Positions 1-64,000 of a stretch of DNA of 64,000 nt are shown piece by piece. The notes beneath the pieces are model-generated. The model saw only the letters and a list, made by a program, of their open reading frames with translations, did not search any database and had not been told where the DNA came from. The number at the start of each line of letters is the position of its first letter. Positions within the stretch are counted from its first letter, which is position 1. Made by a program: the position numbers and the translations under genes. The DNA is from a virus (lineage: Duplodnaviria; Caudoviricetes), in the IMG/VR virus record IMGVR_UViG_3300010885_031309; one strand, given 5' to 3'.

Positions 1-983
1 ACAAAATAATGTAAATTTTCAACCATAAAGTGTTCGTATATATTATTCTCAAGAATGTCTAATTTGCGTAGAACTTCATCATCACTTAGTGATTTGATTT
101 TATTTAACACTTGTTGCGAAACAACGTTAAAATAATCTGGAAATTCATAAAACATGATAGTTTTGAGACATTGAATACCGTATTGGCAAATTGTTTTAGT
201 AACTTCATGCAGTTCTTTTTTGTCAGCAAACATGGCCCATTTATCAATTCCGGGAATGCCTCGTATGAATTTTTCTATATTAGGAAATCTAGCTAAAATT
301 TTCTCAACAGATACAAATCTGTTGCGCTCGTCCATTAACTCAAGATTTTCAACATGTAATTGATATTTTTCATTTTCATAGGCTTCACGCTGCGGTATAA
401 AAATGTATAGAGGTCCGCGTTCGTTGTACACTTTGAATCTGTTGTTAGTATAACTGGCAGTACACCAATGTATAGAACCAAATTTTCTAGCAGCAGCTTC
501 ATTTTCTGGAACAATAACAGTAACATCCGATGTTTTGTAAACTACCTTGTGTCTAGGCTCTTCTTTCTCTCGTTGTTGCTCTGGTAGTTTGTATTTTGCC
601 AATGCAGTCATTAGACTTTGTAAATCTTTGAATTTATTAATATCTCTTTCTTCAGCACTTAGTAAATTAGCAGACTTCAAAGCATGAAATTTTTTAATTG
701 CGTCAGCGGAAACACTTAGTAAGTCTTCTAGTATTATTGCGGTATTAGCATATAATCTAGCCAGCCACTGAGTATATTCTTTGTTTCTGGTTGGATCAAC
801 TTTTTCTATTTCTTCTAGTATTTTATTTACAGTTTCTACAGAGTTATTCTGTAATTTCTCTTGCGAGATTATACCTAGCGTAATTGCCGATTGGTCTCTT
901 TTTATCTTGTCAATCAGTTTTGCTCCATAATTTTGAGCGGTAACATCTCTCCGATATTCTAGTATAAATTCGCGTGTTAACAT
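1..983 (-). CDS. Hypothetical protein, 3'-truncated by window start (begins MLTREFILEYRRDVTAQNYG)
   Basis: ATG at 983-981; frame is open at both ends I translated; absent from ORF track, consistent with no stop inside the window. Confidence 0.75.
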   Translation of the reverse strand, partial: MLTREFILEYRRDVTAQNYGAKLIDKIKRDQSAITLGIISQEKLQNNSVETVNKILEEIEKVDPTRNKEYTQWLARLYANTAIILEDLLSVSADAIKKFHALKSANLLSAEERDINKFKDLQSLMTALAKYKLPEQQREKEEPRHKVVYKTSDVTVIVPENEAAARKFGSIHWCTASYTNNRFKVYNERGPLYIFIPQREAYENEKYQLHVENLELMDERNRFVSVEKILARFPNIEKFIRGIPGIDKWAMFADKKELHEVTKTICQYGIQCLKTIMFYEFPDYFNVVSQQVLNKIKSLSDDEVLRKLDILENNIYEHFMVENLHYF

Positions 984-985
984 GA

Positions 986-1972
986 TTATGATTTATTGTT
1001 AGCCCATTTTTTCTTGAGATAATCTTGCAACTGTTTAAGATTCGCTAGACGATTTCTACTCATGAAATCATTGATAGGTATCAGTAACTGATATTCAGGA
1101 TTATCAGGACTACGTGCTGCATTGTGCATATCGTTCTGCAAACTACTGAATGTATCGCTGTAATAATTTAGATTATATCGCAGCTTGTCTGCTTTGTCAC
1201 TCAACTTGTCCTTTTGTGGATCTTTGTTGATCAGTTCTATCCAGTATGCTGGACTGTTGTAATACAAATCAGTTCTTGAAGGGCGGAAATAAGGTGTAAC
1301 AGCCTTACCAGACAGTAGAGTCTTTCCATACTGACTGTTCGGATCAATTCTATACTGTTCACGCTGAGACATCCATGACTGCTTGTTATCATACAAGTAT
1401 ACTGGAATATCTCGTGCGGCGCCTAATTCAATGATTCGACGAATTTCTGCTGCACGATATCCGCGGCGTTCTGGATCACTGTATGATGGCAATTTTTCTA
1501 CTGGTCTGACGAACACGTGAATGGCTAAGGTAGAACCACGTAGCGGTATAGCATTACTCTTACTGAATACACGATCTTCACTCTCACTAGTGCGACTAGG
1601 ATCACTTGCGAACATACTACGCTTGCGCTCTGCTGGTATGTTCTTCCATTCACCTCGCTTCAACTTATTGGGTACCATTGACCAATAATCTACGGGCTTT
1701 GTTTCATAATGATTATTCAGCCAACGACCATCCAGCACAAACATTGCGCCACTGTCACCTGCTTTTTGAACGTGATAGTCGCCAACTTTACTGCGTGTAG
1801 TAGCAAGATACCAATGCTTGCCAGAAGGCATCATCTTTTCTTCAACATCCATTCCAGTGCTACTCTCTAGACTGTAATGATTGTCTGCGAGTGTTCGCAC
1901 AGCATCGTGTGTGGGCATGTAATGATACACAATGTCAGTTGCTGCTTCGGTGATGAAGTCGTTTGCTCTCAT
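986..1972 (-). CDS. Hypothetical protein (MRANDFITE N-terminus typical of jumbo-phage head-associated proteins)
   Basis: 328 aa ORF. Confidence 0.7.
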   Translation of the reverse strand: MRANDFITEAATDIVYHYMPTHDAVRTLADNHYSLESSTGMDVEEKMMPSGKHWYLATTRSKVGDYHVQKAGDSGAMFVLDGRWLNNHYETKPVDYWSMVPNKLKRGEWKNIPAERKRSMFASDPSRTSESEDRVFSKSNAIPLRGSTLAIHVFVRPVEKLPSYSDPERRGYRAAEIRRIIELGAARDIPVYLYDNKQSWMSQREQYRIDPNSQYGKTLLSGKAVTPYFRPSRTDLYYNSPAYWIELINKDPQKDKLSDKADKLRYNLNYYSDTFSSLQNDMHNAARSPDNPEYQLLIPINDFMSRNRLANLKQLQDYLKKKWANNKS

Positions 1973-1978
1973 TTTAAT

Positions 1979-2695
1979 TTACCAGAATTTACAGGACCAG
2001 TACCTAGCTTTGTGGCGAGGCCCAGGATTTGCACAGTTGTGTCTGGCTCTAAAACTCTTGCGACGAGCAGGATTGCTCTTCTTAATCTTCATATTCTTGT
2101 CGCCAAAATTAACTTTTACAACATTTCCTTTTGGATTTTTTACATACACACTGCGCTTTTTTGGACCATCTGGCGTAAGAAACGGTTTTCCTAATGACAC
2201 TTTACGACCCTGATATTCATCTTCATCTAAAACCTTAAATGTACTCTTTAGTCTGTTTACTTTGCTCAGCACCATCTTCTTCAAAAACTCAGGATCATCA
2301 CTATTAACATCATTGGCGCCAGCGCGAAAGCCCTTGACAAAACTATCATCTGCTGTTAAGTTGGGCGTAGTTTCGGCCGCTGTCTGAATAGCTCTGGCTA
2401 CTATAGTCATATCATTTTCTCCAATGAAACTTCTTATAGTTTTGAACTTATCTCCTATTGCACGATCAACTCCGATAATGTATCCAATGCTTTCTAATCC
2501 CCCATGCCCCGCATGACGCTCTACTTGTCGTTTAAGAAAATCAAATACATTCTCGTTTACGATCTCAATAACATATCCATCATGTGTTGTGTCACTAATA
2601 GTTGCTTCAATTAGCGTATCACCACACTCTACTTGAAGTATGTCTCCCACAGTGGGTTCATAAGTTGTAATGTCTTTAATCATCATAATGATCAT
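1979..2695 (-). CDS. Conserved phage protein with basic C-terminal domain (KVNFGDKNMKIKK...RARHNC...KARYWSC)
   Basis: C-terminal motif recognised from T4-like/cyanophage hypothetical proteins. Confidence 0.7.
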   Translation of the reverse strand: MIIMMIKDITTYEPTVGDILQVECGDTLIEATISDTTHDGYVIEIVNENVFDFLKRQVERHAGHGGLESIGYIIGVDRAIGDKFKTIRSFIGENDMTIVARAIQTAAETTPNLTADDSFVKGFRAGANDVNSDDPEFLKKMVLSKVNRLKSTFKVLDEDEYQGRKVSLGKPFLTPDGPKKRSVYVKNPKGNVVKVNFGDKNMKIKKSNPARRKSFRARHNCANPGPRHKARYWSCKFW

Positions 2696-2721
2696 TCTCC
2701 TCTACTATTTAGCATAATACT

Positions 2722-3162
2722 ATGTATTACGCTAATCAAATATATGAGACTATATACCAAAAACTGCCAATATTAAATACTATACTGAAGTATGGGAATA
2801 TTATGACTGATCCTTCTAGTTATATTACAGCAAAGCTAGCGGCAATGATAGGTGGATTCATTGGAGGGTCAACCATATTAACATTTATTAGACCTAAAAC
2901 AATAGGTGAAGCATTCATGCGTGGTGGAACTAGCGTTGGCAGTTCCATGATTTTTAGTACACCTCTACTGCATGCGCTCGGGTGGCCAACTGATTGGGAA
3001 ACACAATTAATGGCAGGATTCTGCATTGGGTTTGTATCCTACAGTATTCTTGGAATGGTTGCTAATTTTTTCATAAAGAAAAAGGACAACGACATAGTAG
3101 AAGTTGTTACTGATCTAAGATCAGCTATATCATCAAAAACAGATAAACCCAAATCGGAGTAA
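2722..3162 (+). CDS. Holin-like membrane protein (true start probably MTDPSS)
   Basis: 2-3 hydrophobic Gly-rich segments and a charged C-tail. Confidence 0.55.
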   Translation: MYYANQIYETIYQKLPILNTILKYGNIMTDPSSYITAKLAAMIGGFIGGSTILTFIRPKTIGEAFMRGGTSVGSSMIFSTPLLHALGWPTDWETQLMAGFCIGFVSYSILGMVANFFIKKKDNDIVEVVTDLRSAISSKTDKPKSE

Positions 3163-3165
3163 CAA

Positions 3166-3522
3166 ATGTTTGGTTCTATTTCGTTGTTCTTTTTTACAAT
3201 ACAAGGCTACGCACTATATCTTAATTTTGCGTTTTTGCTCATGGCATTTATTGGAAGTCTGTATGTGGCAATACATTCCGAAACCATTCCAAATTGGATT
3301 AGAACTCCATTATGGTATATTGGATGCTCATGTTTTATTGTAGCAATATCAATAGTGTGTGAATGGACACTTGGTCCACAGTACCTATTTTCTTATAGCA
3401 GATTTGGATTAATTGGTCAAACAGCAGTAAACTTTTTTATAGCACTGACATCATTGATTATGTTAATTCATACTGTTTGGGTAGATATTAAACGAGCGAA
3501 GTTAAGAAGAAAAGACAAATGA
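3166..3522 (+). CDS. Small multi-TM membrane protein, partner of the holin-like gene
   Basis: Three hydrophobic segments, basic C-terminus, 3 bp after the previous gene. Confidence 0.55.
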   Translation: MFGSISLFFFTIQGYALYLNFAFLLMAFIGSLYVAIHSETIPNWIRTPLWYIGCSCFIVAISIVCEWTLGPQYLFSYSRFGLIGQTAVNFFIALTSLIMLIHTVWVDIKRAKLRRKDK

Positions 3523-3667
3523 TATACGATATGTATTTTGATTTGTTAATGATGATGTGGCTACAGTGCTACTACACACCATTTCTAATCATTGGTGCCA
3601 CTGCTTGATTTTTTAAGAATCACGACAATCACAAACTATATATTTTTAGTCTGTGAGTAGTTCATTT

Positions 3668-4489
3668 TCATGCCCACCTCAACACTGCCCACATTCTATC
3701 TTGTGCATTGCCGATATACCAAGTATCTAGATTTTTGTGATCAAAAGAATTTGTAGGGTCGCCCGTACTTGCGCCCATGTACTCGCAAACAACGTCATTT
3801 TCCTGGCACCAGTACCAAAACTGCTCACGATATTGATATTGAATTTTAAACATTAGCTCCATCTCAACACAAACAAAGTAGCATCTCGGTCATTACGAAA
3901 AGTAAAATAAATGTTTCCATAACTTTGATCAACAGACCACAACACTTCGGGATCCCAAAATGCTCTGCTGTCAAAATATGCTCCCTTGCCGATTTGCGTT
4001 TCACACCACTTATAACGCTGATCTGGTTGGGTAAAGTTAGATGCTATAGTTCCTAAGTTTATGGTTTTCACGACAACCACCTTAACGCAAACAGTGCAGC
4101 ATCTTTATCGTTCTTAAAAAACCATTGATAGGTTCCTGGATTCTTACTGCGAGTGCCTGCCCAAAATACGCACCACTTTCCGTTACGATTTCGCGTAGCA
4201 ACCCAACGCTCTCCGAATTGTTCTTCGCACCACCGTTTAGCAGGCTCAACAATCTTTTTTGATGTAATGACCTGGTGTGGTAAATCTTTCACGGCAACCA
4301 CCTCAACGCAAAGAATACGGCATCTTTCTCTTCACCGAAATAGTAACTAATACTGTCACAGCCTCCATGAACAGATTTCATTTTTCCGTGATGAGCCATA
4401 GCGTTAGTAATATAACTAGGACAGTTCTCCTTAGCCCAATCTAGTGCTTGCCACACGGGATCATAAGGCAGTGTAACAACAGCACTCAT
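3668..4489 (-). CDS. Tandem array of four small paralogues ending F.LRW (3668-3862, 3853-4080, 4068-4301, 4289-4489)
   Basis: Shared W(C/A) and (D)A..F.LRW motifs; overlapping start/stop codons. Confidence 0.75.
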
Positions 4490-4492
4490 TTA

Positions 4493-4846
4493 TCACTTAT
4501 TTTTCTTGTGTTGTTCTAACTCAGAAATTGATTTCTTTATTGTCTCTGAAAAATTCAGCGCCGCCTGCTTACTCAGTAGCATACTATGCTGCTGTTTATG
4601 AATGCCCTTGAACAATATGTTCCATGCTGCTGCTACACGATCAAGAAAATTATTAAATACGGGAGTCCATAAATTAGCATAGATGATCATTTCAATGAGT
4701 TGAGTATCATCTGCGTTTACTTCAATCCATACATCCAGTGCGTGATCCGCACTTGTACATTCACACTCAACATGATAACTTTTATAAGTGTCTGTGTCAG
4801 ATGTTTGAGAAATTCCCTCTGCGGGTCGTTGATATTCTATGTCCAT
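4493..4846 (-). CDS. Hypothetical protein
   Basis: 117 aa ORF in operon. Confidence 0.6.
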   Translation of the reverse strand: MDIEYQRPAEGISQTSDTDTYKSYHVECECTSADHALDVWIEVNADDTQLIEMIIYANLWTPVFNNFLDRVAAAWNILFKGIHKQQHSMLLSKQAALNFSETIKKSISELEQHKKNK

Positions 4847-5697
4847 AAATGATTCCTAATCTTAATTAATCTGACCATCATCGCTTCTTCTTCGTCATTT
4901 TGCTCTTTTTCAATCTTACCGAGTAGTTCTAAAACGCGGCTAGTTTCTTCACGCTCGCTTTTGCTCTCATTGTCTGAACCTAAGATTGAAAAATCATCAG
5001 CATCTGGGTCTTCTTCTTTGATTTTTTGACGACGATGATCACACAGCGCACTCCATCCACTTAGTTCATGTGGATCTTTGCGATTTGGATAAACTTCCTT
5101 CCACCAGATATACAATTCTAAAATTTCTTTAGCTGCGATTGCTTGTCCGGTTTGCTCTGCTAGATGCTTTTCATCTTCATCTAACCACTCTTCGTTAGTT
5201 AGTGTAATCTCCCACTTTAGATGTTCAAGTCCAGCTTCTGCTGAGCGCCAGTTGCGCCAGCGAAACCAACCCCAACTCCAAAATGGCACATTGTATTTTT
5301 TACGAGCTTCTTTGCTCCAAGCAATATTGCTCCAAGCTTTTTCTATTTCAACAAAATCAACAAGCTCATTGAAAAGACAAGGCAGAAAACGGTTCCCCAC
5401 ATCTCTCCAAGTACCAGGTTTGATATCCTTCGGATGAGCAGTAAGACTATGAGTACGAGTAACAAAGCGATTATTAATGTAGTATTTAATATCATATAGT
5501 TTGTCTGTGGGCCACCAAATAGCGCCCTGAATTTTATCTAACGCTTCTTCTGCTAGCCAATAGCGTAGTGGATGTGTAGTTTTGGCCTGCTTATTCCACT
5601 TACGCCACCCTTCTCCAGTTTGAGCACCTGGCTTTGCAGTTCCGCGCAACCAGTTAGCAAATTTAGTGCAACTCCAATAATGTGTTCTTGATCTCAT
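4837..5697 (-). CDS. Conserved Trp-rich hypothetical phage protein
   Basis: 286 aa ORF. Confidence 0.7.
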   Translation of the reverse strand: MRSRTHYWSCTKFANWLRGTAKPGAQTGEGWRKWNKQAKTTHPLRYWLAEEALDKIQGAIWWPTDKLYDIKYYINNRFVTRTHSLTAHPKDIKPGTWRDVGNRFLPCLFNELVDFVEIEKAWSNIAWSKEARKKYNVPFWSWGWFRWRNWRSAEAGLEHLKWEITLTNEEWLDEDEKHLAEQTGQAIAAKEILELYIWWKEVYPNRKDPHELSGWSALCDHRRQKIKEEDPDADDFSILGSDNESKSEREETSRVLELLGKIEKEQNDEEEAMMVRLIKIRNHLWT

Positions 5698-5750
5698 GTT
5701 TGATATTTTAATTTAAGTTTTAAAAAAAAGCAAGTGATTACTTGTCCTAA

Positions 5751-6498
5751 TTATATTTGAACTGGACCTAAATCTGAATGTTTCAACAGAAATGTAAGTG
5801 CTAATTTTTCGTTATATAGTGTAATGTGAAGTCTAGAGGGAGTGTTAACATAATTATGTTCTACGAATTTTTCTTCTGAGCGATAATAAGAAAAATCCCA
5901 ATCAACGCCCTGTACAAAATTGTCAATTCGTAACTGTTCAACTAACTTTAAGCAGTCAGTGACTTCTACATTATAGATACAATAGGTAATCATAGCCAAT
6001 TAAAAGTAAATGCGGTAGCTGTTTCGTCATCAAGTAGATAGATACGCAGATTAAATTCGCTTACTTCCCAACACCATTTTTTATTGAAATAGTCTTTAGA
6101 TGCATCATAAAAATCAAGTTCGCAACTTGGTCCCCATGTGTTCCAACACCACACTCTCCAATTACAAAAGATTTCATTTCTATCAGATACTTTCGGGCTA
6201 TATACAAACGGAACAGAAACAAAAAACTTGAATTTACCGTATGCTTTATGTCTTTTGTCTAATGTTGTAAGTGCAAATTCTTTTTTCATGTCCATCTTAA
6301 ACTAAACGCTGTAACATCGTGTTCATCATCAAATGAGAACTCATATGCATTGCCATACTGAAAGCAATCTGCCTGATAATTTGTTATAGACCAATTTCCA
6401 CGACAATTATCTCTGCACCAATTCATAATGTGTTTTAGTTGTCCAAACTCAACTGTAACATTAACTTGTGTGCTGATAGTGTTCAACATTAACGCCAC
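5751..6498 (-). CDS. Three more members of the F.LRW small paralogue family (5751-5999, 5990-6295, 6286-6498)
   Basis: C-termini TFLLKHS, AFTFNWL, AFSLRWT; W(C) motif in two. Confidence 0.65.
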
Positions 6499-7003
6499 TC
6501 TTTTCTAAGAATTCCACTCCAGCCGAGTCGCGATATGATGCACGATAAAACAACTTAGTTACACCACTCTGATATATCAATTTAGCACACTGTAAACATG
6601 GAGCATGAGTACAAAACATTGTTGATTCGGCACTACTCTCTGCACTTTTAGCAATTTTCATCAAGCAATTTGCCTCTGAATGTAGAACTTCTGGTTTAGT
6701 TTTGAGTCTATAGCGACCTTGCATTTCGTTACCAGCGGCATCTAAGTATGTGCCCTCATGGGGCCAGCCCTCTTCTATTTCTTCAGAACTTAGCCAGCCA
6801 CCACCACTGCACCACTCTACATCTTCACAGTCATTGTCCCAACCGCTGGGCATACCATTCCAACCGTAACTGATAATGTTGTTGTTTTTGACTAGAATAC
6901 TTCCAACTTTTAGTCTGTTAGCATAACTCATCTGCGAAACTCGCAATGCAATATCCATATAAAAATCATTATATTTTTTATTTTTAGCTAAGATATCAGT
7001 CAT
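6461..7003 (-). CDS. dCMP deaminase
   Basis: VGSILVK..GWNG, HSE(ANCL) and PCLQC zinc motifs. Confidence 0.9.
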   Translation of the reverse strand: MTDILAKNKKYNDFYMDIALRVSQMSYANRLKVGSILVKNNNIISYGWNGMPSGWDNDCEDVEWCSGGGWLSSEEIEEGWPHEGTYLDAAGNEMQGRYRLKTKPEVLHSEANCLMKIAKSAESSAESTMFCTHAPCLQCAKLIYQSGVTKLFYRASYRDSAGVEFLEKSGVNVEHYQHTS

Positions 7004-7008
7004 ACTAA

Positions 7009-7622
7009 TTAGTTCTTTATGTAATTATCTTTAATCCAACGGTCAGAAATATTTGTGTCTTTGAAATAATACAATGTACCAAATAGATTGTATTTCTCGC
7101 AAAATGCTTGTCCAAATCTTTTATCGGCCAATGCGTACATTACATATTCTCGTTTGAATAGTTCATATTCCTGTGTTGAAATGATGAAGTCTTCACGCGG
7201 CAACAACTGACTGTAGTGTGCATTAATCATGTTTCAACATCCTGATCGGCAATAACTACTTTTCCGTCAATAAAACAATAATATTGATTATCAATGATAT
7301 TCTTAAACATAGCTACTAGCTTAGCATCTAGCCTACAAAATGCACCGGCTGCATCATCCAAGCTTGCACCCTGACACACAAAAGCATTGCTTTCCTTGTC
7401 AAAGAAATAATGCACATTATTAATGTGCTCATGAACAAGCATGATTCCATCTCTGACGATATCCTCAGATGCGTTGTCTGTAGTCTCTGTTTGAGCAATC
7501 TTGTTGTTGACACTATTATAGAACTGTTTAACATTATGCAACATAGAATAGTGAGCGTAGAAATATCCCCCAGCCCAACAAATTGCCATAATAACTGCCA
7601 GAATTAATGCATCGTAAATCAT
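7009..7622 (-). CDS. Two hypothetical proteins (7009-7230; 7227-7622 with N-terminal TM)
   Basis: ORF track; coupled stop/start. Confidence 0.6.
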
Positions 7623-7626
7623 AGTA

Positions 7627-7905
7627 TTACTTATTCAGAATAGATTGATCAATGTTACTCCAGCACTTGAGTTTTTCAAGTTTTGCTTGTTTTGCACACA
7701 TCAAACTATCATATGACACTATATTCATGTCCTGTAATAATTCAATCATACATAGCAAGTCTCCAAATTCTTCTTCTAGGTGTTCGCGATTTGTTTTTGG
7801 TTTGCCTGGTTTATAAGCGTCCATACCAAATCGTTGACATTTTGAAATTGCCTGAATAACTTCAGCACACTCTTCAGATAGTATCAATAGTAGTTCGTCT
7901 TGCAT
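7627..7905 (-). CDS. MazG-like NTP pyrophosphohydrolase
   Basis: EECAEV...EEFGDL acidic motif. Confidence 0.8.
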   Translation of the reverse strand: MQDELLLILSEECAEVIQAISKCQRFGMDAYKPGKPKTNREHLEEEFGDLLCMIELLQDMNIVSYDSLMCAKQAKLEKLKCWSNIDQSILNK

Positions 7906-7915
7906 AGTTAGAAAA

Positions 7916-7947
7916 TAAAAAAGGCAAAGCGTTGCCTTGCCTTTGTG
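7916..7947 (-). terminator. Intrinsic terminator
   Basis: AAAGGCAA...TTTGCCTT hairpin followed by T-run on the minus strand. Confidence 0.55.
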
Positions 7948-7962
7948 TTACACGATTACCTA

Positions 7963-8229
7963 TCAAGCTTGCTCTGAAGCTAGAGCACGATAGCCTGCTG
8001 CAACAACCTCACGACTTGGAGTGCCAAGCCGATACTTGAAGCTGCGACGACCCTCACTGTTGGTATATGGATTAGCATAGATTGCAAATCCACCACGCAA
8101 ACGAAGATCACTGATGGTAGCAGTTGGGTTTCCAATACCAAAACGGGTTGCAATTTGCTTGGCAGTTAGTTGTTCTCCGCTCTTCAAAGTTTCTAGTAGA
8201 CGAGATTGCTTAGTTAGTGTTTTGTTCAT
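7963..8229 (-). CDS. Winged-helix/HTH DNA-binding protein conserved in T4-like phages
   Basis: LTAKQIATRFGIGNPTATISDLR HTH; YRLGTPSREVVAAGY motif. Confidence 0.65.
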   Translation of the reverse strand: MNKTLTKQSRLLETLKSGEQLTAKQIATRFGIGNPTATISDLRLRGGFAIYANPYTNSEGRRSFKYRLGTPSREVVAAGYRALASEQA

Positions 8230-8311
8230 GTTTTTTCCTTCTAATTGTTCGTTGTTTTCTCAACGTAGAACGATTATTGCACGACGCGCATGTCATGTCA
8301 ATATAGAACGG

Positions 8312-9169
8312 TCAAATCTCTACCGAAATCAGCAGATACGGTTCTTCCTGTTGTGTTCCACGATCAACGCCTACATATCCACGTGGATTAGAAATCACCC
8401 GAGTATCTCCAATTTCATAATTTACTGAATCATGCATGTGTCCATGTAACCAGTACTTAATCTGCGGCCGATCCAAAATGAATTCGCTCAAGTCACTATA
8501 GTATGCACCATTCATTAGTGTTTCATGCTTGAAACGTTCATTGACACTTAAGTGTGATGGCGCCATGTGACTAACTACTACAATCTTGTGATCCTTGCGT
8601 TCATCAATAACAGTTTTGAAGTAGTCTAGTGTATCACGATGTCGTCTTAGCACATGAACAGGGCGAATTTTAGCGTAGTTCATACCATCGTGTCTGATCA
8701 TGCGATAATCATTCATCATGTCGCGGATGGCATGAATAGTCATTGGATCACCTTTATTGAAATCGGTCCATAGTGTTCCGCCAACAAAAGTAACTTCGTC
8801 AATAGTAACAAGATCTCGCTCTAGAAAGTGTACGTTAGTACACTTGCCGTACTCATTTCGCAGCGTTTGAATGCTCGCTATCCACTTGCCGTGATAAAAT
8901 TCATGGTTTCCCGCGATCACAACAACATGCTTAAACTGAAAGCTAACACGCTTGATGAAGTCACGATACTCCATAGCTTTGCGCTGTCTAGATCCAAGTA
9001 TTTTGATGATTTCTGGCTTGTACGGTGTAGCTGGTTCCGGATGATCGTGTAGATCAGCAGCAACCATGATATCGCCAGCCAACACCAATACATCTGCATC
9101 AACTGTATTTTGCAGATTTAGATCACCGAATTCCAGATGTAAATCACTGGCGATTGCAATTTTGAGCAT
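8312..9169 (-). CDS. Calcineurin-like metallophosphoesterase
   Basis: SDLH, AGD, GNHE, SHMAP, HGHMH motifs. Confidence 0.9.
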   Translation of the reverse strand: MLKIAIASDLHLEFGDLNLQNTVDADVLVLAGDIMVAADLHDHPEPATPYKPEIIKILGSRQRKAMEYRDFIKRVSFQFKHVVVIAGNHEFYHGKWIASIQTLRNEYGKCTNVHFLERDLVTIDEVTFVGGTLWTDFNKGDPMTIHAIRDMMNDYRMIRHDGMNYAKIRPVHVLRRHRDTLDYFKTVIDERKDHKIVVVSHMAPSHLSVNERFKHETLMNGAYYSDLSEFILDRPQIKYWLHGHMHDSVNYEIGDTRVISNPRGYVGVDRGTQQEEPYLLISVEI

Positions 9170-9180
9170 GAATATATTTA

Positions 9181-9546
9181 TTAATTCACTGATTCAGTGT
9201 GCTTACACTTTCGCCTAAAGGCAAATCCGGGACATGTGCAAGTAATTCTACCAGCAATCTTACTTACAAAATACTTCTTTCCGCCGCTGCCAGTAATCTC
9301 AATTACTTCACCCACTGGCTTGTCTTCTGTCTTGGGAAAGTAAACACTATCACTTTCACCTCGCTCTGACAGCACAACAAACTTGCGACCCTTGGCATCA
9401 AAATTCATTGGCTTACTGAACTTGACTAACTTTTTTGTTCCAGATTTTATATAACCTACCATCTTACGCTTGTCATCAGTAAGATAATAGATATGATTTT
9501 GAACACTACCGGTGTTCCACTCAGTAACTTCTTGAAAGTATTTCAT
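9181..9546 (-). CDS. SWIM zinc-finger protein
   Basis: CTCPGFAFRRKCKH. Confidence 0.75.
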   Translation of the reverse strand: MKYFQEVTEWNTGSVQNHIYYLTDDKRKMVGYIKSGTKKLVKFSKPMNFDAKGRKFVVLSERGESDSVYFPKTEDKPVGEVIEITGSGGKKYFVSKIAGRITCTCPGFAFRRKCKHTESVN

Positions 9547-9549
9547 TGC

Positions 9550-10755
9550 TCAGCCAAACTCAGCATAAATCTCAGCAGCATCGGCCTGCTGAAGATCGCG
9601 AATTGCCATTACCGCATCGTATTCAGTGTCAGTCTCACAGACGATTTCCCAGTAACGATTTCCTTTTCCATCATCGGTAATGAGCTCCAGAACCATATAA
9701 GTCTGTTCGTCACTGTCAAACCGAATCTCGTACTTGGACATATCTATCTCCTATCTAACTTGAATGCAGTATATCACCGAACCAATTTATTGTCAAGCGA
9801 GTACCACAATACGTGGAAATTCTGGATTGTCCATAAATGAATTACCCTGCACTGGGGCCGTAAAAAAATCAGTTTTAAATTTCCGATCTTCTACGCCTTG
9901 CCATACACGCTTGATGAATCGTGCACGAAAAGCACCGTCCCACTGAATGGCTACAACCTTACCAACCATGTAGCAGTCATCAATGCCATTGAAATCCAAG
10001 GACTTGACGATATCACCAACACGCATTTTTTGCTCCGTTGTCTAACTCAATGAATACTTTTACTTCCTTGGTCCTGGCAATACAGCAATCAAAAAACTCA
10101 CAACAATGTAAGCCAGAGCACCAAGCAAAAACATAACAGTCATCATTTTATTTTCTATCACAGTACATCAAATTGTACGTAGAATTCTTGGTTGTCTACA
10201 GTAATCAAATGAGAAATCCCATTAGGAACGCCGCTCCAACCATGCTTGACGCGCCCCATTTGACGCTCACCAGCCAGCTTCTCAGCAGTGAGCCACACTG
10301 CAACACGGTGCTTGGTAGTGGCGAACCGATCAGAAATCTCGCCTACAGTCATGTAGAGGCCCAATCCGTCAATCATAACGCGAATCTTTTGGCTATTCTT
10401 GAAACCGTTGATCAGAGTCTTGGTACGCATAACTAACCTCGTTTTCTAACTTGAATACAGTATATCAGAATTGGGATTTATTGTCAAATTATCTTGCAAG
10501 AATTTTTACGGTCTCTACATGAAGAGTGTTCATTTCTTCAGTTGACATATAGAAGTCAGTCAGTGGGTTCCAATACTCACCTTCCTTGGGATCGTAGTAA
10601 AGAACTTGACCAGTCACATAGAAGAAAGGACCTTCCAATCCTACACGAGGTTGCCACTTTGCATCGCGATTAGTCAGAATCTTGTATCCCACGAAAATCT
10701 CCGATCTGTCAGTGTCAATACTTAGTATTGTATTGAAAAATTGATTTATTGTCAA
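9550..10755 (-). CDS. Four small early-gene hypotheticals (9550-9741, 9793-10026, 10158-10430, 10489-10755)
   Basis: RBS-preceded ORFs interspersed with sigma70-like promoters. Confidence 0.6.
9768..9796 (-). promoter_or_regulatory. Early sigma70-like promoter TTGACAataaat-N-TATACT
   Basis: -35 at 9791-9796, -10 at 9768-9773, 17 bp spacer; same family at 10459-10487, 25916-25944, 27800-27828, 28074-28102, 28430-28458, 28652-28680, 31701-31729, 41505-41533, 41851-41879, 42223-42251, 42719-42747. Confidence 0.85.
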
Positions 10756-11507
10756 ATAATTTGTTTATCTTCTGACAGATCGGGAATATCAAAAATCCAC
10801 TGTTCAAGCATGTATTCGTTATAGTAATCAAATGGCATATAGAAATAACCACTATCGCCCCAGTTTTTCCCAAAACTGTTCTCAACGATAAACACTTTTT
10901 TGGAAATGTCGTATCCAACTAATAACACCGCGTGACCATCTGTTGATCCGCCATCTTCGGTTATTATTGAACGCTCTTCGGTCAAATCGTAAAATGATTC
11001 AAAAACTTCAATGCCAGAAACAACAGGGTAATAATTATTTATGGCATCTATTGCGTCCGCGATACTGATCAATCGTTCATATTTAGTAATTTGTCTATGT
11101 TTTGCCTCAGCGTATGCTTCATCGCTTGGTTTAGCAAACAAATTGTTTAATGTATATGACCAAATAGATTCTTTACACACTCCGTATGTTTTTAAGCCAC
11201 GCAGACCACTTTTGATGCTAGCCCCACTGTCCCAAGTTACAGTGTCTTCGTATATTCGTGCGTTGTAATATACAAACATTCTACTAAGTTCGGTATAGTG
11301 TTCTGGATATAAACGTTGAGTCATTAATTCATACGCACTAACCAACGCATTTCCGGTACAACTGCCAACTTGTTGTTGATTCTCAATCAACATTCCCCAT
11401 TGACGTAAATCAATCGCATCGGTTGATTGTTTTCCGGAATTAGAATATATGTAATTGTTAATATCCGGATCGCTGCTCTTGTATCTTAGAGTTTTTAAAA
11501 TATTCAT
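10752..11507 (-). CDS. Papain-like cysteine peptidase (C1A)
   Basis: QQVGSCTGNA, GHAVLLVGY, ENSFGKNWGDSGY. Confidence 0.9.
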   Translation of the reverse strand: MNILKTLRYKSSDPDINNYIYSNSGKQSTDAIDLRQWGMLIENQQQVGSCTGNALVSAYELMTQRLYPEHYTELSRMFVYYNARIYEDTVTWDSGASIKSGLRGLKTYGVCKESIWSYTLNNLFAKPSDEAYAEAKHRQITKYERLISIADAIDAINNYYPVVSGIEVFESFYDLTEERSIITEDGGSTDGHAVLLVGYDISKKVFIVENSFGKNWGDSGYFYMPFDYYNEYMLEQWIFDIPDLSEDKQII

Positions 11508-11571
11508 CAGTCACCCGCTCTGTATAATGCTTGAATGTGAAAAATATGACATGTTGTTTTCTTATGATTTG

Positions 11572-12201
11572 TTATTTTTTCTTAAACGAATCTAGAATAT
11601 CAGTTATTATTCTCGTTGACGTTGGAGTTCTGTTCTCTATCTCATTGGCAACTTTTAGACGAGTGTATGCTAACAAATTATCAGGCAGATTGAAGTTTTT
11701 CATGCCAGGAATTTTTTGACTATCATTTTCAAATGCTTCAATTTGAGATACATTTGATTTAACTTCATCTGGTTTATTCTCTACTGTTTCTGTTTTATTT
11801 TCTGTTGGTGGAAGTTCTTTAACTTCTTCTTTAACTTCTTCTTTAACTTCTTCTTTAACTTCTGTAACTGGCTCGGAAACTGTATTCGCAGAGATGTCTT
11901 CAGTATTTTTAAGTTCTTCTTTCGGCTCTTCTATGATAGATTTAATCATTGGTTTTAATTTTTCTTCTTTTGATATTTGAGTATCAACGAATTCCATTAG
12001 ACTACGAGCCTTTTCCAAAATTAGCGTTTCTGTTGGGAATGGAGGGAATGAAGGATGTTCTAACTTTGTTCTACTAATCATCCATGCCTTCTCGCTTTCA
12101 ATTATCCACCGATTATGATCTTGCGCTTTCTTATCGTGATACTCAAGCATCAAGAGTTCTTTTGCTATTTCTAGCATCTTAACATTAATATCTTTACTCA
12201 T
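11572..12201 (-). CDS. Hypothetical protein with EEVK tandem repeats
   Basis: 209 aa ORF; 12-bp repeat around 11819-11860. Confidence 0.65.
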   Translation of the reverse strand: MSKDINVKMLEIAKELLMLEYHDKKAQDHNRWIIESEKAWMISRTKLEHPSFPPFPTETLILEKARSLMEFVDTQISKEEKLKPMIKSIIEEPKEELKNTEDISANTVSEPVTEVKEEVKEEVKEEVKELPPTENKTETVENKPDEVKSNVSQIEAFENDSQKIPGMKNFNLPDNLLAYTRLKVANEIENRTPTSTRIITDILDSFKKK

Positions 12202-12515
12202 GGGTATCTACGTCTTTCTGCTCTTAATTGATTTACGATAGAGTTTTGTTGAACATCATACATATAACCGAAATTGCTTATATTTTGGCTTACATTTGAT
12301 AATTGACTATCATATATGTAGTTATTGTATGGATATGGATTATAGTATGGACGATAGTATGGATATGGATTATAGTATGGACGATAATAATTATCATATC
12401 TACGTCTAAACATAACATCAGTATAGTAGTCGCCTAATCTTTTCATAATAATTCTCCTAGATAATGTGACATGAGCTGTCGCGATAAAGTGGCGAGACAC
12501 TTTCGCATGACGCAC
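12198..12515 (-). CDS. Tyr/Pro-rich small protein (YYRPYYNPYP repeat)
   Basis: 27-bp tandem duplication; start probably MKRLGDYY. Confidence 0.55.
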   Translation of the reverse strand: MRHAKVSRHFIATAHVTLSRRIIMKRLGDYYTDVMFRRRYDNYYRPYYNPYPYYRPYYNPYPYNNYIYDSQLSNVSQNISNFGYMYDVQQNSIVNQLRAERRRYP

Positions 12516-13065
12516 TCATTGCGTATTCCTTGTGAAATACGAATGTAATATTACGATTGCTTGATGAGTTCTCTTCTTTTACCACAAGAGCTTTACAATC
12601 TTTAATATTTCTGGGAAGTGTAATAGTAACCGATCCATCACTAGTAACGCCAATATAATAATCATCCATCGTAGCAGTGCGGTCTTGTGATACCAGAATT
12701 GTCTTGCTCCTCCAATTACACTTTCCAGTCGGGCCAGTAAATTCTGAAGACTCTGATTTTCCACGAGTGCCAGATTTTCCAGATGAGTCACTCTCTTCAC
12801 TATATCCGTGTGAATTATCATTTCCAGATGTAGTAGCCGGTCCTCCATGTCTCTGTGAACTTGTTGATCCGGTCGGTTCGGTAGGTTCAGTGAGTCCTGA
12901 GAGAGATTTGTATCCATTATTATCTCCTTGATTTATTATAACGATGTCGTTTTCGAGATCATCGTTAATGCGATTGTCGGCGAAGTTAATACTGGTGTCA
13001 GCTTGAACTACGTCTAAACTTGAAGTAGTTGCTATGAGAAATAAGTATGTCATAGTATATTCCAA
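12457..13065 (-). pseudogene. Eroded collagen-like protein paralogue
   Basis: TATMDDYYIGVTSDGSVTITLP matches the domain of neighbouring genes, but the G-X-Y tract and terminal W.I motif are degraded. Confidence 0.5.
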
Positions 13066-13932
13066 CGTGTTCCATCAAACACCACAATCATACCAGACTC
13101 GCTACCTAAAGTTTTGAAAGCAGCACTGTCAAGAGTTTGCCCGCCCGATCCTTGAACTTTAATATTTCCATTTGATTGATTTTTTACATAATAAACTCTA
13201 CCACGAATACCTTTAGGTAGAGTAATGGTTATGTTACCAGTAGTAGCACCTACATAATAATCATCATCGGTAATTGTGTAATTTGTACTAGTTAATTTAA
13301 CGTTGACCTTTTCACAGCAATCATCGTCTCCGCCGGTAGCACTTAATACACCACTTGAAGTAATAGACAACCCATTACCAATCTGAACAACGCCCAAGCC
13401 AGTGGTAGTTGCTATAACAGCATCCAATGTGACAGGAACAATACCTGCCGGCTGAATTACACCTGATGGGGGATTTTGTTTTAACGCAGTCCCCGCCAAG
13501 ACAGTTTGCGGTTGTCTATTGTAAGCCATATTATAAAATCAACCACTGTGTGCCGTTATACACAAGTGTCAATGATCCGTATGGTGCGTTGATAACAGCA
13601 GTTGGTGACCCGTCGATTGTACCAGCAGTTGGTGTAATAGTAATAGGAGTTGCCGGAGCAGCCAATCCTAAACCATCTTTGATTGTGAACTCTTGGCCCA
13701 GTACACCAGCTGGTAATGTTACTGCGACAGCAACTGGTCCGGGAACTGCTACGTCAATTATATTATCAGTTGCGGCTACTACTGTAATAGGAGTTGCCAC
13801 TGCGGTTCTAATATCTACGATTGTAGCGCCACTTGAACTGATGGTAATAGTAGTAGCACCTGTAGCGGTTGTTGGTGTTACTGTGATGCCTGCTCCCGCG
13901 GCGATTGATAACGAGTTATTTGTATATGACAT
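13050..13932 (-). CDS. Two paralogous beta-rich proteins (13050-13529, 13531-13932) with DYY.G..ITLP...KD..G...IDG...Y.GT.W domain
   Basis: Shared C-terminal domain, also present in 14503-15042. Confidence 0.7.
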
Positions 13933-13951
13933 TTAGTTTCTCCTTTTATGT

Positions 13952-14518
13952 TTATACTTGTAATAGTGTCACTCTGACACTGGGGCTTGCAGGCCGTATC
14001 GGGTCTACTTGTGTCGGCACTGCCAGTAAAATAGCATTGGCACTAGTGCTGTGCCAGGCTAATTCTAAATATTGTTCTGCCGTGATTGTCAACGTGTAGT
14101 TGGCTGCGATGATCTGTGCGGCATTATTATTACTGATAGTAAAATTACTATTACTATCAGCAATGTCAACACCATTTAATCTTAACCATACATCGACATT
14201 AGCAGCAGTTCCGCCTGCTGTTTTAGCAAACTGCATAGTGTAGGATAATGTATAGTTTCCTGTTTTACTTACTGTAAATTGTGTTCCCGCGACTAGTGTA
14301 ACACCTTGACTTAATGTAGTGTTGGTACAACTAACAATGTTAGTGACTAATAAATTTGTCTGCGTTAATGTACTGTAAAAGTATCCAACATCTAATGCGG
14401 CTGCGAGATCAACGCTAACTATGCCATTTGAGACATTCAGTCCAGTGTCGGCTCGCATAATGCCCCAGTTGGAACTGGTTGCGAATGACTCCTTGTAAGT
14501 CATCACGCTATACTCCAA
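13952..14518 (-). CDS. BclA-CTD/C1q-like domain protein
   Basis: [13 protein letters not shown]...VWLRLNG beta-sandwich pattern. Confidence 0.55.
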
Positions 14519-15042
14519 TTAGTTCCGTTGAATACTAATTGTAAGCTACCAAAATTAGTGTTAATCGTAGCTGTGCCTCCATCAACTAGTTGTCCACCTG
14601 TACCTTGTACAGTAATTGGATTATTTGCCGCATCGCCAAAACAATCTTTAACTATGTAAACTGTGCCTAATATTCCAGTTGGTAGAGTAATTGTAACTGG
14701 AGCATTGGTCAACACACATAAAAAATAATCAGTGCTTAGTGCTGTATACGTTGCGGTGGCAACATCAGTTACTGTTACTGGGCTAGGATTACCACTTGGT
14801 CCCGGTGGTCCTGGTGGACCTTCCGATCCAATTTCTCCTTGTGGGCCTGGAGGGCCTGGAGGGCCTGGAGGGCATTCGCAATTTTGTTCTTGTATTACTT
14901 GTCTGACGTTAATAATATCATCACCTCCAGTTTGAAACTGTTCGGCATAATTTATCGCCTGTACGGCATAAGAAACTTCACTGGTCCTTAATTGTTCCAT
15001 TAAAGTTCTTAGTTCTATTAATCGTCTCTCTAATGAATCCAT
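14503..15042 (-). CDS. Collagen-like (GPP) protein
   Basis: [25 protein letters not shown] tract. Confidence 0.85.
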
Positions 15043-15056
15043 TTACAATCTCCAAG

Positions 15057-15083
15057 CAAAAAAGGCGGGCAATTGCCCGCCTT
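15057..15083 (-). terminator. Intrinsic terminator
   Basis: AAGGCGGGCAATTGCCCGCCTT followed by T-run. Confidence 0.85.
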
Positions 15084-15093
15084 GAAGCTCACT

Positions 15094-15783
15094 TTAGCGA
15101 ACGTTGTTTGATGTTGAAGTTTGTCCAACACCAGCCATTGTGCCAAAGTTTACCATTCCTTGACGAGTCTCTTGTAGTTGACTCTGAAATGCCTGTAGCT
15201 GACTGTTTAGAGCCTGCCACTGACCTTGGTCATAACGACCGCGCCAATGACGACCGTCATCAAGAGCGGCAACCAATTCAGTATTACGCTCAATCAGATT
15301 ACGATTCAACCCATCATCGTTGAGTTTATTGATCAACTCGCGAGTTTTTTCTGCTTGTCCGTCAATCTTATCGCTTAGATAAGTTGACTGTCTAGCCAAA
15401 TCTACTTGCGTCTTGAGTGCGTTGATCTCAGCGTCCTTAGATGCGCCCATAAATCCGGCGACCATTGCCTGCTGCGCAGCGATGACTTGAGCACGGATGT
15501 CTTGCGTGTCGCGAGCAACGTCAAAGAACCGAGAGTCTAGACGATCTGCGTTGCGATCTACGTCTGCTGAGATTCTTGATGTAGATTCACTAACACGACT
15601 GTTGATATCAAAGCGTGCGTCTTTGATAGCGCCCTGAGTGCTGTAATCGCCCTTTAGGCCTTCTTTAACGATTTCATTTGTGTGCTCGGCTCCTTCACGA
15701 CGAATGTCGCTTAGACTTGCGGTGGTTTGTTCTGGGTAGTTGTTTACATAGCCAGTAACTGTACCTGATACGATATCTGCCAT
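15094..15783 (-). CDS. Coiled-coil hypothetical protein heading the collagen cassette
   Basis: 229 aa ORF with RBS. Confidence 0.7.
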   Translation of the reverse strand: MADIVSGTVTGYVNNYPEQTTASLSDIRREGAEHTNEIVKEGLKGDYSTQGAIKDARFDINSRVSESTSRISADVDRNADRLDSRFFDVARDTQDIRAQVIAAQQAMVAGFMGASKDAEINALKTQVDLARQSTYLSDKIDGQAEKTRELINKLNDDGLNRNLIERNTELVAALDDGRHWRGRYDQGQWQALNSQLQAFQSQLQETRQGMVNFGTMAGVGQTSTSNNVR

Positions 15784-15887
15784 TTTTATTTTCTCCTAAA
15801 AAATATGAGAGATTTTTATGTCTCTCATATCTACTTACTTGGAGAAAAAAGCAGGTAAGCACTACTATAGTATATTATGTACCAAAT

Positions 15888-16622
15888 TTACACAATTGTT
15901 CTTTCACACTCAGAGTGATCTTTTGCAAACACTGCAAGTTGAGTTCTGTTACGCACTTTGTATTTTTTTAACAGAGCACCCATGTGTAACTTTACGGTGC
16001 TTTCGCTAATGTTTAACATTTTTGCAATAACTTTATTACTAACACCGCGACTGGCAACAATGTTAAAAATTTGCCGCTGTCTTGGAGTAAGATTAATGAA
16101 ATTTTTAACTTGATCCGTTCTTTTTTTACGAGTCAGCATTTCTTGTACTTGTGCGGGTAGCGTGTTATCATTGATAATGATGCTTCGCAGTGAATTGGAA
16201 ACTTCATCGTCGCTGTACCCATCTCCAGATCTTAACCCAATAAAAGAAATCATCGGTAGCGACATAATTTCTTTAATAAGCTCAGTTGGTGTTTTTGTTC
16301 CAACTAAAATAACAATCTTGGTTTCTCTGCAACACAGTGTTTGCGTATCATCTTTGACATGAGTGCATGCCAGTAAAGTTGCTAGTGTGTTTAGTACAGC
16401 AAACACATCAACATTGTTTACACAGTGTAACTGTTCCAAATCAATACTTATATAATCACAGTAAAAAGTTTCACTACTAAGTAGCGGTAATAATTCATTT
16501 ATCGTGTTCAATAAAATAAACGAGATTGGAAATTCTGTGGTCAGTCTATCTATTAATATTTTTTTCTGCTCATGCTCAACATTCGGACAAATAGTTACCA
16601 TGATTTTTTTATTTTCAGTCAT
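15888..16622 (-). CDS. LuxR/NarL-family transcriptional regulator (degenerate REC-like N-terminus)
   Basis: LTPRQRQI...SNKVIAKMLNISESTVKLHM...RNRTQL. Confidence 0.85.
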   Translation of the reverse strand: MTENKKIMVTICPNVEHEQKKILIDRLTTEFPISFILLNTINELLPLLSSETFYCDYISIDLEQLHCVNNVDVFAVLNTLATLLACTHVKDDTQTLCCRETKIVILVGTKTPTELIKEIMSLPMISFIGLRSGDGYSDDEVSNSLRSIIINDNTLPAQVQEMLTRKKRTDQVKNFINLTPRQRQIFNIVASRGVSNKVIAKMLNISESTVKLHMGALLKKYKVRNRTQLAVFAKDHSECERTIV

Positions 16623-16865
16623 TTTAGTTCCTTCGGTAGTATACTAAGTATATAGAATAATTGTAGAGTTGAATAGCTATGCCCAAGTATGACATATACT
16701 AAAGTACTAGTATGTTATACTGTAAAAAAATAGTGTTCAACACAACAGTAACTAATTTTAGTAGTGTTTGTATTAATATACAAATTCAAAATCATTGGTG
16801 TTTGATCTAGATCAAGAACATACTGTTCCAATCTAAGATCATGTCGTTTTCTCAGTCTAAATGAA

Positions 16866-17414
16866 TTATTTCTTAGAATTTTGTTTAATCTTAACGATTA
16901 CAAATTGAGCATCGTATAAGTTATCGTCTCCTTCCGTTACTTCATCAATATACTCAGCAATCATTAAATCTTGTAGAGCAATTGACAATTTAAATTCTTC
17001 TTGAGTCAATGATTGTTGCCATGCGTTCAACTCGGTGACCGAATTGATTGACCACATTTTTACAATCATCTCACGCTGTCGCGTTGTTAGATTGTCTATG
17101 TTCACTCGTGTTAAAAGATAATTATGACTTTAGTGTAATACTTCTACTATATTTCCAAAATCATCAATTGCTTTTTTCAGTTCTTCAGGAGACCAACCAT
17201 TATCTACAAGAATTTCTATCATTCTGGTGTAGAGTGTAAAGCATGCCATACCAGGAACATAATTCTCGTCGTTGTTTTCAAAGTCAAACTTTTCCAATTT
17301 TGGTAGTATGTCATCATCTAAAAACTCTTCAGCAATATGATGAGTATAATCAAATTCCCAATCTTCGTAAGTAACTTCTTCAGTAGAAATAATTTCGCTG
17401 TTGTCGTTTTTCAT
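16866..17414 (-). CDS. Two acidic hypothetical proteins (16866-17105, 17130-17414)
   Basis: ORF track. Confidence 0.6.
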
Positions 17415-17489
17415 TATAAACTCCTGTATAGACTATAGTATTTATCTACTATAACACTATACGAGAGTAGTGTCACTATTTTTAAGTAA

Positions 17490-17921
17490 TTAGCGATATC
17501 TGTAATTTACCGAATCCTGATTCTCTCTGAATATTACTGCTCCGTTTTTTAGATGAAATTTACGAGCCATTTCTGTTTTTGGACTTAGCGTCACAAAGGT
17601 ATTGATATCGCTGTATCGCTGATTTATTGCAGATAAACATTCACGCAACAATTTAGCTCCATCACCTGGGCGGTAACTCCATATGGAGTAGAAAACGGCA
17701 GTAGTTGGGCACGATGATGTTTTTATCAAATCAGTAACTGATTCAGGAATAAAATCATGCAAACTAATGCACACCATGCTTGTTGGTCGCTGATCTTCTA
17801 CCAACGCTGCAATAAATCTATTTTCAGAAACGCGAAATTCTCTTGAAATTTCCGGCCGTACTGGATCATCAGAAACGAACGCGAGAAGTGGGTCTTGTGA
17901 GGTAGTAATAAGATGTAGCAT
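17490..17921 (-). CDS. Possible GNAT-like protein
   Basis: FYSIWSYRPGDGAKLL resembles an acetyl-CoA-binding motif. Confidence 0.4.
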   Translation of the reverse strand: MLHLITTSQDPLLAFVSDDPVRPEISREFRVSENRFIAALVEDQRPTSMVCISLHDFIPESVTDLIKTSSCPTTAVFYSIWSYRPGDGAKLLRECLSAINQRYSDINTFVTLSPKTEMARKFHLKNGAVIFRENQDSVNYRYR

Positions 17922-18028
17922 AATAATCGTATTTATGATGTAGTTAAAAAAATAGCATATTATGTGAAAATAGAGACTATAGTATTTCTACCATAGTCTC
18001 CATGTCAAAGTTATTTCAAAGTCTATTT

Positions 18029-19414
18029 TTAGACAACAGCATATCGTGGCTGATTGATTGTGTCAAGCATGATACTTTGTGGTGTAAACTCGCCTGCTGC
18101 AAGTATGCTTTTCATAATAGCAGGACTAAATCCACTGACTAGCGCAACGCCACTCTTGTTAAATTCAACCGGAACATTACTGTGACTACTGAGATTCCAG
18201 AATACAATTCGTGGCACGCTGTATCCAGCGGCCTCATACTTGCGTTCAATCATCCGAATTGCGCTATCATTATGTGATGTACACTCGTCAAATTGCATGT
18301 CACTTAAAATCAAAATATACTTTGGCATATCCGATGCTGACACCCGCTGATTGACGGCAACGTTCAACACCGCTTCAAAAGCACCATGCAAATTAGTGCT
18401 CATGCCCCAATCAGCCGACTGTAGTTGGCTGCATTTGCTTAGGATATCTCCTCGCAGGACTTCCAATCGTGTATTCTCACTGAAGGTCAAGAACATATCC
18501 TTGAATGGTCCACGATTCTTGTCTGCACAATATAAACCAAGTGCCACACTGATGTCAATGCACTGTAGATTACGATTTCCACCAACAGGACAACACATGC
18601 TGCCACTAACATCTACCATAGGCAGCACATTAGCATCAGACATATAGTTAGGCAATGCCTCCCATTGTGCTGCGGCAACCTCCGCATCTCCTGCACCAAT
18701 GCTGCGCACAACATCATGTGGGTATACGGCAGCAGCATTTACCTTGGCTTGTCCAGTCTTTAGTGCCGTCTTGTATGCAGTATACGCAACTGAAGCATTG
18801 CGACTAAAAGCCTTTTGATAACGTGCAGCCGCCACGCTTGGCACATGACTAAAGTTGATATTATCCCAATCCTTGGCACACATTTGTGTTTCTACAACCT
18901 TAGTCAAATTGACCAGTGTCTTACGATATTGCTTTGGAGACATACCAAGATGATCGCGCAATTCAATTGCGATATCACCCTTTCTCGGTAGCCACTTAGC
19001 ACACAGAGCTTGATTATCTGCTAGTGCTGCGTCAATCATGTCGTATGCCTTGGTCTTGAATTCCTTAGTTTGGAACACAAGTAGATCATCCCAACGTCCC
19101 CATTCTGGAACATGCGGTAGTACCCGATCCAATGCTTCTGGATGTAGATTTTCCAAATGCAACAGAATGTCACGGAAAATCTGCCGTTCTCCAGCACCAC
19201 CACGAACATCCCGCGCCCATGCAGCAACACGAAGTGCTAGTGTGCGATCAAACTGAAATGCTCGTTCAAACTCTGGGACAATTTGCTTTCCACGACTTGC
19301 GCCGATCTTGTAAAAAAGATCCACCACTGGGTTTGTGGTTGACTCTAGTGCCGCCATACCGTTAGTGGTACGTGCTTCTACTACTGTGCTTTGTACTGCT
19401 TGTGCGAATGTCAT
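18029..19414 (-). CDS. DUF2828 TROVE-like + vWA protein (Ro60-related)
   Basis: RDVRGGAGER, GRWDDL, AKWLPR and MIDAS DVSGSM ... SDMQFD motifs. Confidence 0.85.
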   Translation of the reverse strand: MTFAQAVQSTVVEARTTNGMAALESTTNPVVDLFYKIGASRGKQIVPEFERAFQFDRTLALRVAAWARDVRGGAGERQIFRDILLHLENLHPEALDRVLPHVPEWGRWDDLLVFQTKEFKTKAYDMIDAALADNQALCAKWLPRKGDIAIELRDHLGMSPKQYRKTLVNLTKVVETQMCAKDWDNINFSHVPSVAAARYQKAFSRNASVAYTAYKTALKTGQAKVNAAAVYPHDVVRSIGAGDAEVAAAQWEALPNYMSDANVLPMVDVSGSMCCPVGGNRNLQCIDISVALGLYCADKNRGPFKDMFLTFSENTRLEVLRGDILSKCSQLQSADWGMSTNLHGAFEAVLNVAVNQRVSASDMPKYILILSDMQFDECTSHNDSAIRMIERKYEAAGYSVPRIVFWNLSSHSNVPVEFNKSGVALVSGFSPAIMKSILAAGEFTPQSIMLDTINQPRYAVV

Positions 19415-19429
19415 TTCTTTTTTCCTTTC

Positions 19430-19486
19430 AGATTAAAGCCCACTTGGGCGATTTTTATACTATAAACTAATTGCTGAATTTAATCT
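19430..19486 (-). ncRNA. CAGC-bulge hairpin element E1
   Basis: AGATTAAA-TTCAGCAA...TTTAATCT; abuts the RBS of the TROVE gene. Confidence 0.65.
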
Positions 19487-19496
19487 AAGATATAAC

Positions 19497-19537
19497 AGGA
19501 TGAGCGATACAGATAATTTATTTGCTGTACTCATCCT
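19497..19537 (-). ncRNA. CAGC-bulge hairpin element E2
   Basis: AGGATGAG-TACAGCAA...CTCATCCT. Confidence 0.7.
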
Positions 19538-19617
19538 ACAAAAAATTATACTACACGTTCTTCTGCATTTCAATAACTTTCGGCTATTCTCTCAGTTGTA
19601 GTAGTATAAAAAACAAC

Positions 19618-19762
19618 AGGGTAGTTTTTGCCTTTTTAGTTCAAGTGAGAAGTCTAACTCACCTTAACTGAACGAAAACAAGATACGCTTCGCTGATTTC
19701 TCAGTGCTTATCATGTTTACTTTAACAGTCGTTGCTGTAATAGAATTCGCTGAACCTACCCT
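19618..19762 (-). ncRNA. CAGC-bulge hairpin element E3 (long form)
   Basis: AGGGTAG-GTTCAGCGAA...CTACCCT; shares about 43 nt with E4. Confidence 0.7.
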
Positions 19763-19770
19763 AAAACTCA

Positions 19771-20193
19771 CTAATTTTGTCCTTGATTCTCACCCAGATC
19801 ATTTTCAAAGATATAGTGGCCACCACGCCGACTTTGAACCCAACAGAAACTCCACAACATGTTGTTTTTCATCATGGCTTCAATAATATCTTCGTTGCCA
19901 CTCCACCCCGCGGTGGAAATATTATATTGCCTGAGAGTTTTGCTAGAGTTGTCATCTTTGATCTCTACCTCATGCCATCCCCAGCTAGCAAGATGCCACA
20001 CTGACTTGATGAACTCAAACCAGCCACTGGCATCCTCCCAATCCCAAATTTCAATTGCCCTCAAACAATCACGTGTGGGATATCCATCGTTGTCTAATAG
20101 ATTATTGTCGGCTAAGATACTATCTACTTCAGAAATTACGCTTTCGCGCCTCTGTTGTGTCAGATGACGAAACTCTACAATTTTTTCGTTCAT
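19771..20193 (-). CDS. Conserved hypothetical protein
   Basis: STAGWSGNE...RGGHYIFE motif; 140 aa. Confidence 0.65.
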   Translation of the reverse strand: MNEKIVEFRHLTQQRRESVISEVDSILADNNLLDNDGYPTRDCLRAIEIWDWEDASGWFEFIKSVWHLASWGWHEVEIKDDNSSKTLRQYNISTAGWSGNEDIIEAMMKNNMLWSFCWVQSRRGGHYIFENDLGENQGQN

Positions 20194-20339
20194 ATCTTAT
20201 CCGAGAAATAATCAAATTAACACATAATCTTCTTTACCACAGCCACACTCTGGGCACACAAAGTCATCGGGAAGTGTTTCCCACACGCCTTCTAGCTCTT
20301 CGTTGTGTACGTGATCACATACTACACAAACATGATCCA

Positions 20340-20789
20340 TTATAGTGTCTCCAATACTTCTTTGTACGCAGCGGCATGTCGCTGCTCAACTTTTGTCAAT
20401 GCAGAAAAACGCTTTTCAGCCTTGAGTAGAACAGCCCTAAATTGTTCAGCATGTTCACGACTCTCTGCTGTTTGCTCTGCTGCAATGTTCGCAGCTTCTA
20501 GCTCGCCCTCACGCATTGCCAATGATTGAAATTGTGGATACATTTCAGTGTACTCATATGTTTCACCAGCGATTGCCTTTTCTAGGCATTCCTTAGTTGA
20601 TGGTTTACCAACTAGCAATTCAAGATGACTCCACGCATGTAGAATTTCCTGATCCGCTGTGTATTCAAAATGCTTTGCTACTTCCTCAAAGCCCTCTGCA
20701 CGTGCCAACTTAGCAAAGTAACGATACTTTACGTGAGCCATGCTTTCGCCGGCCAATGCCGACTCAAGGTTTTTTAGTGTTACTGACAT
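20340..20789 (-). CDS. Rubrerythrin (short, ferritin-like)
   Basis: GES.A..KY..FA, QE..HA, GE.YE...MYP, ES.EHA motifs. Confidence 0.9.
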   Translation of the reverse strand: MSVTLKNLESALAGESMAHVKYRYFAKLARAEGFEEVAKHFEYTADQEILHAWSHLELLVGKPSTKECLEKAIAGETYEYTEMYPQFQSLAMREGELEAANIAAEQTAESREHAEQFRAVLLKAEKRFSALTKVEQRHAAAYKEVLETL

Positions 20790-20814
20790 ATATTCCTTTT
20801 TGTAAAAATAAAAC

Positions 20815-20914
20815 GGGATAGTTTTTGTCTTTTTAGTTCAAGTGAGAAAACTAACTCACCTCGTCAGGCGAACCCGATCATCCATAGTTTTATAAAATTC
20901 GCTGAACCTATCCC
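20815..20914 (-). ncRNA. CAGC-bulge hairpin element E4 in rubrerythrin leader
   Basis: GGGATAG-GTTCAGCGAA...CTATCCC. Confidence 0.7.
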
Positions 20915-20950
20915 AAATCTGTTTGTTGTTGCGATTTATGTATTATGTCA

Positions 20951-21160
20951 TCATTTGACTTTGTTTTCAACTGTTTTGGATGTATTACTTGACTTAGTTT
21001 TAACCAAGTTAGCGAGATTCATCCATACCAATCTACTATTGTCTGGGCGATGAACTTCAACAAAATCAACGCCATCAACGCGGCGCCGATTATCAAAGTT
21101 TTCACACACCCACATTTCACCAGTGCGAGGATTAGCAAGAGTTACAGATTTTGTCTTCAT
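20951..21160 (-). CDS. Hypothetical protein
   Basis: 69 aa ORF with RBS. Confidence 0.55.
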   Translation of the reverse strand: MKTKSVTLANPRTGEMWVCENFDNRRRVDGVDFVEVHRPDNSRLVWMNLANLVKTKSSNTSKTVENKVK

Positions 21161-21172
21161 AAATATTCTCCT

Positions 21173-21661
21173 TTATGTCGCAATGGCACGAATGCCAACA
21201 ATTTCTTTCCAACGGTCCGCAGCATACGATGCAGCAAAAGCACGTGGCTTTACCAATGGCACTACATTACACATGCCCTTTACATAACCAATAGCTTCAT
21301 TAACAACGATGCTGCTGTTATGCATTTCATTTGGATTAATGTCCAAGTGAACCTCAACATCAAACGGTACCTCTTTTGCCAACGCTAGATATAGATTGCT
21401 GACACGATATACTTCATTCATTAGTCGCATGCGAGGGCGATCAGCACGTTGATCATAATCACGCTCACGATCAACAGCACCGAAGATTTTACATCCATTT
21501 TTGCCATTGACATGTATAACAACCGCAGTAATATAATCAGCATACCAAACATTGTTATACTGTAGTCGTTCACTGTCGCAACCAATGTAGATTTTTGTAT
21601 TGTCGGCCAGATTTTCGCAAAATGCGACAACTTCATCAATGTCAATATGCTTCTTATGCAT
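21173..21661 (-). CDS. RNase H-like YkuK family (DUF458) protein
   Basis: IYIGCDS, RLMNEV, EVHLDINP, FAASYAAD. Confidence 0.85.
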   Translation of the reverse strand: MHKKHIDIDEVVAFCENLADNTKIYIGCDSERLQYNNVWYADYITAVVIHVNGKNGCKIFGAVDRERDYDQRADRPRMRLMNEVYRVSNLYLALAKEVPFDVEVHLDINPNEMHNSSIVVNEAIGYVKGMCNVVPLVKPRAFAASYAADRWKEIVGIRAIAT

Positions 21662-21673
21662 GATTATATCTCC

Positions 21674-21961
21674 TTAAAAAACATCATGTCTCTTTGGTTT
21701 ATTTCTTTCACTGCGGTCTTTAATCTTATTTAGATACTCGCGGCCAACTCTACCCGATTCAATATCATTTAGTGCCACTTTAGTTGGAATATGCTGTTGC
21801 TTTCGTTGCTCTAAATATTCATTCACACTCATATCACTATTTTTCATAGCATCATCTTCGTGCTTGCGAATGCGATGTAGTTCACGCAAACGCTCACTGG
21901 CAACCAGAATTAAATCAAATCTGTTACCAATCATGTCACACATTTTGTTAAAATCATTCAT
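21674..21961 (-). CDS. RNA polymerase omega-subunit-like protein
   Basis: NRFDLILVASER.REL...VAL.DI..G pattern of RpoZ. Confidence 0.65.
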   Translation of the reverse strand: MNDFNKMCDMIGNRFDLILVASERLRELHRIRKHEDDAMKNSDMSVNEYLEQRKQQHIPTKVALNDIESGRVGREYLNKIKDRSERNKPKRHDVF

Positions 21962-21996
21962 ATTTTATCCTAAGTATAATGTTAAATTATAGTATG

Positions 21997-22773
21997 TTAT
22001 ATTATTTTGTCAAGTAAGCTGTCAACTATTTTACGGCGATGTTCTGAATTCTTGGCACCCATTACTATTAAGAAATATCTAGTGTTATTGTGTACAAACA
22101 ACATGGTCAAACATCTACCAGCCGAATTTGTAAATCCAGTTTTGGCTGCCACGATATTTAATCGCCCAGCATACCAATTAGTATTGTTGCTCTGTATCAA
22201 TACGCTTTTTTTGAGTCCCATAGCACTGAAAAGCGTAGACCTGACATTAGCCGCCATTTTGTACACCGCCCAATTCTCTACTTCAAGTACTAATTTTTTA
22301 ATGTCATCTGCACTGCTTTTATTATCAGATAATAATCCAGTTGTATCACTGTATCTAGTATTACTCATGCCCAATTCTTGGGCTAATTGATTCATAGTAG
22401 CAAGAAAAGCAGTGTATCCACCTGGAAAAGTTTCTGCTAGTGTTCTGGTCGCAAGATTATCACTTGAAATAAGAGCCAACTCAATCAAATGATTACGGGT
22501 AATCTTCATCCCGGATCTTATATGTTTACTGGATTCTTTACCTACAACAGTTAACACTTCATCTAAGTCTAGATTGCCTCGTAATACAACCAACACACTC
22601 ATTAACTTTGTAATACTGGCTATAGAACGAATTTGTGCCTCGTTATGACTATCAACTACAACATTGTTGTCTAAATTCAATAACATATAAGACGGAATAG
22701 ACTCAGACACTCTCTGTGCAGAATAACAATTCAATCCAAAAAGAATTAACAATAATGCAATTACAACTCGCAT
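21997..22773 (-). CDS. D-alanyl-D-alanine peptidase (S11, PbpG-like) with signal peptide
   Basis: SxxK (SITK), SxN (SDN), KTG motifs. Confidence 0.9.
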   Translation of the reverse strand: MRVVIALLLILFGLNCYSAQRVSESIPSYMLLNLDNNVVVDSHNEAQIRSIASITKLMSVLVVLRGNLDLDEVLTVVGKESSKHIRSGMKITRNHLIELALISSDNLATRTLAETFPGGYTAFLATMNQLAQELGMSNTRYSDTTGLLSDNKSSADDIKKLVLEVENWAVYKMAANVRSTLFSAMGLKKSVLIQSNNTNWYAGRLNIVAAKTGFTNSAGRCLTMLFVHNNTRYFLIVMGAKNSEHRRKIVDSLLDKII

Positions 22774-22962
22774 ATATTATTTACTAAATAACTGTGTGAT
22801 ATCACATACTATACACACCGAAAACGAATACATATTCCATATATCACTCAGTGAACATGGAATATGCTATATTATAGTTTTTGATCTGTATACAAATGCG
22901 ATTAGTATGAAATACTTCTGCGATTACTCTAGTGCAATAGAGTTTATCAACACTCTAGAACA

Positions 22963-23151
22963 TTAAAGCATTTCTTTTAATTGTTTGCGTTGCTCTGGTG
23001 TCAACACCAACTCAAATCGCATTTCGGTATTATCATTCCATTGTGTATAAAATCTCAAATGATCAGAAACATTTCCCACGGAAATTGGTTTGACCAATTC
23101 AGCATATACACGATAATTTCCATTTTCACTGATTAATGTTTTATTACTCAT
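22963..23151 (-). CDS. Hypothetical protein
   Basis: 62 aa ORF with RBS. Confidence 0.5.
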   Translation of the reverse strand: MSNKTLISENGNYRVYAELVKPISVGNVSDHLRFYTQWNDNTEMRFELVLTPEQRKQLKEML

Positions 23152-23166
23152 TATTTTCCTTTTGTT

Positions 23167-23256
23167 TGGCGGATAGTGAGGGATTCGAACCCCCGAGGAT
23201 ATCGCTACCCTAACTGCTTAGTAGGCAGCCGCCATCGTCCACTCGGCCAACTATCC
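23167..23256 (-). tRNA. tRNA-Ser(ACT)
   Basis: GCTGC-CTACTAA-GCAGT anticodon arm, long variable arm, G73, encoded CCA. Confidence 0.85.
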
Positions 23257-23338
23257 TTATACCATATCGAAACACACTGCCGCAAACTTTCAATGCTGTA
23301 GTGAAGTCTATGCCACTCGCAATATGCTTCGATATGGT
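23257..23338 (-). ncRNA. Spacer hairpin with GCATATT/AGTGTGT core
   Basis: ACCATATCGAA/TTCGATATGGT closing stem includes the ACCA end of tRNA-Leu. Confidence 0.6.
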
Positions 23339-23656
23339 GCCCGGAGCCGGACTCGAACCGGCACGCCTTTTACGGCGAGGGATTTTAAGCGTGTTGTCTC
23401 AAAGTTTCCTAAGAGCACGGACTATCTCTTTACCTTCAACATTACTTGTTAAGGTAGTGGGCGTTCATGCTGGTTATTAAGAGGGCTTTACCTCTCCAGT
23501 AGTCTCTACACCTTCAAGGAATGTATTCCTTGCTTGGCTCGCGATTGCCATTTTACAGGCTCTCCCGAGTTAACCCACAGTTTACTCAAACATTTCTGTC
23601 TGAGGGGGACGGGCTTTCTGGTCCTCCCTTGTGTCTACCTATTTCACCATCCGGGC
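23335..23656 (-). tRNA. tRNA-Leu(TAA) interrupted by a group I intron (23390-23624) at position 31/32
   Basis: Exons 23625-23656 and 23335-23389 rebuild a canonical Leu(UAA); intron has IC3-like GCAATC..GAGCCAAGC, GTAGAGACTA, GATAGTCC and ends in G. Confidence 0.85.
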
Positions 23657-23659
23657 AAT

Positions 23660-24310
23660 TTAATTTTTAAAACTCTTTCCGTGTTTCCTTGTTTCATTAT
23701 ACTCAATCACATATTTTTTCCATAGCATAGTCAATCTAGGCTGTGAAGTTTTTATGGATTTAGCAAACGAAGTCACAGATTTGCAATCTGATTTAAGAAA
23801 AGTTTCATATAATTGATATGCCAATTTTCTTGATTCTTCATTTCTATCTGTTAAATAGTCTTCTCTTGATCTTAAATTTTCTTTATCAAAATTTATAACT
23901 CTACCTAACTCCCATCCTTCTTCAACTTTGAAATTTTTTGGGACTCTTTTTGACAGTCTCAACTTTTTATTGTGAATCCAAAAAGAGCCATATTGAGAAT
24001 TATTTTCTCCTGATTGAGCAAAAGACATTGCTTCAGATAATTTTCTGCGTAGCCAGCCATATAATTTGTTGGATGGTCTGTCTGGAATCATCATTGCGGC
24101 TGCCTTTACCAAGGCAAAATTTTTTGGATACATTTTGACTAATAGTTGATGAGCAACATAATGTTCTTCAGGTGTTAATGGTGCCAAATTAGAAGGATCA
24201 TCAGATCCACCCAAACATTTGGGAACAATATGATGATACTCAACATAATCACTTAATGATCTTGATTTAGCCTTTTCAATCAAAAGATTGTAGTGTTTTA
24301 CATAATTCAT
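23660..24310 (-). mobile_element. Free-standing HNH homing endonuclease
   Basis: HHIVPKCLGG...NL..LTPEEH..AH; GATAAATA late-type promoter upstream. Confidence 0.85.
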
Positions 24311-24366
24311 AATTGTAATAATAAAGTTATAACTTTATTTATCACATTTATGAGTTTTTAAATTTT

Positions 24367-24654
24367 TGGTAGGCCCCCTGGGGATCGAACCCAGACTCTA
24401 TCGATTATGCTTACCACTATAGTTTTCACTACCAGATTACCCTGTTTGTGGTCTGGACTATGCCTTCACCATCGCTTTCGCATTAGGTGGGTGATTATAG
24501 TCTCTACACGTTCCCTTGCGGGCTTCGCTCGGCGTTGGCATCAGCATTACCTGTTAAGCGTTCACCGAATTTACACCTTACTACTATACCGTTTCCAGTA
24601 TAGCGACCCATTATTACTTAAGTCGATTGCATTTACCAATTATGCTAGAGGCCC
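24367..24654 (-). tRNA. tRNA(CAT), likely Ile2 (or Met), with group I intron (24410-24620) at position 33/34
   Basis: ATCGA-CT|CAT-AA-TCGAT; P1 GACU/GGUC with U-G pair; R and S elements; terminal G. Confidence 0.9.
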
Positions 24655-24660
24655 ATTTAT

Positions 24661-24731
24661 TTCTTAAAGAGCGTTTGCTGACTAACTATTTGTTTTATCA
24701 GCGTATGAATACATTGTATTCTTATCTTACT
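24661..24731 (-). promoter_or_regulatory. Promoter plus boxB-like hairpin and boxA (CGCTCTTTAAGAA) upstream of tRNA operon
   Basis: TTGACA-N17-TACAAT, then GCTGA...TCAGC hairpin, then boxA-like sequence. Confidence 0.6.
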
Positions 24732-25350
24732 TATCTGTCAAGTCATGTTCTTCCATTTTTTGTCTAGCTTCTAACTTTTTACGCAGCATAGTATGAATAC
24801 CAGGATTTACTCTAAGAATACCAGGCATAAGTTGATGCCTAATATAATTGCGAGTATACTCAATATCATTATTACTAGTATCCTCAATCCACTCAACATT
24901 TTTGCGCCGCGCCCAATCTTCTAGATCATATTTTCTATTTAGAAGTAGTGGTCTAATCACATTAGCACGACTGTAGGGCATTAAACTACTAGTGCCGTGT
25001 AAGCTACTCCACACCCAAGTTTCAGCAACATCGTCTAAGTGATGTGCTGTCGCTACGGTTTCAAAGTTACTAAAAAACTTGTATCGCTCATTGCGCCAAT
25101 GTTCCTCCGAACTAAGATTTTTTGGCTTGTTGGCATCAATCACATACACATGAACGGGCATCTTGTATTGTTTACACACTGTGCTAGTTACAAACTTGTA
25201 GGCTCGTTCACTATTCTCAGTTCTGTGATGCACGAATGCCACGCTTACATCATGGTTTTTACGCAAGAAGTCAAACAACACCATGCTATCTACACCGCCG
25301 CTTAGTGCGACGGTGATTTTTCGCGGCACAGTTTCTAACAGCTTAATCAC
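24727..25350 (-). CDS. tilS: tRNA(Ile)-lysidine synthetase, catalytic domain only
   Basis: SGGVDS PP-loop, ATAHHLDD.AET, IRPLL, EDTSN...YTRNYIRH. Confidence 0.9.
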   Translation of the reverse strand: MIKLLETVPRKITVALSGGVDSMVLFDFLRKNHDVSVAFVHHRTENSERAYKFVTSTVCKQYKMPVHVYVIDANKPKNLSSEEHWRNERYKFFSNFETVATAHHLDDVAETWVWSSLHGTSSLMPYSRANVIRPLLLNRKYDLEDWARRKNVEWIEDTSNNDIEYTRNYIRHQLMPGILRVNPGIHTMLRKKLEARQKMEEHDLTDK

Positions 25351-25467
25351 TTAACGAACATGTAGTGAAAGAACAAGAATGCGATTACGCCTACGACAGT
25401 AATGTGTCCACAATTTTGCCAGAAGGAAAAATCCTTACTGTAGAACCAATTAGCAATTTTCTTCATT

Positions 25468-25881
25468 TTACTTCTCCAGAATGTAGGGTTGATCCCACTT
25501 GCCGATATTGACATCAACGTACCAACCCACCGAAAAGTAGTCAGTTTGAATGTCCGAGTTGTCATAGTTGCCGTAGTTCATCAGAGGGATAACTTCGGAC
25601 AAGAACTTCAGAGCCACACCGCTGTAATGATTCTTGTAGTGATAGACATTTACATTATCATACTTGTTCTTGTTGGGAGTGAAGCCACGAGACACTTGAT
25701 AGTGATCGTTGCCGCACACCTCGTTGGCATTGCCAATGAAGTCAATGACACCACTCTTGATGTTCAGGCACAGAGTGCTATGATTACGCACAGACAAGGT
25801 AGCCTTGACGCCATACTTCTTGCACACAGCCTTGATATGAGGTGCCAGAGTCTTTTTGAGGTCTTGAGATACAAAAGCCAT
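25468..25881 (-). CDS. Conserved hypothetical early protein
   Basis: DNSDIQTDYF.VGWY..VNIGKWD.PY motif. Confidence 0.65.
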   Translation of the reverse strand: MAFVSQDLKKTLAPHIKAVCKKYGVKATLSVRNHSTLCLNIKSGVIDFIGNANEVCGNDHYQVSRGFTPNKNKYDNVNVYHYKNHYSGVALKFLSEVIPLMNYGNYDNSDIQTDYFSVGWYVDVNIGKWDQPYILEK

Positions 25882-25921
25882 TTGTTTACTCCAGGTGTTT
25901 ATCTACTATGAATACAGTATA

Positions 25922-26953
25922 TCAAAGAACCGATTTATTGTCAAATAATTCTGATTTCTGTTTTTTATAAACAACAGTGGTATCGCTACTTTTTTGATTT
26001 TTATTTATAGATGATTGATTACTTTGACGTTTACTGCTTATAACCTCAAGTACATCGGCTTCCTGATATTTAAATTCTGTATGATATTTCAATACATCCT
26101 CATTCATATCTCGGCTTCGCACTTTACCTACATTCCAACAACTTACACCATGTGGGTTTAAGTGGTCTATTCCAAGTTTAATGATATCTCTTAGAAAGCC
26201 GTCAGCCCATTGTTGATAGGTTGATGCTTCGCTAACACTCTGAGTGGATTCGTGTGAGTATACTTCTAAATTAAAATAAGGAGGACTGGTGAGTACCATA
26301 TCAAAAGTAGACAAATTATATTTTGTCATGTTTCTGGCGTCATCACAAATAAGCGTTACACTATTCTGAATACCGAGAAACTGTACAATATTCATCAGAT
26401 TTGCATATGTAGTGGTGTTGGGTTCAAAAGCAGTGTAATGTGCCCCATAGGCAACCGCGCCCAACATTCGTCCTCCCCAACCTGCACACGGGTCCAAAAC
26501 TCGTTTTGGTTGGTACTTGATACATGCTAGTTTCATCATCTGAGGGCGATACATTGTGTTTTTTGTAAGCCCGCAGCAAAAATATATACCACGCTTTAGT
26601 TCGCTGAGATATGGAGTAGTATGTGACTTACGATTCCAGCGTAAGATTTTTTCTAGATTCTTAGCCTTCCATAGACTAGCAAAACTTACACCTCTATCGT
26701 TTTCAATGTTATAAAAGTTGGGACAGTAATGTTCACTCAACTTCATACCAAGTCTAGACGTTGAATTTATGTTATTTTCACTGGTTGTCCATTTGAGTAA
26801 TTTATTCCAGTCTTCTGATAATTCTTTGTCGCTATACAGTGTATGAAAATTGACTTGCTCTAACTCAGTTGCTAACTGAGACACTTTGCTCTCAAAATCA
26901 GCATCAGTTAGATTTCGTGTAGAATTTTTTTTGTTCAGAAAGTTATTTATCAC
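25922..26953 (-). CDS. DNA amino-methyltransferase (N4C/N6A)
   Basis: DPCAGWGG (motif I) and TSPPYF (motif IV). Confidence 0.85.
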   Translation of the reverse strand: MINNFLNKKNSTRNLTDADFESKVSQLATELEQVNFHTLYSDKELSEDWNKLLKWTTSENNINSTSRLGMKLSEHYCPNFYNIENDRGVSFASLWKAKNLEKILRWNRKSHTTPYLSELKRGIYFCCGLTKNTMYRPQMMKLACIKYQPKRVLDPCAGWGGRMLGAVAYGAHYTAFEPNTTTYANLMNIVQFLGIQNSVTLICDDARNMTKYNLSTFDMVLTSPPYFNLEVYSHESTQSVSEASTYQQWADGFLRDIIKLGIDHLNPHGVSCWNVGKVRSRDMNEDVLKYHTEFKYQEADVLEVISSKRQSNQSSINKNQKSSDTTVVYKKQKSELFDNKSVL

Positions 26954-27524
26954 CGCGTTCCTTAAAAAATCGTGCTAGTGAAGTTGTCAGGCAATTTGTT
27001 TTATTTATTACTTCTTCGTTGTAGAAATGAATTTTTACCTGAGTTGAATTAATTATATCTTTGTATGAAAATGGACAGACAATTCGCTTTCCGAGTTTTG
27101 CGTTTATAATAGGGATTTTCAGGCGTTCGTAAATATCACTTATAGGAAATTCCACAATAAACAGCAAATCATTTGCCATAAAAGAACTGCAAATAATATC
27201 ACAATCTTTCTTCTTTTCTAACAATGAAAGTGTCAGATCATTGAAATTGCCACCTAAACTTACTTTTTTGTCAGTGAAAAATCTAGGCTTTATCTCTTTT
27301 TGACGTCCGGTTGTTGGATCAAATCCATCAAATCCGTGTTTGCTATCATATGACTGATATTTCAAATAATGTAATGTTACGGCCTCGCGAATAGATGATG
27401 AATTGCAATCTGAAATGTAATTGATAAATGTTTCTTTATCAATAGAATGCATGCTATCAAAGCGATCTCTATTGCCAAGAAAAAAACTGGTATAAAAATC
27501 CAGAGCGTCCTTACTGAAGGCCAT
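26943..27524 (-). CDS. Putative PD-(D/E)xK restriction endonuclease partner
   Basis: HGFDGFD...KEIKP motif; overlaps methyltransferase start. Confidence 0.55.
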   Translation of the reverse strand: MAFSKDALDFYTSFFLGNRDRFDSMHSIDKETFINYISDCNSSSIREAVTLHYLKYQSYDSKHGFDGFDPTTGRQKEIKPRFFTDKKVSLGGNFNDLTLSLLEKKKDCDIICSSFMANDLLFIVEFPISDIYERLKIPIINAKLGKRIVCPFSYKDIINSTQVKIHFYNEEVINKTNCLTTSLARFFKERGDK

Positions 27525-27548
27525 ATATGAAATTTATTGTCAAATATT

Positions 27549-28849
27549 TTAGTACGAAAAAGTGCCGGGTGCAATAAAATCGTAGGAGGTGTCGTACACA
27601 CCGACCTTGCCGTAAGCGATTGCGACGGTTACACGTTCTCGCAGAGCATTGAAAACTTGCGTGGCAATTTTGGAATCTTGGGTTTCCAAGAACAGTGTGC
27701 CCTCGTAAAAATACGCGGGAACAGTAGTTACAGACTTGACAACATTCAGAACCGTCTTTTCAAAGGCCATTTTGTTCACCTCATCAACTCAATGAATACA
27801 GTATAACCGAAATCTGATTTATTGTCAAGTTTCAACAAAATAACGATTGTAGAATTCAGTGTCCAATTCTGCTGAGAAAATGTCCCAAAGATTTTTTTGT
27901 TGTCTAAGAGCAATTTGAATACTAGACATAATACCGTGCGTTTCACGGGCTTTCAAATAATATTCCAGATAGCTATTCAAATCACCGTGTCGGTCGGCAA
28001 TTTGCTCAGCAATTTGCATAGACTTGGAAATAGTATTCATATGATTATCGCCTTGTTTAGTGACTGTGAATACAGTATAGCAAGTCGGTTATTTATTGTC
28101 AAACTCAGGCGGCAGAGAGCATGTTTGCAGGAACGCGCCACTGCATGCTGTAGAAGCTGGTAGACTTTTCCCGAACAATGATGAACTTGCGGTTGACCTT
28201 TTCTACGGTGCCAAAAACCGTTTGGCCAGTGCGGCTGCTGGTGAACTTCACCTCGGATCCAGCACGGAAGGTATACTTATTCTTTTTAGCGATTTGATTA
28301 CGAGCGAACTTTACTGCTGTCATAATAGAATCCAGTTGGTCGTTAGTGAATTGACCCTGAATGATGCTAGAATTGATTTCCTGAATGGTAGCCATTTGTT
28401 AACTCCTGTTGTTTTCTGACAGTGAATACAGTATAACAGTATTTGGATTTATAGTCAAGTCTTGGAAAGTGACAGAATGATCTTGGCTTGCAACAACAGT
28501 TCTTCTCTACTGCTATTGCTCAAGCTAAGTTGACTAAAGTTGTACCAATTCTTGTTGATAATATCAACTTGAGTGTCGTTGAAAAACTCGGACAAGAACA
28601 ACACAATCCAACGAGGAAGATTCATCACAACTCCTTATCAACTAGACACACAGTATATCAAACCACTGAATTATCGTCAAGTTTTCTGTTGTCTAATTGC
28701 GATCTTAACAGCTCTATTTCATCTGCTGCCTGTTCTAAAATCTCTGCTATACGGTCAGGTTTACCCTCTTGTACGCTCTTTCTACCAGGAATTTGACGGC
28801 GAATTTCTGCCCGTTTTCTCAATCTGTATACTATGTCTTGTTCATTCAT
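27549..28849 (-). CDS. Four small early genes, three directly behind their own promoter (27549-27779, 27825-28040, 28105-28395, 28658-28849)
   Basis: Promoter-ORF cassettes. Confidence 0.6.
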
Positions 28850-29154
28850 GTATGCTCTACGATTTTTATTTCAGTTGCATCAATAGCAGATTGACAAACA
28901 TTACAGGGTTTTGCCAATGCTGGATTCCCATGTCTGTCATATCTTATGATAAGAATTCTGTGAGCCCTACTCAAATCTCTACATTTGGTGATAGCTGAGA
29001 TTTCAGCATGCAAGAATACCTTGTGCTCTTCGCCAACCTGCGAAGCATATTTCGCCTGTAGTGGATGAGTTTTTACATACGAATTCTGTCCTACCGATAA
29101 CACGCGACCGCGCTTATCATAGATGAACGCGGTCATATTTTGTCGCTGAGTCAT
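28846..29154 (-). CDS. Cytidine/dCMP deaminase-like zinc protein
   Basis: HAEISAI and PCNVC motifs. Confidence 0.75.
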   Translation of the reverse strand: MTQRQNMTAFIYDKRGRVLSVGQNSYVKTHPLQAKYASQVGEEHKVFLHAEISAITKCRDLSRAHRILIIRYDRHGNPALAKPCNVCQSAIDATEIKIVEHT

Positions 29155-29232
29155 TATTCTTAATGCCGTTCAAAATACTGTCGGATCCAATCAAGCCGAG
29201 ATTGCTCATCCATAGCAGTATACTGTTCAATA

Positions 29233-29565
29233 TTAGCGCGAATAGCACCTACAAGTGGATAATACTCCTAGTAGTTCCTTGATTAGGGTCTTTTTATCTT
29301 CCGTTGACATACCATCAACTCCGAAATGTTTCTTTACAACATAACCAACATCATTGCCAGTTAGTTTTTCTTCGCCCCATTCTATTTCAAACAATCCGGC
29401 ACATTCCCTAACAATCAACTCGGCGAACTTTTCCAATTGAAAATCAAGTAGTCCGATGTTTTTAACATACCTTGGACCTTTGTCATCGTTTTGTTCCGAT
29501 ATTTTGGTTAATACTTCCTGCATCGGACCGGCCTGTTCAGCAAGTTCTTTAATTCTTTCTCTCAT
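29233..29565 (-). CDS. Member of MNERI...KFAELIV...HFGVE paralogue family
   Basis: Shared motifs with 42248-45756 copies. Confidence 0.7.
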   Translation of the reverse strand: MRERIKELAEQAGPMQEVLTKISEQNDDKGPRYVKNIGLLDFQLEKFAELIVRECAGLFEIEWGEEKLTGNDVGYVVKKHFGVDGMSTEDKKTLIKELLGVLSTCRCYSR

Positions 29566-29689
29566 TTATATACTTTCAGTTGTTTCGGTATAAATAAGTA
29601 TAGCATAAAACAAAGTTTATGTCAACAAAAATGTCCTTCGCGGTTCTCCCAAACCCAAGGACTCTAACAGTTTGTAAGGAACTATCAGC

Positions 29690-30361
29690 ATGAGTATTTA
29701 TTGCGTCTACCTAACCATATATCGAGGAACAAAACTTCCGCCATTTTATATTGGATCCAGTTCAGTAGAAAAAGTCCAAAACGGGTATCACGGTTCAGTC
29801 TGTTCAAAACAGTTTAAGGATATTTGGAAATCTGAACTTAGATTTAATCCTAACTTATTTGAAACCAAAATCATTTCAACGCATTCGGATAGAAAAGAAG
29901 CAACACTTAAAGAGCGAACTTTTCAAAAGAAAGTCAATGCGGTTAGAAACCCCCTTTACATCAATCAGTCATTTGCCGCTTATGACAGTTTTACTGACAG
30001 AGATCAATCTGGTAAGAATAATCCAATGTATGGGACTTCCCGAAAAGGAGAAGCAAATCCGTTTTATGGGCAAACTCATACCGAAGAGACTCTTGCCAAA
30101 ATGCGTGGAAGAAAATGCTCCGAAGCAAACAAAAAGTTATACAGTAAACTCAAAAAAGGTATTCCCGATTCTGAAGAAACAAAACTGAAAAAGAGTATTG
30201 CTAAGAAAGGAAAGCCGCCAAACAGTTCCAAAGTGCTCAACTCAGTATCAAAACAGAAGTTTATCTGTATGATTGATACTAAGAAAGAATACACTTATGT
30301 AAATGCTTGTCAGCGGCTTCCTGACATTAAACATCTCTTTTGGACAAAGAAGTTAGGATAG
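29690..30361 (+). mobile_element. GIY-YIG (Seg-like) homing endonuclease with NUMOD3-type repeats
   Basis: CVY...FYIGSS...GYHGS; NPMYG/NPFYG..HTEET; TATAAATA at 29589-29596. Confidence 0.85.
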
Positions 30362-31258
30362 GAACTCTCGAACCCAAGCCAATCGTTCTTGTTCAGTCTT
30401 TGCTGTGTATGCCTCTATGTCTGCTTGTATCGCAGAAAGCAAAGGATAATATTCTTCATCGATTTGCTTCTTAAAGTCTTCACGCATCAACTTGTCAGTC
30501 CGTGGATTACGAGCCACCCACTTATTTGTTAGATAATAAGGGCTCTTAATCTTGAAGGATACGCCGTCATCGGTGTATGCTACATAACCTTCGTGCTTAC
30601 ATTCCTTTGCTAGTTCCTTTAAACGGATCATGTTAGTAGTTACACCTTCTGCCCAGAAGCAGTTAAGTGTATCACGAGCAAAGTCCATTAGGAAATATGG
30701 GTCACGCATGATCTTAGAGCCCCAAGAGTTTTCACGAGCTCCTAGCAAATACATGCCTGACTTTTCTGGTATGATGTGTGGGTCACCTGGATGAACGCAC
30801 TCGAACATAAAAGTCATTCCTAAGCAATCTGCTGTGCCTAACGCCATGCGCCAATCTGTCAAAGGCATGTGTGTTGCCATCATTTCCTTTGCCATATCAA
30901 CAAATGGGCTGTCTGTGCTACCAGTAGTAGACACCAACAGTTCACCGTTATGAACAGTCATAGCAACCATAAAGCCGTTGACCTTACGGAATGCAGTCAC
31001 TTGAGTATCGTCAGCCAGCACTGGTGCAGCCTTTTCGACACCATAGTTGTAAATTTTCTGAAATGGATAAGACACCAAGTTGAAGTCACGATCAACAATA
31101 GTGCCACGACATTCTTCTAAGTAATCATTCCACAGATCATCATAGAATACTCGCTTGGCGTACTTTAACACAAACAGCCCAGGTTGCGACTTGGATTCCC
31201 GCACAGTAACTAGACGAGGATTATTCTCAACATATGCTTTCAAATCTTGCAAATTCAT
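30353..31258 (-). CDS. T4 Rnl1-like RNA ligase
   Basis: PFQKIYNY, KVNGF (motif I), FEC, EGYV...FKIKS. Confidence 0.8.
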   Translation of the reverse strand: MNLQDLKAYVENNPRLVTVRESKSQPGLFVLKYAKRVFYDDLWNDYLEECRGTIVDRDFNLVSYPFQKIYNYGVEKAAPVLADDTQVTAFRKVNGFMVAMTVHNGELLVSTTGSTDSPFVDMAKEMMATHMPLTDWRMALGTADCLGMTFMFECVHPGDPHIIPEKSGMYLLGARENSWGSKIMRDPYFLMDFARDTLNCFWAEGVTTNMIRLKELAKECKHEGYVAYTDDGVSFKIKSPYYLTNKWVARNPRTDKLMREDFKKQIDEEYYPLLSAIQADIEAYTAKTEQERLAWVREFLS

Positions 31259-31260
31259 TC

Positions 31261-31671
31261 TTAAATCTCCAACAACGCACGCCGGAACAACAGTTCTTGC
31301 TTAGCGAAGGCTTGAATTTCCCAAGGACGATTCAGATACTCAGTACTCTTGAGATAGCATTTGCCCGCCCAATATTGACTTCCACGCTTACCGCCCTTGA
31401 GAATTCCCTTTGCCATCTGAGCAACATGCACCATTTCATGGGCTAGCGTGATGCCCAGCGACTCGGGTGAAGCATTTGGATTCAACACCACATAGTACAT
31501 ATTCAATGCGGTCATTGAAACAGTAAGTCCAGCATCAGTGCAATCCTCTTGCAGAGTGATCAACACCGATGCCTTGCTTGACTTCAACTTAAGTTGACCA
31601 ATCAAGCTGGGCATAAGCAACTCAATCATCTTACGCTTCTTGGTAGAACGCCCAACAACTTCGTACTGCAT
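31261..31671 (-). CDS. HEXXH zinc-metallopeptidase-like protein
   Basis: AHEMVHVAQ...PWEIQA. Confidence 0.65.
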   Translation of the reverse strand: MQYEVVGRSTKKRKMIELLMPSLIGQLKLKSSKASVLITLQEDCTDAGLTVSMTALNMYYVVLNPNASPESLGITLAHEMVHVAQMAKGILKGGKRGSQYWAGKCYLKSTEYLNRPWEIQAFAKQELLFRRALLEI

Positions 31672-31735
31672 GATTGCTTTCTGTTTTCTACTGTAGATAC
31701 AGTATAACAGTAAACCGATTTACTGTCAAATCGGT

Positions 31736-32290
31736 TTACATACTCTCGCCATCCCCGTGCGTTTTGATTTCTCCTCGCAGAGCATCAGCAATCATGTCAT
31801 CCATCAGTGATACTACACGACCAGTGGCATCCATGCCAGCATCACGCACACGATACCGCTCAAGTCCAGTGGGCTTACCATGAACATGACCATGAAAATG
31901 AACTGCACCACGATGACACTGATTCCATTCATGGATAGGATAGTGCAGCATCACTACTTTGACACCAGCACAGTTTACCTCATGGTAGTTGTGAATCTCT
32001 TCAAATCTGTTGCGAAATCCAGGATCCTTGCACAGTTTCGCATCATGGTTTCCAGCAATCAGAATTTTTTTGCCGTTAAGTTGATCCAGCACACCTCTTG
32101 CTTTTTCTGCACTCATAAAGGCAAAATCTCCAAGATGATACACCAGATCGTTCTCTGCGACTGAACTGTTCCATGTCACGATCATGGACGCATTCATGTG
32201 TTCAACGTCCCGATACTGGCGTGTCTCGGGATTAAACTTGAGGATGTTAGCGTGTCCCCAGTGAGTATCTGAAGTAATCCAAGTTTTCAT
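31736..32290 (-). CDS. Metallophosphoesterase
   Basis: SDTHWGH, HLGD, GNHD, HYP, HGHVH. Confidence 0.9.
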   Translation of the reverse strand: MKTWITSDTHWGHANILKFNPETRQYRDVEHMNASMIVTWNSSVAENDLVYHLGDFAFMSAEKARGVLDQLNGKKILIAGNHDAKLCKDPGFRNRFEEIHNYHEVNCAGVKVVMLHYPIHEWNQCHRGAVHFHGHVHGKPTGLERYRVRDAGMDATGRVVSLMDDMIADALRGEIKTHGDGESM

Positions 32291-32343
32291 CTATATTCCT
32301 TTACAATCTTTTTATTGTAGACGAAAACCAATTTACTGTCAAA

Positions 32344-33006
32344 TCAGTCTTCGTCTGACAGGTCTAATACTTTCCAGCCTAATTTCAGAAGATCGGCACG
32401 AATTTCATCAGTAACCCTGCCTTCGTCAACATATTTCTGTATATTATCGTAGTGAATTTTTTCTTCTGCGGTTAACTCACTGATATCACGAGTCAAATCT
32501 GCACCTCCGCGAAGTCCGCTACAATACCAATCAATATAGTCACCACGTTCTTGCATATCAGCGATTACGCCACCTGCATGTCGCCAACTACAACTCCAAA
32601 CTGGTATTCCATCTGACAATACTTGTACCACACTTTCTGGAGTGTTTACTAGATTAACTTTCTGAAATTCATTGTTACACATAGCAGCATATAAATTCTG
32701 TGCATATGCATCACTGGATCTTACCTTCTCTAGAATCCAATCAGTGCTACACAAATCATATTCCATGTTGTTTTTCTTCCAGTCATCATTCTCTTCGTTA
32801 CTACGATGTCTTTCATCTATTAGATTGAAATAATCAAGCATAGCTGCTACATTACTACTATTTTCTGCGGTTTTTCCCTGCTCAGCCATATTCGCTAGAT
32901 ATCTTTCTTTTTGAAAAGTATTACGATGTGGGCTGCGGCTTAATTTAGTTAGCATACCAAATTTCCTTAAATCCTTCGGTTTCTGATGGAATTTCATAAT
33001 TATCAA
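32344..33006 (-). CDS. Conserved hypothetical protein
   Basis: YAQNLYAAMCNN...WSCSWR..GG...DWYCSG motif. Confidence 0.7.
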   Translation of the reverse strand: MIIMKFHQKPKDLRKFGMLTKLSRSPHRNTFQKERYLANMAEQGKTAENSSNVAAMLDYFNLIDERHRSNEENDDWKKNNMEYDLCSTDWILEKVRSSDAYAQNLYAAMCNNEFQKVNLVNTPESVVQVLSDGIPVWSCSWRHAGGVIADMQERGDYIDWYCSGLRGGADLTRDISELTAEEKIHYDNIQKYVDEGRVTDEIRADLLKLGWKVLDLSDED

Positions 33007-33415
33007 TCATTGATGATACAGCACTCCATGGAATATTTTTTCCAATTCTATTGGCCAATCGCTGCTTCAATTCGCTAGTAGACGGAGTTTTGAATGTAAC
33101 GGCAATATGATAGTAATCTGGCAACATCTTAAATTTCTTTTTGCGACTGTTGACAGTTGTTGAGGTTTGATCCCAAATAACATCCAGTTCACGCTCACGA
33201 GCGTTGACTACATCTTGTGTCATTAGCTTGACGGCAGTGGGCATATATTCATCAAATACTTCACTGTATGTTTTTCCTACCGCAGCAGCATATTTTTCAA
33301 CATGAGCATCAGTAGATACTATCACACAATCATTTAGCCAAGTTTGTGTTGCAATCCAGGTGGACTTACCACTACCCGGGACTCCGACTAATTGATAACA
33401 TGTTGGCATTACCAA
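32945..33415 (-). CDS. Polynucleotide kinase-like P-loop protein (AAA_33)
   Basis: GVPGSGKST, VSTD, WDQT. Confidence 0.85.
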   Translation of the reverse strand: MVMPTCYQLVGVPGSGKSTWIATQTWLNDCVIVSTDAHVEKYAAAVGKTYSEVFDEYMPTAVKLMTQDVVNARERELDVIWDQTSTTVNSRKKKFKMLPDYYHIAVTFKTPSTSELKQRLANRIGKNIPWSAVSSMIDNYEIPSETEGFKEIWYAN

Positions 33416-33600
33416 TTCTCCACACTTGATACCACGATCTCAAAAGTTCCCTCTATGTCATTGACGACTGTTTGTACTTTCATTGTAACTTCTGCACCAA
33501 TGCCGCTGATGTTATCAGAGTATAACTCAAATACTTGAGCATTTGGAAACTTTTCAATTAATTCACCAATTTTTTTGATGTCATCACGATGTAGAAACAT
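33409..33600 (-). CDS. Hypothetical protein
   Basis: 63 aa, coupled to neighbours. Confidence 0.6.
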   Translation of the reverse strand: MFLHRDDIKKIGELIEKFPNAQVFELYSDNISGIGAEVTMKVQTVVNDIEGTFEIVVSSVENW

Positions 33601-34072
33601 TGTTCTTGCTCCTTAAGTAATTGCGATATTCTTCTTGCCATCTATGCTCCGCCGGCGGCTCATATGGCAAACTCAATTCTTCCATCATTAGTCGCATAAC
33701 ACGAGTATTAGGACTGCGAAAGCCCTCTACCAACATAAATCCCATCTGTTCACCGACAGTAGCTACCGCGCCACTACGACTAACCCCCGCATAGCAGTGT
33801 ACTACTACATTAATATTTTTGTCAAGTGCATGACGCAATAATCTAACCAATTCTTTGGCCTGTTCTGTGCTAATAAACATTTCTGGATCATCAGCCTCGT
33901 CACCATCCTCAATATCCAAGAATTCGAAATGGTGTGTTTCCTTGAATTCATGTTTTGGTTCTGGACGCCAACTAGCGGGATCTGTTATTTGGATCAGCAT
34001 AGAGTTTGGTCCAGCATCGTGATGGAATCTTAGCGGTATATCAGCCGCTGCTACATTTTCAATCCAGGGCAT
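33584..34072 (-). CDS. Cys-dependent (CX5R) phosphatase
   Basis: HCYAGVSRS. Confidence 0.85.
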   Translation of the reverse strand: MPWIENVAAADIPLRFHHDAGPNSMLIQITDPASWRPEPKHEFKETHHFEFLDIEDGDEADDPEMFISTEQAKELVRLLRHALDKNINVVVHCYAGVSRSGAVATVGEQMGFMLVEGFRSPNTRVMRLMMEELSLPYEPPAEHRWQEEYRNYLRSKNNVSTS

Positions 34073-34371
34073 TTTTATTTCCTATTGTTAATCTCTTACT
34101 TACTACTGTATTTCCAGTCTACTACCTGCCAGTATCCTTCAGAATATTCTTCAATCTGACCCATGGCATTTATTCTAATATCCCCGTGAACATCAGTTGT
34201 TCTATTCAATAATACTACACTATGTTCTACTGTGTCAAGTTTGCTATCTTCCATATTTTTATTCTCCATCATAACTATTTACTGCACTATTCAAGCACAC
34301 AATATTATTGTGTACTTAAGTACATACAACGATATCTAATACAATCTTAAATAATCAAAAGGATATAAAAC

Positions 34372-34865
34372 ATGAGCAAAGATCGTGAATTATTACAACG
34401 ATATCTTCAAATTATAAATGAAGCTACTACTGTTATTGCAGAAAAATGGGGAGTTAGTGGTGCTGTTAATCCCAGTGAGCGCGGAAAGTATGCTGGAAAA
34501 ACAAAACAAGAATTATTGCGAGCATACAATGCACTTAAAAGAAGCGGCCCACATTCAAAAGATAGTAAAGAATACGGAAGAATGCGCGAACTGGCATTTG
34601 CTATCCGTGCAAAAAGTAGTTGGGGTAAAGTTGCGGAAGAAGATTATCGCAATGAATAACCATGAGTTGCTGCGAATATATAACTCTTACAGAATTAGGA
34701 GTAGGATCAATATTCGTCAAATACAGTGATATCATTAGCATAGAGCTTACTGGTCCATGTGCTAGTCGCATAACACTTAGCAATGGTTACACAAAAATCG
34801 TAGCAGAAGAACCATGTGAGATTGTTCGTATCATCACACGAACTAAAAAATTATGCGAAAATTGA
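34372..34865 (+). CDS. Two plus-strand hypotheticals (34372-34659, 34662-34865)
   Basis: RBS-preceded, adjacent. Confidence 0.55.
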
Positions 34866-34869
34866 TAGT

Positions 34870-34943
34870 TGGTGCCCCAACCTGGTTACGATCCAGGGTC
34901 TCCGCATTACCAATACGGTGTACTACCATTGTACTATAAGGGC
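34870..34943 (-). tRNA. tRNA-Thr(GGT)
   Basis: CCGTA-TTGGTAA-TGCGG; CCA. Confidence 0.9.
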
Positions 34944-34953
34944 GAAAATTGTT

Positions 34954-35150
34954 TGGCTACTCTCACCACAAGAGCCCCAAACTGAGTGGTTACCCTGTCC
35001 ACAAGAGCTTATCTAGGTCTGCCCTTGAACTCCCAGCAATGTTACGAGTCGCCCATGTAACGCGGGCCTCAGCAGCAGATTGCTTCGCCGACATCTTTAT
35101 GGCATGATGTGTTTGCCCACTTTTGTTAACGCTCAAAGTGTAACGCGGGG
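34954..35150 (-). ncRNA. Unassigned structured RNA ending in GCCA
   Basis: GC-rich spacer between two tRNAs; GCTGCT/AGTAGC stem; duplicated CCCGCGTTACA. Confidence 0.45.
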
Positions 35151-35152
35151 AT

Positions 35153-35227
35153 TGGAGCGGGTAGTCGGGGTCGAACCGACGACATTTTCCTTGGCAAGGA
35201 AACATTCTACCACTGAATTATACCCGC
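35153..35227 (-). tRNA. tRNA-Gly(GCC)
   Basis: TTTCC-TTGCCAA-GGAAA; T73; CCA. Confidence 0.92.
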
Positions 35228-35271
35228 AGTATTACTATTATTTACTATTTTCGTTCACTATGCAAATATTT

Positions 35272-35363
35272 TGGTGGACAGAGTGGGATTCGAACCCACG
35301 GACCTCTTTCGAAGCCGACAGTTTTCAAGACTGTTCCAATAAGCCGGACTCTGGCACCTGTCC
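35272..35363 (-). tRNA. tRNA-Ser(TGA) (A73)
   Basis: ACAGT-CTTGAAA-ACTGT; long variable arm. Confidence 0.88.
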
Positions 35364-35371
35364 TATAAATA

Positions 35372-35446
35372 TGGTGGACCCGGGGAGGATCGAACTCCCA
35401 CTAAAGGCTTGCAAAGCCCCTGTGCTCCCATTATCACTACGAGCCC
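35372..35446 (-). tRNA. tRNA-Ala(TGC)
   Basis: G3:U70; loop TTTGCAA. Confidence 0.9.
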
Positions 35447-35503
35447 ACGTTGTTCGTTAACACACTACTTATCACATTGTACACCGTGTGTCATGGTGAA
35501 GTT

Positions 35504-35545
35504 TGGCGTCCCGTTACGGAGTCGAACCGCAAATATGCCGAAACT
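35504..35545 (-). pseudogene. 3' half of a tRNA-Glu-like gene
   Basis: T arm TGCGG-TTCGACT-CCGTA, ACGGGAC-G-CCA; no 5' half found. Confidence 0.6.
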
Positions 35546-35616
35546 CTATCGTAATGATAAATAAACATGAACCATAAGATTGTTTACTTGGAACTAAACA
35601 ATCAACCACACGAGGA

Positions 35617-36528
35617 GTGATGGCTGTCTGGTTCGCAAGTATTTATAACGAGGAGATTCACATGAATTATAAATCACCACTGTGCTCATGTATAGCATGT
35701 CACGAAATAAAGTCCGCTAAAGGAATAAATTGTCATTTTTTGACTATGCACACTGATGCAGAAACTAAAAAACGTCTGGTAGGACGAGAGAATAAAAAAT
35801 CTCCAAACATGTCCAAACAGAAAGAAAAATGTGAACAAGACAGATTAGTATCATTTGAGAGATATCTGATATCTCCTAATCAATGTAAGTGTTGTAATGC
35901 GATATTATCGTATGATAAAAGAAAACAGAAATTTTGTGGACGTTCTTGTTCCGCATCTTATAACAATTCTAATCGTGATGAAACGATTAAAAATAAAACG
36001 ATAGCGACTTTGAAAAATACTATCGCCACAAAATCTCAAATTAAAAATCAATTTGGAGTTTTTAATAGACGCACATCGTTTACTCCAGATGGTCCATACA
36101 CTAAAATTTACTTATGTATATGTAAATATTCTGGGCAGAAATTTTATTCTGCAACTGTAAAAACCGTTCATCCAAATTTGACTATCTCTAAAGAAAGATA
36201 CAATTATGCCTGCAAATTTACATTTGGAATATCAAATTACACAGAATGGTTCTCTACTGCAAGCGAACTGATAAGAAAACACGGATGGTATTCCACTCCT
36301 GGTTCACGCAAAGGAACAACAAATTTAAATGGAATCAGCAGAGATCATCTTTATTCGGTGCATGATGGCTGGATAAATTCTGTTCCACCGCACATATTAC
36401 GTCATCCTGCAAATTGCAATTTAGTCACTCATAAAGAGAATCAATCAAAGAACAGAAAATCTAAAATAACTCTATATGAACTTTATGAGCGTATAGAAAG
36501 ATTTAACAGAATTTATGGCGAGAGGTGA
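35617..36528 (+). mobile_element. HNH-type endonuclease with zinc-finger repeats, antisense to tRNA operon (start probably MNYKS)
   Basis: RDHLYS...HPANC.LV.H.EN.SK; GATAAATA upstream. Confidence 0.75.
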
Positions 36529-36600
36529 GGGACTCGAACCCCCGTGGGTATTAACCGATGGTTTTGGAAACCATTGCAATCGCCGCTATGCGAACCTCTC
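36516..36600 (-). tRNA. tRNA with CCA (Trp) anticodon on a class II, long-variable-arm body
   Basis: ATGGT-TTCCAAA-ACCAT; variable GGT-TAAT-ACC hairpin; G73. Confidence 0.8.
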
Positions 36601-36751
36601 ACTACGAATTCATATGGTTGATTATCACACTGTTTGTCCTAAAATACACAGAATGTCATGATGATGTTTATCATGATTCTAGTGAAAAAAACTTTCACCA
36701 AAGAGCATGAAAGACCGACATAATGCCATTATACCAGAGAGACAATAATAT

Positions 36752-36841
36752 TGGCGGAGAGTGTGGGAGTCGAACCCACTCAGCGGCTTCTAACCACCGT
36801 CGGATTAGCAATCCGATGCCTTACCATCCGGCCCACTCTCC
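36752..36841 (-). tRNA. tRNA-Ser(GCT)
   Basis: TCGGA-TTGCTAA-TCCGA; long variable arm; G73. Confidence 0.92.
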
Positions 36842-36860
36842 TAAATCTTAACTATATCGT

Positions 36861-36937
36861 TGGTGCCCTAGGAGAGACTCGAACCCCCAGAATTTACGTT
36901 CTAAGCGTAACACGTATACCAATTCCGTCACGTGAGC
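36861..36937 (-). tRNA. tRNA-Leu(TAG), short variable loop, two acceptor-stem mismatches
   Basis: TTACG-CTTAGAA-CGTAA; GCTCACG vs CTAGGGC. Confidence 0.75.
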
Positions 36938-36954
36938 TTGATTTCTATTTATCT

Positions 36955-37030
36955 TGGTGCTGCCTCGTGGGATCGAACCACGTTCCAAGGCTCTTCAGGC
37001 CTCCGCTATGACCACATCAGCTAAAGCAGC
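36955..37030 (-). tRNA. tRNA-Phe(GAA)
   Basis: GAGGC-CTGAAGA-GCCTT. Confidence 0.92.
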
Positions 37031-37037
37031 ATTAACT

Positions 37038-37111
37038 TGGTACCGAGTACTGGTTACGCTCCAGTGATTCACGATTATCAGTCGTGTATTTTACTATTAA
37101 ATTAACCCGGC
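37038..37111 (-). tRNA. tRNA-Ile(GAT)
   Basis: CACGA-CTGATAA-TCGTG. Confidence 0.9.
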
Positions 37112-37846
37112 AATGAATTCTTTTGATAAATTTTTTTCTAAGATAACAATTACTTTAACCTGATTCTGTTCTTGTGCTAGACGAATTTTTTCTGCATCCA
37201 ACTTTGCTTTGTAGTTGTTCTTAGGATCAAGATAAATCCCATGATCCACAAGATAGAAATCTGCAAAATAATTACGTCCATTGTATTTTAATGCCTTAGG
37301 ACGAATCCAACGAACATTCATTTCGGTGAGAATTTCAAAACATTTATATTCATAGGAACTTTGTAAAGTCGTTGAATTTCCAAATGAGTCAATAACTTTA
37401 TATTTTTTGCTTCTACCAGCATTTTCTCTATAACCGCCAAGCCCTCGTTCTTTGGCTTGCTTAGAACGTCTCTCACGTTCTGCACTAGTTATTTCTTTGG
37501 CTATTATTCTACCAGATTCATATCCATTTTTTAATTTTTCAGCACTTCTGCGAATGATGTGATTAGTTTCTTTTGTCTGACCTTTGTTCCAAGAAGTATG
37601 TCCAACGGAATAATTTTTGTAAACTCTGTCTTTGTTTTGAGGACAAGTTCTTGTATGCTGAGTGTGACTAATTTTATTTTTGCAAATTTTACCACAATAC
37701 GCGCAGTTTAGACTTATCGGATCTGAAATTTTATTCCAGATAATTTTGCCGCCCTTGATGATACAACGACTGTGGTGTTTAGATAAATTATTTGTCGTGA
37801 ATTCATCTTTACAATTTATACAACAGTATCTTACTTTATTGTTCAT
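37097..37846 (-). mobile_element. Putative PD-(D/E)xK-type homing endonuclease with zinc-finger N-terminus
   Basis: QSSYE...ADFYL...YLDPK; stop lies inside tRNA-Ile; GATAAATA upstream. Confidence 0.65.
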
Positions 37847-37873
37847 GAATATTCTCCTAATCTATTTATCACA

Positions 37874-37909
37874 GATAAAGAGAATGCTCTACCTTTGAGT
37901 TACGCGGGC
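37874..37909 (-). pseudogene. 5' half of a tRNA gene
   Basis: GCCCGCG-TA-ACTC-AAAGGTA-GAGC-A-TTCTC, then breaks off. Confidence 0.55.
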
Positions 37910-37920
37910 AATTATAAAAC

Positions 37921-37974
37921 AGGATGCTTATTTTTCAATTATAAGTTGAATTATAAGTTTGCTGAACGCATCCT
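37921..37974 (-). ncRNA. CAGC-bulge hairpin element E5 inside tRNA array
   Basis: AGGATGC-GTTCAGCAAA...GCATCCT. Confidence 0.7.
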
Positions 37975-37980
37975 AAAACT

Positions 37981-38076
37981 TGGACCGTCGAACAGGATTC
38001 GAACCTGCATCAGTATACAGTGATACCACTCCAAATTACCTTTGTTCTCGTTCGTAGCGAGAGAGGATACCGACGG
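37981..38076 (-). ncRNA. D-armless tRNA-like RNA with ACG anticodon-like loop
   Basis: 7-bp acceptor, canonical T arm, T73-CCA, TCTCG-CTACGAA-CGAGA, ~37 nt variable region. Confidence 0.7.
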
Positions 38077-38087
38077 ATTGTTATTAC

Positions 38088-38163
38088 TGGGCAGACGCTA
38101 CGGATACGAACCGTTCCCTACTCTTTCACGGAGAGTAATGCTTCCAACTACACCAAACGCTGC
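38088..38163 (-). tRNA. tRNA-His(GTG), imperfect (C33, bulged acceptor)
   Basis: ACTCT-CCGTGAA-AGAGT; G-1:C73. Confidence 0.78.
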
Positions 38164-38175
38164 ACTGAATTTTTT

Positions 38176-38250
38176 GGCGGTCTTAGGGGGTAACGATCCC
38201 CACTCTTACGGCGTGACAAGCCGTCGTGCGTCCATGAACACTTTAAGACC
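38176..38250 (-). tRNA. tRNA-Asp(GTC)
   Basis: ACGGC-TTGTCAC-GCCGT; G73. Confidence 0.92.
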
Positions 38251-38256
38251 TAAATT

Positions 38257-38535
38257 TGGTAGGACCAGCGAGGTTCGAACTCGCGACCAACGGATTAACT
38301 TACCACTATAGTTTTCACCACCAGATCGCTCTGTTTGTGGTCTGGACTATACCTTCATCATAGCATTTCTGCCTTAGATGCCCGCCGTCTAGTCTCTACA
38401 CGTTCCCATTACTGGGCTTCGCTCGGTATCGCCATTTTACAGGGTTCACCGAATTTGACGGGTTCTACTTACAAAATTTCTTTTGTAGCACTCCTATTTT
38501 AAAGTCCGCTGCTCTACCGGCTGAGCTATAGTCCC
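38257..38535 (-). tRNA. tRNA-Lys(TTT) with group I intron (38299-38501) at position 34/35
   Basis: GCGGA-CTT|TT-AA-TCCGT; P1 ACUU/GAGU; AAATTCGGTGAA, GTAGAGACTA, TAGTCC; terminal G. Confidence 0.9.
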
Positions 38536-38592
38536 TCTATCAAACAACAGAACACAGTGTAGCACTGTGTGTATTATTTGTCAAATATTTTG

Positions 38593-38677
38593 TGGTCGGA
38601 GTGGCAGGATTCGAACCTGCGATGCTTTCGCGCTAGCTCCCAAAGCTAGTGACTTGACCAGGCTAGCCTACACTCCG
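38593..38677 (-). tRNA. tRNA-Pro(TGG) with extra variable hairpin
   Basis: CTAGC-TTTGGGA-GCTAG; variable CGCGAAAGCATC. Confidence 0.88.
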
Positions 38678-38684
38678 AGTTGTT

Positions 38685-38760
38685 TGGTAGGAGATGACGA
38701 GTTCGAACCAACATCGTCCTCCTTGTAAGGGAGGTGCATAACCTCTCTGCTCAACTACCC
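38685..38760 (-). tRNA. tRNA-Val(TAC), degenerate or chimeric
   Basis: CCTCC-CTTACAA-GGAGG; mismatches in acceptor and T stems. Confidence 0.65.
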
Positions 38761-39278
38761 TTATATTCTCTTAAATAAGAATTTCTCTTAGTTACTTTTT
38801 TGTATCTACTACCTTTTCCCTTACTGCCAAAGTTTTCTGTTTGACTGTGACAGTTAGGACATAACAGTCTTAAATTATTGATATTGTTGTTATCACTATC
38901 TCCGTCAATATGATCTAATTGTAGCACAAGAGATTTATTATTCCAAGTATCTCCTTGCTCGCATTCAAAACATTTCTTATCAAATTTTTCAATAAGATAT
39001 TTCTTTAATGTATAAGAGGAATTACTCGTGCATTTATTAGATTCAATTCGTGGAATAGTTTCATTAATCCATTTGTACTTACCTTGACAAACGTTGTCAC
39101 AAAATTTGTTAATTTTGCTACGACCACTTAAATTCTCTTTACCGCAATGTAAACACGAATAGAATTTTGAATCTTTTTTTCTATCTATAAAAAAGCCTGT
39201 TTTGCGACTATGTGATCCAACATGACCACCATATTTTTGTCCAGAATCAAATGTTGCTCCGCAATGACAAATATACAT
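38751..39278 (-). mobile_element. HNH endonuclease
   Basis: LQLDHIDGDSDNN..NLRLLCPNCHSQT; stop inside tRNA-Val 5' end. Confidence 0.9.
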
Positions 39279-39303
39279 AATGATTCAAGTTTCCTATAAA
39301 TTT

Positions 39304-39377
39304 TGGAGCGGGATAGGAGAATCGAACTCCTGACTTTAGCTTGGAAGGCTAAGGTAATGCCATTTTACGAATCCCGC
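39304..39377 (-). tRNA. tRNA-Gly(TCC)
   Basis: TTAGC-CTTCCAA-GCTAA; T73. Confidence 0.92.
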
Positions 39378-39388
39378 GTATCTAATTC

Positions 39389-39477
39389 TGGTTGCGGAAC
39401 CTGGATTCGAACCAGGACAATGCATTAGATGTCTCAGGGTTATGAGCCCTGCGCTTTACCAATTAAACTATTCCGCT
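39389..39477 (-). tRNA. Initiator-type tRNA-fMet(CAT) with 18-nt variable region
   Basis: 1:72 mismatch, GGG/CCC anticodon stem, CTCATAA loop. Confidence 0.85.
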
Positions 39478-39620
39478 ATAATTATTTATACTGGCACATT
39501 GCTATGACAGATTTTTTGTATACCTGGCCCCCACTGTTCACGCCGATATACATGGCACCCGCTTTATTTGACGGTACGAGGGCCCCCTATAACCGTACAG
39601 TCATTTAAGACTGTTTTGTG

Positions 39621-39980
39621 CTAGAGTAGCAGACTCTTTCGTCCACTCTCTAGAGCACACTTCATTGCAATTCCCAGCGCTGCGGCACATGGAAACCTAT
39701 TGCCACGTTTGAACTTGAAGCCATTTAGCGTAAACGGCTTAAGAACCTCATCGCCATTCCACCATCCACGTTGGACATAAATATACCCGTCACGTTCAAG
39801 AGACTCACGTAACTTGGTGAATTCTGGATGATCTATAGTACTGATCGCATAACTAGTATTTTCGTAGACTAGCGCATCTACTAATTCATCTGGCGTTAGT
39901 GTTTCTTTATTAGCAAAACGACTAAGACTAGTCTTTTGTGTAACACTAGTTAAATATTCTGATTCAATTGTAAAATTCAT
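39621..39980 (-). CDS. Hypothetical protein
   Basis: 119 aa with RBS. Confidence 0.6.
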   Translation of the reverse strand: MNFTIESEYLTSVTQKTSLSRFANKETLTPDELVDALVYENTSYAISTIDHPEFTKLRESLERDGYIYVQRGWWNGDEVLKPFTLNGFKFKRGNRFPCAAALGIAMKCALESGRKSLLL

Positions 39981-40222
39981 TACGATCTCCTAACATTTCT
40001 ATATACACCTGCTGACATACGATCTCCTTAATAAGAGGAGATTAGATTTTTTACAGCCGACGATTACCCTACACGGCATCATGAATAGTGTAGGCTTTAC
40101 CTGGCATATTTATAAGATAATTGCCAGCATCTAACGAAGGGTGTCTTACCACCCCAAACTAATATATAGTATAAGTATATTATTAATAAGACATATATCA
40201 GCATGTGTATATAGAAAACGAC

Positions 40223-40300
40223 TGGAGCACAGGGCCGGATTCGAACCGGCGGTTTTACGGTTTTGCAAACCGTTGCATTGGGCCTCTCTGCCACCTGTGC
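40223..40300 (-). tRNA. tRNA-Cys(GCA)
   Basis: ACGGT-TTGCAAA-ACCGT; T73. Confidence 0.92.
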
Positions 40301-40303
40301 GTT

Positions 40304-40380
40304 TGGTGGTGACGGGCAGGTTCGAACTGCCTTCATTCAGCCTTATGAGGGCTGCGTATTTCCACTAATACTACATCACC
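40304..40380 (-). tRNA. tRNA-Met(CAT), elongator-type (or Ile2)
   Basis: CAGCC-CTCATAA-GGCTG. Confidence 0.85.
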
Positions 40381-40396
40381 AAATATAAATAACAAC

Positions 40397-40675
40397 GTGA
40401 GTAAAGAACGTATACCACTCAACTTACGCAGACGTGTCATTGAACGTGACGGTCTACGGTGTGTCTATTGCGATGACGACTTAACTGGTGCGGAAGTACA
40501 CCTTGATCATGTAGTGCCTGAAAGCTGTGGTGGTCCAACAACATACGACAACTTACAAGTTACCTGCCGTAAATGCAATCTTGCAAAAGGCGTACTTACT
40601 GAAGGTGAGTTCACGGCTAAATTACGTCAACGTGCAATAAACATACTGGCTAGACTAGGTCCTGGTTCAATATAA
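40397..40675 (+). CDS. Minimal HNH endonuclease
   Basis: C..C...HLDHVVPES.GG.T..DNLQVTC..CN..K; TATAAATA at 40384-40391. Confidence 0.85.
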   Translation: MSKERIPLNLRRRVIERDGLRCVYCDDDLTGAEVHLDHVVPESCGGPTTYDNLQVTCRKCNLAKGVLTEGEFTAKLRQRAINILARLGPGSI

Positions 40676-41018
40676 CAGACAAGCGACCACTTCATACAGT
40701 CCAGTCGGACATTTTCTAATTTTGATGGAGGCACTGAGTTACGAGTCAGACTATGCCCCTAGTTATCGTAATCGCTAGGTAATTTCAAGTCAGACAGAAG
40801 TGTGTTCTTTATAGACGCACAACATTTCCTTTTGCATATGGCGCTGTATTTTCTCCAAGAAGATTGACCTATCGTTCTTCTCTTTACACTGCGACAGCTT
40901 TGAACTGAGAGATCGCAGTAACTTGGAATACAGCATAACTTGGCGTACATGGAGATCATTTCAATCGTCTTTCGCTCTCGCAAGAGTACCCTCAATCTTC
41001 GGGCTCATGTACATATCT

Positions 41019-41106
41019 TGGTGGGGACTGAAGGAATCGAACCTAATTGCCGCCACTCTGCATATTATGGCAAGTGATTTACAGTCACCCGCAGAGAACA
41101 GCCCCC
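41019..41106 (-). ncRNA. D-armless tRNA-Tyr(GTA)-like RNA
   Basis: 8-bp acceptor, GGTGA-CTGTAAA-TCACT, TTCGATT loop, A73-CCA; CTCTGC complementary to GCAGAG in variable region. Confidence 0.7.
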
Positions 41107-41114
41107 AAAATTCT

Positions 41115-42220
41115 TTACCATATTTCAACACACTGATGGGCTTCTTTTAAGTCGAACTAACCCCGCACCCTAGTGATTTATTCCTCCCTGGTCAGAGGTT
41201 GTTTTCAATGTGTTGAAATATGGTTTCCTACTTTGCGCGACCGTTCGGAACAATTCAAGACGCACCCACTAAGCACAGTGTCCTTGATTCTCAGACCTGG
41301 GACTCGAACCCAGCACACTATCTTAGTTAGTAAGAGTGCAATCTTATTAACTTACGGTGTGAACCTATCTCTGATATTGCTTTTACCATATTTCAACACA
41401 CTCGTTGCATCAGTCGATAAGAGCAGTCGATACAAAAAATGTGTTGAAAAAAAACTCTATGCTAATTGTATAAAGAACTGTGTTGATTTCTCAACATTGA
41501 TGACAGTATATCAGTGTCCTGATTTATTGTCAAGAAACTGTCGGGTAGCTTAATGTGTGATTTCCACTACCCTGTTACTCTGTATCAGTCTAGGCTAATC
41601 ATTGCTGAAAATTCCTAGCATCAACCTGCGTCACACTGTGTTCAGACAGTTATAACTATAACAGGACCGTGATTTATTGTCAACAACTTTCAGTGATTAG
41701 ATCGAAATGCACTCGCATCTGCTTTTTGAGCCGCGTGTTCTCCGCCCTTGATTCCTAGACTAGTACTAGGGGCGTGTGCCCATTTACACTAGCACTTCGA
41801 TCTAATCACTGAATTTTAAAGAACTACGCTGATTTCTCAACGTTAGAGACAGTATATCAAACTTCTGATTTACTGTCAAGTTTCTGTAGTGATCTTGATT
41901 CAACACATGATACTATCTAGATGATTCAGTAGCTGTATCGGCCGATTATCTACTATCTGTCACCCTACGCTCCCTTGGTCCTTTGGGAATGGCTTACCCT
42001 GTGCTGAATCAAGATCACTACAGATTGTTAAAGAACAGCAGTTTACGCTACTGCCAAACGAAGACCTGTGGGTTCTCAGGCTACCCCACACTAGACGTTA
42101 TACTGACAACTGGGATTGTGCTTCCCGAAACATTCTGTAGCGGCGGTGGGAGTTTGTTGTCCCTCGTTTATGCCGACTACACTCAGACCCTGTTTGTTGT
42201 CAGTTCTCTAGCGTATGAAT
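41115..42220 (-). ncRNA. Cluster of long-stem-closed structured RNAs (about 41116-41224, 41221-41380, 41385-41449, 41545-41650, 41689-41813, 41890-42019, 42090-42211)
   Basis: Perfect 8-18 bp closing stems, no credible ORFs, four dedicated promoters. Confidence 0.65.
41590..41618 (-). ncRNA. Minimal CAGC-bulge element E6
   Basis: CTAGG-AATTTTCAGCAATGATTAG-CCTAG. Confidence 0.45.
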
Positions 42221-42247
42221 ACATTATAGACGAGGCTTGATTTATTG

Positions 42248-45200
42248 TCAAATTACGGCAAGACCAAAATGTTGCTTCAGTCCATTAACTGAGGCATTAC
42301 GCATGCCTTTCTCGATTTGGTCACGATAATCACCGTAGCCAAGAGGCGTACTATCAACAACCTCCATGCATTCCCTAACAATCAACTCGGCGAACTTATC
42401 CAATGCTGCTTGACTGATAATAAAGCCTTCCAAATCAGGATGCTTTGGGTCCCAGTATTTGTGCCTATTACATCCAGCCTCAAACGCAAATTCATCAATT
42501 CGTTCGTTCATTCTCATGCTCCTTTATTGCTCTTGTACCTTACGCAGAGTGGCGATCAGTTGGGGCAGCAGATTGATGCCAACGGAGCAGACAAATTCGC
42601 TTTCTGCTTCACCGGGTTCACCAACCCATACCTCTACCAAGTTGCTGCCGATTTGACGAGTTTGAAACGGATTGATTGTGACTTTCATCGTGTGCTCCTT
42701 GCTGTCTACTATGAATACAGTATAGCAAAGATCCGATTTATTGTCAAATGGTCTTTTCCAACCACAGACTACAGAATAGAACGGCAGTGACCAGCAGTGC
42801 TCGCATTTCCCCGTAGTTCTTGTCACTCCTTGCGAATCCTGCCAGACACATTGTTGCTACGAATCCAGCGAAATAAAAATATTCCATCATTCAACTCCTA
42901 GATAATCTTCAATATACTGTTTGACAGAAATAGCACCCGACGCTTCTTTTTCTAGACCATATGTAAGATACCCCACTTGAGCAACCTCACACATTCTCAT
43001 ACATTCCTGAACAATAAGTTCGGCGAACTTTTCCAAATCATAAGGTATTACTGTAGCAGTATCAACGCCATAGTTGTCAGAAGAAACATCAAATTCGATG
43101 TCAGCCTGCTTGGCCAGTTCCCGAATTCGTTCGTTCATCATTCAACCTCAAAACTGTCCAGGATCTGTCTACCGATACCTACTCGGCCCTCGTGTTCCAT
43201 AATACCAGCAACAAGGGCACATTCCCGAACAATCAGTTCGGCAAGTTTATTGGCCCTGCTAGCAATTTCAGGAGCAGCATACCCTGCTTCCTGCATTAAT
43301 TGATTTAATCGTTCGTTCATTTTACAAATCTTCCCCAAATAAACTTTAGACTCAAACCGTCGATCAGGCTCTGTTTGTAAGGTGTTGTAGGTGCCCAAAT
43401 AATATATCCCAAAATAATACCGTCAATCCAAGCAAGAATTAGCAGTAAGGTAATTTCTAATTCAGCCATCATTCAACTCCCGTTCTTCTTACGTTGTTGG
43501 ATATAGTATTCATTCATTCGCTTTTTCCATTCTTCGGGCGTTGGATCACGAAAGGAACCTTGTGGCTTACTTGAACCACGCCCGCTTTTGAAACTGTAAT
43601 ACGCTGTTCTAAAACTCACGATTCAACTCCGAAATGTTGTTCAAATCTTGTTCGCCATTCATTCAACCATGAAATATATTCGGTTGGCCTTTCACTTGGC
43701 TCAAAACAATGATAGCAATCATCCTCGGTTTGCTCCATCATACCGCACATTTCTTTGATAATCAACTCGGCGAACCGTTCGGCACTACGATCACCACCCC
43801 AATATACGGTAGGAGGATTGCCACCACGCATAGGATCATCTTCCGGATATTCTCGCACCATGTGAGCCTGCTGGTATAGTTCTTTTAGACGTTCGTTCAT
43901 TTTTTATTCCCGTTGACAATTTCATTAATTTTTTCAACAAAGTCTGGGTTTCGTTGAATGATTTCATCAATTACATCATCAAGTTCTGCTAGACTTCTTT
44001 TACCTACAGGATTACGTAGGTGATGGATCATTTCCTCCACTGTAAATTCTGGAGCAGATTCTTCATACTTGCTCATTTGTTACTCACTCCATACTTCTTC
44101 TTCAGTCGGTTGATCTCGGCCTTGAGATTACGATTTTCGTAGTCTGCCCAACCAGCGCGATCTTGCATTTCCTTCATCTGCTTTGCGAAGTCTCTATCAC
44201 TCGGTGTTAGGTCTTCTTCTGGCGTGATAATAAACTTACCACTGTCCCAGTCAAAGCCCATCTGGATATTTTTTATCTTAACAGTGGGCAATCCACCAAC
44301 AGTAGAGTACGGCAGTTTGATCTTAACCACCACCTCTGGGTCTTCGTGGTGGCCATCACGGTGAGATAGTTCAACAATACGTTTTAGTTCACTGAATTTC
44401 ATCATTCAACTCCTGTTTAACAATGCCTGTAGAGCATAAACGGCATCGTGTGTAGTAAAGAGTATAACATCATTTTCAATTACTGTATATAGATTAGGTT
44501 GATACTGATGTTGTGAATCATTAAGATCGTTTACCGTCTTTTCAACTTTTAGAACTACCGTTTCAGTTTTCACGAATCAACTCCAAATAATATGATAAAA
44601 CATTGGGCCAAACATTGCCGCAATGATAATAACAAACACAACTGCTGATCTCCAATGCCACGGCATCATTCAACTCCAAACTTTCTTCGAATGGCAGAAG
44701 CAAGAATAATTGCCGTTTCACTAGTACCATCGGGCATCGCATACAAGTCACACAATGCCGCACATTCCTGAACAATCAAATCACCAAACTCGCGCCAATC
44801 AAAGTCACCAATGTACTCACGATCACTAGCATGTTCCTTTTTCAATCCAGCTTGTTTGGCTAGTTCTAGCATTCGTGTGTTCATTTTTTAAACCTTGGAA
44901 TACCGCCTGCTGTGCCTACATATTGAAAGTTGTCTAGCACAGGAACAAGCCCGGCTAGATCACTGGTAGAATGACGGCAAATCTGTTTTGAGTCTGCACC
45001 ATCATGTAACATAAAATACAAGATGGTAGTACCTTCATCAATCTGTGGCTTAAAAATGTATTCCAAATCTTCTAGTATCATTTATCAACTCCAAAAATCT
45101 TATTAATCAGTGTAGCACAGTTAACCGCGGTAGCCTTGGTTTTTCTGGCCATTTCTCCGTTATTGACTAGTTCAGCTTGTTCAGCAACCGAGTAGCAAAT

Positions 45201-45756
45201 ACCAGAACACTGCTTTACGATCAATTCAACGAAATTAGTCAAATCAATGCCGCCGGCGTTGTTTCCTATCGCGTCATGATACATACCGTGGCTGTCACGC
45301 AACATGCCGGCACGATTTGCCAACCGTTCAATTAGTTCTTTATTCATACCAGCAAACCTCCGCGGCGCTGATCACTAACAAGATGCTCTTCTAGGCTACG
45401 GTTTACACACAGCCCGCCGTCATATGTCATTGGTTGACCAAGCCAACTCCACCACTCTAAATGAGATGGTGTGAATTTAGTTCCGGTCACGTTCCATGCT
45501 TTTTTGAAGCCCTCGGCAATTCCTTCTCTATGGGGCATCATTCGACTCCGAAATGTTCCTCAATCAATGAGATAGCATACAAATATGCTTCTGGGTCTTT
45601 AGTAAAGGGATGATGCTGTTCTAACCTAGTGACACATTCTTTCACAATCAACTCGGCGAACTTTTCTTCCCACATTGCATCAAAATCATCTTGATTTGGT
45701 TGCCTGACACACCAAATAGTGGCTTGCCGTCCAAGTTCACGAATTCGTTCTTTCAT
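42248..45756 (-). CDS. Cassette array with 7 MNERI...FAELIV...FGVE paralogues (42248-42517, 42887-43141, 43138-43398, 43616-43900, 44666-44884, 45078-45347, 45538-45756) and unrelated small ORFs (42524-42826, 44073-44405, 44881-45081, 45344-45541)
   Basis: Shared protein motifs and repeated GGAGTTGA(A)TG junctions. Confidence 0.75.
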
Positions 45757-45783
45757 AATACACCCTACACAAAATACTGTATA

Positions 45784-46005
45784 TTACACACACTTTGTTG
45801 TATTGTAGTCAACTACACACCCTGCAGGGATACAACGAGTGTGATTTCTGAATTGTATCAACAGCATGTTGTTTTTGGCTTCACCAAGTACCATGCCACT
45901 ACGACCGATATACTTGCGAACATAACGATGCATTCGGCCACTCTTACTCATGATGCTAACTACCCACACACGTTTGTTTTTCCAAAGTGCCTCTTGATAT
46001 GTCAT
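45784..46005 (-). CDS. Small basic hypothetical protein
   Basis: 73 aa ORF. Confidence 0.5.
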   Translation of the reverse strand: MTYQEALWKNKRVWVVSIMSKSGRMHRYVRKYIGRSGMVLGEAKNNMLLIQFRNHTRCIPAGCVVDYNTTKCV

Positions 46006-46029
46006 GGTATGTTGCCCGTTGATGATGTT

Positions 46030-46105
46030 TGGCGCGACTGGAGCGATTCGAACGCCCGACAGACCGGGTAGAAGCCGGTTATTCTATCCACTGAATTACA
46101 GTCGC
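46030..46105 (-). tRNA. tRNA-Arg(TCT)
   Basis: ACCGG-CTTCTAC-CCGGT. Confidence 0.92.
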
Positions 46106-46154
46106 AATATTGTTAGTATAAGTTAAGCTGAATTATTTGTCAAGAGAAATTTTT

Positions 46155-46424
46155 TGGCTCCCTGTCGTGGGGTCGAACCACGGACCAACAGATTCCGGTT
46201 TGTGTGACTTTCGCCACTCCCTGGACTTTATCTTGACCATAGCATTTCTGCCTTAGGTCCCTGCCGTCAAGTCTCTACACGTTCCCGTTTCTGGGCTTCG
46301 CTCGGTATTGCCATATGCTTTCGCACTTAGGTTTCACCGAATTTGACAGGATTTTCAACTACTGTTTCCAATAGAAGTGTCCATTTCTAAACAGTCTGCT
46401 GCTCTACCTCTGAGCTAACAGGGA
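46155..46424 (-). tRNA. tRNA-Asn(GTT) with Azoarcus-type group IC3 intron (46195-46389) at position 36/37
   Basis: GCAGA-CTGTT|AA-TCTGT; intron ends GTCCAGGGAGTGGCGAAAGTCACACAAACCGG, matching the Azoarcus tRNA-Ile intron 3' end as I recall it. Confidence 0.92.
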
Positions 46425-46433
46425 ATTGATTTT

Positions 46434-47033
46434 TTAATAACTTTTTCCTTCAAGATATCGTTTCATTCTTAAATGTCTACCGTTTCCTTTGTTTTTTCCT
46501 TTATAAGTCGGCGTTTGACTATGACAATTAGGACAAAGCAAAGACAAATTACTAATTTCGTTGTTCGTGCTGTTTCCGTCTATATGCTCTAGTTCCATAA
46601 CTAGTTCTTTGCCGTTCCACTCCGTTATACCACAATTCCAGCATTTATTTCCGTATTTGTCTAAAAGAAATTTCTTCATCGTCTTTGAAGACGCAATCTT
46701 TTCTTCTATTTTTTGAAGAGACTGATAATCTTGCTGACACTTGATACTACAATATTTGTTCTTGTTTGCTCTATAATACAGAGTCGTCGTATTACAGAAT
46801 ATACAGTTAAAGAAACTTTTCTTTTTATCCTTGGCTAAATTATTAAATGTAGCAGAGCAGGAACTATTACAAAACGCTTTCTTTCTTTTGAAGTCATCAT
46901 AAGACAGTGAAGTATTACAATGTTTACACAATTTTGGAGATTTGTTATATGCTATCTCATTGGCTTCTTTTATTTTAGCCCATGTTTTAGCAGACTCAAC
47001 CGCTCCTAATTTTCCTGCTTCCGATCTATTCAT
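46434..47033 (-). mobile_element. HNH endonuclease
   Basis: MELEHIDGNSTNN..NLSLLCPNCHSQT; paralogous to 38751-39278. Confidence 0.9.
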
Positions 47034-47045
47034 AATTTTATCAAA

Positions 47046-47119
47046 TGGTTCCCCGTGACGGTTACGCTCCGCCGACTAATGCTTACAAGGCAATCGTTAT
47101 GCTATTTAACTAACGGGGA
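47046..47119 (-). tRNA. tRNA-Thr(TGT)
   Basis: ATTGC-CTTGTAA-GCATT; CCA. Confidence 0.85.
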
Positions 47120-47194
47120 ATAATTTTGGCTATATCTTTCAAATAACTAATCTATTTAGACACAGTGTAACACTACAAAATTTTTTTGTCAAAT

Positions 47195-47272
47195 TTATTT
47201 GAACCAAAATGCATATGTAGTGCACAATATGTTCCATGCATTTACTAAAATAGTATCATCTTTCATTTTCAT
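47195..47272 (-). CDS. 25-aa peptide MKMKDDTILVNAWNILCTTYAFWFK
   Basis: AGGAG RBS directly upstream; follows a structured RNA. Confidence 0.45.
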   Translation of the reverse strand: MKMKDDTILVNAWNILCTTYAFWFK

Positions 47273-47281
47273 CTCCTGTTT

Positions 47282-47460
47282 TCACACTCTGTTTGAATGT
47301 GCATAGTAAAGAACACCACCGGATGCACTTTACTATATGTGAGACACCATACTAGTGTCTCACAATAGATTTCCCTTTATCGCACTCAGTCAGCCTAAAG
47401 AGTACTCGGCTGCTTCTTAGCGGTCCGGCGCTATTTCTATACCGCGATTTCCTGACGCGG
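47282..47460 (-). ncRNA. Multi-hairpin structured RNA downstream of attenuator
   Basis: CCGCG/CGCGG, AGCC/GGCT, GTGAGACAC/GTGTCTCAC, ATAGTAAAG/CTTTACTAT and CACATT/AGTGTG helices. Confidence 0.65.
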
Positions 47461-47480
47461 TTTTATTCTGTTACAAAAAC

Positions 47481-47512
47481 AAAAAAACCCTAGAATTTTT
47501 GGTTCTAGGGTT
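47481..47512 (-). terminator. Intrinsic terminator of attenuator
   Basis: AACCCTAGAA/TTCTAGGGTT 10-bp stem, then TTTTTGTTTTT. Confidence 0.88.
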
Positions 47513-47554
47513 CAAGTATTTGTAGTATTCTACTTTAGTTCTATACTTGAACCC
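47508..47554 (-). promoter_or_regulatory. Antiterminator hairpin
   Basis: 12-bp perfect GGGTTCAAGTAT/ATACTTGAACCC; 3' arm overlaps terminator 5' arm by AACCC. Confidence 0.8.
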
Positions 47555-47648
47555 CGATTAGACCATCATTATAGGCACGGCTAAAGCAGGGCATAGACCA
47601 TGTGGTCTGCTCTGATTTCACTGCGATAATGGAATGCTTGTGATTCAT
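47541..47648 (-). CDS. Leader peptide MNHKHSIIAVKSEQTTWSMPCFSRAYNDGLIGVQV (35 aa)
   Basis: Hand-translated; last codons form the antiterminator 5' arm; TTGACA-N17-TATATT promoter at about 47659-47687. Confidence 0.75.
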   Translation of the reverse strand: MNHKHSIIAVKSEQTTWSMPCFSRAYNDGLIGVQV

Positions 47649-47773
47649 AATAGTTACAAATATATTATATTTATCAGATCGTGTCAAAACAATTGGATAA
47701 CTGCGTTTTTTTGATTGTCTTATATTTTTGAGTTGTTTTCTGACAAATATATATTTTATTTATTCAATAATAA

Positions 47774-48370
47774 TTATTGCTGTGTGTTATTGCGTTTTTT
47801 TGCATAAAAAATATGATTTCCAACAGTCATTACTTTTTCATATTTCCAATTTGGATTTACTGTTGTGTTATGAAAGAACAGCACATTATTTGGCACTACA
47901 TCATTCCATGCGTTTTCAGTCAGCACTTTTCGTGCTATATCTTCAGCCTGACGATATGCTAGATTTCTTTCTGGAGTTTGTTTGCCCTCGCACACCCAAT
48001 TAAATTGACAGACTGTTTTATATTGTTCACTGTCTAGCTCAACTTGATTTTTTGCATAAATTACAGCACATGGATTTTTTGCGAAACCATGTTTGATACG
48101 GTTCATTACTACTCTTGCTACCATAACCTGTCCCATGAAGGGTTCGTTGCCTGCTTCGTGGTATATATTTGTGGCCATGCATCTTAGATATTCTTTATTA
48201 ATTGATGCATATGATTTAGCTTGAAATCTTTTTGACTCAATGATTGAGTATATTGCATCATTATAATCCAGTTGTTGCCGATACAGCATGCCAGAATAAA
48301 AAGAAGAGAGCATAATCACCGTGATTAAAAAAAATAAAAAATAAAGTCTACTCTTGCCAGATGTCGGCAT
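47774..48370 (-). CDS. SleB-like cell wall hydrolase (Hydrolase_2) with N-terminal TM
   Basis: CMATNIYHEA..E...GQ..VA.VVMNR...CQF.W...FFH...GNHIFY. Confidence 0.9.
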   Translation of the reverse strand: MPTSGKSRLYFLFFLITVIMLSSFYSGMLYRQQLDYNDAIYSIIESKRFQAKSYASINKEYLRCMATNIYHEAGNEPFMGQVMVARVVMNRIKHGFAKNPCAVIYAKNQVELDSEQYKTVCQFNWVCEGKQTPERNLAYRQAEDIARKVLTENAWNDVVPNNVLFFHNTTVNPNWKYEKVMTVGNHIFYAKKRNNTQQ

Positions 48371-48397
48371 GTTATGTCTCCTATACTATTAATTAGT

Positions 48398-51316
48398 TCA
48401 GCAATCGCAGTTACATATAGTTACTGTATCTATAGCATCTGTAGTACTATAACTTGCATCATCCGTGGTCACTAGATTATCTGGAACTGGATCTGTTCCT
48501 GTGTATGGAGATCCAGCAAAGCTACCGGGAACAGTGGTGTTTCCCAGTCTGACGGGTGTTGGGGGTGGATCTATCTGCACTGACAAACATGCGTTGCCTA
48601 GATTGTATCCACTGCCACTATTGACGACAACTATTTTAGATATGCTTCCATTTTCAACAACAGCTTGTGCTACTGCCCCAGACCCAGAACCACCGAATAC
48701 ACCACCGCATGGTCCAATTCTTACAGATGGTGGATTTTGATTGCTGTATCCATTTCCTTCGGACAGTATACCGATACTTGCTATTCCTCCGTTATTTGTC
48801 AACTCAAATACTTCTGCTGTTGCTTGATTAGTAATCACTGTATCGGGCACATCATTATCCAATTCACCGCCAACATTTATTATTCTTTGTGCGTTGCGAC
48901 TTTCTCTCATCATAGCAATTAAGGATTGTCCGCCCAATAAGGTATTATCTGAAATTGCCTCAAGCACTGGTGCCTCTTGTCCGTATTCTGTTTTAAGTGC
49001 GTAATTTTCTACACTTCGGACAAAAGACTGAAATTCTGTTCCATTGATAAATCCATAAATTTCTTCATTTGTAGTAATTGCCAGTGGTATAGCTCGCTGT
49101 TCAATATATAACTGCTGTCCGATTTTATCCCAGTAGTAATTTAATTTTTCATATAACTGTGGATCTGTAGTAGTTAATTTTAATATTTCTAAATTAGCTG
49201 CATCAATCAAGTCTTGAATTGAATTTTCATATTCTGTTTCATATATGTATATCGCAGTGTATGCGTCTACTCTACTTGTTAGTGGTTGCGTGACTGTTAC
49301 TACAGTGTTAGTTCCATTAAAGCTACTACTTAAAACAGTATAGCTATTTGCACCGGTTGAATTAAAAGATATTATTTTTCCACTGGTCAGTATTGCGGTC
49401 AGATTATGCTGCACAACAATTGTTGTTGTGCTAGCTAAAGCAGTTTCTTGTGTGCAAAATAAAGTGTAGGCGTATTTTGCTTCCCAGCTTGGTGCTGGAT
49501 TAACGATAGTATCTTGATATCCTTTTCCACGACTAATTAGAGCCCAATTATTGTTTAATGATTTTTGATACAATTTGTCGTACACAATCTTGAGCGTGGT
49601 ATCGGGAACTCTGCTAATTGTTTCTATAAATTGTTGATAATAATCGCGATACGGGTATCCGCTTGCTGCTCCAAAGAAATCACACTGTCTGTAAGTACCG
49701 CCATTTCCACTACCAAGTGCAATCAAGCTTAGCATATCGTTGACTGTTGTTAAGTTAACCGCACTGCTATCTGCGCTATTAATTAACGGTAGTGCTTTGT
49801 CTGTTACTTCAAGATTAGCAACAGTTTGTGCTAGCTTTTCGGTATTCATTAGACGAATGTTTTTAATTTGACTCATGGTCATCATGAAAGCGCCGGCAGC
49901 AATAGTCAACTCATCTGACAATATTCCCGATAGATACTCTCCCCAATTTTCTATTCTGTTGTTAACGCCAGTTTCAGTATAGATGAAATCATATACTTTG
50001 CTTGTTGCTGGATTATTAATACTGTATTTTGGAATAGTAAGTGTTCTATAACTATTAGGAAACATTTTTTGTGGGTTTAATAGATCCACAAGAGAAACTA
50101 GATTTTCAGTTGTACAATTTAGTATCAACTTTATGTTTTCCAGATCTTGTCCCCGTATTAAATCCAGAGCCGCATATATCTGTTTTTCTTGTGCAACAGA
50201 TGGTATGTAAAAGCTTTCAAATATCTTACTTAATTCAATTGTTGTTAGATCGTTGTACAACAATGCCAACTTCAATGCGTCTGTAAGAGCTCCGTGCGCC
50301 TGTAAATTTAATAAAAATTTACTTGGTAATCCAAATTTATCTATATTGGACATGTTCAATGATTTGCCCAATTTAATCATATCATTTCCAAATAGTTTGA
50401 ATGCTAAACTGACTCCAGCAATATCACTGGTGGTCAAATCATTCATGTTACTGAAGTTACCTTTTAGAAAAGTTTTGCTATTTACAAATGATGCAATTTC
50501 TAAATTTTTAGATTGTTTCCAATTATGACAGTGTTCAAAGCTTTTTATTATTTCTGTGTATTGATTTTTTCTTCTTGTTAGATGATCGGACCATAATTCA
50601 TAGTATGCTTGTCTTGCAACTGTTGCTATAAATCCATGCTTAAAATATTCATCATATTCAATTAGATTTTTATCTCGCTCTCTTAAATCTGGTCTTGGAA
50701 AATACGCGAATTCATAAGTATCAGACCAATACACATTGTTTTCAAATTTATTTCTTGATGGCCAACCAATTACCCATCCATATGGGTGATTCCATTGATG
50801 CTCATATGAGTACGGACCACTAGTTGTTGATCCCCATGTGTTGTATACATAACTGTATGCTCCAGATTTAGGATAATCTTTCGGCGGATAGATTTCATTT
50901 ACTATAGTAATATCGGAAGTAGTTACTGATGTATTACCAAACTCATCAACTGTTTGATAATTCCAGGTACCGTAACCAGCATAGCTAGTCTTAAATGTAT
51001 CGGGTCTGCTGTTTCCTAATGCAGGACAATTTATTCTGTTGTCGTTTGCGCGATTAATTGGTCTTCCAATTTTTAATATATTTCTGTAGAGTTCAACACT
51101 GATTATATTATTTTTTGCGAGATTGTAGAAATTCGGAATTGATTGTGTCAGCTTGTTTAACACTGTGGAAGTAGTAATTGTTCCCTGGGTATAATTATTA
51201 GAAGACCAAGTACCCTGAAAAGAACGAGCGATATCGGATACAAAGAATACTCTGTTTTTTTGTAGTTCTCCGTAGACATTTAGTCCCAGAGAAGTAAATT
51301 TTCCCGTAAAACTCAT
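48398..51316 (-). CDS. Large virion structural (baseplate/tail-associated) protein
   Basis: 972 aa; G.GA.A...i.v.nsGSGY repeats; adjacent to PAAR. Confidence 0.6.
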   Translation of the reverse strand: MSFTGKFTSLGLNVYGELQKNRVFFVSDIARSFQGTWSSNNYTQGTITTSTVLNKLTQSIPNFYNLAKNNIISVELYRNILKIGRPINRANDNRINCPALGNSRPDTFKTSYAGYGTWNYQTVDEFGNTSVTTSDITIVNEIYPPKDYPKSGAYSYVYNTWGSTTSGPYSYEHQWNHPYGWVIGWPSRNKFENNVYWSDTYEFAYFPRPDLRERDKNLIEYDEYFKHGFIATVARQAYYELWSDHLTRRKNQYTEIIKSFEHCHNWKQSKNLEIASFVNSKTFLKGNFSNMNDLTTSDIAGVSLAFKLFGNDMIKLGKSLNMSNIDKFGLPSKFLLNLQAHGALTDALKLALLYNDLTTIELSKIFESFYIPSVAQEKQIYAALDLIRGQDLENIKLILNCTTENLVSLVDLLNPQKMFPNSYRTLTIPKYSINNPATSKVYDFIYTETGVNNRIENWGEYLSGILSDELTIAAGAFMMTMSQIKNIRLMNTEKLAQTVANLEVTDKALPLINSADSSAVNLTTVNDMLSLIALGSGNGGTYRQCDFFGAASGYPYRDYYQQFIETISRVPDTTLKIVYDKLYQKSLNNNWALISRGKGYQDTIVNPAPSWEAKYAYTLFCTQETALASTTTIVVQHNLTAILTSGKIISFNSTGANSYTVLSSSFNGTNTVVTVTQPLTSRVDAYTAIYIYETEYENSIQDLIDAANLEILKLTTTDPQLYEKLNYYWDKIGQQLYIEQRAIPLAITTNEEIYGFINGTEFQSFVRSVENYALKTEYGQEAPVLEAISDNTLLGGQSLIAMMRESRNAQRIINVGGELDNDVPDTVITNQATAEVFELTNNGGIASIGILSEGNGYSNQNPPSVRIGPCGGVFGGSGSGAVAQAVVENGSISKIVVVNSGSGYNLGNACLSVQIDPPPTPVRLGNTTVPGSFAGSPYTGTDPVPDNLVTTDDASYSTTDAIDTVTICNCDC

Positions 51317-51600
51317 GATACTATTACATCTTCGCTTCCCTCAACAATGCTGTGCCCGCAACTATTTCCACTAGTTATTCGTAGTACATTTGCACCTTCG
51401 CATATTACATCTGTACTAGCACTAGTAGTGCGAGCTTTCTTGTGAGGGGGATGTCTCTTTCTATTCCAGGGAGCGTGAGGAGAAATAGGACTTACATGTA
51501 ATCCAACTGGAATTCCATTGCATAACACATCCGTGGCGCCGCGTTCTATAGCTCCGCCAACTTGATTTTTATCGCCTTTTCTACTCAGTTTATTTCCCAT
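51313..51600 (-). CDS. PAAR spike-tip protein
   Basis: LSRKGD...CNG.P...H...PH...S..V.CEG...G.SCGH.IVEGS.DV. Confidence 0.85.
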   Translation of the reverse strand: MGNKLSRKGDKNQVGGAIERGATDVLCNGIPVGLHVSPISPHAPWNRKRHPPHKKARTTSASTDVICEGANVLRITSGNSCGHSIVEGSEDVIVS

Positions 51601-51602
51601 TT

Positions 51603-51908
51603 TTATCCTAACACTATTTTTTTACTGGTGGTTGCTATTCCAGTAGTCGCTTCAATATACTTCATTCTGATTGCATCGGCTGTTTCACAATGCATCGTGA
51701 CTGTATTAGTATTTAGTGTTACTGGTTTATCATGTTCGGCAGTAAACATACTTGGAACTAAACCCATGCCTTGATGATTTGGGGCAACACTAAGTGGCTC
51801 TGATAGCAATAGAGTCGTTGCTGTGGCTTCAATTACTTTGCCGATGACTTCCTCTCCCGATGAGAGTTTAAAAGTCAACACCTCTCCGACTAAATTAGAA
51901 TAACTCAT
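51603..51908 (-). CDS. Conserved T4-like phage hypothetical protein
   Basis: FKLSSGEEVIG...P motif. Confidence 0.7.
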   Translation of the reverse strand: MSYSNLVGEVLTFKLSSGEEVIGKVIEATATTLLLSEPLSVAPNHQGMGLVPSMFTAEHDKPVTLNTNTVTMHCETADAIRMKYIEATTGIATTSKKIVLG

Positions 51909-52126
51909 AACAATCTTTCTTGTAATTCTTTAAATCCACCAACGCACACATCACCAAAAAATATCTGCGGAACTGATCTGGCGCTTGGCGCAACTGCTAA
52001 TAAATCGTCTCTGGTCCAGCCGTCTCCGATTTTTCTTTCTTCGTAGTCTACGCTCTTGCTCTTTAAAAGAGCCTTTGATTGCTCACATTGTGAGCAATTC
52101 TCTTTACTCCATACTATAACTTTCAT
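51905..52126 (-). CDS. Glutaredoxin
   Basis: CSQC, RSVPQIF, VGGF. Confidence 0.9.
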   Translation of the reverse strand: MKVIVWSKENCSQCEQSKALLKSKSVDYEERKIGDGWTRDDLLAVAPSARSVPQIFFGDVCVGGFKELQERLL

Positions 52127-52150
52127 ATTATTCTCCTTATTTACTTAGCA

Positions 52151-53251
52151 TCAAATATCAGGCAGCAAAAGTTTATCAACGCTATCACTTAATACTCCAA
52201 TAACATAGTTCGTACTTTCAGACTCTTGAAGTGCTACCTGCTTTTTATTAATATTGGTATGTTTTGTGAACCATGGAATAGGAGTGCTTTTTGGATGCTG
52301 TACTTGATACTTGATTCCAATATCTTTTAGACGAGTGTAGGCTGTCCAATCCACAAAATCTTTAAGAATTTCGGCATTTAGCCCAATTACTGGTCCTTTC
52401 TTGAACAGATAATCAGCCCATGCTTTTTCTTCTGCAATCACAGACTCGTACATGCTGTAAACTTCAGCAGCACACTCGTCAACAACGACTGCAAAACGTG
52501 AATCTTCCTTTACTACTTGATTAATAATCCATGCAGTCCAGTCAGCGTGTAGTAATTCATCCTGTAGTATTAGACTAATAATATTACCATTGCCGATGTA
52601 GATTTTGTTTTCTACCATGGCTAGACTTGTAGCAAATGAAACCATAAAACGCAGTGCCTCAAGTGCGTAACTGGCATGTAGTGCTAGCCATATTGCTTTG
52701 ATGTGATGACTTTCAGCGACATCGGTACCTGTTTCTTTGAAACAATTCAGTGTGTGTAAGGCATCATAATACTTACCAACACTGCTGGCCATTTCAACGA
52801 TTTCACTCGTGTCGTGAATGGTATTAAATACATCCTTAGGGACACCATAGATGTTTCTGATGATGTGTGAGTATGACTTAGAGTGAATGTTTGTTTCAAA
52901 AAAACTCCAGTTACTAACCAATGCTTCTAACTCTGGGATAGAGATAACTGGTCCGAATACTTGTGCAGGAGCACGACCTTGAATACTGTCCAGTGCAGTT
53001 TGCCGCAATAAGTTACTAGTAAAGATATGCTTGATGGCCTCAGTGGCATCTTTATGATCCATCTTGTCTTTTGTCAATGAGATTTCTTCTGGAACCCAAA
53101 AGAATCCCCGCGCCGTATCCTCGTACTTTTGAAGTTTGGGATACTTAACTTCTTCAAACCTTTGAATTACTACCGGACCCTCTGGGTCTAGAAACATTGT
53201 TCGCTGTAGATAGTTTGTTTTCTTTGATAAATTGTATTGTTCTTTAGACAT
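52151..53251 (-). CDS. nrdB: Ribonucleotide reductase class Ia beta subunit
   Basis: FFWVPEEI, LDSIQG, ETNIHSKSY, LEALRF.VSF, DELLH, QE.E...Y. Confidence 0.95.
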   Translation of the reverse strand: MSKEQYNLSKKTNYLQRTMFLDPEGPVVIQRFEEVKYPKLQKYEDTARGFFWVPEEISLTKDKMDHKDATEAIKHIFTSNLLRQTALDSIQGRAPAQVFGPVISIPELEALVSNWSFFETNIHSKSYSHIIRNIYGVPKDVFNTIHDTSEIVEMASSVGKYYDALHTLNCFKETGTDVAESHHIKAIWLALHASYALEALRFMVSFATSLAMVENKIYIGNGNIISLILQDELLHADWTAWIINQVVKEDSRFAVVVDECAAEVYSMYESVIAEEKAWADYLFKKGPVIGLNAEILKDFVDWTAYTRLKDIGIKYQVQHPKSTPIPWFTKHTNINKKQVALQESESTNYVIGVLSDSVDKLLLPDI

Positions 53252-53293
53252 TTGATTGTTCCTTTTATAGTAATCCTGCAGTTCTACTGGTTG

Positions 53294-53905
53294 TCATTTT
53301 CTATATTTCCCACTCGTCAATACGATCTTACAAATATGTTCCATTCTCTCTGCATGTTCAAATGCACGCCAGGGACTAGTGTCTACTGCAACTATGCCGT
53401 GCCTGTCTATTCCCACAATGTGATTGTAGACTCCGCCATCACTGTGTAAATTTAGTGCTGATATAGACTCATCAGCAAGTACTTGACTAATTGGTGGGAC
53501 ATTAGGTACATTTCTCCCAACACGAGTATATCGTCCTAGTTCTGGAAATTCCTTGACTAGGTCGGCAAGTTGGATTCCAGCATACATAGCAGCAACTGTA
53601 TATGTAGGATGCATGTGTAACACAACACGCACCTCAGTATCAATTTTGCGTTGTAGACCCCAGTGTAGAGGTAATTCTCCACTGGGTTTCAGTGCGCCAC
53701 TTAGATCGGTGTATGATAACGCACACTGTGCATTGATGTCCCATTTGATAAACATTTCTGGCTGTAGTGTTTGCTTTCGTATACCACTTGGTGTGATATA
53801 CATATGATCGCGATCACGCCAACGAACACTGGCATTACCATCACGAGCAGTAATCCAATTACGCTTATATGCTTCTTGAAATATTTCGCTTACTGTTTCT
53901 AACAT
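53294..53905 (-). CDS. Class II aldolase/adducin-family protein
   Basis: DGNAS, ITPSG..K, PSGELPLH, VLHMHP, HGIVA. Confidence 0.85.
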   Translation of the reverse strand: MLETVSEIFQEAYKRNWITARDGNASVRWRDRDHMYITPSGIRKQTLQPEMFIKWDINAQCALSYTDLSGALKPSGELPLHWGLQRKIDTEVRVVLHMHPTYTVAAMYAGIQLADLVKEFPELGRYTRVGRNVPNVPPISQVLADESISALNLHSDGGVYNHIVGIDRHGIVAVDTSPWRAFEHAERMEHICKIVLTSGKYRK

Positions 53906-53916
53906 TTAATTATTTC

Positions 53917-54900
53917 CTATAATTTGCAGCTTTCGCATTGTGATTCATCATCTTGTGTCATTTCTGTTGAGGTAGTAAACTGAACTACATTATCAGCTTC
54001 AGACAACCCTTTCTTAGCGCCCATCTTATTGATCAAACTATAATATACGGTTTTTCCACCCCAGTAGTTATACAACATAAGATTCTTTGCTACTAGCGTG
54101 GCTGGAACCTTATTACCTTCATAATGAGCGGGATTATAGAAAGTATTAGTACTAATACTCTGATCTACATATGCGGCTAGCACTGCCGCAGTCTTTAGAT
54201 AATCAAGACAGTCGTTTTGATCCCACATCAATTGATACTTGTTCTTTAGTCGCTTGTACTCTGGTACGACTTGAACAAAGCTTCCTGCTTTGCTTTCTTT
54301 TACACTGACCAGTTCCATAGGCATTTCAATGCCATTAGTGCTGTTCAATACTACACTAGAACTTTCAACAGGGGCGATTGCGAGAAGCACAGCATTACGA
54401 ATGCCAGACTTTAGTAACCGACTGCGTAACGGCTCCCAATCTAGACTTGGCGTAAAATCGGTTAGATCATTAACACCTTCTGCTCTACGCTCCCACGGGA
54501 AAACACCACGGCCATACCAGGTGTGTTCGCTACGAGCACATGCGCCTCGTTCCTCTGCTAGTTCAATACTAGCTTCAGTTAAGTAATATGCCTGATGTTC
54601 TATAAACTTTTTTGTTATTGCTAATCCTTCAGAAGAACCGTAAGTGAGGTTTCTTTTAGCCAGAAAATATGCTAAGTTGGTAATACCGATACCCAATGGT
54701 TCGAAATCACGATTAGCTAGTTCACTTTGAATGCTTAGAAAGTCTTGATAATTTAGTAGATTACTCAATGAACGAACTAATATACGGCAAGCTTTACGCA
54801 TATCTTGTGGATTTCGAAAAGCACCCCAATTGATACTCCCAAGAGTACAAAGAGCCACTCTACCACCTTCATTAATACATTCTTTTTTTACTATTTTCAT
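53917..54900 (-). CDS. nrdA: NrdA C-terminal fragment (piece 3) with short non-RNR N-terminal tag
   Basis: MKIVKKECINEG + GRVALCTLGSINW...AIAPVESSS...STN...KTVYY...CESCKL. Confidence 0.92.
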   Translation of the reverse strand: MKIVKKECINEGGRVALCTLGSINWGAFRNPQDMRKACRILVRSLSNLLNYQDFLSIQSELANRDFEPLGIGITNLAYFLAKRNLTYGSSEGLAITKKFIEHQAYYLTEASIELAEERGACARSEHTWYGRGVFPWERRAEGVNDLTDFTPSLDWEPLRSRLLKSGIRNAVLLAIAPVESSSVVLNSTNGIEMPMELVSVKESKAGSFVQVVPEYKRLKNKYQLMWDQNDCLDYLKTAAVLAAYVDQSISTNTFYNPAHYEGNKVPATLVAKNLMLYNYWGGKTVYYSLINKMGAKKGLSEADNVVQFTTSTEMTQDDESQCESCKL

Positions 54901-55593
54901 TTATTTTTCCTTATTTTTACAATTTTCAAAATGCCATCTTTTCATCTGACTAATTCCGCCAAATAATCCACAGTGCAGGCATTCTATTTTTTCTCTAGGT
55001 CCTCTAAGATTATTTTTATGAGATTCTGATTTGGGTTTTCTCATATTACGCTTATGCTGTTCAGATTTAGGAACACCTTTGGTAGACTCTGAAATTGAGT
55101 TTGCCATTTTTAGTAAAGAGTTTTTTGATAATTTTCTGCCGGTGGATGATGCTACCCTTTTCATTCTCAGTTCATTGGCTTTTGTATTGCCATATATTTC
55201 TTCATAAGTTTTACCTTTAGAAGAACTCTCAACACCCCACATTGGATTTTTATCTCCAGACATGTCTCTATTGACGATGCCTTTTATATAATTTTCACAC
55301 ATAGACGTATCGCCACCATCGCCAGATTCAGGTCTTATGTTAGCCCACTCATTACTTTCTACTATGTTCCATAGATTGCTGTAATAAATTCCCCATTCCT
55401 TCAATTCTTCCGTAGTCTGACATTCTCTGAGAATCTCAGTAGTAACATCATTACCGTGTTTGTTGATATGATTACACCAGTATGTTCCAGAACCCTGATA
55501 CTTGAACGGGTCTTGGGTAGTTTTACCTAAATACTTTAGTCCAGTAGTATTGTGAGTTTTCTTGTATAGATACGATAATTTATGTGTTTTCAT
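54901..55593 (-). mobile_element. GIY-YIG (Seg-like) endonuclease inserted in nrdA
   Basis: YLY...KYLGKT...YQGSG...WAN; NPMWG; stop abuts piece 3 ATG. Confidence 0.85.
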
Positions 55594-55742
55594 TGGTATC
55601 CCTTGTCAATTTTTCTACTCTATCTATCCATTCAGTTAGATTCCGTAGAATTTCAGAGAGAGAGGCTTCTTATTCCTATTTTCAAATAAATGTTTATTTT
55701 TCTCTCTCCACTCTAAAACTTCTCTTGGTATATAATATTCGC

Positions 55743-56030
55743 TCATACCAATAAGTTCTCAATATCATCATCTTCAGTCAACTCACGAACTTTTTTACGG
55801 GTACCGTCAGTCAGCAATACTTTATGTTCGCCTCTCAACGTAACTTCTTGTCCATCATCTAGCGTCAATTTTAATGTGCCCTCGTCTTCTAGTCGCTGAA
55901 ATGGCTTAGTTGGAAGAAGAATTTCGCAGTTGTGAACGAGAATGTTGTTGGCAAAAAAACAGTGGGTATCTTCAACTGTTATGTCGTATACATCTGTGGG
56001 CTCTACCTGAACTTTTCTAATTTTTATCAT
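55743..56030 (-). CDS. nrdA: NrdA piece 2: split-intein C part (55929-56030) + 17-aa RNR segment (55878-55928) + intein-like tail
   Basis: VYDITVEDTHCFFANNILVHN|CEILLPTKPFQRLEDEG|TLKLTLDDGQEVTLRGEHKVLL... Confidence 0.9.
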   Translation of the reverse strand: MIKIRKVQVEPTDVYDITVEDTHCFFANNILVHNCEILLPTKPFQRLEDEGTLKLTLDDGQEVTLRGEHKVLLTDGTRKKVRELTEDDDIENLLV

Positions 56031-56031
56031 G

Positions 56032-57027
56032 TTATACCTTTATTTTTCCTGGGACATAGTGATCATAAGTTTTAATGAATTCTTCTATGTTGGTTATACG
56101 GATGTTATTAATGCCGTCATTATACCATCGATGTTTGCTTGATTCAATCGACAGTTTTTCTTTTTGTGAGTTGCTTCTGTGATAAGGATTGTATTTTATG
56201 TTAGTTCCAATATGCTTATTAACTTCGTCAACCAGATCGTTGAAAGATTGATAGTTGTTTTCTATCCACTTTAGTGAAATTTTCTTGAACTCACCAAACT
56301 CTTTAGACATTTCTATTTTCAATATGTTCAGTTTCAAGTGCTCATCTTCTGTGGCTTTAGCAACACACTGCCATAATCTTTCTCTTCGATCTTGTGTAAG
56401 CTCTTTGTAGTTGTTATTGTTGGATCCACGTTGTGATTTTCTATTTTCAGTCTTTGTTGGGGATGGCACCCCCTTACTATGATGCACCCATTCTCCAGAT
56501 AGTACTTTTTCATGATTTACTGACACTGATCCCATACTTTCGCGAGTTATAGCGTCAACGACTGGCATCATTCCTCTTCTTGCTTTGCTTATGCTTTCGT
56601 TTCCTATTTTTCTAAGATGTTCCATTTGTGTAAGTAACTCACGATCAACATCTGACAGATTTACTTGTCTAGCATGATTGCTAACTGCTTTAGTAAAGAA
56701 AAACTGTAGCGCCGATCCCGCTGAGTACTCATAACGAGTGCCTTTGTAGATTTCATAAAGATAATAATGACACATCAAGTGCTCCGCAAAAGTTAGTAGC
56801 ACGATATTTTCTTTACTATTTGGATTGCCATCTAAATGGCCCATTGGGCCTTTTCTCTTTCTGTTTTTGAAAAGAAAGTCTGGAACTACATGATGCTTTT
56901 CGTAATAGAAATCTCTACCCTTGACTCTGTTCTCTGAACGAGCGTTATCAATTATTTCTTTATATTTCTGTTTATACATACGAATGTCTCCATACGTATT
57001 TATTTCGGCAATCAAACTTCTGAACAT
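56032..57027 (-). mobile_element. HNH endonuclease between the split-intein halves
   Basis: EKHHVVP...N..ENIVLLT..EH..CH. Confidence 0.85.
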
Positions 57028-59924
57028 AACATGTCCGTCTCTACTAATTCATCTGCTCTAACATATCCGCGATTTTTAGTGAAAATTAAGTGATCGCCTG
57101 TGCATCTGATTATATTTCCTTGTTCATCTTCAACCTCGTACAATTCTGTGACTGTTTTTGTTTTTGCAGCGGCAGTCACGGATTTCCATATTACTGAATC
57201 CTGATCATAGCTCTTTACTTTTGAGTCCGTAAGAGCACCTAATTCCCACCGTTCTACAGCACTTTCAAGAGACATTTTTTCAACTTGTCCATTAGAATGT
57301 AGAAACTCTAATTGACTGTCGCCGGTCAGACAGCACAGATTACTCATGTAAATTGGATCTTCTTCAGTGTCAAATGGTCCTTGATTGATAACATTGTCAA
57401 TATTGACTAGGTAAATACGACCAGTGTCTGTGCGTTCTTTTAGGATGCCATTCTTGAATATCTCTTCAGCAGATAACACTTTCTTTTTCTTGGTAGAATC
57501 TGATTCATACTTAACATATAATTCTTCAAAACGTTCTACATTACGATAGTATGCTTCGTACAAATCTGGCACTTCATGTGGATCAAACAGTGTAATATTC
57601 TCTCCATTCTTATATCGACGCCAGAACAACTTACTGACGACGACACCATAATCTAATTGTCTGACACGGGTTTCTTCTGTGCCTTGGTTATTCTTTAGCA
57701 CAATGAAGTCTTCAAATTGATAATGCCAAATTGGAAGATATACTGTGCAACTTGCGTTGCGGATTCCACCCTGGGAGCAACTACGCAGATCACCATACCA
57801 CTTCTTTAAGAATGGAATAAGTCCGGTATGTTTGATCTCGCCATTGCGAATAGGTGCACCGAGTGGACGAATACGCCCAATCTCTAGACCAATGCCAGCA
57901 CGTTTGCTAGCATACTTTGCCATCATTTCGCCAGACGCGAATATACTGTCTAGAGTATCGTCTGCACTAATAAGTACGCAATTGTGCACACCTACCCCAT
58001 TAACGGTAAATGATTGAACATTATTTACTTGCAAATCATAAACCATAATCCCATTGGCTTTTCTTTTACTTACTTCTCTTACTTTAGCAAAATACATTCC
58101 ATCGACAACTTTAACATATGGATTTTTATTTCTTTTTTTGCTAATACCTTCAAGTCTAGAATTCTTATCTACCTTTCGTAAAAAGTCTAAATTACCAGAT
58201 AGTCCAAGGGTTATTTTATAACTATCATGTCTGGTAATAATAGTCTTCTCGAATCTATCCTTAGATTTAATCCTATTGTTCTTGTATTCATTTATCTTTT
58301 CTGCTGTCACAACACCAAGAACTGGGGATAGATCACACCTAATCATAATCTGTGATATTTGTCGAATTAGGTGTCGGTTAGACATACCAAGACTTAGCCC
58401 ATTTTTTGTAACACAACCGTCGCCACGAATAACTCCTATTAGGAAATTCTCTTGATTTTCGCGGGTTGCTTTCATTACAATATCATGCAAAGTCTTTGTG
58501 TTAAACCCATTCCCAACTAACCCAACTAGCAATGTTTTAAAAGCAGCGGAATGCACTGTAATAGAGGTTGAATTATCTGCTCGAATGTGCTTTGAAATGG
58601 GCAAATCAAAGTTACTTTTAATGATTTGTTCTATGTCTTCTAAAAACATTGTTTCTTTTGAAGAAAGCGTAAATCCTACAGAAAAATCTGTATTAGCATG
58701 ACCTTCCGCTGCATAATAACCCAGCAATCTAAATAAGTCAGAATTTAGAATAACCTCATCTGAACATTTCAACACTTTATCGTCATATTCGCCTGATCTT
58801 TTGGAATGGTCTACGGTTGGTTTCCTCAAGAATCCATCATCATCGACCTGAAGATAATCTAGAATCTGTGGGAATTCAACAGAAATTTTAATTTTCTCTC
58901 GTGGATCGATATATTTTGAATATGGTATTTGAACAAAATCACCCTTCTCAATATTATCTGCACGGGTCCACTGAGGCACACTGTACTTTTTCTTATTAAA
59001 AGACAATGGATGAGATTTTTTTAGTGCCATAATCAAATGGTCTTCGGTAGATTCGAACTCACCATTCAATGAATAAACATTATTAATTTTTACCAAATAT
59101 TCTTGAGGTGCAGATTGTGCTCTCGTAGCAATTACAGGCTGATATGAACCTTCATGTGTTAATACTAAATCTCCTACATTTATGGATTCAATATTTTTTT
59201 CACCATCAACAGTCCACACTCTTTGACCAGCAGGAAAACAACTAGAAAACTGCTTAGTATTAGTGCCAAGACCAGCCAACACAGGTGTAGCCAATGTGAA
59301 ATGCCCTTCACTAGCACATTCATAATATTCTTTAACATACTTTAATCTTTTATCTTTTGGCTCAGCGTGAAATGCTGTAGCTGCTGCAATTGCATAGCGT
59401 ACTTGTGGAGTCTCGTAAATTTTTCCGGTGCTACGATTTTGCACTAGATATTTTTCACACAGTTGAGCAATCGCCGCATATGTATATTTTTCATCTTTGC
59501 TGTGATCTAAAAACAGATCAATAATATTCCATTCTTCTTCAGTATACCAGTCTAATAAATCTGGTGTATACATTCCGTGTTCAACATTTTTCTTTACAAT
59601 ATCCCATAATTTAGATGGGGCGTATTCACCATAGACTTCTTTGCGTAGCATTGAGTTGCGTTGACGACCAGCAACATACTGATAATTTACATTATTTACT
59701 TCAGTGTCTTCACTTTCATCAATTAGACCTACCATAGCTTGAAGCAACAGTTGGTCAATCGTTTCTGTGGTCATATTATCGTGAAACTGAAGTTTAGCTC
59801 TGAGTTCAATCATTGATGGTGATACACCATCAATGCCTTGGCAGCAGTTGCGTACTTGTCTTTGGATTTTTGAAATATCTAGTGATTCTTTATCGCCGTT
59901 TCTCTTGATAATACTTATATTCAT
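57012..59924 (-). CDS. nrdA: NrdA piece 1: ATP-cone + catalytic N-part with LAGLIDADG cis-intein (57981-59240) and C-terminal split-intein N part (57015-57332)
   Basis: IIKRNG ATP cone; KQFSS|CFPAG...VHN|CVLI; MSNLC|CLTGDS...CTGDH. Confidence 0.95.
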   Translation of the reverse strand: MNISIIKRNGDKESLDISKIQRQVRNCCQGIDGVSPSMIELRAKLQFHDNMTTETIDQLLLQAMVGLIDESEDTEVNNVNYQYVAGRQRNSMLRKEVYGEYAPSKLWDIVKKNVEHGMYTPDLLDWYTEEEWNIIDLFLDHSKDEKYTYAAIAQLCEKYLVQNRSTGKIYETPQVRYAIAAATAFHAEPKDKRLKYVKEYYECASEGHFTLATPVLAGLGTNTKQFSSCFPAGQRVWTVDGEKNIESINVGDLVLTHEGSYQPVIATRAQSAPQEYLVKINNVYSLNGEFESTEDHLIMALKKSHPLSFNKKKYSVPQWTRADNIEKGDFVQIPYSKYIDPREKIKISVEFPQILDYLQVDDDGFLRKPTVDHSKRSGEYDDKVLKCSDEVILNSDLFRLLGYYAAEGHANTDFSVGFTLSSKETMFLEDIEQIIKSNFDLPISKHIRADNSTSITVHSAAFKTLLVGLVGNGFNTKTLHDIVMKATRENQENFLIGVIRGDGCVTKNGLSLGMSNRHLIRQISQIMIRCDLSPVLGVVTAEKINEYKNNRIKSKDRFEKTIITRHDSYKITLGLSGNLDFLRKVDKNSRLEGISKKRNKNPYVKVVDGMYFAKVREVSKRKANGIMVYDLQVNNVQSFTVNGVGVHNCVLISADDTLDSIFASGEMMAKYASKRAGIGLEIGRIRPLGAPIRNGEIKHTGLIPFLKKWYGDLRSCSQGGIRNASCTVYLPIWHYQFEDFIVLKNNQGTEETRVRQLDYGVVVSKLFWRRYKNGENITLFDPHEVPDLYEAYYRNVERFEELYVKYESDSTKKKKVLSAEEIFKNGILKERTDTGRIYLVNIDNVINQGPFDTEEDPIYMSNLCCLTGDSQLEFLHSNGQVEKMSLESAVERWELGALTDSKVKSYDQDSVIWKSVTAAAKTKTVTELYEVEDEQGNIIRCTGDHLIFTKNRGYVRADELVETDMLCSEV

Positions 59925-60296
59925 TTTACGCCTTTTATTTTTTACATTGTTCAGTCAAAAGTCACTTATTTAAATAGACCATAATTAATAAAGTAATAAG
60001 TATCGTCATTTCTAAGATGAACGCACATACAACATTGTTGATTTATTTTTAATGGATCTAGTAATAGACAGTGACTGATAATAAATTCTATTAGATTAAT
60101 ACTTAGTACGACTTCAGTGAAGTAAGAAAGAACATATTTTGCGTTGTCGTCAACGACTAAATTATGCTATTCCATGTGGTCATTCACTAGATGCATAATG
60201 CAAGTTTATGACATAGAACATCTGCTAAGTATAGCAAATTGTAATGTCACGTGTCAACTGTCAACTATACGGCGGTGAAACCGTATAGTCCAAATA

Positions 60297-61907
60297 TCAG
60301 CCTACGGTACCTCGTCCTAGCGATATGGTTGTATCCACCGAAACACAAGATCCAGATTTATCACTGGCAATTACAGAAATATCATATGGTTGACCTCTTC
60401 TTGCTGGAATTCCAGAAAAAGTAATACTAGCATAATTAATTGGTCCAACTTTAGTGGTGCTGATAGTAGTTGTAATGTCAGAGGGTAAGATTGAACTGGG
60501 TGATAATTGCAGTGATGTAGCGTTTGCTACTGATACAACTCCGTTAAATCTTACTCCGGCTCGCATAGAAGCTAGCGTGCTGCTAGTCAGTGACGCTAAT
60601 CCAATAGATGGAACTGCACACTGAGACCCAAGTACAGTGCCTGAACTCGCGCTAATATCATTTTTAGTAGCTGCAACTAATTTAGGAGTAGTAACTGGAT
60701 CATTAGTAGCATTTACTTTGATGTTAAACGATTGATTTGATGTGGTTGGTGTTCCGGTAACAGTTATTACAAAGTTGTTTCCGCTTTTAGCTCCGGTCCA
60801 ATTTAGACCATTTGGAAGAGTACCTGCTACTATGTTGGCAGAAGTTGCGTTTTTAACTAGAATAGTTCCATTATATTGAATGCCTCGCTGAAAAATTGAA
60901 TTTCCAGATTGTTTACTCAATGTATTACTAGTTATAGAGTCAACCGTTGGAGCTGGCGCACCTGCGGCCAAAGTTACACCACTTGCTATTACCGCCGTGC
61001 TAGTACTTTCGCTGCAACTGGATGATGATTTATTGTAGGCAGTGACACTAATTGAATATGACTGTGCGGCAACAGTTGGAGTTCCTGATACTGTCAAAAC
61101 AAGATTAGTTCCACTGATACCACTGACTATATTAATGCCAGTTGGCACTCCACTGAATATGACTCTAGTGGCATTTTGTATAATTACGATTTCACGGTAT
61201 GCAAGACCCTGTTGAAATATATTATTTGAAAGTTGTGAAATAACAGGAGTAGAACATGGAATCAAATCAACAGTTCCAGAACTAATACTACTCGGAGTAG
61301 TAGTATTGTTATAAGATACGGTTGCACAATTTGTTCCGGCATTTGATGCAGTCAATGTAATATTATAGTTTTGTGAGCCCGTTGTTGGAGTTCCACTTAG
61401 CTTAAATTCATAATTTGATCCAACTCTGTTACCAGTTGCAGTTACTCCTGTTGGCAGACCACCCAATGCGGCAGTTGTTGCATTATTTACGGTAAAACTA
61501 AGATTAGTTGCTTGTCCTAGCGTAAATATAAGTGACGGCAAGCTGAGTGTAGGAGCCGGACCACATGCAGTAGCAGTGACTGCTACGTATACTGATTTAA
61601 GTGTTACAGTGTCTTGCGGTGCATGAGAGCTACTACAGGTGGGATTTCTAGCAGAGAGTTTAACTTCATAGGTGCCGGCAGTAGTTGGTGACCCAGAAAT
61701 TGTAACTTGATGACTCATACTAGATAATGATTGAACTCCACTACTACGTAGTCCGGGTGGTAGTCCAGATATACTAAAGTCAGTTTTAGATGTATTATCA
61801 ACACCGATTATAAATTCAACTGAATTATTAATTGTCAATCTACTGGGCATTTTGCGAGTGTCCCACGATGGTCTGAAACACGGCGTGGTACCTGTAATTC
61901 TACTCAT
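60297..61907 (-). CDS. Ig-like repeat virion protein
   Basis: Repeated sgLPtG...tisGTPT units. Confidence 0.75.
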   Translation of the reverse strand: MSRITGTTPCFRPSWDTRKMPSRLTINNSVEFIIGVDNTSKTDFSISGLPPGLRSSGVQSLSSMSHQVTISGSPTTAGTYEVKLSARNPTCSSSHAPQDTVTLKSVYVAVTATACGPAPTLSLPSLIFTLGQATNLSFTVNNATTAALGGLPTGVTATGNRVGSNYEFKLSGTPTTGSQNYNITLTASNAGTNCATVSYNNTTTPSSISSGTVDLIPCSTPVISQLSNNIFQQGLAYREIVIIQNATRVIFSGVPTGINIVSGISGTNLVLTVSGTPTVAAQSYSISVTAYNKSSSSCSESTSTAVIASGVTLAAGAPAPTVDSITSNTLSKQSGNSIFQRGIQYNGTILVKNATSANIVAGTLPNGLNWTGAKSGNNFVITVTGTPTTSNQSFNIKVNATNDPVTTPKLVAATKNDISASSGTVLGSQCAVPSIGLASLTSSTLASMRAGVRFNGVVSVANATSLQLSPSSILPSDITTTISTTKVGPINYASITFSGIPARRGQPYDISVIASDKSGSCVSVDTTISLGRGTVG

Positions 61908-61961
61908 ATTTTTTTCCTTTTATTAATCTATTTAATAGCACATAGAATTAAATAACTTAAG

Positions 61962-64000
61962 TTATTTAACGGTTCCAACTGCCACAGATACATTATTTTT
62001 TGTTTTTATTGTGCATCCAGCAGCAGAAATATCTGGGTTATTTGTGGCATTTAATCTAATATCATATCTTTGATTAGCAGTTGTTGGTCGCCCAGCAAAG
62101 TTAAGTATTACTGTACCTCCGTTAGCGGATGAAGTTGTGCTAGATACTAGTCTAATTCCAGTTACACTCAATGAAGTTATAAAATTAAAACTTGCAGAAG
62201 TGGCGTTTGTTATAGTAACCGTCCCGGTATAATTAACTCCAACCTTAAAGTCATTTGGTAATAATTGTTCAACGATTGGGTCAGCACATTTATTTGGTTC
62301 AGTGACGCTACCTGCTCCAATACTAAATGGAGCAGGTAATGCAGATGTTGTAAATTCACAAATATTAGATGCAGATATTAATGCATCCCATGATTGATTT
62401 AATGTACTTGGAGTTCCACTTAGTGTAAATTCATAATTTGAACCAACAACTGCGCCTGTGCTGCTTATTCCAGTTGGTAGACCACTAATACTAGCAGTAG
62501 TTGCATTGTTAACTACAATTTTTATTGGTCCATATGAGACTCCGACTTTGAATGTAGAAGTCTCTATTCTGGATAGAACTGACGGCAAAGCACAATTGCT
62601 TACAACACTCAGAGTAATTCCGCACCAGCCACGGGTCCAGGCAGTAGTCGTAATCCCGTTTTTCGTACTGGAAGAATAATTCATTGAATATCCAGCCGAG
62701 GTAATATTTATTGTGGCTTTTTGCCCAACTTTTATTAGACCAGCATGAACTGCTGCCATAGCAATATTAGAGTCGTCTGTGTAAGGCCCACTTCCCCATA
62801 CAGTACCACCAGTGGTTGCTCCAGTTACCTCAACCGATGCATAGTTTGTTTTACAGATACTGGACTTAGCAACTTGCCCACTTCCAAAACTGGAATTTGT
62901 AATTGATGTAGTAACTTTTCCACCGCCGCATGCGTTTGATGCATTTACTCTTATATCCCAAGACTGCAACTCTTGAGTTGGAGTGCCACTGAGTATAAAT
63001 TCATAATTTGCTCCTGTTCTGGAACCAACTGATGATATTCCAGTTGGCAGACCCGAGATAGTAGCAGTGGTTGCATTAAAAATTACTAATTTGCCGCTGT
63101 ATGCTCTGTCTTTAGTAAAAGTTATGTTGTCTAAAGAAGAAGATAAACTTGGAGTATCGCATAATGGAGGTGGATTTACTTTTCCATTTCCCCCGCTGAG
63201 ATTAGTTGAGGTTGTAGTAAGCTTGCCTGATCCGCAATTATTGGTTGCATCAATAGTAATAGCATAAGTTTCATCAACTTTTGTTGGGGTTCCGCTTATA
63301 GTAAAAACATAATCTGATCCAACTCGTTGTCCTGTTTGACTAATTCCAGTAGGAAGTCCACTAATAGTAGCACTGGTTGCGTTGTTAACTGTGATTATTC
63401 CATTTTGATAAGTTTGTCCCTGAACAAACACATTTGGATTAATAGTCTGCGACGATGAAGCAGAACACAAGTCTGGCGGCAATACAGTTCCTGCACCAAG
63501 TTGAACTGAAGTTAGAGCAGTAGTGATTTTCCCCCCTCCACATGCATTAGTAATATTTGCTATAATGGTATATGCTTTAGAGTTGGCGCTAAGATCTGGA
63601 GTGCCACTCAGAGTAAATTCATAATTTGCCCCAGATCTAGCTCCGCTTGCAGTTACTCCAGTTGGGAATCCACTAATAGTTGCACTAGTCGCATTGTTAA
63701 TAATTATTTTAGTCTCAGCAGCTACTGGAACTCCAACCTTAAATGTTCCTGTAAATATTTGTGGTGATGGGATATCACATTGTGGAGCAGCTAACACAGA
63801 TATAGGAATGTTTAATCTAGTGGTCGTGGGAGTTTTATCTGCTGAACATGCATTTGTTGCATCTATTACTAAATTATATTGTTTACCCGCAGCAGACAAA
63901 TCAGGAGTACCGCTCAATGTATATTCAATATTTGCTCCAACACGAGTGAAATTACCGATGTTCACCCCAGGCGGAAATGTAGATCCTCCAGCCCCGGTAA
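61962..64000 (-). CDS. Ig-like repeat protein with LCCL domain, 5'-truncated by window end
   Basis: NAT.A.I.GLPTG...LSGTP repeats; VWGSGPYTDDSNIAMAAVHAGLI; frame stays open beyond the GTG at 63965. Confidence 0.8.
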   Translation of the reverse strand, partial: TGAGGSTFPPGVNIGNFTRVGANIEYTLSGTPDLSAAGKQYNLVIDATNACSADKTPTTTRLNIPISVLAAPQCDIPSPQIFTGTFKVGVPVAAETKIIINNATSATISGFPTGVTASGARSGANYEFTLSGTPDLSANSKAYTIIANITNACGGGKITTALTSVQLGAGTVLPPDLCSASSSQTINPNVFVQGQTYQNGIITVNNATSATISGLPTGISQTGQRVGSDYVFTISGTPTKVDETYAITIDATNNCGSGKLTTTSTNLSGGNGKVNPPPLCDTPSLSSSLDNITFTKDRAYSGKLVIFNATTATISGLPTGISSVGSRTGANYEFILSGTPTQELQSWDIRVNASNACGGGKVTTSITNSSFGSGQVAKSSICKTNYASVEVTGATTGGTVWGSGPYTDDSNIAMAAVHAGLIKVGQKATINITSAGYSMNYSSSTKNGITTTAWTRGWCGITLSVVSNCALPSVLSRIETSTFKVGVSYGPIKIVVNNATTASISGLPTGISSTGAVVGSNYEFTLSGTPSTLNQSWDALISASNICEFTTSALPAPFSIGAGSVTEPNKCADPIVEQLLPNDFKVGVNYTGTVTITNATSASFNFITSLSVTGIRLVSSTTSSANGGTVILNFAGRPTTANQRYDIRLNATNNPDISAAGCTIKTKNNVSVAVGTVK

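What the first reader, a model, noticed from the sequence alone, without database searches (positions are those of the whole stretch)
18029..20914. Ro60-like TROVE/vWA gene flanked by a family of CAGC-bulge hairpin RNAs
Seen: four elements upstream of the DUF2828 gene (19430-19486, 19497-19537, 19618-19762, 20815-20914) and two in the tRNA region (37921-37974, 41590-41618). Each has a 5-8 bp closing stem starting AGG/AGA/GGG, then an invariant (U/A)CAGC(A/G)A on the 5' strand. Closing stems covary between copies while internal regions vary from about 20 to 130 nt. E3 and E4 share about 43 nt. Established: Ro60/TROVE proteins bind the bulged terminal helix of Y RNAs. Inference: these are phage Y-like RNAs or Ro-binding operators. 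E1 abuts the TROVE RBS and E4 lies in the rubrerythrin leader, suggesting autoregulation and a stress regulon, while E5 is co-transcribed with tRNAs.
Basis: partly seen in the sequence, partly recalled or inferred. Interest (0 to 1): 0.75.

Follow-up and report, generated by a model that had tools for sequence, protein, structure and literature searches.

The report
Phage Ro60-like protein with partner RNAs
A freshwater phage encodes a ring-shaped Ro60-like RNA-binding protein, and five small structured RNAs sharing one conserved "handle" lie near it; the same gene-plus-RNA pairing recurs in very different phages, which points to a phage version of the Ro60/Y-RNA particle that I did not find described.

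Summary
Five of the six reported elements are real (E1 to E5; E6 is not a member). All lie on the coding (minus) strand and share one "handle": (UUU)AG, a 7-bp terminal stem, 3 nt, CAGCRA, a variable insert, an A-rich strand, the 3' stem ending CU, then GUU.

In 80 related viral contigs plus the window I found 181 such elements against 2 in shuffled sequence, nearly all on the gene's strand. In 54 of 80 contigs one ends 11-31 nt before the start codon of the DUF2828 gene. In whole phage genomes they cluster around that gene. The handle also sits beside DUF2828 genes in Ralstonia, Salmonella, Aeromonas, Listeria and Mycobacterium phages. T4 and T5 have neither the gene nor the RNA.

The protein has no Pfam TROVE hit, but its model matches Ro60 structures over its full length. 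Some relatives' inserts are permuted tRNAs (YrlA-like); short ones often mimic anticodon arms. The handle also resembles Dictyostelium Class I RNAs (Rfam RF01414, below threshold).

Binding and expression are untested. The "stress regulon" idea is not supported: the rubrerythrin cassette looks like a local insertion. This scan has already noted the same pairing on other DNA; I reached most of it independently and re-tested it here.

The parts
18029..19414 (-). Gene for a 461-aa DUF2828+DUF7788 protein with a Ro60-like fold (helical repeat ring plus vWA domain with an intact MIDAS motif)
   Evidence: Pfam: PF25043 at 1e-48 and PF11443 at 4e-29. PHROG 850 'RNA-binding protein' at 3e-150. AlphaFold model: pLDDT 79, pTM 0.73. 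The top 13 PDB matches are all Ro60 proteins over the full length (9KOP at E 5e-10 and TM 0.56; 2NVO; 1YVP at TM 0.58). D268, S270, S272, T340 and D372 are invariant in 25 homologs.
19430..19486 (-). E1: handle RNA in the 5' leader of the DUF2828 mRNA. Stem AGAUUAA/UUAAUCU, then AUU-CAGCAA, with an inner GCCC/GGGC hairpin. The 3' stem ends 2-3 nt before the Shine-Dalgarno sequence (GAAAGGA) and 15 nt before the ATG.
   Evidence: Sequence. Fold z -2.0. Orthologous leader elements end 11-31 nt before the ATG in 54 of 80 related loci, many with the same GC hairpin and a GAAAGGAG tail.
19497..19537 (-). E2: the shortest handle RNA (41 nt). Stem AGGAUGAG/CUCAUCCU, then UA-CAGCAA, with GUU after the stem. 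It starts within 1-2 nt of the predicted transcription start.
   Evidence: Fold z -4.65 with 0 of 200 shuffles as stable. The promoter is 8 nt upstream.
19545..19573 (-). Sigma-70-type promoter TTGAAA-17-TATAAT that would drive E2-E1-DUF2828
   Evidence: Promoter scan, 11 of 12 matches. It has the same type of sequence as the 12 TTGACA-N17-TATACT copies in the window. This is a prediction only.
19618..19762 (-). E3: long-form handle RNA (145 nt). Stem AGGGUAG/CUACCCU, then GUU-CAGCGAA, a conserved hairpin GUGAG/CUCAC, an A-rich 3' strand, and GUUGUUUUUU after the stem. It begins 8 nt after the stop codon of orf140.
   Evidence: (D20).
20815..20914 (-). E4: long-form handle RNA (100 nt), a paralog of E3. 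Stem GGGAUAG/CUAUCCC, a UUCG-loop hairpin and the conserved GUGAG/CUCAC hairpin. It lies between a predicted promoter and the rubrerythrin ribosome-binding site.
   Evidence: It aligns with 11 long-form elements of related loci, with covariation in both helices. Its ortholog in the closest relative L001 (3366-3466) follows the same ORF69 homolog.
20942..20970 (-). Predicted promoter TTGAAA-17-(TG)CATAAT about 20 nt upstream of E4
   Evidence: Promoter scan, 10 of 12 matches with an extended -10. This is a prediction only.
19771..20789 (-). Rubrerythrin (20340-20789), rubredoxin-like (20212-20340) and orf140 (19771-20193) cassette lying between E4 and E3. It is probably an insertion and not part of the conserved module.
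   Evidence: Pfam. Homologs lie near the DUF2828 gene in only 1 of 80 related loci, and orf140 in none.
37921..37974 (-). E5: 54-nt handle RNA inside the tRNA array, 6 nt after a tRNA-like 3' end. Stem AGGAUGC/GCAUCCU, then GUU-CAGCAA. The insert can form an anticodon-arm-like hairpin (UUCAA-CUUAUAA-UUGAA), with GUUUU after the stem.
   Evidence: It is the best Rfam hit in its 1-kb surroundings: Dicty_Class_I_RNA at 26.2 bits, E 0.021, full model length.

Best explanation
The window holds a phage Ro60/Y-RNA-like module. The DUF2828/DUF7788 gene encodes a Ro60-fold ring protein. E1 to E5 are members of a widespread RNA family whose conserved 'handle' is most likely this protein's binding site. 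The handle consists of a 7-bp terminal stem, the single-stranded NNN-CAGCAA beside it, an A-rich 3' strand and a GUU tail. The variable insert is the working end: plain hairpins in the window; anticodon-arm mimics or whole permuted tRNAs in relatives. By analogy with Y RNAs, the insert would tether the protein to other factors or mimic tRNA.

E2 and E1 lie in the gene's own 5' leader, and E1 ends at the ribosome-binding site. Bound protein would therefore probably lower its own translation, or the leader is processed to release the RNAs. E3 and E4 are the long form found near the gene in relatives. E5 would be released from the tRNA precursor transcript.

Shown: the family, its structure, its linkage to the gene, and the protein fold. 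Inferred: binding, processing, feedback, and any role in tRNA or RNA surveillance or counter-defence.
For: Structure, tested without bias. Of 87 hits of the 5' motif alone, 79 have a perfect 7-bp partner within 280 nt. There are 181 full elements against 2.0 in shuffles; outside the window, 171 lie on the gene strand and 6 on the other. The 446 unique elements carry 130 different stems.

Linkage to the gene. An element ends 11-31 nt before the ATG in 54 of 80 loci, and 158 of 238 elements lie within 1 kb upstream. In five phage genomes of 162-355 kb, 17 of 19 pattern hits cluster near the gene, with 0 hits for the reversed control pattern. In a motif-first search, 26 of 52 loci with stem-bearing matches hold the gene, against 0 of 27 loci with stemless chance matches. 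Whole-contig searches found 13 more with the gene. The 13 without it are fragments, 12 of them no more than 20% complete and one 62%, and both complete records have it. T4 and T5 have neither gene nor RNA, while RSP15, FelixO1 and LAh_6 have both, close together.

Breadth. The same handle lies beside DUF2828 genes in Ralstonia RSP15, Salmonella FelixO1, Aeromonas LAh_6 (7 tandem copies), Listeria P100 and Mycobacterium phage Lumos.

Link to Y RNAs. Inserts in L053, L063, L060 and Lumos match Rfam YrlA at 31-39 bits.

Protein. There are full-length Ro60 structural matches.

Published lead. The Ro60-like gp130 of the Felix O1-type phage Bas63, which lies directly upstream of its tRNAs, counters the Ppl defence (PMC11482910).
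Against: There is no direct evidence of binding. There is no expression evidence for the elements: the one metatranscriptome run holds only a 229-nt contig at 20014-20242. The protein is not TROVE by sequence (Pfam; PDB sequence searches). The canonical Ro-binding motifs (GGUCCGA; GNCGAAN0-1G, PMC4201824) are not met; only E3 and E4 contain CGAA. No Rfam Y RNA or YrlA hit exists in the window, and the relatives' YrlA hits are below the gathering score. Two DUF2828 phages (Milchi, Vibrio 1.081.O) showed no element with my detection rule. Because the gene sits in tRNA arrays, linkage to the gene and linkage to tRNA arrays are hard to separate fully; only two gene-less tRNA-bearing phages were tested.
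Confidence: 0.65

Rival explanations
1. The elements are cis-acting processing or stability signals of the tRNA-array and early transcripts, for example recognition hairpins for a host or phage ribonuclease or 5'/3' protective stem-loops. On this view they lie near the DUF2828 gene only because that gene lives in the tRNA region.
For: Many copies lie between tRNA genes (E5; FelixO1 and RSP15). E2 sits at the predicted 5' end of an mRNA, and E3 sits at a 3' end with a U-run. The flanks are conserved (UUUU before the stem, GUU after it), as expected for cleavage sites.
Against: T5 (with a large tRNA set) and T4 have no copy. The position immediately before the DUF2828 ribosome-binding site in 54 of 80 loci is gene-specific. 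In Lumos, P100 and LAh_6 the copies abut the gene rather than tRNAs. The invariant single-stranded CAGCAA and the YrlA-type inserts fit a protein-bound RNA better than a nuclease site.
Confidence: 0.13
2. The RNAs act on their own as tRNA or anticodon-arm decoys against host tRNA-targeting nucleases or modification enzymes. The handle serves only as a folding clamp, and the neighbouring protein is functionally unrelated.
For: Of 68 short elements, 17 carry a 7-nt-loop hairpin with the anticodon-loop signature, against 0.1 in shuffles; 24 have 7-nt loops against 2.05. Relatives carry permuted tRNA inserts. An Rnl1-type RNA ligase is encoded in the window.
Against: This does not explain the invariant CAGCAA next to the stem. 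It does not explain the strict co-occurrence with the gene. It does not explain copies without any tRNA-like part (E1-E4).
Confidence: 0.1
3. The elements are only operators (protein-binding sites on mRNAs) for translational control. They are not released as stable small RNAs.
For: E1, E2 and E4 lie in 5' leaders. Leader elements end at the ribosome-binding site in most relatives.
Against: E5 and many relatives' copies lie between tRNAs with no downstream ORF. YrlA-type members in related systems are known as stable RNAs (PMC4201824).
Confidence: 0.08
4. They are DNA-level repeats, such as recombination or homing sites or miniature mobile elements, rather than RNAs.
For: E3 and E4 flank an apparently inserted three-gene cassette as direct repeats.
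Against: The strand bias is extreme (171 against 6). The stems change by compensation while CAGCAA stays invariant on one strand only. Copies lack terminal inverted repeats or target duplications.
Confidence: 0.02

Closest known systems
Bacterial and phage Ro60 (Rsr)-Y RNA particles: Deinococcus Rsr-Yrn1, Salmonella Rsr-YrlA/YrlB, mycobacteriophage YrlA (Chen et al. 2014, PMC4201824; Rfam RF02553), Thermus phage phiLo Ro60-Yrl1/2 (PMC12135203)
   Same: A ring-shaped helical-repeat plus vWA protein is encoded next to small RNAs. The RNAs' 5' and 3' ends pair into a stem, with a short conserved motif near the 5' end. Some members have a permuted tRNA-like domain. Several RNA copies occur per locus. 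phiLo Ro60 (9KOP) is the best structural match of the window protein.
   Different: The protein belongs to Pfam DUF2828/DUF7788, not TROVE, and no sequence-level match to Ro60 was found. The motif is NNN-CAGCAA directly after a 7-bp stem instead of GNCGAAN0-1G or the bulged GGUCCGA helix. Most members, including all five in the window, lack the tRNA-like domain and can be as short as 41 nt. Copies also sit in the gene's own leader. Rfam YrlA scores are 31-39 bits in relatives (gathering score 69) and there is none in the window.
Dictyostelium Class I RNAs (Rfam RF01414; Kjellin et al. 2021, PMC7919456)
   Same: Both are 42-65 nt RNAs with a short terminal stem of variable, compensating sequence. 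Both have a conserved motif ending in CAGCAA next to the 5' half of the stem, a variable middle and an A-rich 3' strand. Both start with AG and end with CUGU. The Rfam model hits E5 (26.2 bits) and all seven LAh_6 copies (19-30 bits). In a 62-kb search every listed hit fell exactly on one of my elements.
   Different: All scores are below the gathering score (41.5). The spacer between stem and CAGCAA is one nt shorter in phages. Class I RNAs are eukaryotic, polymerase-specific (DUSE promoter) and are reported to bind the RRM protein Rnp1A. I could not test whether Dictyostelium has a DUF2828 protein. The likeness may be homology, a shared partner, or convergence.
Bas63 (Felix O1-type coliphage) gp130, a Ro60-like counter-defence protein against Ppl (PhageMaP preprint, PMC11482910)
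   Same: It is described as structurally Ro60-like and as lying directly upstream of the tRNA genes in a Felixounavirus, as does the FelixO1 DUF2828 homolog (38% identical to the window protein). The authors guessed that some neighbouring 'tRNAs' are Y RNAs.
   Different: I did not verify that gp130 is the DUF2828 ortholog. The preprint names no RNA partner and gives no handle motif. The window phage comes from a freshwater metagenome with an unknown host and no Ppl data.

Membership tests
Y RNA / YrlA (Ro60-associated RNAs; Rfam RF02553) | Encoded next to a Ro60 (TROVE+vWA) gene | tested here: inconclusive
   The neighbouring protein has a full-length Ro60 fold, but it belongs to Pfam DUF2828/DUF7788 with no TROVE hit.
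Y RNA / YrlA (Ro60-associated RNAs; Rfam RF02553) | 5' and 3' ends pair into a terminal stem | tested here: met
   There are perfect 7-8 bp stems in E1-E5 and 130 different compensating stems in 446 relatives.
Y RNA / YrlA (Ro60-associated RNAs; Rfam RF02553) | Conserved Ro-binding motif GNCGAAN0-1G (bacteria) or the bulged GGUCCGA helix (animals) | tested here: not met
   The motif is CAGCAA. Only E3 and E4 read CAGCGAA, which contains CGAA, and that variant makes up 9 of 446 elements.
Y RNA / YrlA (Ro60-associated RNAs; Rfam RF02553) | tRNA-like domain (T arm, acceptor-like stem-loop, D arm) and a score above the Rfam gathering threshold | tested here: not met
   There is no YrlA hit in the window. 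Relatives L053, L060, L063 and Lumos score 31-39 bits against a threshold of 69.
Y RNA / YrlA (Ro60-associated RNAs; Rfam RF02553) | Physical binding to the Ro60 protein | not testable with these tools
   This needs EMSA, RIP-seq or a co-structure.
Dictyostelium Class I RNA (Rfam RF01414) | Short terminal stem with compensatory changes, a conserved motif next to the 5' stem, AG start and CUGU end, 42-65 nt | tested here: met
   E1, E2 and E5 (57, 41 and 54 nt) and the family consensus fit. The features are described in PMC7919456. The RNA ends are not mapped.
Dictyostelium Class I RNA (Rfam RF01414) | Score at or above the Rfam gathering threshold (41.5 bits) | tested here: not met
   E5 scores 26.2 bits. 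Relatives score 19-30 bits. E1-E4 give no hit.
Dictyostelium Class I RNA (Rfam RF01414) | DUSE promoter and dictyostelid host | tested here: not met
   This is a phage genome with sigma-70-type promoters.
Ro60 / TROVE protein family | Pfam TROVE (PF05731) sequence match | tested here: not met
   Only PF11443 and PF25043 were found. No Ro60 was found by phmmer or by a profile search against PDB sequences.
Ro60 / TROVE protein family | Helical-repeat ring plus C-terminal vWA domain with MIDAS residues | tested here: met
   Foldseek against the PDB: ranks 1-13 are all Ro60, E 5e-10 to 4e-4, TM up to 0.58, alignments spanning the whole protein. D268, S270, S272, T340 and D372 are invariant.

The most novel reading that the evidence does not exclude
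The phage handle RNAs and the dictyostelid Class I RNAs are one ancient RNA family whose conserved partner is the DUF2828/DUF7788 Ro60-like protein, a family that also has eukaryotic members. Class I RNAs, held to be unique to social amoebae and without a known mechanism, would then be the 'Y RNAs' of a second Ro-like lineage. In phages, the variable inserts (anticodon-arm and tRNA mimics) would aim this particle at tRNA-directed host defences.
Probability: 0.12. Interest if true: 0.9.

Novelty: new variant of a known kind. Interest (0 to 1): 0.68.

Why it matters
Ro60/Y-RNA particles are known from animals, some bacteria and a few phages. Here a different, very common phage protein family is tied to a concrete, searchable RNA partner family with a simple signature. 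The protein family has 711 phage records in one collection and is annotated only as DUF2828 or 'RNA-binding protein'.

This gives testable candidates for the RNA cofactors of a protein type reported to defeat a bacterial defence system (Ppl). It explains many unannotated gaps in phage tRNA regions. The anticodon-arm and tRNA mimics suggest a link to tRNA surveillance or to tRNA-targeting immunity. The likeness to Dictyostelium Class I RNAs, if it reflects common descent or a shared partner, would give a first mechanistic lead for an orphan eukaryotic RNA class.

Tried and rejected
- **Rfam at gathering thresholds on the whole window:** only tRNAs and group I introns were found.
- **Rfam at E<=10 on 19380-21000:** nothing relevant.
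- **Short motif alone:** TCAGCRAA is not enriched.
- **Gapped pattern:** a pattern joining the 5' and 3' parts of E3/E4 found nothing, because the gap limit was too small.
- **Sequence searches against the PDB:** neither the single protein nor the 25-sequence profile found Ro60. Only the fold search did.
- **Own genome:** none is held for the window.
- **E6:** rejected as a member.
- **Covariance model R1:** built from short elements, it scores the long forms E3 and E4 poorly (about 14 bits) because of their inserts, so it undercounts long members.
- **Pair counts:** they show 100% pairing, but on sequences chosen for having a stem. I do not use them as independent evidence and rely instead.
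- **Expression:** one lake metatranscriptome holds only a 229-nt contig inside the rubredoxin/orf140 region. This shows nothing about the elements.
- **Dictyostelium DUF2828 protein:** the Swiss-Prot model library shows none among the hits, and organism names are masked in the cluster library. The Class I pull-down protein DDB_G0281243 (bioRxiv 10.1101/2020.04.05.026054) could not be looked up.
- **Terminator reading:** most elements lack a U-run after the stem.
- **Stress-regulon reading:** rejected.
Full report
**What is there.**

All genes in this part of the window run on the minus strand. The ORF at 18029-19414 encodes a 461-aa protein with Pfam DUF7788 (1e-48) and DUF2828 (4e-29) and no TROVE hit. 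Read on the minus strand, five of the six reported elements share one architecture:
- a U-rich 5' flank;
- a 7-8 bp terminal stem that starts AG or GG;
- three nucleotides;
- CAGCAA (E1, E2, E5) or CAGCGA (E3, E4);
- a variable insert of about 20-130 nt;
- an A-rich 3' strand;
- the complementary 3' stem ending CU or CC;
- then GUU (GAAAGG in E1).

The 17-mer AGGRTNNGTTCAGCRAA with at most one mismatch occurs four times in the window, all on the minus strand. The bare 8-mer is not enriched. E3 and E4 are paralogs: they share 57 nt at 88% identity at the 3' side plus the 5' handle. E6 has only a 5-bp stem at the wrong spacing and is not found by the covariance model. I reject it.

**Is it more than chance?**

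I fetched 80 viral contigs that encode a homolog of the protein at 53-73% identity.
- A search for the 5' motif alone, with no stem required, gave 87 hits. Of these, 79 had a perfect 7-bp partner within 280 nt, nearly all with seven Watson-Crick pairs.
- With the full rule there are 181 elements against 2.0 in shuffled sequence. Outside the window, 171 lie on the gene strand and 6 on the other.
CAGC and the final A were fixed by the search pattern; the position before that A, free to be A or G, reads A in 96%. A G follows the stem in 91%.
- The pair counts come from sequences chosen for having a stem, so I do not count them as a test.

**Linkage to the gene.**

- In 54 of 80 loci an element ends 11-31 nt before the ATG of the DUF2828 gene, often directly followed by GAAAGGAG. 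This is the position of E1 here.
- 158 of 238 elements lie within 1 kb upstream, and 17 lie in all the downstream sequence.
- In five phage genomes of 162-355 kb a handle pattern gave 19 hits, all on the gene strand. Seventeen cluster within a few kb of the gene, and a reversed control pattern gave none.
- In a search that started from the motif alone, 81 of 108 matches had a perfect stem. Of the 52 loci with such matches, 26 held the gene inside the fetched stretch, against 0 of 27 loci with only stemless chance matches.
- Thirteen of the remaining 26 contigs have the gene elsewhere. The other 13 are fragments, 12 of them no more than 20% complete and one 62%. Both complete records have the gene.
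- T4 and T5 carry tRNA genes but no DUF2828 gene, and they have no model hit. RSP15, FelixO1 and LAh_6 have the gene, and their model hits lie next to it, apart from one LAh_6 hit about 40 kb away.

**Breadth.**

The same handle lies beside the DUF2828 gene in the following phages:
- Ralstonia phage RSP15: five copies among tRNAs;
- Salmonella phage FelixO1: four copies among the downstream tRNAs;
- Aeromonas phage LAh_6: seven tandem copies upstream, the last ending at the ribosome-binding site;
- Listeria phage P100: three copies upstream;
- Mycobacterium phage Lumos: three copies just downstream.

I saw none in Pseudomonas phage Milchi or Vibrio phage 1.081.O, and perhaps one in KVP40. The protein family is common: 711 phage records match it.

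**The protein.**

An AlphaFold model built on 25 homologs (pLDDT 79, pTM 0.73) matches Ro60 structures over its whole length. Ranks 1-13 in the PDB are all Ro60: Thermus phage phiLo 9KOP at E 5e-10, Deinococcus 2NVO, and Xenopus and human Ro60, with TM up to 0.58. In the Swiss-Prot model library the first ranks are Ro60 proteins and telomerase p80. The MIDAS residues of the vWA domain are invariant. Sequence-only searches do not see this relationship.

**Relation to known RNAs.**

No Rfam family reaches threshold on the elements. There are two sub-threshold likenesses.

1. *YrlA.* In some relatives the insert is a circularly permuted tRNA: an anticodon-like arm, a T arm, a closed acceptor stem and a D arm. 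These match YrlA at 31-39 bits against a gathering score of 69 (L053 3854-3969, L063 33-163, L060 2376-2490, Lumos 4539-4666). The published bacterial Ro motif is GNCGAAN0-1G (PMC4201824). The handle here is different, and only E3 and E4 contain CGAA.

2. *Dictyostelium Class I RNA.* The Rfam model RF01414 hits E5 at 26.2 bits, the best hit in its 1-kb surroundings. It hits all seven LAh_6 copies at 19-30 bits. In a 62-kb search, each of its seven listed hits fell exactly on one of my elements. Its consensus is G-stem, CUUACAGCAA, a variable part, an A-rich part, stem, UG. The published description is: start AAG, end CUGU, a short compensating stem, an 11-nt motif beside the 5' stem, 42-65 nt (PMC7919456). 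This is the same architecture with a spacer one nucleotide longer. I noticed this before consulting earlier notes of this scan, which report the same resemblance on other genomes. Whether it reflects descent, a shared partner or convergence is open. I could not test whether Dictyostelium encodes a DUF2828 protein.

**Inserts.**

Among 68 short elements, 24 have a hairpin with a 7-nt loop (2.05 expected from shuffles). Seventeen carry the anticodon-loop signature of pyrimidine-U-NNN-purine (0.1 expected), with loops such as CUUUUAA, CUUCUAA and CUUGUAA. E5 can form UUCAA-CUUAUAA-UUGAA, although its minimum-energy fold is a different hairpin. The long form (E3, E4 and 11 relatives) has a conserved hairpin with compensating outer pairs and a conserved A-rich 3' strand, AAAAAGUAG...AAC.

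**Layout in the window.**

The predicted arrangement reads as follows along the minus strand:
- a predicted promoter at 20970-20942;
- E4;
- rubrerythrin, a rubredoxin-like ORF and orf140;
- E3, which ends in a U-run;
- a promoter at 19573-19545;
- E2, which starts within 1-2 nt of the predicted transcription start;
- E1, which ends 2-3 nt before the Shine-Dalgarno sequence;
- the DUF2828 gene.

In the closest relative (L001) the order is the PF04308 gene, ORF69, one long-form element, a leader element, then DUF2828. There is no rubrerythrin cassette. Rubrerythrin is near the gene in only 1 of 80 loci. The cassette therefore looks like a local insertion flanked by a duplicated element, and the 'stress regulon' reading is not supported.

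**Mechanism.**

The best-supported reading is a Ro60/Y-RNA-like particle: the handle binds the ring protein and the insert is the effector part. The leader copies probably give feedback on translation or are processed out of the mRNA. These steps are inferences from anatomy, from linkage, and from what is established for Ro60 and Y RNAs.

A preprint reports that the Ro60-like gp130 of the Felix O1-type phage Bas63 counters the Ppl defence system, and guesses that neighbouring 'tRNAs' are Y RNAs (PMC11482910). I did not verify orthology, but the FelixO1 homolog fits the description. The window also encodes an Rnl1-type RNA ligase. This fits a tRNA-damage theme but proves nothing.

**Limits.**

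- Neither binding nor transcription is shown. The only RNA run with this phage holds a single 229-nt contig elsewhere in the region.
- The negative control comprises two phages.
- My detection rule may miss diverged handles.
- I found no paper describing this RNA family in the searchable library, but that library is incomplete.

Noticed in passing
window 21173-21661 (-): A PF04308 RNase H-like gene is a recurrent neighbour of the DUF2828 gene. It lies upstream in 22 of 80 related loci and directly downstream in KVP40 and Vibrio phage 1.081.O. It may belong to the same functional module.
   Followed up: partly
window 19771-20789 (-): The rubrerythrin, rubredoxin-like and orf140 genes lie between the paralogous elements E4 and E3 and are absent from 79 of 80 related loci. 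This looks like a cassette insertion accompanied by duplication of the long-form RNA element.
   Followed up: partly
window 30353-31258 (-): An Rnl1-type RNA ligase (phrog_562, 6.7e-53), the enzyme type T4 uses to repair anticodon-nuclease-cut tRNA, lies 11 kb from the Ro60-like gene.
   Followed up: no
window 38329-38511, 46202-46402, 24410-24478 (-): Two group I introns (Rfam 62-63 bits) and a third partial copy lie in the tRNA region. There are homing-endonuclease-like ORFs nearby (for example 37110-37845), next to a split or duplicated tRNA 5' half at 37880-37910.
   Followed up: no
window 9746-42757, 12 sites (minus strand): Twelve copies of a strong early-type promoter, TTGACA-N17-TATACT with conserved flanks, all drive minus-strand transcription.
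   Followed up: no
L024 1843-2271; L086 (Listeria phage P100) 1459-2010: A GOLLD RNA (196 bits) and a ROOL-like RNA (86 bits, below the gathering score of 99) lie in the same tRNA and handle-RNA neighbourhoods as the DUF2828 gene in other phages.
   Followed up: no
window 19428-19470: A related strain in a metagenome run (X3, about 97% identical) replaces the inside of E1 with 73 other letters while keeping the flanks. This fits a conserved handle with a free insert.
   Followed up: no
window 53917-59924 (-): The ribonucleotide reductase large subunit is split into two ORFs (57012-59924 and 53917-54900), with a homing endonuclease gene (56032-57027) between them.
   Followed up: no
window 39978-40396 (-): ARAGORN calls a permuted tmRNA that overlaps two ordinary tRNA genes (Cys, Met). 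This is probably a false call.
   Followed up: no

Follow-up and report, generated by a model that had tools for sequence, protein, structure and literature searches.

Few features of group I introns are as strongly conserved as the wobble pair between a U at the end of the 5′ exon and a G of the internal guide, and this pair has a central place in the accepted account of cleavage-site recognition. In the Tetrahymena ribozyme, replacement of this U.G wobble by a Watson–Crick pair strongly impairs the first step of splicing. The effect of such a replacement is cited, for the C-G case, in the text of the preprint by Williams (2020; bioRxiv 10.1101/2020.01.27.920355), a survey of approximately 80,000 genomes that tested eight insertion positions, including 31/32, and arrived at 21 classes, and in which U at −1 accompanied G at omega in 98.5% of raw calls. 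That text names Leu.3Cg as the sole class lacking U at −1 and dismisses four further calls as errors; within its text and seed alignment there is no Leu class at position 0. The alignment also holds a subgroup defined by an additional hairpin between P7 and the 3′ strand of P3 (the P7–P3′ hairpin), comprising Lys.2Ug, Asn.4Ug, Phe.2Ug, Leu.1Ug, and the tmRNA introns. A literature search, outside which most subscription journals lay, returned nothing on introns at the 31/32 site, on A at −1, or on tRNA-Leu introns of Burkholderiales. We describe here an intron with that site and that base, a combination we could not find described.

The window, by which we mean the whole 64,000-nt stretch of DNA analysed, appears to belong to a large freshwater phage: it encodes a phage-type ribonucleotide reductase and structural proteins, its best DNA matches come from freshwater metagenomes, and approximately 20 tRNA genes lie on one of its strands. 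The interval 23335–23656, which an earlier sequence-only reading had singled out as an intron-bearing tRNA gene, coincides exactly with a minus-strand tRNA-Leu(UAA) gene (Table 1). Our preferred reading, to which we assign a probability of roughly 0.65, is that this is a working phage tRNA-Leu(UAA) gene carrying a group I ribozyme of a widespread and apparently undescribed A31|C32 class, in which an A-U pair would occupy the cleavage site and helix geometry would direct the choice of site. The intron is real and conserved, and it is very probably functional.

Table 1. Coordinates of the interrupted tRNA-Leu(UAA) gene, its predicted intron elements, and neighbouring features in the window
Feature	Position	Strand	Details
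Interrupted tRNA-Leu(UAA) gene, 322 nt	23335–23656	−	Acceptor stem GCCCGGA/TCCGGGC; class II; long variable arm; encoded CCA
5′ exon, 32 nt	23625–23656	−	Ends ...ACAAGGGA; anticodon-stem strand AGGGA; A31 = 23625
Group I intron, 235 nt, no ORF	23390–23624	−	GGACCAG...ACAACACG; Rfam RF00028 match and covarying helices
P1 extension, short weak hairpin	23611–23624	−	Starts at or next to +1; loop consensus CAGAAA/CAGACA
Internal guide 5′-GUCCCC-3′	23605–23610	−	U 23609 with A31; CCC 23608–23606 with G30–G28; G 23610 unpaired in P1
P2 hairpin, GAAA loop	23585–23604	−	Directly abuts guide; eight pairs, each with several pair types
P4–P5 domain	23539–23568	−	P4 strands 23568–23563 and 23544–23539; fourth pair a G.G mismatch, 23565/23542
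P6/P6a	23510–23538	−	29/29 paired everywhere; up to six pair types per position
P7 5′ strand GAGACUA	23500–23506	−	Partner 23424–23419; guanosine-binding site; invariant 29/29; fits Rfam consensus
P7–P3′ hairpin, CUGGAGAGG...CCUCUUAAUAACCAG	23470–23499	−	Nine pairs; 29/29 paired; compensatory changes
P8	23433–23454	−	From the 29-sequence alignment
P9.0, P9, and omega-G	23390–23418	−	P9.0 GUG 23418–23416 with CAC 23393–23391; P9 with GAAA loop 23415–23398; omega-G 23390
3′ exon, 55 nt	23335–23389	−	CTTAAAATCCCT...GGGCACCA; C32 = 23389; CUUAAAA loop, then UCCCU stem strand
Free-standing HNH-type homing endonuclease gene	23660–24310	−	PHROG 655 'homing endonuclease', E 1.5e-47; weak Pfam HNH match
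Further group I intron in a tRNA gene	24429–24630	−	Weak, 36.5 bits; adjoins PP-loop/TilS-like gene 24727–25350
Group I intron, tRNA-Lys(UUU), 34/35	38329–38511	−	U at −1; Watson–Crick fourth P4 pair
Group I intron, tRNA-Asn(GUU), 36/37	46202–46402	−	U at −1; Watson–Crick fourth P4 pair

Applied to the window, ARAGORN did not call the interrupted gene. The Rfam group I intron model (Intron_gpI, RF00028) matches positions 23398–23646 on the minus strand with 53.5 bits (gathering score 50, E 1e-12), a match that appears with lax filters and is missed by the default gathering scan. Once A31 is joined to C32, ARAGORN recognises tRNA-Leu(taa), both in the window and in 33/33 relatives. Among the eight possible junctions around the anticodon loop, 31/32 is the only one that leaves G as the last base of the intron, and this omega-G, at 23390, stands right after the covarying helix P9.0. 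The earlier placement of the 5′ splice site after A31, proposed on the grounds that it restores a canonical tRNA-Leu(UAA), is borne out, as A31|C32 alone yields both an omega-G and a canonical tRNA. Given a 3′ site after the terminal G, only a 5′ site after A31 produces the 7-nt loop CUUAAAA. It is equally correct that no U lies near the 5′ junction: the last 11 bases of the 5′ exon in the window contain no T. The classes of Williams insert between two of the seven loop bases and have G at omega, with U at −1 in all but one class, which has C; the present intron lies instead at the boundary of stem and loop (position 0) and has A at −1.

Pattern scans of IMG/VR, JGI metagenomes, and GTDB genomes, with hits filtered by a script for a T-loop, an intron core, and a matching acceptor stem, yielded 29 distinct full genes, which were aligned. 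Six later members (L208, L211, L133, L110, L151, and L100) bring the family to approximately 35 distinct genes with the same A31|C32 junction, all of them tRNA-Leu(UAA) genes interrupted between A31 and C32. Their sources are phage contigs of 5–239 kb in IMG/VR, metagenome contigs, and Burkholderiales genomes, including those of the cultured species Curvibacter microcysteis and C. cyanobacteriorum. A search for this junction in related genomes had been suggested by the sequence-only reading as a check, and the junction was recovered many times over. The base at −1 is A in 29/29 aligned relatives and is invariant across the approximately 35 genes. The wide scans demanded G-CTTAAAATCC in their pattern, so that conservation of the terminal G is not to be inferred from those scans alone; four scans free of this requirement gave the identical junction in 9 loci. 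Comparison by blastn with 50,697 cultured phage records matched parts of the core or of the exons and revealed no relative over the full length.

Several members and related fragments have unusual arrangements. One family member (L139:191–625, minus strand) carries an insertion of approximately 100 nt in the loop of its P7–P3′ hairpin, which shows that this loop tolerates cargo. On contig Ga0154020_10344520 (L134, minus strand), a 31/32-type intron retains its 3′ exon, and its 5′ exon is not recognisable; its guide sequence is directly preceded by the 3′ end of another intron-bearing tRNA, and the gene may be rearranged or split. A second group-I-like insert of approximately 370 nt appears to occupy the D arm, after GGTAGA, of the gene on contig Ga0247611_10002699 (L100:1700–2350, minus strand); it scores only 29 bits with Rfam, its junction is ambiguous, and its −1 base would be G or A, again not U. 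Finally, a further locus (L176, in G141:C140) contains the 5′ part of a tRNA-Leu(UAA), with a match that ends after the anticodon arm, and may be the remnant of an integration site.

The intron folds into a complete group I core, with the P3–P8 and P4–P6 domains and the guanosine-binding site of P7, and P3 to P9 are paired across the 29 sequences (pair counts refer to the 29-sequence alignment and to a structure derived from the window). Every position of P3, P4 (with the exception of its fourth pair), P6, P6a, P7, and the P7–P3′ hairpin is paired in 29/29 sequences, P5 in 27–29/29, and P2 and P9 in most. Several pair types occur in every helix but the invariant P7, up to six of them in P6a; P2, P3, P5, P6a, the P7–P3′ hairpin, P9.0, and P9 combine multiple pair types with 90–100% pairing at most positions. 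P9.0, a 3-bp helix directly after P7 that ends just before the terminal G, occurs in the variants GUG/CAC, AUG/CAU, GG/CC, and AA/UU. Compensatory changes of this kind point to a ribozyme under selection, with a functional fold and not a decaying one.

The fold has two further distinguishing elements. One is the 30-nt hairpin between P7 and P3′ (23499–23470), which accounts for what the sequence-only reading had called an extra insertion after R. The hairpin follows GAGACUA, has UAAUAA on its 3′ side, and is succeeded by the 3′ strand of P3; it is not new, being present with UAAUAA in several seeds of the 2020 alignment of Williams. An exact 19-mer of it also occurs in introns of protein-coding sequences (e.g., psbA-like) and in further tRNA-Leu introns. 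The other is the fourth pair of P4, which is G.G in 28/29 sequences and in the six later members, A.C in 1/29, and never Watson–Crick, while the P4 pairs that flank it covary. In model ribozymes, the wobble pair is recognised by a surface made up of P4 and J4/5. It is a reasonable idea that the non-Watson–Crick P4 pair may be linked to the missing wobble. The fourth P4 pair is of a standard type in the other tRNA introns of the window and in the script-scored introns outside the Leu 31/32 class among the fetched loci, as well as in nearly all of Williams' 26 seeds, where the exception seen was Pam37.Asn.4Ug, with A.C.

Turning to the 5′ splice site, every member contains the guide 5′-GUCC(C/G)C-3′, located 8–20 nt into the intron and followed directly by P2. 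The pair between exon base 28 and the guide is G-C in 22 sequences, C-G in six, and G-U in one (of 29), and is mirrored by the anticodon-stem pair 28:42. In the six sequences with C28, at least four of which are distinct, a G replaces C in the guide, as it does in the anticodon-stem partner; this covariation fixes the register of P1, with U opposite A31 and CC(C/G) opposite G30–N28. The resulting helix, GGGA/UCCC, thus shows a compensatory G-C to C-G change. A31 faces U in 28/29 alignment columns, the 29th being an alignment shift, and in place of the usual U in a U.G wobble all members present an A at −1 opposite a U. The guide G immediately 5′ of this U is invariant and has no exon partner. 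As a candidate for P10, C32 is aligned with this G in 28/29 columns (the 29th again an alignment shift) and U33 with A in 18/29; C32 is constant in all members.

The P1 of the sequence-only reading, AGGG(A)GGAC paired with GTCC-CCCT and A31 either bulged or opposite C, can be written for the window and is contradicted by the covariation of C28 with the guide G; it is available in the window-type subgroup only and is impossible in introns that start with UCG..., AAGG..., or GCC.... The alignment thereby supports the guide G, and not A31, as the base that would be unpaired in P1. An A31-U pair with a bulged G and an A31.G pair with a bulged U are inseparable in these data because all three bases are invariant. 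Between the splice site and the guide lies the P1 extension, of which there are 22 distinct versions whose stems vary and yet pair (UCAG/CUGA, AGGU/ACCU, GAC/GUC, GCC/GGC, UAGUU/AACUA), often from +1 itself. The +1 base is U in 14 of the 35 members, G in 10, A in 10, and C in 1. An apparent rule that +1 is never C was refuted by L100, in which a C at +1 is paired inside the P1 extension.

From this anatomy, splicing can be envisaged as follows. Exogenous guanosine would attack after A31, at a scissile bond situated at a helix junction opposite the unpaired guide G, with the short hairpin starting at +1. For ligation, P10 would form between the invariant G and C32, often extended by pairing of the preceding A with U33, such that the ligated exons on the guide would make one continuous, all-Watson–Crick helix before the released exons refold into the anticodon stem. 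In place of a wobble, the choice of site could, speculatively, be guided by the helix discontinuity together with a constant spacing of 5 nt to P2, and perhaps also by the non-Watson–Crick P4 pair; an alternative local geometry would have an A31.G pair and a bulged U. The invariant guide G looks like the positional homologue of the wobble G, and in the 14/35 members with U at +1 a U.G pair could form one position downstream. The anatomical side of this mechanism is supported by the alignment, whereas its self-splicing chemistry is a prediction. We put at even odds the wider proposition that a natural and widespread class sets its 5′ splice site without U.G, with A in a Watson–Crick (or A.G) pair beside an unpaired invariant guide G, that the P4 pair may compensate within the docking surface, and that the stem/loop boundary can thereby serve as an insertion site without a U.

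The two Curvibacter species bear on whether the intron is removed in cells. In both C. microcysteis (L046:6947–7275, plus strand) and C. cyanobacteriorum (L053:2158–2486, plus strand), the interrupted gene is the sole match to a pattern of the tRNA-Leu(UAA) anticodon loop and T-loop, a check made with sequence patterns and not with a full tRNA scan; ARAGORN did not call the interrupted tRNA-Leu(UAA) at the C. microcysteis locus. Across the genus, 8/9 genomes have a pattern match, all but one of them in a single gene. Six Curvibacter genomes beyond those two species carry an intronless tRNA-Leu(UAA), single-copy in five and with C32 in all, and the interrupted gene occupies the syntenic locus, where it is preceded by the same neighbouring gene and the same tRNA-Gly genes. 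As the sole match, it must have its intron removed exactly at A31|C32 unless decoding of UUA has been dispensed with, and by this reasoning from the genomes exact removal in vivo almost certainly takes place. The Curvibacter exons are nearly identical to those of the window phage, with one difference in the 5′ exon, and the variable arm of the gene in C. microcysteis RS43 and C. cyanobacteriorum HBC61 reads ACGCAAGUCGUA. An intronless gene in one Curvibacter-family genome equals the Curvibacter exons except for the variable arm and reads GGGA-CTTAAAA across the junction. Among phages, the loop is 7 nt long in 120 intronless genes that share this stem (83 with C32 and 37 with U32), and none of these 120 loci is syntenic with the window. 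Compared with the Curvibacter locus, four RNA libraries contain intron-bearing contigs identical or close to the gene, with identity over 268 nt in one case. Joined sequences, GGGA-CUUAAAA or GGGA-UUUAAAA, are present as well and run from A31 (6978 in L046) into CTTAAAATCCCT; these joined forms carry variable arms other than that of the interrupted gene and may stem from intronless genes of other organisms.

Of the three explanations that the sequence-only reading had offered for the non-U splice site, the best fit is the first, a ribozyme that recognises its splice site in an altered way. An inactivated tRNA gene, whether a decaying pseudogene, the product of a recent U-to-A mutation, or an assembly error, draws what appeal it has from the non-U splice site alone and from the failure of standard finders to detect the gene. 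It is highly improbable and we reject it: A at −1 is invariant in approximately 35 sequences whose helices covary through compensatory changes, the exons are intact, and each of two cultured Curvibacter species yielded, by pattern, the interrupted gene at the syntenic locus as its single tRNA-Leu(UAA) gene. Removal at A31|C32 in vivo with the help of a protein, such as an RNA chaperone of host or phage or a maturase-like factor, would apply if the ribozyme alone cannot use an A-U pair. The missing wobble pair, the crippling effect of Watson–Crick replacements in model ribozymes, and a P1 of just 4–5 bp, in competition with an anticodon stem that uses those exon bases too, all speak for such help, which we nevertheless regard as unlikely. 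The intron lacks an ORF, the elements of its catalytic core are all intact, and the neighbouring ORF is of a DNA-endonuclease type and is absent at the Curvibacter locus. Moreover, members occur in settings as unrelated as large and small phage contigs, Burkholderiales chromosomes, and AT-rich metagenome contigs, which makes a common dedicated cofactor unlikely.

A different possibility is that cleavage falls one base downstream, after +1 and opposite the guide G, giving either an 8-nt anticodon loop or a 3′ site past C32. By position the guide G does match the wobble G of Azoarcus-type guides, +1 is U in 14/35 members, a similar intron is placed by Williams at 32/33 with U as its −1 base, and ARAGORN also accepts a variant in which +1 is kept and C32 dropped. 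Against this, the variability of +1 would cause position 32, or an extra base, to differ among near-identical tRNAs, and moving the 3′ site would make C the final base of the intron, even though P9.0 ends right before G. The 8-nt-loop product that retains +1 is not recognised as tRNA-Leu by ARAGORN in 22/33 cases, and no 8-nt loop occurs in the 120 intronless phage genes or among 301 Curvibacter-family genomes. Nor did IMG/VR yield a sister type in which the 3′ exon begins at U33 (G|UUAAAAUCC); 21/21 pattern hits there were without a T-loop. We consider a downstream site improbable, and the A31|C32 junction remains the preferred reading.

The surroundings of the gene hint at how it may have spread. 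The stop of the HNH gene lies 4 nt upstream of the tRNA-Leu gene, and the endonuclease gene is situated between tRNA-Leu and a second intron-bearing tRNA. This arrangement of an HNH gene and an ORF-less intron recalls 'collaborative homing'. The HNH neighbour suggests that the intron-bearing allele spreads at the DNA level between phages and Burkholderiales hosts, and, together with the near-identical exons of phage and Burkholderiales genes, hints that phages and hosts exchange intron-bearing tRNA alleles as complete units. A tRNA-Ser called by ARAGORN (23167–23256, minus strand) adjoins the tRNA-Leu gene on its downstream side; the anticodon is ACU, and its A34 is unusual outside tRNA-Arg. 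A permuted 'tmRNA*' called by ARAGORN at 39978–40396 (minus strand) overlaps tRNA-Cys and tRNA-Met genes and has no Rfam tmRNA match, and is probably a false call.

A large natural family with A-U at the cleavage site and all other group I features retained offers a ready-made test of other determinants of the site, such as helix geometry, the bulged G, and the distance to P2, with many sequence variants and two cultured bacterial hosts in which no other tRNA-Leu(UAA) was found by pattern. There are also consequences for annotation. Standard tRNA and Rfam scans miss such genes, and if annotation pipelines behave likewise, two Curvibacter species would appear to be without tRNA-Leu(UAA). Programs that map introns by scoring a U or C at −1 will either place the 31/32 class wrongly or drop it.

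Compared with known systems, the 31/32 family shares with the 34/35 tRNA-Leu(UAA) intron the host gene, a compact, ORF-less, IC3-like ribozyme with a P3–P9 core, GAAA loops on P2 and P9, and the omega-G. The 34/35 intron, in contrast, sits between U34 and A35, has U at −1 in a U.G pair, and lacks a P7–P3′ hairpin, whereas the 31/32 family has A at −1 paired with U, a fixed non-Watson–Crick P4 pair, and the hairpin. The Azoarcus pre-tRNA-Ile (CAU) intron (Ile2.5Ug) is likewise compact, with a guide 5′-GU... that abuts P2, very similar J6/7–P7 and J8/7 segments, and P9.0 before the omega-G. Its first guide G pairs with the U at −1; in the 31/32 family the equivalent G faces +1 or is bulged, and cleavage would fall one position earlier. 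Two fungal mitochondrial introns, reportedly described by Hur and Waring in 1995, have C.G at the 5′ splice site. Leu.3Cg of Proteobacteria (Williams 2020), whose splicing is putative, is similarly a natural intron without U.G and with a Watson–Crick pair at the cleavage site. Leu.3Cg and the two fungal introns nonetheless have a pyrimidine at −1, the guide G as its partner, and the usual 34/35 site, while the 31/32 family has a purine, A, at −1, which pairs with U and leaves the guide G unpaired. Mga42.Leu.1Ug, a tRNA-Leu intron in Williams' seed alignment, agrees with the 31/32 family in architecture: in its 5′ region ...GAGUCCGC is followed by a GNRA-capped hairpin, and it shares the guide motif, P2, and a P7–P3′ hairpin with UAAUAA; from its row in the alignment we infer a relationship with the 31/32 family. 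Mga42.Leu.1Ug is mapped to 32/33, with U32 at −1 in a wobble with G and a Watson–Crick fourth P4 pair, whereas in the 31/32 family the 3′ exon begins with C32, so that the 5′ exon must end with A31. The comparison suggests that the invariant guide G was formerly the wobble partner, with cleavage in the 31/32 class falling one position earlier.

What the first reader, a model, noticed from the sequence alone, without database searches (positions are those of the whole stretch)
37981..38076. D-armless tRNA-like RNA with ACG loop and rearranged arms
Seen: perfect acceptor and T arms with encoded CCA, but only TATCCTC between acceptor and an Arg-type anticodon arm. TA(T)CCT can pair with AGGTA 3' of that arm, and the following segment holds a D-loop-like AGTGG and an ATCA/TGAT hairpin. 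U73 is atypical for Arg, and no canonical Arg(ACG) is in the window. Inference: a new tRNA architecture, or a decoy for anticodon nucleases, TadA or synthetases.
Basis: partly seen in the sequence, partly recalled or inferred. Interest (0 to 1): 0.68.

Follow-up and report, generated by a model that had tools for sequence, protein, structure and literature searches.

The report
Rewired phage arginine tRNA (ACG)
This 96-base gene in a giant freshwater phage is very probably a working arginine tRNA whose core is wired differently from the textbook cloverleaf, one of at least 80 such arginine and isoleucine tRNA genes in phages that tRNA finders miss and that I found described in no paper.

Summary
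On the minus strand, 38076-37981 has a perfect 7-bp acceptor stem, a canonical T arm, encoded CCA and an Arg(ACG) anticodon arm, but no D arm. ARAGORN and Rfam do not call it.

It is not a decayed pseudogene. I collected 26 distinct close homologues from Xanthomonas phages X1 and BUDD, Stenotrophomonas phage DLP_6 and uncultured phage contigs. A wider search gave 80 distinct members with anticodons for Arg (ACG, UCU, UCG, CCU, CCG, GCG) and Ile (GAU, UAU, CAU) only.

Covariation supports all the helices, including a new 3-bp helix, here called P. It pairs the strand after U8-A9 with the three bases just before a D-loop-like "UAR..GGA" segment that lies 3' of the anticodon arm. The 15-48 Levitt pair covaries. 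A20, the main ArgRS determinant, is kept in 66 of 67 Arg members. The Ile members have U20 and A73.

Best reading (about 0.72): a functional decoder tRNA-Arg, probably edited to ICG, in which the D stem is replaced by a helix that closes around the anticodon arm.

There is no expression or charging evidence. Why the core is rewired is unknown. Earlier notes of this scan describe the UCU branch of the same family on other phage DNA.

The parts
38070..38076 (-). Acceptor stem, 5' strand (CCGUCGG)
   Evidence: Pairs 7/7 with 37985-37991. All 7 pairs show compensatory changes across homologues.
38067..38069 (-). U8, A9 and a variable unpaired base (position 10)
   Evidence: U8 and A9 are invariant in all 80 members. 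Position 10 takes all four bases with no covarying partner (read by eye).
38064..38066 (-). P helix, 5' strand (CCU). It takes the place of the D-stem 5' strand.
   Evidence: Pairs with AGG at 38039-38041. Family-wide covariation is shown. Most ACG members have CCC, giving a C.A mismatch at the third pair. The window copy has U-A.
38046..38062 (-). Anticodon arm: stem UCUCG/CGAGA and loop CUACGAA. The anticodon ACG is at 38055-38053.
   Evidence: All 5 stem pairs show changes on both sides. The loop has U33 and a purine at 37, and I recall it as identical to the E. coli tRNA-Arg(ACG) loop (own knowledge).
38042..38045 (-). ACAA linker between the anticodon stem and P 3' strand. Together with C at 38063 it forms an asymmetric internal loop.
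   Evidence: Invariant in the ACG branch. It is replaced by UAA, UAU and similar in the UCU branch.
38039..38041 (-). P helix, 3' strand (AGG)
   Evidence: In 55 of 82 scanner hits (80 true members), the three bases just 5' of 'UAR' are fully complementary to the strand after A9. Permuted sets give 16.4 +/- 3.2. On A3, 96% of cells are paired against 67% in shuffles, with 0 of 500 shuffles reaching the observed value.
38030..38038 (-). D-loop-like segment UAA-UUU-GGA. I read it as the A14, A15, G18, G19 and A20 equivalents.
   Evidence: UAR..GG was required by the scanner that defined the set of 80, so its presence there is not evidence; GUAA is conserved in the motif-independent cmsearch hits. 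R15 covaries with the base before the T stem. The base after GG is A in 66 of 67 Arg members and U in 8 of 11 Ile members.
38013..38026 (-). Extra variable-arm hairpin GUAU-CACUGU-AUAC
   Evidence: It covaries in X1, BUDD, DLP_6 and metagenomic copies. It is absent from the 80-84-nt short members. The window's Trp, Pro and Met tRNAs carry similar extra hairpins.
38009..38012 (-). UGAU, the end of the variable region. The final U is the U48 equivalent.
   Evidence: The A15-U48 / G15-C48 pairing holds in 78 of 82 scanner hits and in 100% of cells on A4.
37992..38008 (-). T arm GCAGG-UUCGAAU-CCUGU
   Evidence: The T loop is canonical (GUUCGA). The stem covaries.
37981..37991 (-). Acceptor 3' strand UCGACGG, discriminator U73 and encoded CCA
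   Evidence: Whether family members encode CCA follows the neighbouring canonical tRNA genes: 40 of 41 where neighbours encode it, and 27 of 27 where they do not.

Best explanation
This is a functional elongator tRNA-Arg(ACG) of the phage. It is transcribed within the minus-strand tRNA array, 13 nt downstream of tRNA-His.

My proposed pathway has these steps:
1. RNase P and 3' processing mature it like its neighbours.
2. The host ArgRS charges it through A20, C35 and G36.
3. Host TadA, which needs only the anticodon stem-loop, deaminates A34 to inosine.
4. It then reads CGU, CGC and CGA.

Its core differs from the cloverleaf. There is no D hairpin between the acceptor and anticodon arms. Instead, the strand after U8-A9 (CCU) pairs with AGG on the far side of the anticodon arm. 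This 3-bp helix P closes around the anticodon arm and presumably stacks on it, giving one long limb.

The D-loop equivalent (UAA..GGA) follows P on the 3' side. From there it can still dock its GG on the T loop and form the 15-48 pair, so an L-like shape is kept. The GUAU/AUAC hairpin is an added variable arm.

Shown here: the conserved family, the helices, P, the 15-48 covariation, and the identity-element pattern.

Inferred only: folding into an L shape, charging, I34 formation, decoding, and any selective reason for the rewiring.
For: **Conservation**
- There are 26 distinct ACG-branch homologues and 80 distinct family members from an unbiased scan.

**Covariation**
- Acceptor, anticodon and T stems covary (97.9% of cells paired against 67.6% in shuffles, with 0 of 500 shuffles as high; searches agree).
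- The P helix shows CGA/UCG, CGG/CCG, CAG/CUG, CAC/GUG, CCG/CGG, CUC/GAG, CGU/ACG and CCU/AGG. In one search, 55 of 82 scanner hits are perfect, against 16.4 +/- 3.2 when permuted. In one search, 96% are paired against 67%, with 0 of 500 shuffles as high.
- The Levitt pair is A-U in 60 and G-C in 18 of 82 scanner hits.

**Identity elements**
- The base after GG is A in 66 of 67 Arg members and U in 8 of 11 Ile and 2 of 2 CAU members. Position 73 is A in 13 of 13 Ile/CAU members.
- This matches the bacterial identity sets in PMC9976931: Arg needs A20, C35 and U/G36; Ile needs A73, U20, A35 and U36.
- Only Arg and Ile-type anticodons occur, all in 7-nt loops with U33 and R37 (U33 and R37 were scan criteria).

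**Behaviour like a tRNA gene**
- It sits in tRNA arrays.
- CCA encoding is concordant with neighbouring tRNA genes (Fisher p = 4e-18, not corrected for relatedness).

**Fills a decoding gap**
- None of 35 loci with a rewired ACG gene also holds a canonical ACG gene, while 10 of 33 other loci do.
- The complete X1 genome has only Arg(UCU) among its canonical Arg tRNAs.
- The window has only Arg(UCU). Its long ORFs use CGU, CGC and CGA for 57% of Arg codons and AGA for 36%.

**Plausibility**
- E. coli HisRS, EF-Tu and the ribosome accept an engineered D-arm-less tRNA without adaptation (PMC11551756).
Against: - There is no expression, processing, charging or modification data.
- DLP_6 carries a canonical tRNA-Arg(ACG) at 112740-112816 as well as the rewired one. 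The rewired gene is therefore not always the sole ACG decoder, and the locus-level exclusivity is limited by locus size.
- Nearest-neighbour thermodynamics does not favour the proposed fold for this copy: -20.3 kcal/mol against an MFE of -26.7 kcal/mol, with a z-score of only -1.16.
- In the ACG branch the third P pair is usually a C.A mismatch, and P is only 2-3 bp long.
- The UA/UA flanks and the ACAA linker never vary, so their roles are untested.
- The sequences are related, so the shuffle statistics overstate independence.
Confidence: 0.72

Rival explanations
1. It is a tRNA mimic that does not decode. It would act as a decoy or sponge, displaying an Arg anticodon stem-loop on a tRNA-like body. 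That body would soak up a host anticodon nuclease, TadA or ArgRS, or would survive a nuclease that destroys normal tRNA-Arg without itself being used by the ribosome.
For: The anticodon loop CUACGAA is invariant in most ACG members. The core is non-canonical and might be a poor ribosome or EF-Tu substrate. DLP_6 has a canonical ACG tRNA as well, so the rewired gene is not needed there just to fill a gap. Phage tRNAs are known counter-measures to tRNA-targeting defence (own knowledge).
Against: The same body carries nine different anticodons for two amino acids. A20 in Arg members versus U20 and A73 in Ile members track the anticodon as aminoacylation identity requires. The acceptor stem, discriminator and CCA regime are kept like those of real tRNAs. 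X1 and the window have no other CGN decoder. A TadA-specific decoy cannot explain the UCU, UCG or GAU members.
Confidence: 0.12
2. It is a charged tRNA-like RNA used outside ribosomal decoding. Examples would be an aminoacyl donor, a processing or punctuation signal in the tRNA-array transcript, or a regulator of the array.
For: It sits inside a long polycistronic tRNA and small-RNA region with HNH endonuclease genes and introns. Non-decoding tRNA-like RNAs exist in bacteria, for example the cell-wall tRNA-Gly species (own knowledge).
Against: Strict conservation of anticodon-loop architecture and of codon-appropriate anticodons is not needed for punctuation or donor roles. The T loop is fully canonical, unlike the non-ribosomal tRNA-Gly species. 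The Arg codon usage of the window matches the two encoded Arg anticodons.
Confidence: 0.08
3. It is a decayed pseudo-tRNA, or a chance tRNA-like sequence left by rearrangement, for instance through homing-endonuclease activity in the cluster.
For: The D arm is missing, tRNA finders reject it, and HNH endonuclease genes are nearby. One relative, L260, is truncated after the D-loop-like segment.
Against: There are at least 80 distinct conserved members with compensatory changes in every helix and with the linkers under strong constraint.
Confidence: 0.02
4. It is an ordinary cloverleaf after all. In this reading the strand after U8-A9 pairs in the classical order with bases that follow the GG segment, and the anticodon-like hairpin is merely an insertion.
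For: In the UCU branch a conserved YUG after GGA is 78% complementary to the strand after A9.
Against: That pairing shows no covariation: 139 of 500 shuffles do as well. The P pairing in the same sequences does covary, with 0 of 500 shuffles as high. Several members have no complementary bases after GGA at all, for example L016:3852-3927, L010:3987-4059 and L012:3022-3100.
Confidence: 0.03

Closest known systems
Canonical bacterial and phage tRNA-Arg(ACG), e.g. E. coli argQVYZ or the canonical copy in phage DLP_6 (KU682439.2:112740-112816)
   Same: It has a 7-bp acceptor stem, a 5-bp anticodon stem with the loop CUACGAA, a canonical T arm, U8, A9, GG-A20, an R15-Y48 pair, encoded CCA, and a place in a tRNA array.
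   Different: There is no D hairpin 5' of the anticodon arm. The strand after A9 pairs across the anticodon arm instead, forming helix P. The D-loop-like segment lies 3' of the anticodon arm. A 14-nt variable hairpin is present. Rfam RF00005 and ARAGORN fail to detect it.
Metazoan mitochondrial D-armless tRNA-Ser(AGY) (PMC4013460, PMC9427863) and the engineered D-arm-less 'mini HisT' (PMC11551756)
   Same: There is no D hairpin, and a short connector joins the acceptor stem to the anticodon arm. These are precedents showing that translation can use such tRNAs.
   Different: As I recall, and untested here, the mitochondrial tRNAs have lost the D-loop/T-loop interaction and have degenerate T loops. 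This family keeps a GG segment, the 15-48 pair and a canonical T loop, and adds a covarying helix that closes around the anticodon arm. It occurs in phages of bacteria rather than in organelles, and for Arg and Ile rather than Ser.
The 'rewired' phage tRNA-Arg(UCU) noted earlier in this scan (Felix O1-like phages; notes e1-232865, e1-241338, e1-124062)
   Same: The architecture is the same. I found the UCU branch independently in the same metagenomic tRNA clusters and in Caulobacter and Brevundimonas phages.
   Different: This is the ACG branch. It has an invariant ACAA-AGG-UAA segment, usually a C.A mismatch in P, A34 (a presumed TadA substrate), and in this lineage an extra variable arm. I did not check Felix O1 itself.
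Class II tRNAs (Leu, Ser, Tyr) and tRNA-Sec
   Same: There is a hairpin between the anticodon arm and the T arm.
   Different: Class II tRNAs keep a normal D arm. Here most of the long inter-arm segment is the displaced D-loop equivalent plus one strand of helix P.

Membership tests
Canonical tRNA (Rfam RF00005 / cloverleaf) | [quoted passage not shown] | tested here: not met
   Only 7 nt (UAUCCUC) separate the two arms. There is no RF00005 hit even at E<=10 and no ARAGORN call. Only 5 of 98 family genes are overlapped by any ARAGORN call, three of them with a wrong or undetermined identity.
Canonical tRNA (Rfam RF00005 / cloverleaf) | 7-bp acceptor stem, 5-bp T stem with a GTTCRA loop, and a 7-nt anticodon loop with U33 and R37 | tested here: met
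Canonical tRNA (Rfam RF00005 / cloverleaf) | Tertiary-interaction bases U8, A14, R15-Y48 and G18-G19 | tested here: inconclusive
   Sequence equivalents are present, and R15-Y48 covaries. Their three-dimensional roles cannot be tested with these tools.
Rewired phage tRNA-Arg/Ile family (defined here and in earlier scan notes) | A 3-bp helix between the strand after U8-A9-N and the three bases immediately 5' of UAR, enclosing the anticodon arm | tested here: met
   The window has CCU with AGG. Family covariation is shown.
Rewired phage tRNA-Arg/Ile family (defined here and in earlier scan notes) | A UAR-(0-3 nt)-GG-N20 segment 3' of the anticodon arm, followed by Y48 and a canonical T arm | tested here: met
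   The window has UAA-UUU-GGA ... U, then GCAGG. The covariance model built on the ACG branch scores 82.4 bits, but the window is a seed of that model, so it matches by construction.
Bacterial tRNA-Arg identity | A20, C35 and G/U36 (PMC9976931) | tested here: met
   GGA and the anticodon ACG are present. The A after GG is kept in 66 of 67 Arg members.
Bacterial tRNA-Arg identity | Aminoacylation by ArgRS, and A34-to-I34 editing by TadA | not testable with these tools
   No charging or modification data exist.
Mitochondrial-type D-armless tRNA | Loss of the D-loop/T-loop elbow (no GG segment, degenerate T loop) | tested here: not met
   The GG segment and the canonical UUCGAAU T loop are retained.
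tmRNA, viral tRNA-like structures, or other Rfam families | A match to a curated covariance model | tested here: not met
   No family matches 37981-38076 at E<=10. The ARAGORN 'tmRNA*' call at 39978-40396 overlaps two ordinary tRNA genes, so I take it to be spurious.

The most novel reading that the evidence does not exclude
Phages of bacteria carry a whole class of working tRNAs, for Arg and Ile, that are not cloverleaves. In them the D stem is replaced by a helix of reversed connectivity that closes around the anticodon arm, and the D loop is moved to the 3' side. The bolder version adds that this rewiring was selected because it lets these tRNAs escape a host or phage factor that recognises the normal D arm of tRNA-Arg and tRNA-Ile. 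Such a factor could be a defence nuclease, a modification or quality-control enzyme, or the phage's own host-tRNA-destroying activity. The probability given is for the first part (a functional non-cloverleaf decoder class). I put the escape rationale at about 0.2.
Probability: 0.65. Interest if true: 0.88.

Novelty: new variant of a known kind. Interest (0 to 1): 0.8.

Why it matters
[quoted passage not shown] If this family is functional, it is a natural counter-example that bacterial ribosomes, EF-Tu, ArgRS, IleRS, RNase P and probably TadA all have to accept. The sequences supply a ready-made set of covarying natural variants for asking which parts of the tRNA core are really required.

There is also a practical consequence. 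Phage genome annotation misses these genes: only 5 of 98 are overlapped by an ARAGORN call, and they are unannotated in X1, BUDD, DLP_6 and the Caulobacter and Brevundimonas phages. Phage tRNA repertoires, codon-adaptation analyses and 'missing Arg tRNA' inferences are therefore biased.

The restriction to Arg and Ile, with identity elements switching in step, gives a tractable case of tRNA identity change on an unusual scaffold.

Tried and rejected
1. **Genome-contig scan** (pattern CTACGAANNNNNACAAAGG).

2. **First wide viral scan** (ACAAAGGTAA...GTTCRA). It did reveal the first non-ACG members.

3. **Expression.** The one metatranscriptome run found (X24) has no contigs over 37960-38167. 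What it covers are conserved tRNA and intron parts at 85-95% identity, probably from other organisms. So there is no evidence on transcription either way. DNA run X1 reproduces 37595-38203 without a difference, but it may be the source sample.

4. **Classical-order D stem.** Pairing the strand after A9 with YUG after GGA shows no covariation.

5. **Other pairings for the 5' linker.** I tried position 10 with the base before GG, and CCYC with GGAG. Neither shows consistent complementarity (by eye).

It is not conserved in X1, BUDD or DLP_6.

7. **Single-sequence folding**. The MFE structure does not form the T arm, and the z-score is -1.16, so it is uninformative.

8. **Neighbouring ORFs.** A Pfam scan found HNH endonucleases at 38751-39278 and, below Pfam's cut-off, at 46434-47033. 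Nothing matched the 249-aa ORF just downstream (37097-37846). No enzyme specific to this tRNA was identified.

9. **Literature.** Five full-text searches found no description of this architecture. Subscription-only papers are not covered.

Full report
**What is there**

The finding lies on the minus strand, inside a long minus-strand tRNA array of an AT-rich (39% GC) phage-like window. The array has 17 ARAGORN tRNAs, two group I introns, and HNH endonuclease genes. The element starts 13 nt downstream of tRNA-His.

Read 5' to 3' from 38076 to 37981 it is:
- CCGUCGG
- UA
- U
- CCU
- C
- UCUCG-CUACGAA-CGAGA
- ACAA
- AGG
- UAA-UUU-GGA
- GUG
- GUAU-CACUGU-AUAC
- UGAU
- GCAGG-UUCGAAU-CCUGU
- UCGACGG
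- U
- CCA

Neither ARAGORN nor Rfam, even at E<=10, reports anything here.

**It is conserved**

blastn against cultured phages found unannotated counterparts inside the tRNA clusters of three phages:
- Xanthomonas phage X1
- Xanthomonas phage BUDD
- Stenotrophomonas phage DLP_6

Pattern scans of IMG/VR with the invariant motif gave more. In total I obtained 26 distinct sequences (alignment A1).

On these, 97.9% of stem cells pair, against 67.6% in shuffles, and 18 of 21 pairs show changes on both sides. The small hairpin in the long inter-arm segment also covaries: GUAU/AUAC, GUGU/GCAC, GCUC/GAGC and GCGA/UCGC.

**A wider family**

A covariance model of the ACG branch (R1) was searched over the fetched phage loci. 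It picked up intermediate-scoring genes of similar length with other anticodons. A further scan for the motif of a second branch added 46 loci.

I then wrote a scanner that requires only:
- acceptor closure
- U8-A9
- an anticodon hairpin within 3-9 nt
- a UAR..GG segment
- a T arm

It imposes no requirement on any linker pairing. It found 80 distinct true members.

| Amino acid | Anticodon | Members |
|---|---|---|
| Arg | ACG | 27 |
| Arg | UCU | 27 |
| Arg | UCG | 8 |
| Arg | CCU | 3 |
| Arg | CCG | 1 |
| Arg | GCG | 1 |
| Ile | UAU | 7 |
| Ile | GAU | 4 |
| Ile2 or Met | CAU | 2 |

No other amino acid appears. Members of the UCU branch also occur, unannotated, in Caulobacter phages Ccr2, Ccr10 and Ccr29 and in Brevundimonas jumbo phages.

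**The new helix**

Across this set, the three bases immediately 5' of 'UAR' are complementary to three bases shortly after U8-A9.
- Of the 82 scanner hits (80 true members), 55 are perfect. Permuting partners gives 16.4 +/- 3.2, with a maximum of 26 in 1000 permutations.
- Sliding the triplet 1, 2 or 3 nt upstream gives only 8, 2 and 2 perfect matches.
- More than ten different complementary combinations occur.

On MAFFT alignments of the two length classes, the tool counts for this helix alone are 96% paired against 67% in shuffles. None of 500 shuffles reaches the observed value, and 28 cells show double changes against 7.4 expected (A3). The class containing the window gives consistent counts (A4).

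In the ACG branch the third pair is usually C.A. The window copy has U-A.

The alternative, a classical-order D stem with bases after the GG, shows no covariation: 139 of 500 shuffles do as well.

So the strand that normally forms the 5' half of the D stem instead pairs across the anticodon arm. I call this helix P.

**The rest of the core is tRNA-like**

- After P comes U-A-R, then 0-3 nt, then G-G-N. The R covaries with the base just before the T stem: A with U in 60, G with C in 18, and other combinations in 4. On A4 every cell pairs. This is the signature of the 15-48 Levitt pair.
- The base after GG is A in 66 of 67 Arg members. It is U in 8 of 11 Ile members and in both CAU members.
- Position 73 is A in all 13 Ile/CAU members and is variable in Arg members.
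- This is the pattern expected from bacterial identity rules, taken from PMC9976931. A20 is the main ArgRS determinant, together with C35 and G/U36. Ile uses A73, U20 and the anticodon.
- The same table lists U73 among bacterial Arg determinants, so the window's U73 is not a problem.

**These genes behave like tRNA genes**

Whether a family member encodes CCA follows the habit of the canonical tRNA genes around it. Where the neighbours encode CCA, 40 of 41 members do. Where they do not, 27 of 27 members do not.

In the 35 loci holding a rewired ACG gene, no canonical ACG gene is present, whereas 10 of the 33 other loci have one. In the complete X1 genome all Rfam tRNA hits lie in one region, and its only canonical Arg tRNA is UCU. 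The window likewise has only Arg(UCU).

Long ORFs in the window use Arg codons as follows.

| Codon | Share of Arg codons |
|---|---|
| CGU | 29% |
| CGC | 15% |
| CGA | 12.5% |
| AGA | 36% |
| CGG | 4% |
| AGG | 3% |

An ICG tRNA plus the UCU tRNA would therefore cover 93% of the Arg codons.

One caveat applies. DLP_6 has a canonical ACG tRNA about 1.2 kb from its rewired one, so the two can coexist.

**How it probably works**

Helix P, the asymmetric internal loop (C opposite ACAA) and the 5-bp anticodon stem would form one continuous limb. Its length is about that of the normal D-stem plus anticodon-stem stack.

The 5' strand of this limb runs straight on from U8-A9. The 3' strand leads into the D-loop equivalent, which can reach the T loop (GG with psi55-C56) and form the 15-48 pair before entering the T stem.

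Compared with the cloverleaf, the anticodon arm and the D loop have swapped places relative to the short helix. All of this geometry is inference. Single-sequence thermodynamics does not favour the fold for this copy: -20.3 kcal/mol against an MFE of -26.7.

The GUAU/AUAC hairpin is a variable arm. It is absent from the 80-84-nt members, and the window's Trp, Pro and Met tRNAs carry comparable extra hairpins.

Because TadA needs only the anticodon stem-loop (own knowledge), and the loop is identical to that of E. coli tRNA-Arg(ACG) as I recall it, I expect I34.

**What is not known**

Nothing here shows transcription, processing, charging or decoding. The only RNA run found does not cover the element. 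The reason for the rewiring is open. Escape from a factor that recognises the D arm is attractive but untested, and no specific partner gene was found nearby.

**Comparison and novelty**

The closest natural analogues are the mitochondrial D-armless tRNA-Ser(AGY) species. Those, as I recall, have lost the elbow interaction, whereas this family keeps its GG segment, its 15-48 pair and a canonical T loop.

An engineered D-arm-less tRNA is accepted by the E. coli translation machinery, and the same paper states that all known bacterial tRNAs are cloverleaves (PMC11551756). Five full-text searches found no description of this design.

After reaching this reading I consulted the scan's earlier notes. 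They describe the UCU branch in Felix O1-like phages as a 'rewired' arginine tRNA with the D arm rebuilt around the anticodon arm. My analysis agrees with them and adds:
- the ACG branch
- the Ile members
- the Levitt-pair and position-20 evidence
- the CCA concordance

I rate this a new variant of a known kind, namely tRNA, and of high interest.

Noticed in passing
window 36516-36600 (Trp), 38593-38677 (Pro), 39389-39477 (Met), all minus strand: Three otherwise canonical class I tRNAs carry an extra hairpin in the variable region and are 85-89 nt long. Examples are GGU-UAAU-ACC in Trp and GACA...UGUC in Met. Long variable arms are normally restricted to Leu, Ser and Tyr in bacteria.
   Followed up: partly
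window 41019-41107, minus strand: This is a second non-cloverleaf tRNA-like gene. It has an 8-bp acceptor stem, a Tyr(GUA) anticodon arm and A73-CCA. The strand after the acceptor stem (CUCUGC) is complementary to GCAGAG in the loop of a GCCA/UGGC hairpin 3' of the anticodon arm. Rfam gives only a weak tRNA-Sec hit of 24.5 bits. The wiring differs from that of the Arg/Ile family.
   Followed up: no
window 38261-38590 and 46202-46402, minus strand: Group I introns score 62.9 and 61.9 bits in Rfam. The first interrupts a tRNA whose exons rebuild a CUUUUAA loop, so it is Lys(UUU)-like. An HNH endonuclease ORF lies close by at 38751-39278, and an HNH-like ORF (below Pfam's cut-off) at 46434-47033.
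   Followed up: partly
window 37041-37111 and 47049-47119, minus strand: Two tRNAs are found by Rfam but not by ARAGORN: Ile(GAU) and Thr(UGU), judged by their loops. Both have an unusual T loop, GCGUAAC, in place of UUCGAAU.
   Followed up: no
L260:2710-2782 (IMGVR_UViG_3300037780_000034, a 318-kb contig): This copy of the ACG-branch gene is intact through GGAUGGAAAU and then runs into AT-rich sequence with no T arm or acceptor 3' strand. It is either a truncated pseudogene or a gene interrupted by an insertion.
   Followed up: no
L080:6370-6465 and L127 (IMG/VR): These are 96-nt tRNA-like genes whose D loop reads ACAAAGGUAA inside an otherwise normal D arm, anticodon arm and T arm. About 22 extra bases lie between the acceptor 5' strand and U8. 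This is unexplained.
   Followed up: no
KU682439.2 (phage DLP_6) 111158-111250 and 112740-112816: DLP_6 encodes both the rewired and a canonical tRNA-Arg(ACG). It would be a natural system for comparing the two in one infection.
   Followed up: partly
L261:882-963 and 965-1056 (IMG/VR): Two rewired Arg genes, GCG and UCG, sit head to tail only 1 nt apart. This suggests that tandem duplication followed by an anticodon change is how the family diversifies.
   Followed up: no
window 39978-40396: The ARAGORN 'tmRNA*' (permuted) call overlaps the ordinary tRNA-Cys and tRNA-Met genes and has no Rfam tmRNA support. It is very likely a false positive.
   Followed up: partly

Follow-up and report, generated by a model that had tools for sequence, protein, structure and literature searches.

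A probable tyrosine tRNA of phages and bacteria with a covariation-supported pseudoknot in place of the D arm

To our knowledge, the cloverleaf is treated as universal outside organelles. Among the tRNAs described to date, those nearest in function to the gene reported here are the class II tRNA-Tyr genes, and those nearest in architecture are the (8/4) tRNAs, including the allo-tRNAs. The (8/4) tRNAs and allo-tRNAs, together with tRNA-Sec, serve serine, histidine, cysteine or selenocysteine, or act in suppression, and PMC5389517 contains neither a Tyr member nor a pseudoknot. A 2020 review of non-canonical tRNAs makes no mention of phages or pseudoknots, and our targeted full-text search of the literature returned no published description of the fold presented below. 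One published element might belong to the same family: DNAVirus_1423, a candidate RNA that at times overlaps ARAGORN calls of tRNA-Tyr (PMC10690425).

Two further bodies of work bear on the gene. The PtuAB nuclease of Septu and retron-Eco7 depletes tRNA-Tyr by cutting its variable loop at U47/C48 (PMC12673091, PMC13096335, PMC11555353), and the variable loop of a phage tRNA-Tyr determines its ability to neutralize that defense (PMC12673091). Accessory tRNA arrays have been proposed to serve as stress or anti-defense reserves (PMC8421152, PMC12803027).

The window, that is, the whole 64 kb stretch of DNA that we analyzed, belongs to a giant freshwater phage related to T4, with PHROG matches that include ribonucleotide reductase and baseplate proteins; the DNA runs containing the stretch were freshwater metagenomes. 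The gene of interest lies in a minus-strand tRNA region that also contains 20 or more further tRNA genes, several of them split by group I introns. ARAGORN called 17 tRNAs in the window, and the gene at 41019–41106 (−) was not among them. It scored below the gathering score of the Rfam tRNA model (RF00005), and its sole Rfam match was to tRNA-Sec at 24.5 bits (cutoff 47). A blastn search of positions 40700–41400 against GenBank phage records gave no match. An earlier note on this DNA had described an 8-bp acceptor, a tyrosine anticodon arm and an A73-CCA end, and all of these were present when the minus strand was read from 41106 to 41019. The parts of the putative RNA, and a candidate promoter upstream of it, are as follows (helix X denotes the helix found in place of the D stem, R1 the covariance model described below, and cells the individual pairs in the family alignment).

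41019–41106 (−): whole gene, a putative 88-nt rewired tRNA-Tyr(GUA); G1 at 41106, encoded CCA at 41021–41019; 98.3 bits against R1.
41099–41106 (−): 5′ strand of the acceptor stem, GGGGGCUG, 8 nt; covariation of all 8 pairs, 98.7% of cells paired.
41097–41098 (−): UU connector from the acceptor stem to helix X; UU in 84/89 Tyr and 10/10 Arg members.
41091–41096 (−): 5′ strand of helix X, CUCUGC, in place of the D-stem strand that leads into the anticodon stem; pairs with 41061–41056.
41090 (−): G17, equivalent of position 26; may pair with U35 at 41072 in a 26-44-like pair.
41073–41089 (−): anticodon arm with GGUGA/UCACU stem and CUGUAAA loop, GUA at 41082–41080; 5/5 pairs covary, 99.8% paired.
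41069–41072 (−): 5′ strand of the variable stem, UGCC; partner at 41051–41048.
41062–41068 (−): A/U-rich linker AUAAUAU within the variable-arm loop; 3–13 nt long in the family, where it remains A-rich.
41056–41061 (−): 3′ strand of helix X, GCAGAG, the relocated D-stem half; supported by covariation, mutual information and RNAalifold.
41053–41055 (−): UGG, proposed equivalent of U17-G18-G19 that would dock on the T loop; found in 85/89 Tyr and 10/10 Arg members.
41048–41051 (−): 3′ strand of the variable stem, GGCA; supported by covariation and an alignment-free test.
41031–41045 (−): T arm with UAGG/CCUU four-layer stem and UUCGAUU loop; the outer layer is U-U here.
41023–41030 (−): 3′ strand of the acceptor stem, CAGUCCCC; pairs with GGGGGCUG, with one G-U pair.
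41019–41022 (−): discriminator A73 and encoded CCA; A73 in 89/89 Tyr members.
41505–41533 (−): candidate promoter, TTGACA, 17 nt, TATACT, with an upstream TG; 11/12 consensus positions, a sigma-70-like consensus match only.

The nine nucleotides UU, CUCUGC and G make up the entire interval between the acceptor and anticodon stems, and there is no local D stem-loop. The variable region is 27 nt long and contains GCAGAG, in the order UGCC, AUAAUAU, GCAGAG, UGG, C, GGCA, AU. In the family the linker from UGG to the variable stem measures only 0–3 nt, which constrains the geometry.

We assembled relatives of the gene from IMG/VR. An exact 23-mer taken from the element retrieved six contigs, in which the sequence from G1 to CCA was kept while both flanks were unrelated. 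A looser pattern, consisting of the anticodon loop, the T loop and the 3′ end, matched at least 80 loci. In about 58 of the matches listed, 21–22 nt separated the 5′ end from the anticodon loop, as against 30–36 nt in matches to cloverleaf tRNA-Tyr. From 40 loci we built the covariance model R1, which models four stems (acceptor, anticodon, variable and T) and from which helix X was deliberately omitted. Run over 165 sources, R1 scored the family at 50–106 bits and canonical tRNAs at 43 bits or less. Applied to the window, it detected no second copy of the gene; the other matches scored 29 bits or less and were ordinary tRNAs. ARAGORN made no call for the window gene, nor for the family genes in 99 related loci. 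Our test alignment, A2, comprised 100 distinct members from IMG/VR phage contigs, and members of the family are 86–94 nt long. Because the search patterns preset both the T loop and the loop of the anticodon arm, plus the 3′ end in one of the scans, divergent members will have been missed and part of the apparent invariance is built in.

Two scans together yielded more than 100 distinct Tyr versions in IMG/VR. The same architecture was found with Arg(UCU) and Arg(CCU) anticodons and once with an Ile(UAU) anticodon, in keeping with the earlier suggestion that these phages hold a family of alternative tRNA folds. The size of the family also bears on a simpler account, in which the gene is a decayed tRNA-Tyr pseudogene that has lost its D arm by deletion. 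Rejection by tRNA finders is what one would expect of such a remnant. Against it stand more than 100 distinct, full-length versions that preserve the structure in unrelated contigs and bacterial genomes, and a gene that stays intact amid unrelated flanks. These observations already contradict decay, to which we assign a negligible probability.

The strongest evidence for the architecture comes from helix X. The earlier note had proposed that a pseudoknot replaces the D arm, with CTCTGC paired to GCAGAG in the loop of a variable hairpin, and had named compensatory changes among homologues as the way to check it. Such changes were abundant. Across the 100 distinct sequences, helix X (CUCUGC/GCAGAG in the window) showed a standard pair in 98.7% of cells; double changes occurred at all six of its pairs (6/6), and the middle pairs were represented by five or six pair types. 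None of the shuffled controls (0/500) matched the observed values, and shifting the partner strand by 1–3 columns lowered the pairing of the whole structure to 38–54%. Since R1 was built without helix X, the count of X pairs was not fitted to the alignment model. RNAalifold found the helix on its own, stacked on the anticodon stem via a 26/44-equivalent pair, and it paired columns 17 and 37, which were GU in 74 sequences and AU in 18. An all-against-all scan of mutual information placed four X pairs in its top twelve, beside acceptor and anticodon pairs. The centroid fold of a single sequence likewise included helix X.

The stem that closes the loop around GCAGAG proved to be a different one from that first drawn. 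GCAGAG does lie in the loop of a variable hairpin, as claimed, but the stem named for that hairpin, GCCA/TGGC, did not covary: 77.1% of its cells were paired as compared with 77.5% in shuffles, and 380 of 500 shuffles reached a value as high. The sequence does contain GCCA and UGGC, and the two are complementary, which is the attraction of the fold as originally proposed (helix X plus a GCCA/UGGC hairpin). The GG of UGGC, however, is constant even where its proposed GCCA partners vary, and that fold, contradicted by the family alignment, is in our judgment very improbable. The supported stem is UGCC/GGCA (nt 35–38 with nt 56–59), which was paired in 87.4% of cells and showed double changes at 4/4 pairs. 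When the two segments were compared without an alignment, 83 of 100 sequences formed a perfect 4-bp helix with their own partner strand, as against 22% with the partner of another sequence. Mutual information independently flagged the variable-stem pairs 39-68, 40-67 and 38-69.

Because the 3′ strand of helix X lies in the loop of the variable stem, the two helices together make a pseudoknot. A nested alternative would have helix X lengthen the anticodon arm, in the manner of the D-armless tRNAs of mitochondria, with the variable stem not formed at the same time. The nested consensus of RNAalifold contains X and leaves the variable stem out, and that stem is short (3–4 bp) and less well kept than X, its outer pair being broken in 24 of the 100 sequences. 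Predictors restricted to nested folds are, by construction, unable to return both helices, however, and the changes at all four variable-stem pairs, the difference between self and cross pairing (83% versus 22%) and the recovery of the same pairs by mutual information all speak against the nested form, which we consider improbable. We concluded that the 6-bp helix X (nt 11–16 with nt 46–51) and the 3–4-bp variable stem form a pseudoknot, as shown by covariation in the family.

Covariation likewise defined the acceptor branch. The eighth acceptor pair was GC in 81, UG in 8, AU in 6 and UA in 3 of the 100 sequences. In the T stem, two G-C pairs were invariant and the third covaried; the outer pair was unpaired in 50 of 100 sequences and is a U-U in the window's clade. 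The covarying eighth acceptor pair and the four-layer T stem therefore indicate an 8/4 layout in which the 12-layer branch is kept. That is, an 8-bp acceptor on a four-layer T stem gives, on this comparative evidence, the same 12 layers as the 7+5 of a normal tRNA.

Outside the core, the RNA has the features of a canonical tRNA: the anticodon stem is 5 bp long and carries a 7-nt loop with U33 and a purine at position 37, the T loop fits UUCRAnn, and the 3′ end reads NCCA. Among Tyr members collected with patterns that preset the anticodon, and in half of the set also A73, we counted A73 in 89/89, G1-C72 in 88/88, the anticodon GUA in 89/89 and the CUGUAAA loop in 89/89. The T loop in the family reads UUCGAUU or UUCAAUU. 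CCA is encoded in 75/89 phage members and is absent in 36/47 bacterial copies. Within the window, the CUGUAAA loop occurs in a tRNA context once in 64 kb, in the gene at 41019–41106, which is therefore the sole Tyr-anticodon tRNA of those 64 kb, as the earlier note had stated.

The Arg members provided a separate line of evidence on the core. The almost invariant UGG that follows the relocated strand probably stands in for G18-G19, judging from topology and conservation. The base following its GG is A in 15 of 18 Arg members of the same fold (8 of 10 in A2) versus 5 of 89 Tyr members. A20, the base after G19, is an established, classical identity element for ArgRS (reviewed in PMC9976931). The Arg-specific A after GG thus supports both the equivalence of GG with G18-G19 and charging by the cognate synthetases.

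From this evidence, all of it drawn from sequence, we concluded that the gene most likely specifies a functional elongator tRNA for tyrosine, with a core wired unlike the cloverleaf, and we put the probability of this reading at roughly 80%. The topology and conservation suggest how such a core might be built. Helix X would stack on the anticodon stem via G17, the equivalent of position 26, and so take the place of the D stem. Its 5′ strand, leading through G17 into the anticodon stem, would parallel the path of the 3′ strand of a D stem to position 26, and its 3′ strand, leading into UGG, would parallel the path of the 5′ strand of a D stem into a D loop containing G18-G19. This would amount to an opened D loop: the chain would reach helix X from the elbow side via U9-U10, and the second X strand, coming from the variable region, would continue to U52-G53-G54, which would lock onto the T loop to make the elbow of the L. 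Trimming of the transcript to G1…CCA would fall to RNase P and a 3′ nuclease, the TyrRS of the host would charge it via G1-C72, A73 and G34-U35-A36, and EF-Tu would take up the 12-bp branch, after which the tRNA would decode UAY codons for the phage. Relatives of the element occur in RNA-library contigs from two studies (X19 and X20), where the flanks are unlike those of the window and the libraries may contain DNA. A lake metatranscriptome contig (X4) covers the 3′ 29 nt of the element and downstream sequence only; these contigs do not show transcription.

In IMG/VR the family is common and sits in tRNA clusters; ARAGORN counted a median of 11 tRNAs for each locus fetched, and a canonical tRNA-Tyr was present in the fetched flanks of only 4 of about 88 rewired-Tyr loci. 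The family extends to bacteria. A single scan across species-representative genomes of bacteria found 47 loci (L165–L211), about 36 of them in Planctomycetota; the chromosomes of Schlesneria sp. T3-172 and Lacipirellula limnantheis I41, both complete, are among the holders. At 29 of the 47 loci the gene lies within a dense tRNA array, with up to 39 genes on one strand; in such arrays it stands amid 20–39 ordinary tRNA genes on the same strand. The flanks of the gene are conserved among Planctomycetaceae, and several Phycisphaerae and Pirellulales carry stand-alone copies outside arrays (L167, L168, L179, L186, L189). When R1 was run on sampled Planctomycetota with 29 candidates per genome scored, so that some copies may have been missed, at least 6 of 151 genomes held the gene; two of these were the known holders G001 and G010, so at least 4 of 149 were new. 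A second CUGUAAA-type loop, together with a GTTCGATTC T loop, was observed in two Lacipirellula genomes (G002:C1:5956609-5956658 and G004:C2:2069014-2069063). In these two Planctomycetota arrays the sequence stands about 500 nt away from the rewired tRNA-Tyr; it drew no ARAGORN call and may represent a further unusual RNA with a Tyr anticodon.

In each of the ten bacterial genomes that we checked (10/10) a canonical class II tRNA-Tyr is present as well, which excludes the rewired gene as the sole tRNA-Tyr of Planctomycetota, and in both genomes examined for position (2/2) the canonical copy belongs to the usual Thr-Tyr-Gly-Thr cluster. Ordinary decoding in those ten genomes can therefore do without the rewired copy, which could have another role there. 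We regard the gene as accessory and probably mobile, and not as the housekeeping tRNA-Tyr.

A canonical copy alongside the rewired one is also what one might expect if the RNA were a tRNA mimic with no part in translation, serving as a decoy or sponge for a defense nuclease directed at tRNA-Tyr or for another tRNA-binding factor. Over-expression of tRNA-Tyr alone neutralizes PtuAB toxicity (PMC12673091; PMC13096335), and the ribosome might accept so unusual a core poorly. Yet everything that charging and decoding need is conserved, namely A73, G1-C72, CCA, the 12-layer branch for EF-Tu and the 7-nt anticodon loop. A decoy of tRNA-Tyr would leave unexplained why Arg members carry the ArgRS-specific A at the equivalent of position 20, and at most phage loci the gene is the sole Tyr tRNA in an otherwise broad set. 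We therefore consider a mimic unlikely and continue to favor a tRNA that works in translation.

The surroundings of the gene in the window yielded several further observations. The candidate promoter lies about 400 nt upstream of the gene, and the same cassette is repeated in related contigs. Between the promoter match and the tRNA, the 15-mer GTGTTGAAATATGGT occurs in three exact copies, one of them inverted, at 41117–41131 (−), 41210–41224 (+) and 41385–41399 (−), the last of which along the transcript stops 10 nt before G1. These copies could form alternative 15-bp leader hairpins, and a motif related to GTGTTGAAATATGGT is found upstream of the gene in loci L003 and L252. A further hidden tRNA in 41107–41505, which the T-arm-like CTGGGTTCGAGTCCCAG had brought to mind, was rejected when no acceptor pairing fitted; Rfam gave no match in that interval at E values up to 10. 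Three tRNA genes of the window have group I introns in or beside the anticodon, at 38255–38592 (−), 46110–46470 (−) and 24330–24620 (−), and Rfam detects two of the three introns. To judge from their exons, these split genes would encode a Lys(UUU), an Asn(GUU) and a CAU tRNA. HNH endonuclease genes are found near split tRNAs, at 38751–39278 and 46434–47033.

Other tRNA-related features of the window are also unusual. Short variable loops are normal for Trp, Pro and Met tRNAs. Here, tRNA-Trp(CCA) at 36516–36600, tRNA-Pro(UGG) at 38593–38677 and tRNA-Met(CAU) at 39389–39477, all on the minus strand and 85–89 nt long, each have an extra arm of 13–19 nt. ARAGORN called a permuted tmRNA at 39978–40396 (−) that overlaps Cys and Met tRNA genes; with no Rfam tmRNA match there, the call is probably false. 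At 18029–19414 (−) a 461-aa protein is encoded that matches DUF2828, DUF7788 and PHROG 850 (‘RNA-binding protein’, E 3e-150).

The earlier note had likened the Tyr gene to another element of the window, at 37981. The likeness holds in that the element, at 37982–38076 (−), is a conserved tRNA-like gene outside the cloverleaf pattern; it does not extend to a second copy of the Tyr design. The element resembles a tRNA-Arg(ACG) gene with a 7/5 acceptor/T layout, and it has only 7 nt (UAUCCUC) where a D arm would be and a 37-nt variable region that includes GGAGUGGUA, a sequence resembling a D loop. It is kept in three IMG/VR contigs (L250–L252), where changes on the two sides of the acceptor, anticodon and T stems compensate each other. 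R1 gave no match to it, and its best Rfam match was tRNA-Sec at 18.7 bits. We concluded that it is a different non-cloverleaf variant.

Why such a design should exist is a separate question from whether the RNA works in translation. A tentative answer, which we hold to be possible though somewhat doubtful, is that the rewired fold is an adaptation against defense. With a D-stem strand moved into the variable arm and locked there as a pseudoknot, the RNA would present no free variable hairpin to nucleases, and it would retain compatibility with TyrRS, EF-Tu and the ribosome despite the locked arm. This hypothesis would explain why rewiring, in phage clusters and in accessory bacterial arrays, usually affects Tyr, the sole isotype for which attack on the variable loop is known, and why bacteria hold a rewired copy alongside the normal one. 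The Arg and Ile members are left unexplained by it. If it were true, the family would be a class of nuclease-proof spare tRNAs beyond the cloverleaf rule.

Whatever its purpose, the family points to a widespread and strongly conserved tRNA design of phages and bacteria, in which a core helix made from non-adjacent strands breaks the cloverleaf rule. Because standard finders miss the rewired genes, the annotations of phages and arrays systematically lack Tyr tRNAs and some of those for Arg and Ile. A survey of tRNA arrays reported tRNA-Tyr among the rarest array isotypes (PMC4758250), and undetected rewired copies might contribute to that rarity. The fold also indicates the degree of topological change that may be acceptable to TyrRS, RNase P, EF-Tu and the ribosome, and it may offer a natural scaffold for orthogonal tRNAs.

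A comparison with known systems places the design more exactly. With class II tRNA-Tyr(GUA), as in E. coli tyrT/tyrU, phages T5 and T6 and the copies at loci L018–L080, the rewired gene shares the anticodon arm, G1-C72, A73 and CCA, as well as a T loop of the same consensus, an extra arm that follows the anticodon arm and precedes the T arm, and a position in phage tRNA clusters. It differs in having no D hairpin, with 9 nt between the acceptor and anticodon stems instead of about 19, in its 8/4 rather than 7/5 split, and in scoring below the Rfam tRNA threshold. In the rewired RNA, moreover, the D-stem strand and the GG are predicted to sit inside the variable-arm loop, which makes the fold a pseudoknot; its variable arm is thus not a free hairpin, the loop being engaged in helix X.

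With the (8/4) tRNAs and allo-tRNAs (PMC5389517) and with tRNA-Sec, the shared features are the 8+4, 12-bp branch, a 6-bp helix of the D type and an extra arm. The (8/4) tRNAs of bacteria and of alpha-proteobacterial phages (PMC5389517) also resemble the rewired Tyr genes in occurring in phage tRNA clusters. Those molecules are cloverleaves with a local D hairpin, which has a long stem and a tetraloop (PMC5389517), whereas the 6-bp helix of the rewired RNA would be formed with a strand 30 nt downstream.

The D-armless mitochondrial tRNAs, such as metazoan mt-tRNA-Ser(AGY) and those of nematodes (PMC7609411), likewise have no D hairpin. In them a short unpaired connector is found within a shrunken, flexible molecule confined to organelles (PMC7609411); in contrast, the rewired Tyr RNA has a covarying 6-bp helix, keeps the GG, measures 86–94 nt and belongs to bacteria and phages. 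Finally, the TYMV-type tRNA-like structures of plant RNA viruses are, like the RNA described here, tRNA-shaped and pseudoknotted products of viruses. In the plant viruses the pseudoknot makes up the acceptor stem of a structure at the 3′ terminus of the RNA genome, which is not a decoding adaptor, whereas the rewired Tyr gene has an ordinary 8-bp acceptor helix, places its pseudoknot in the D-stem region and lies in the tRNA cluster of a DNA phage.
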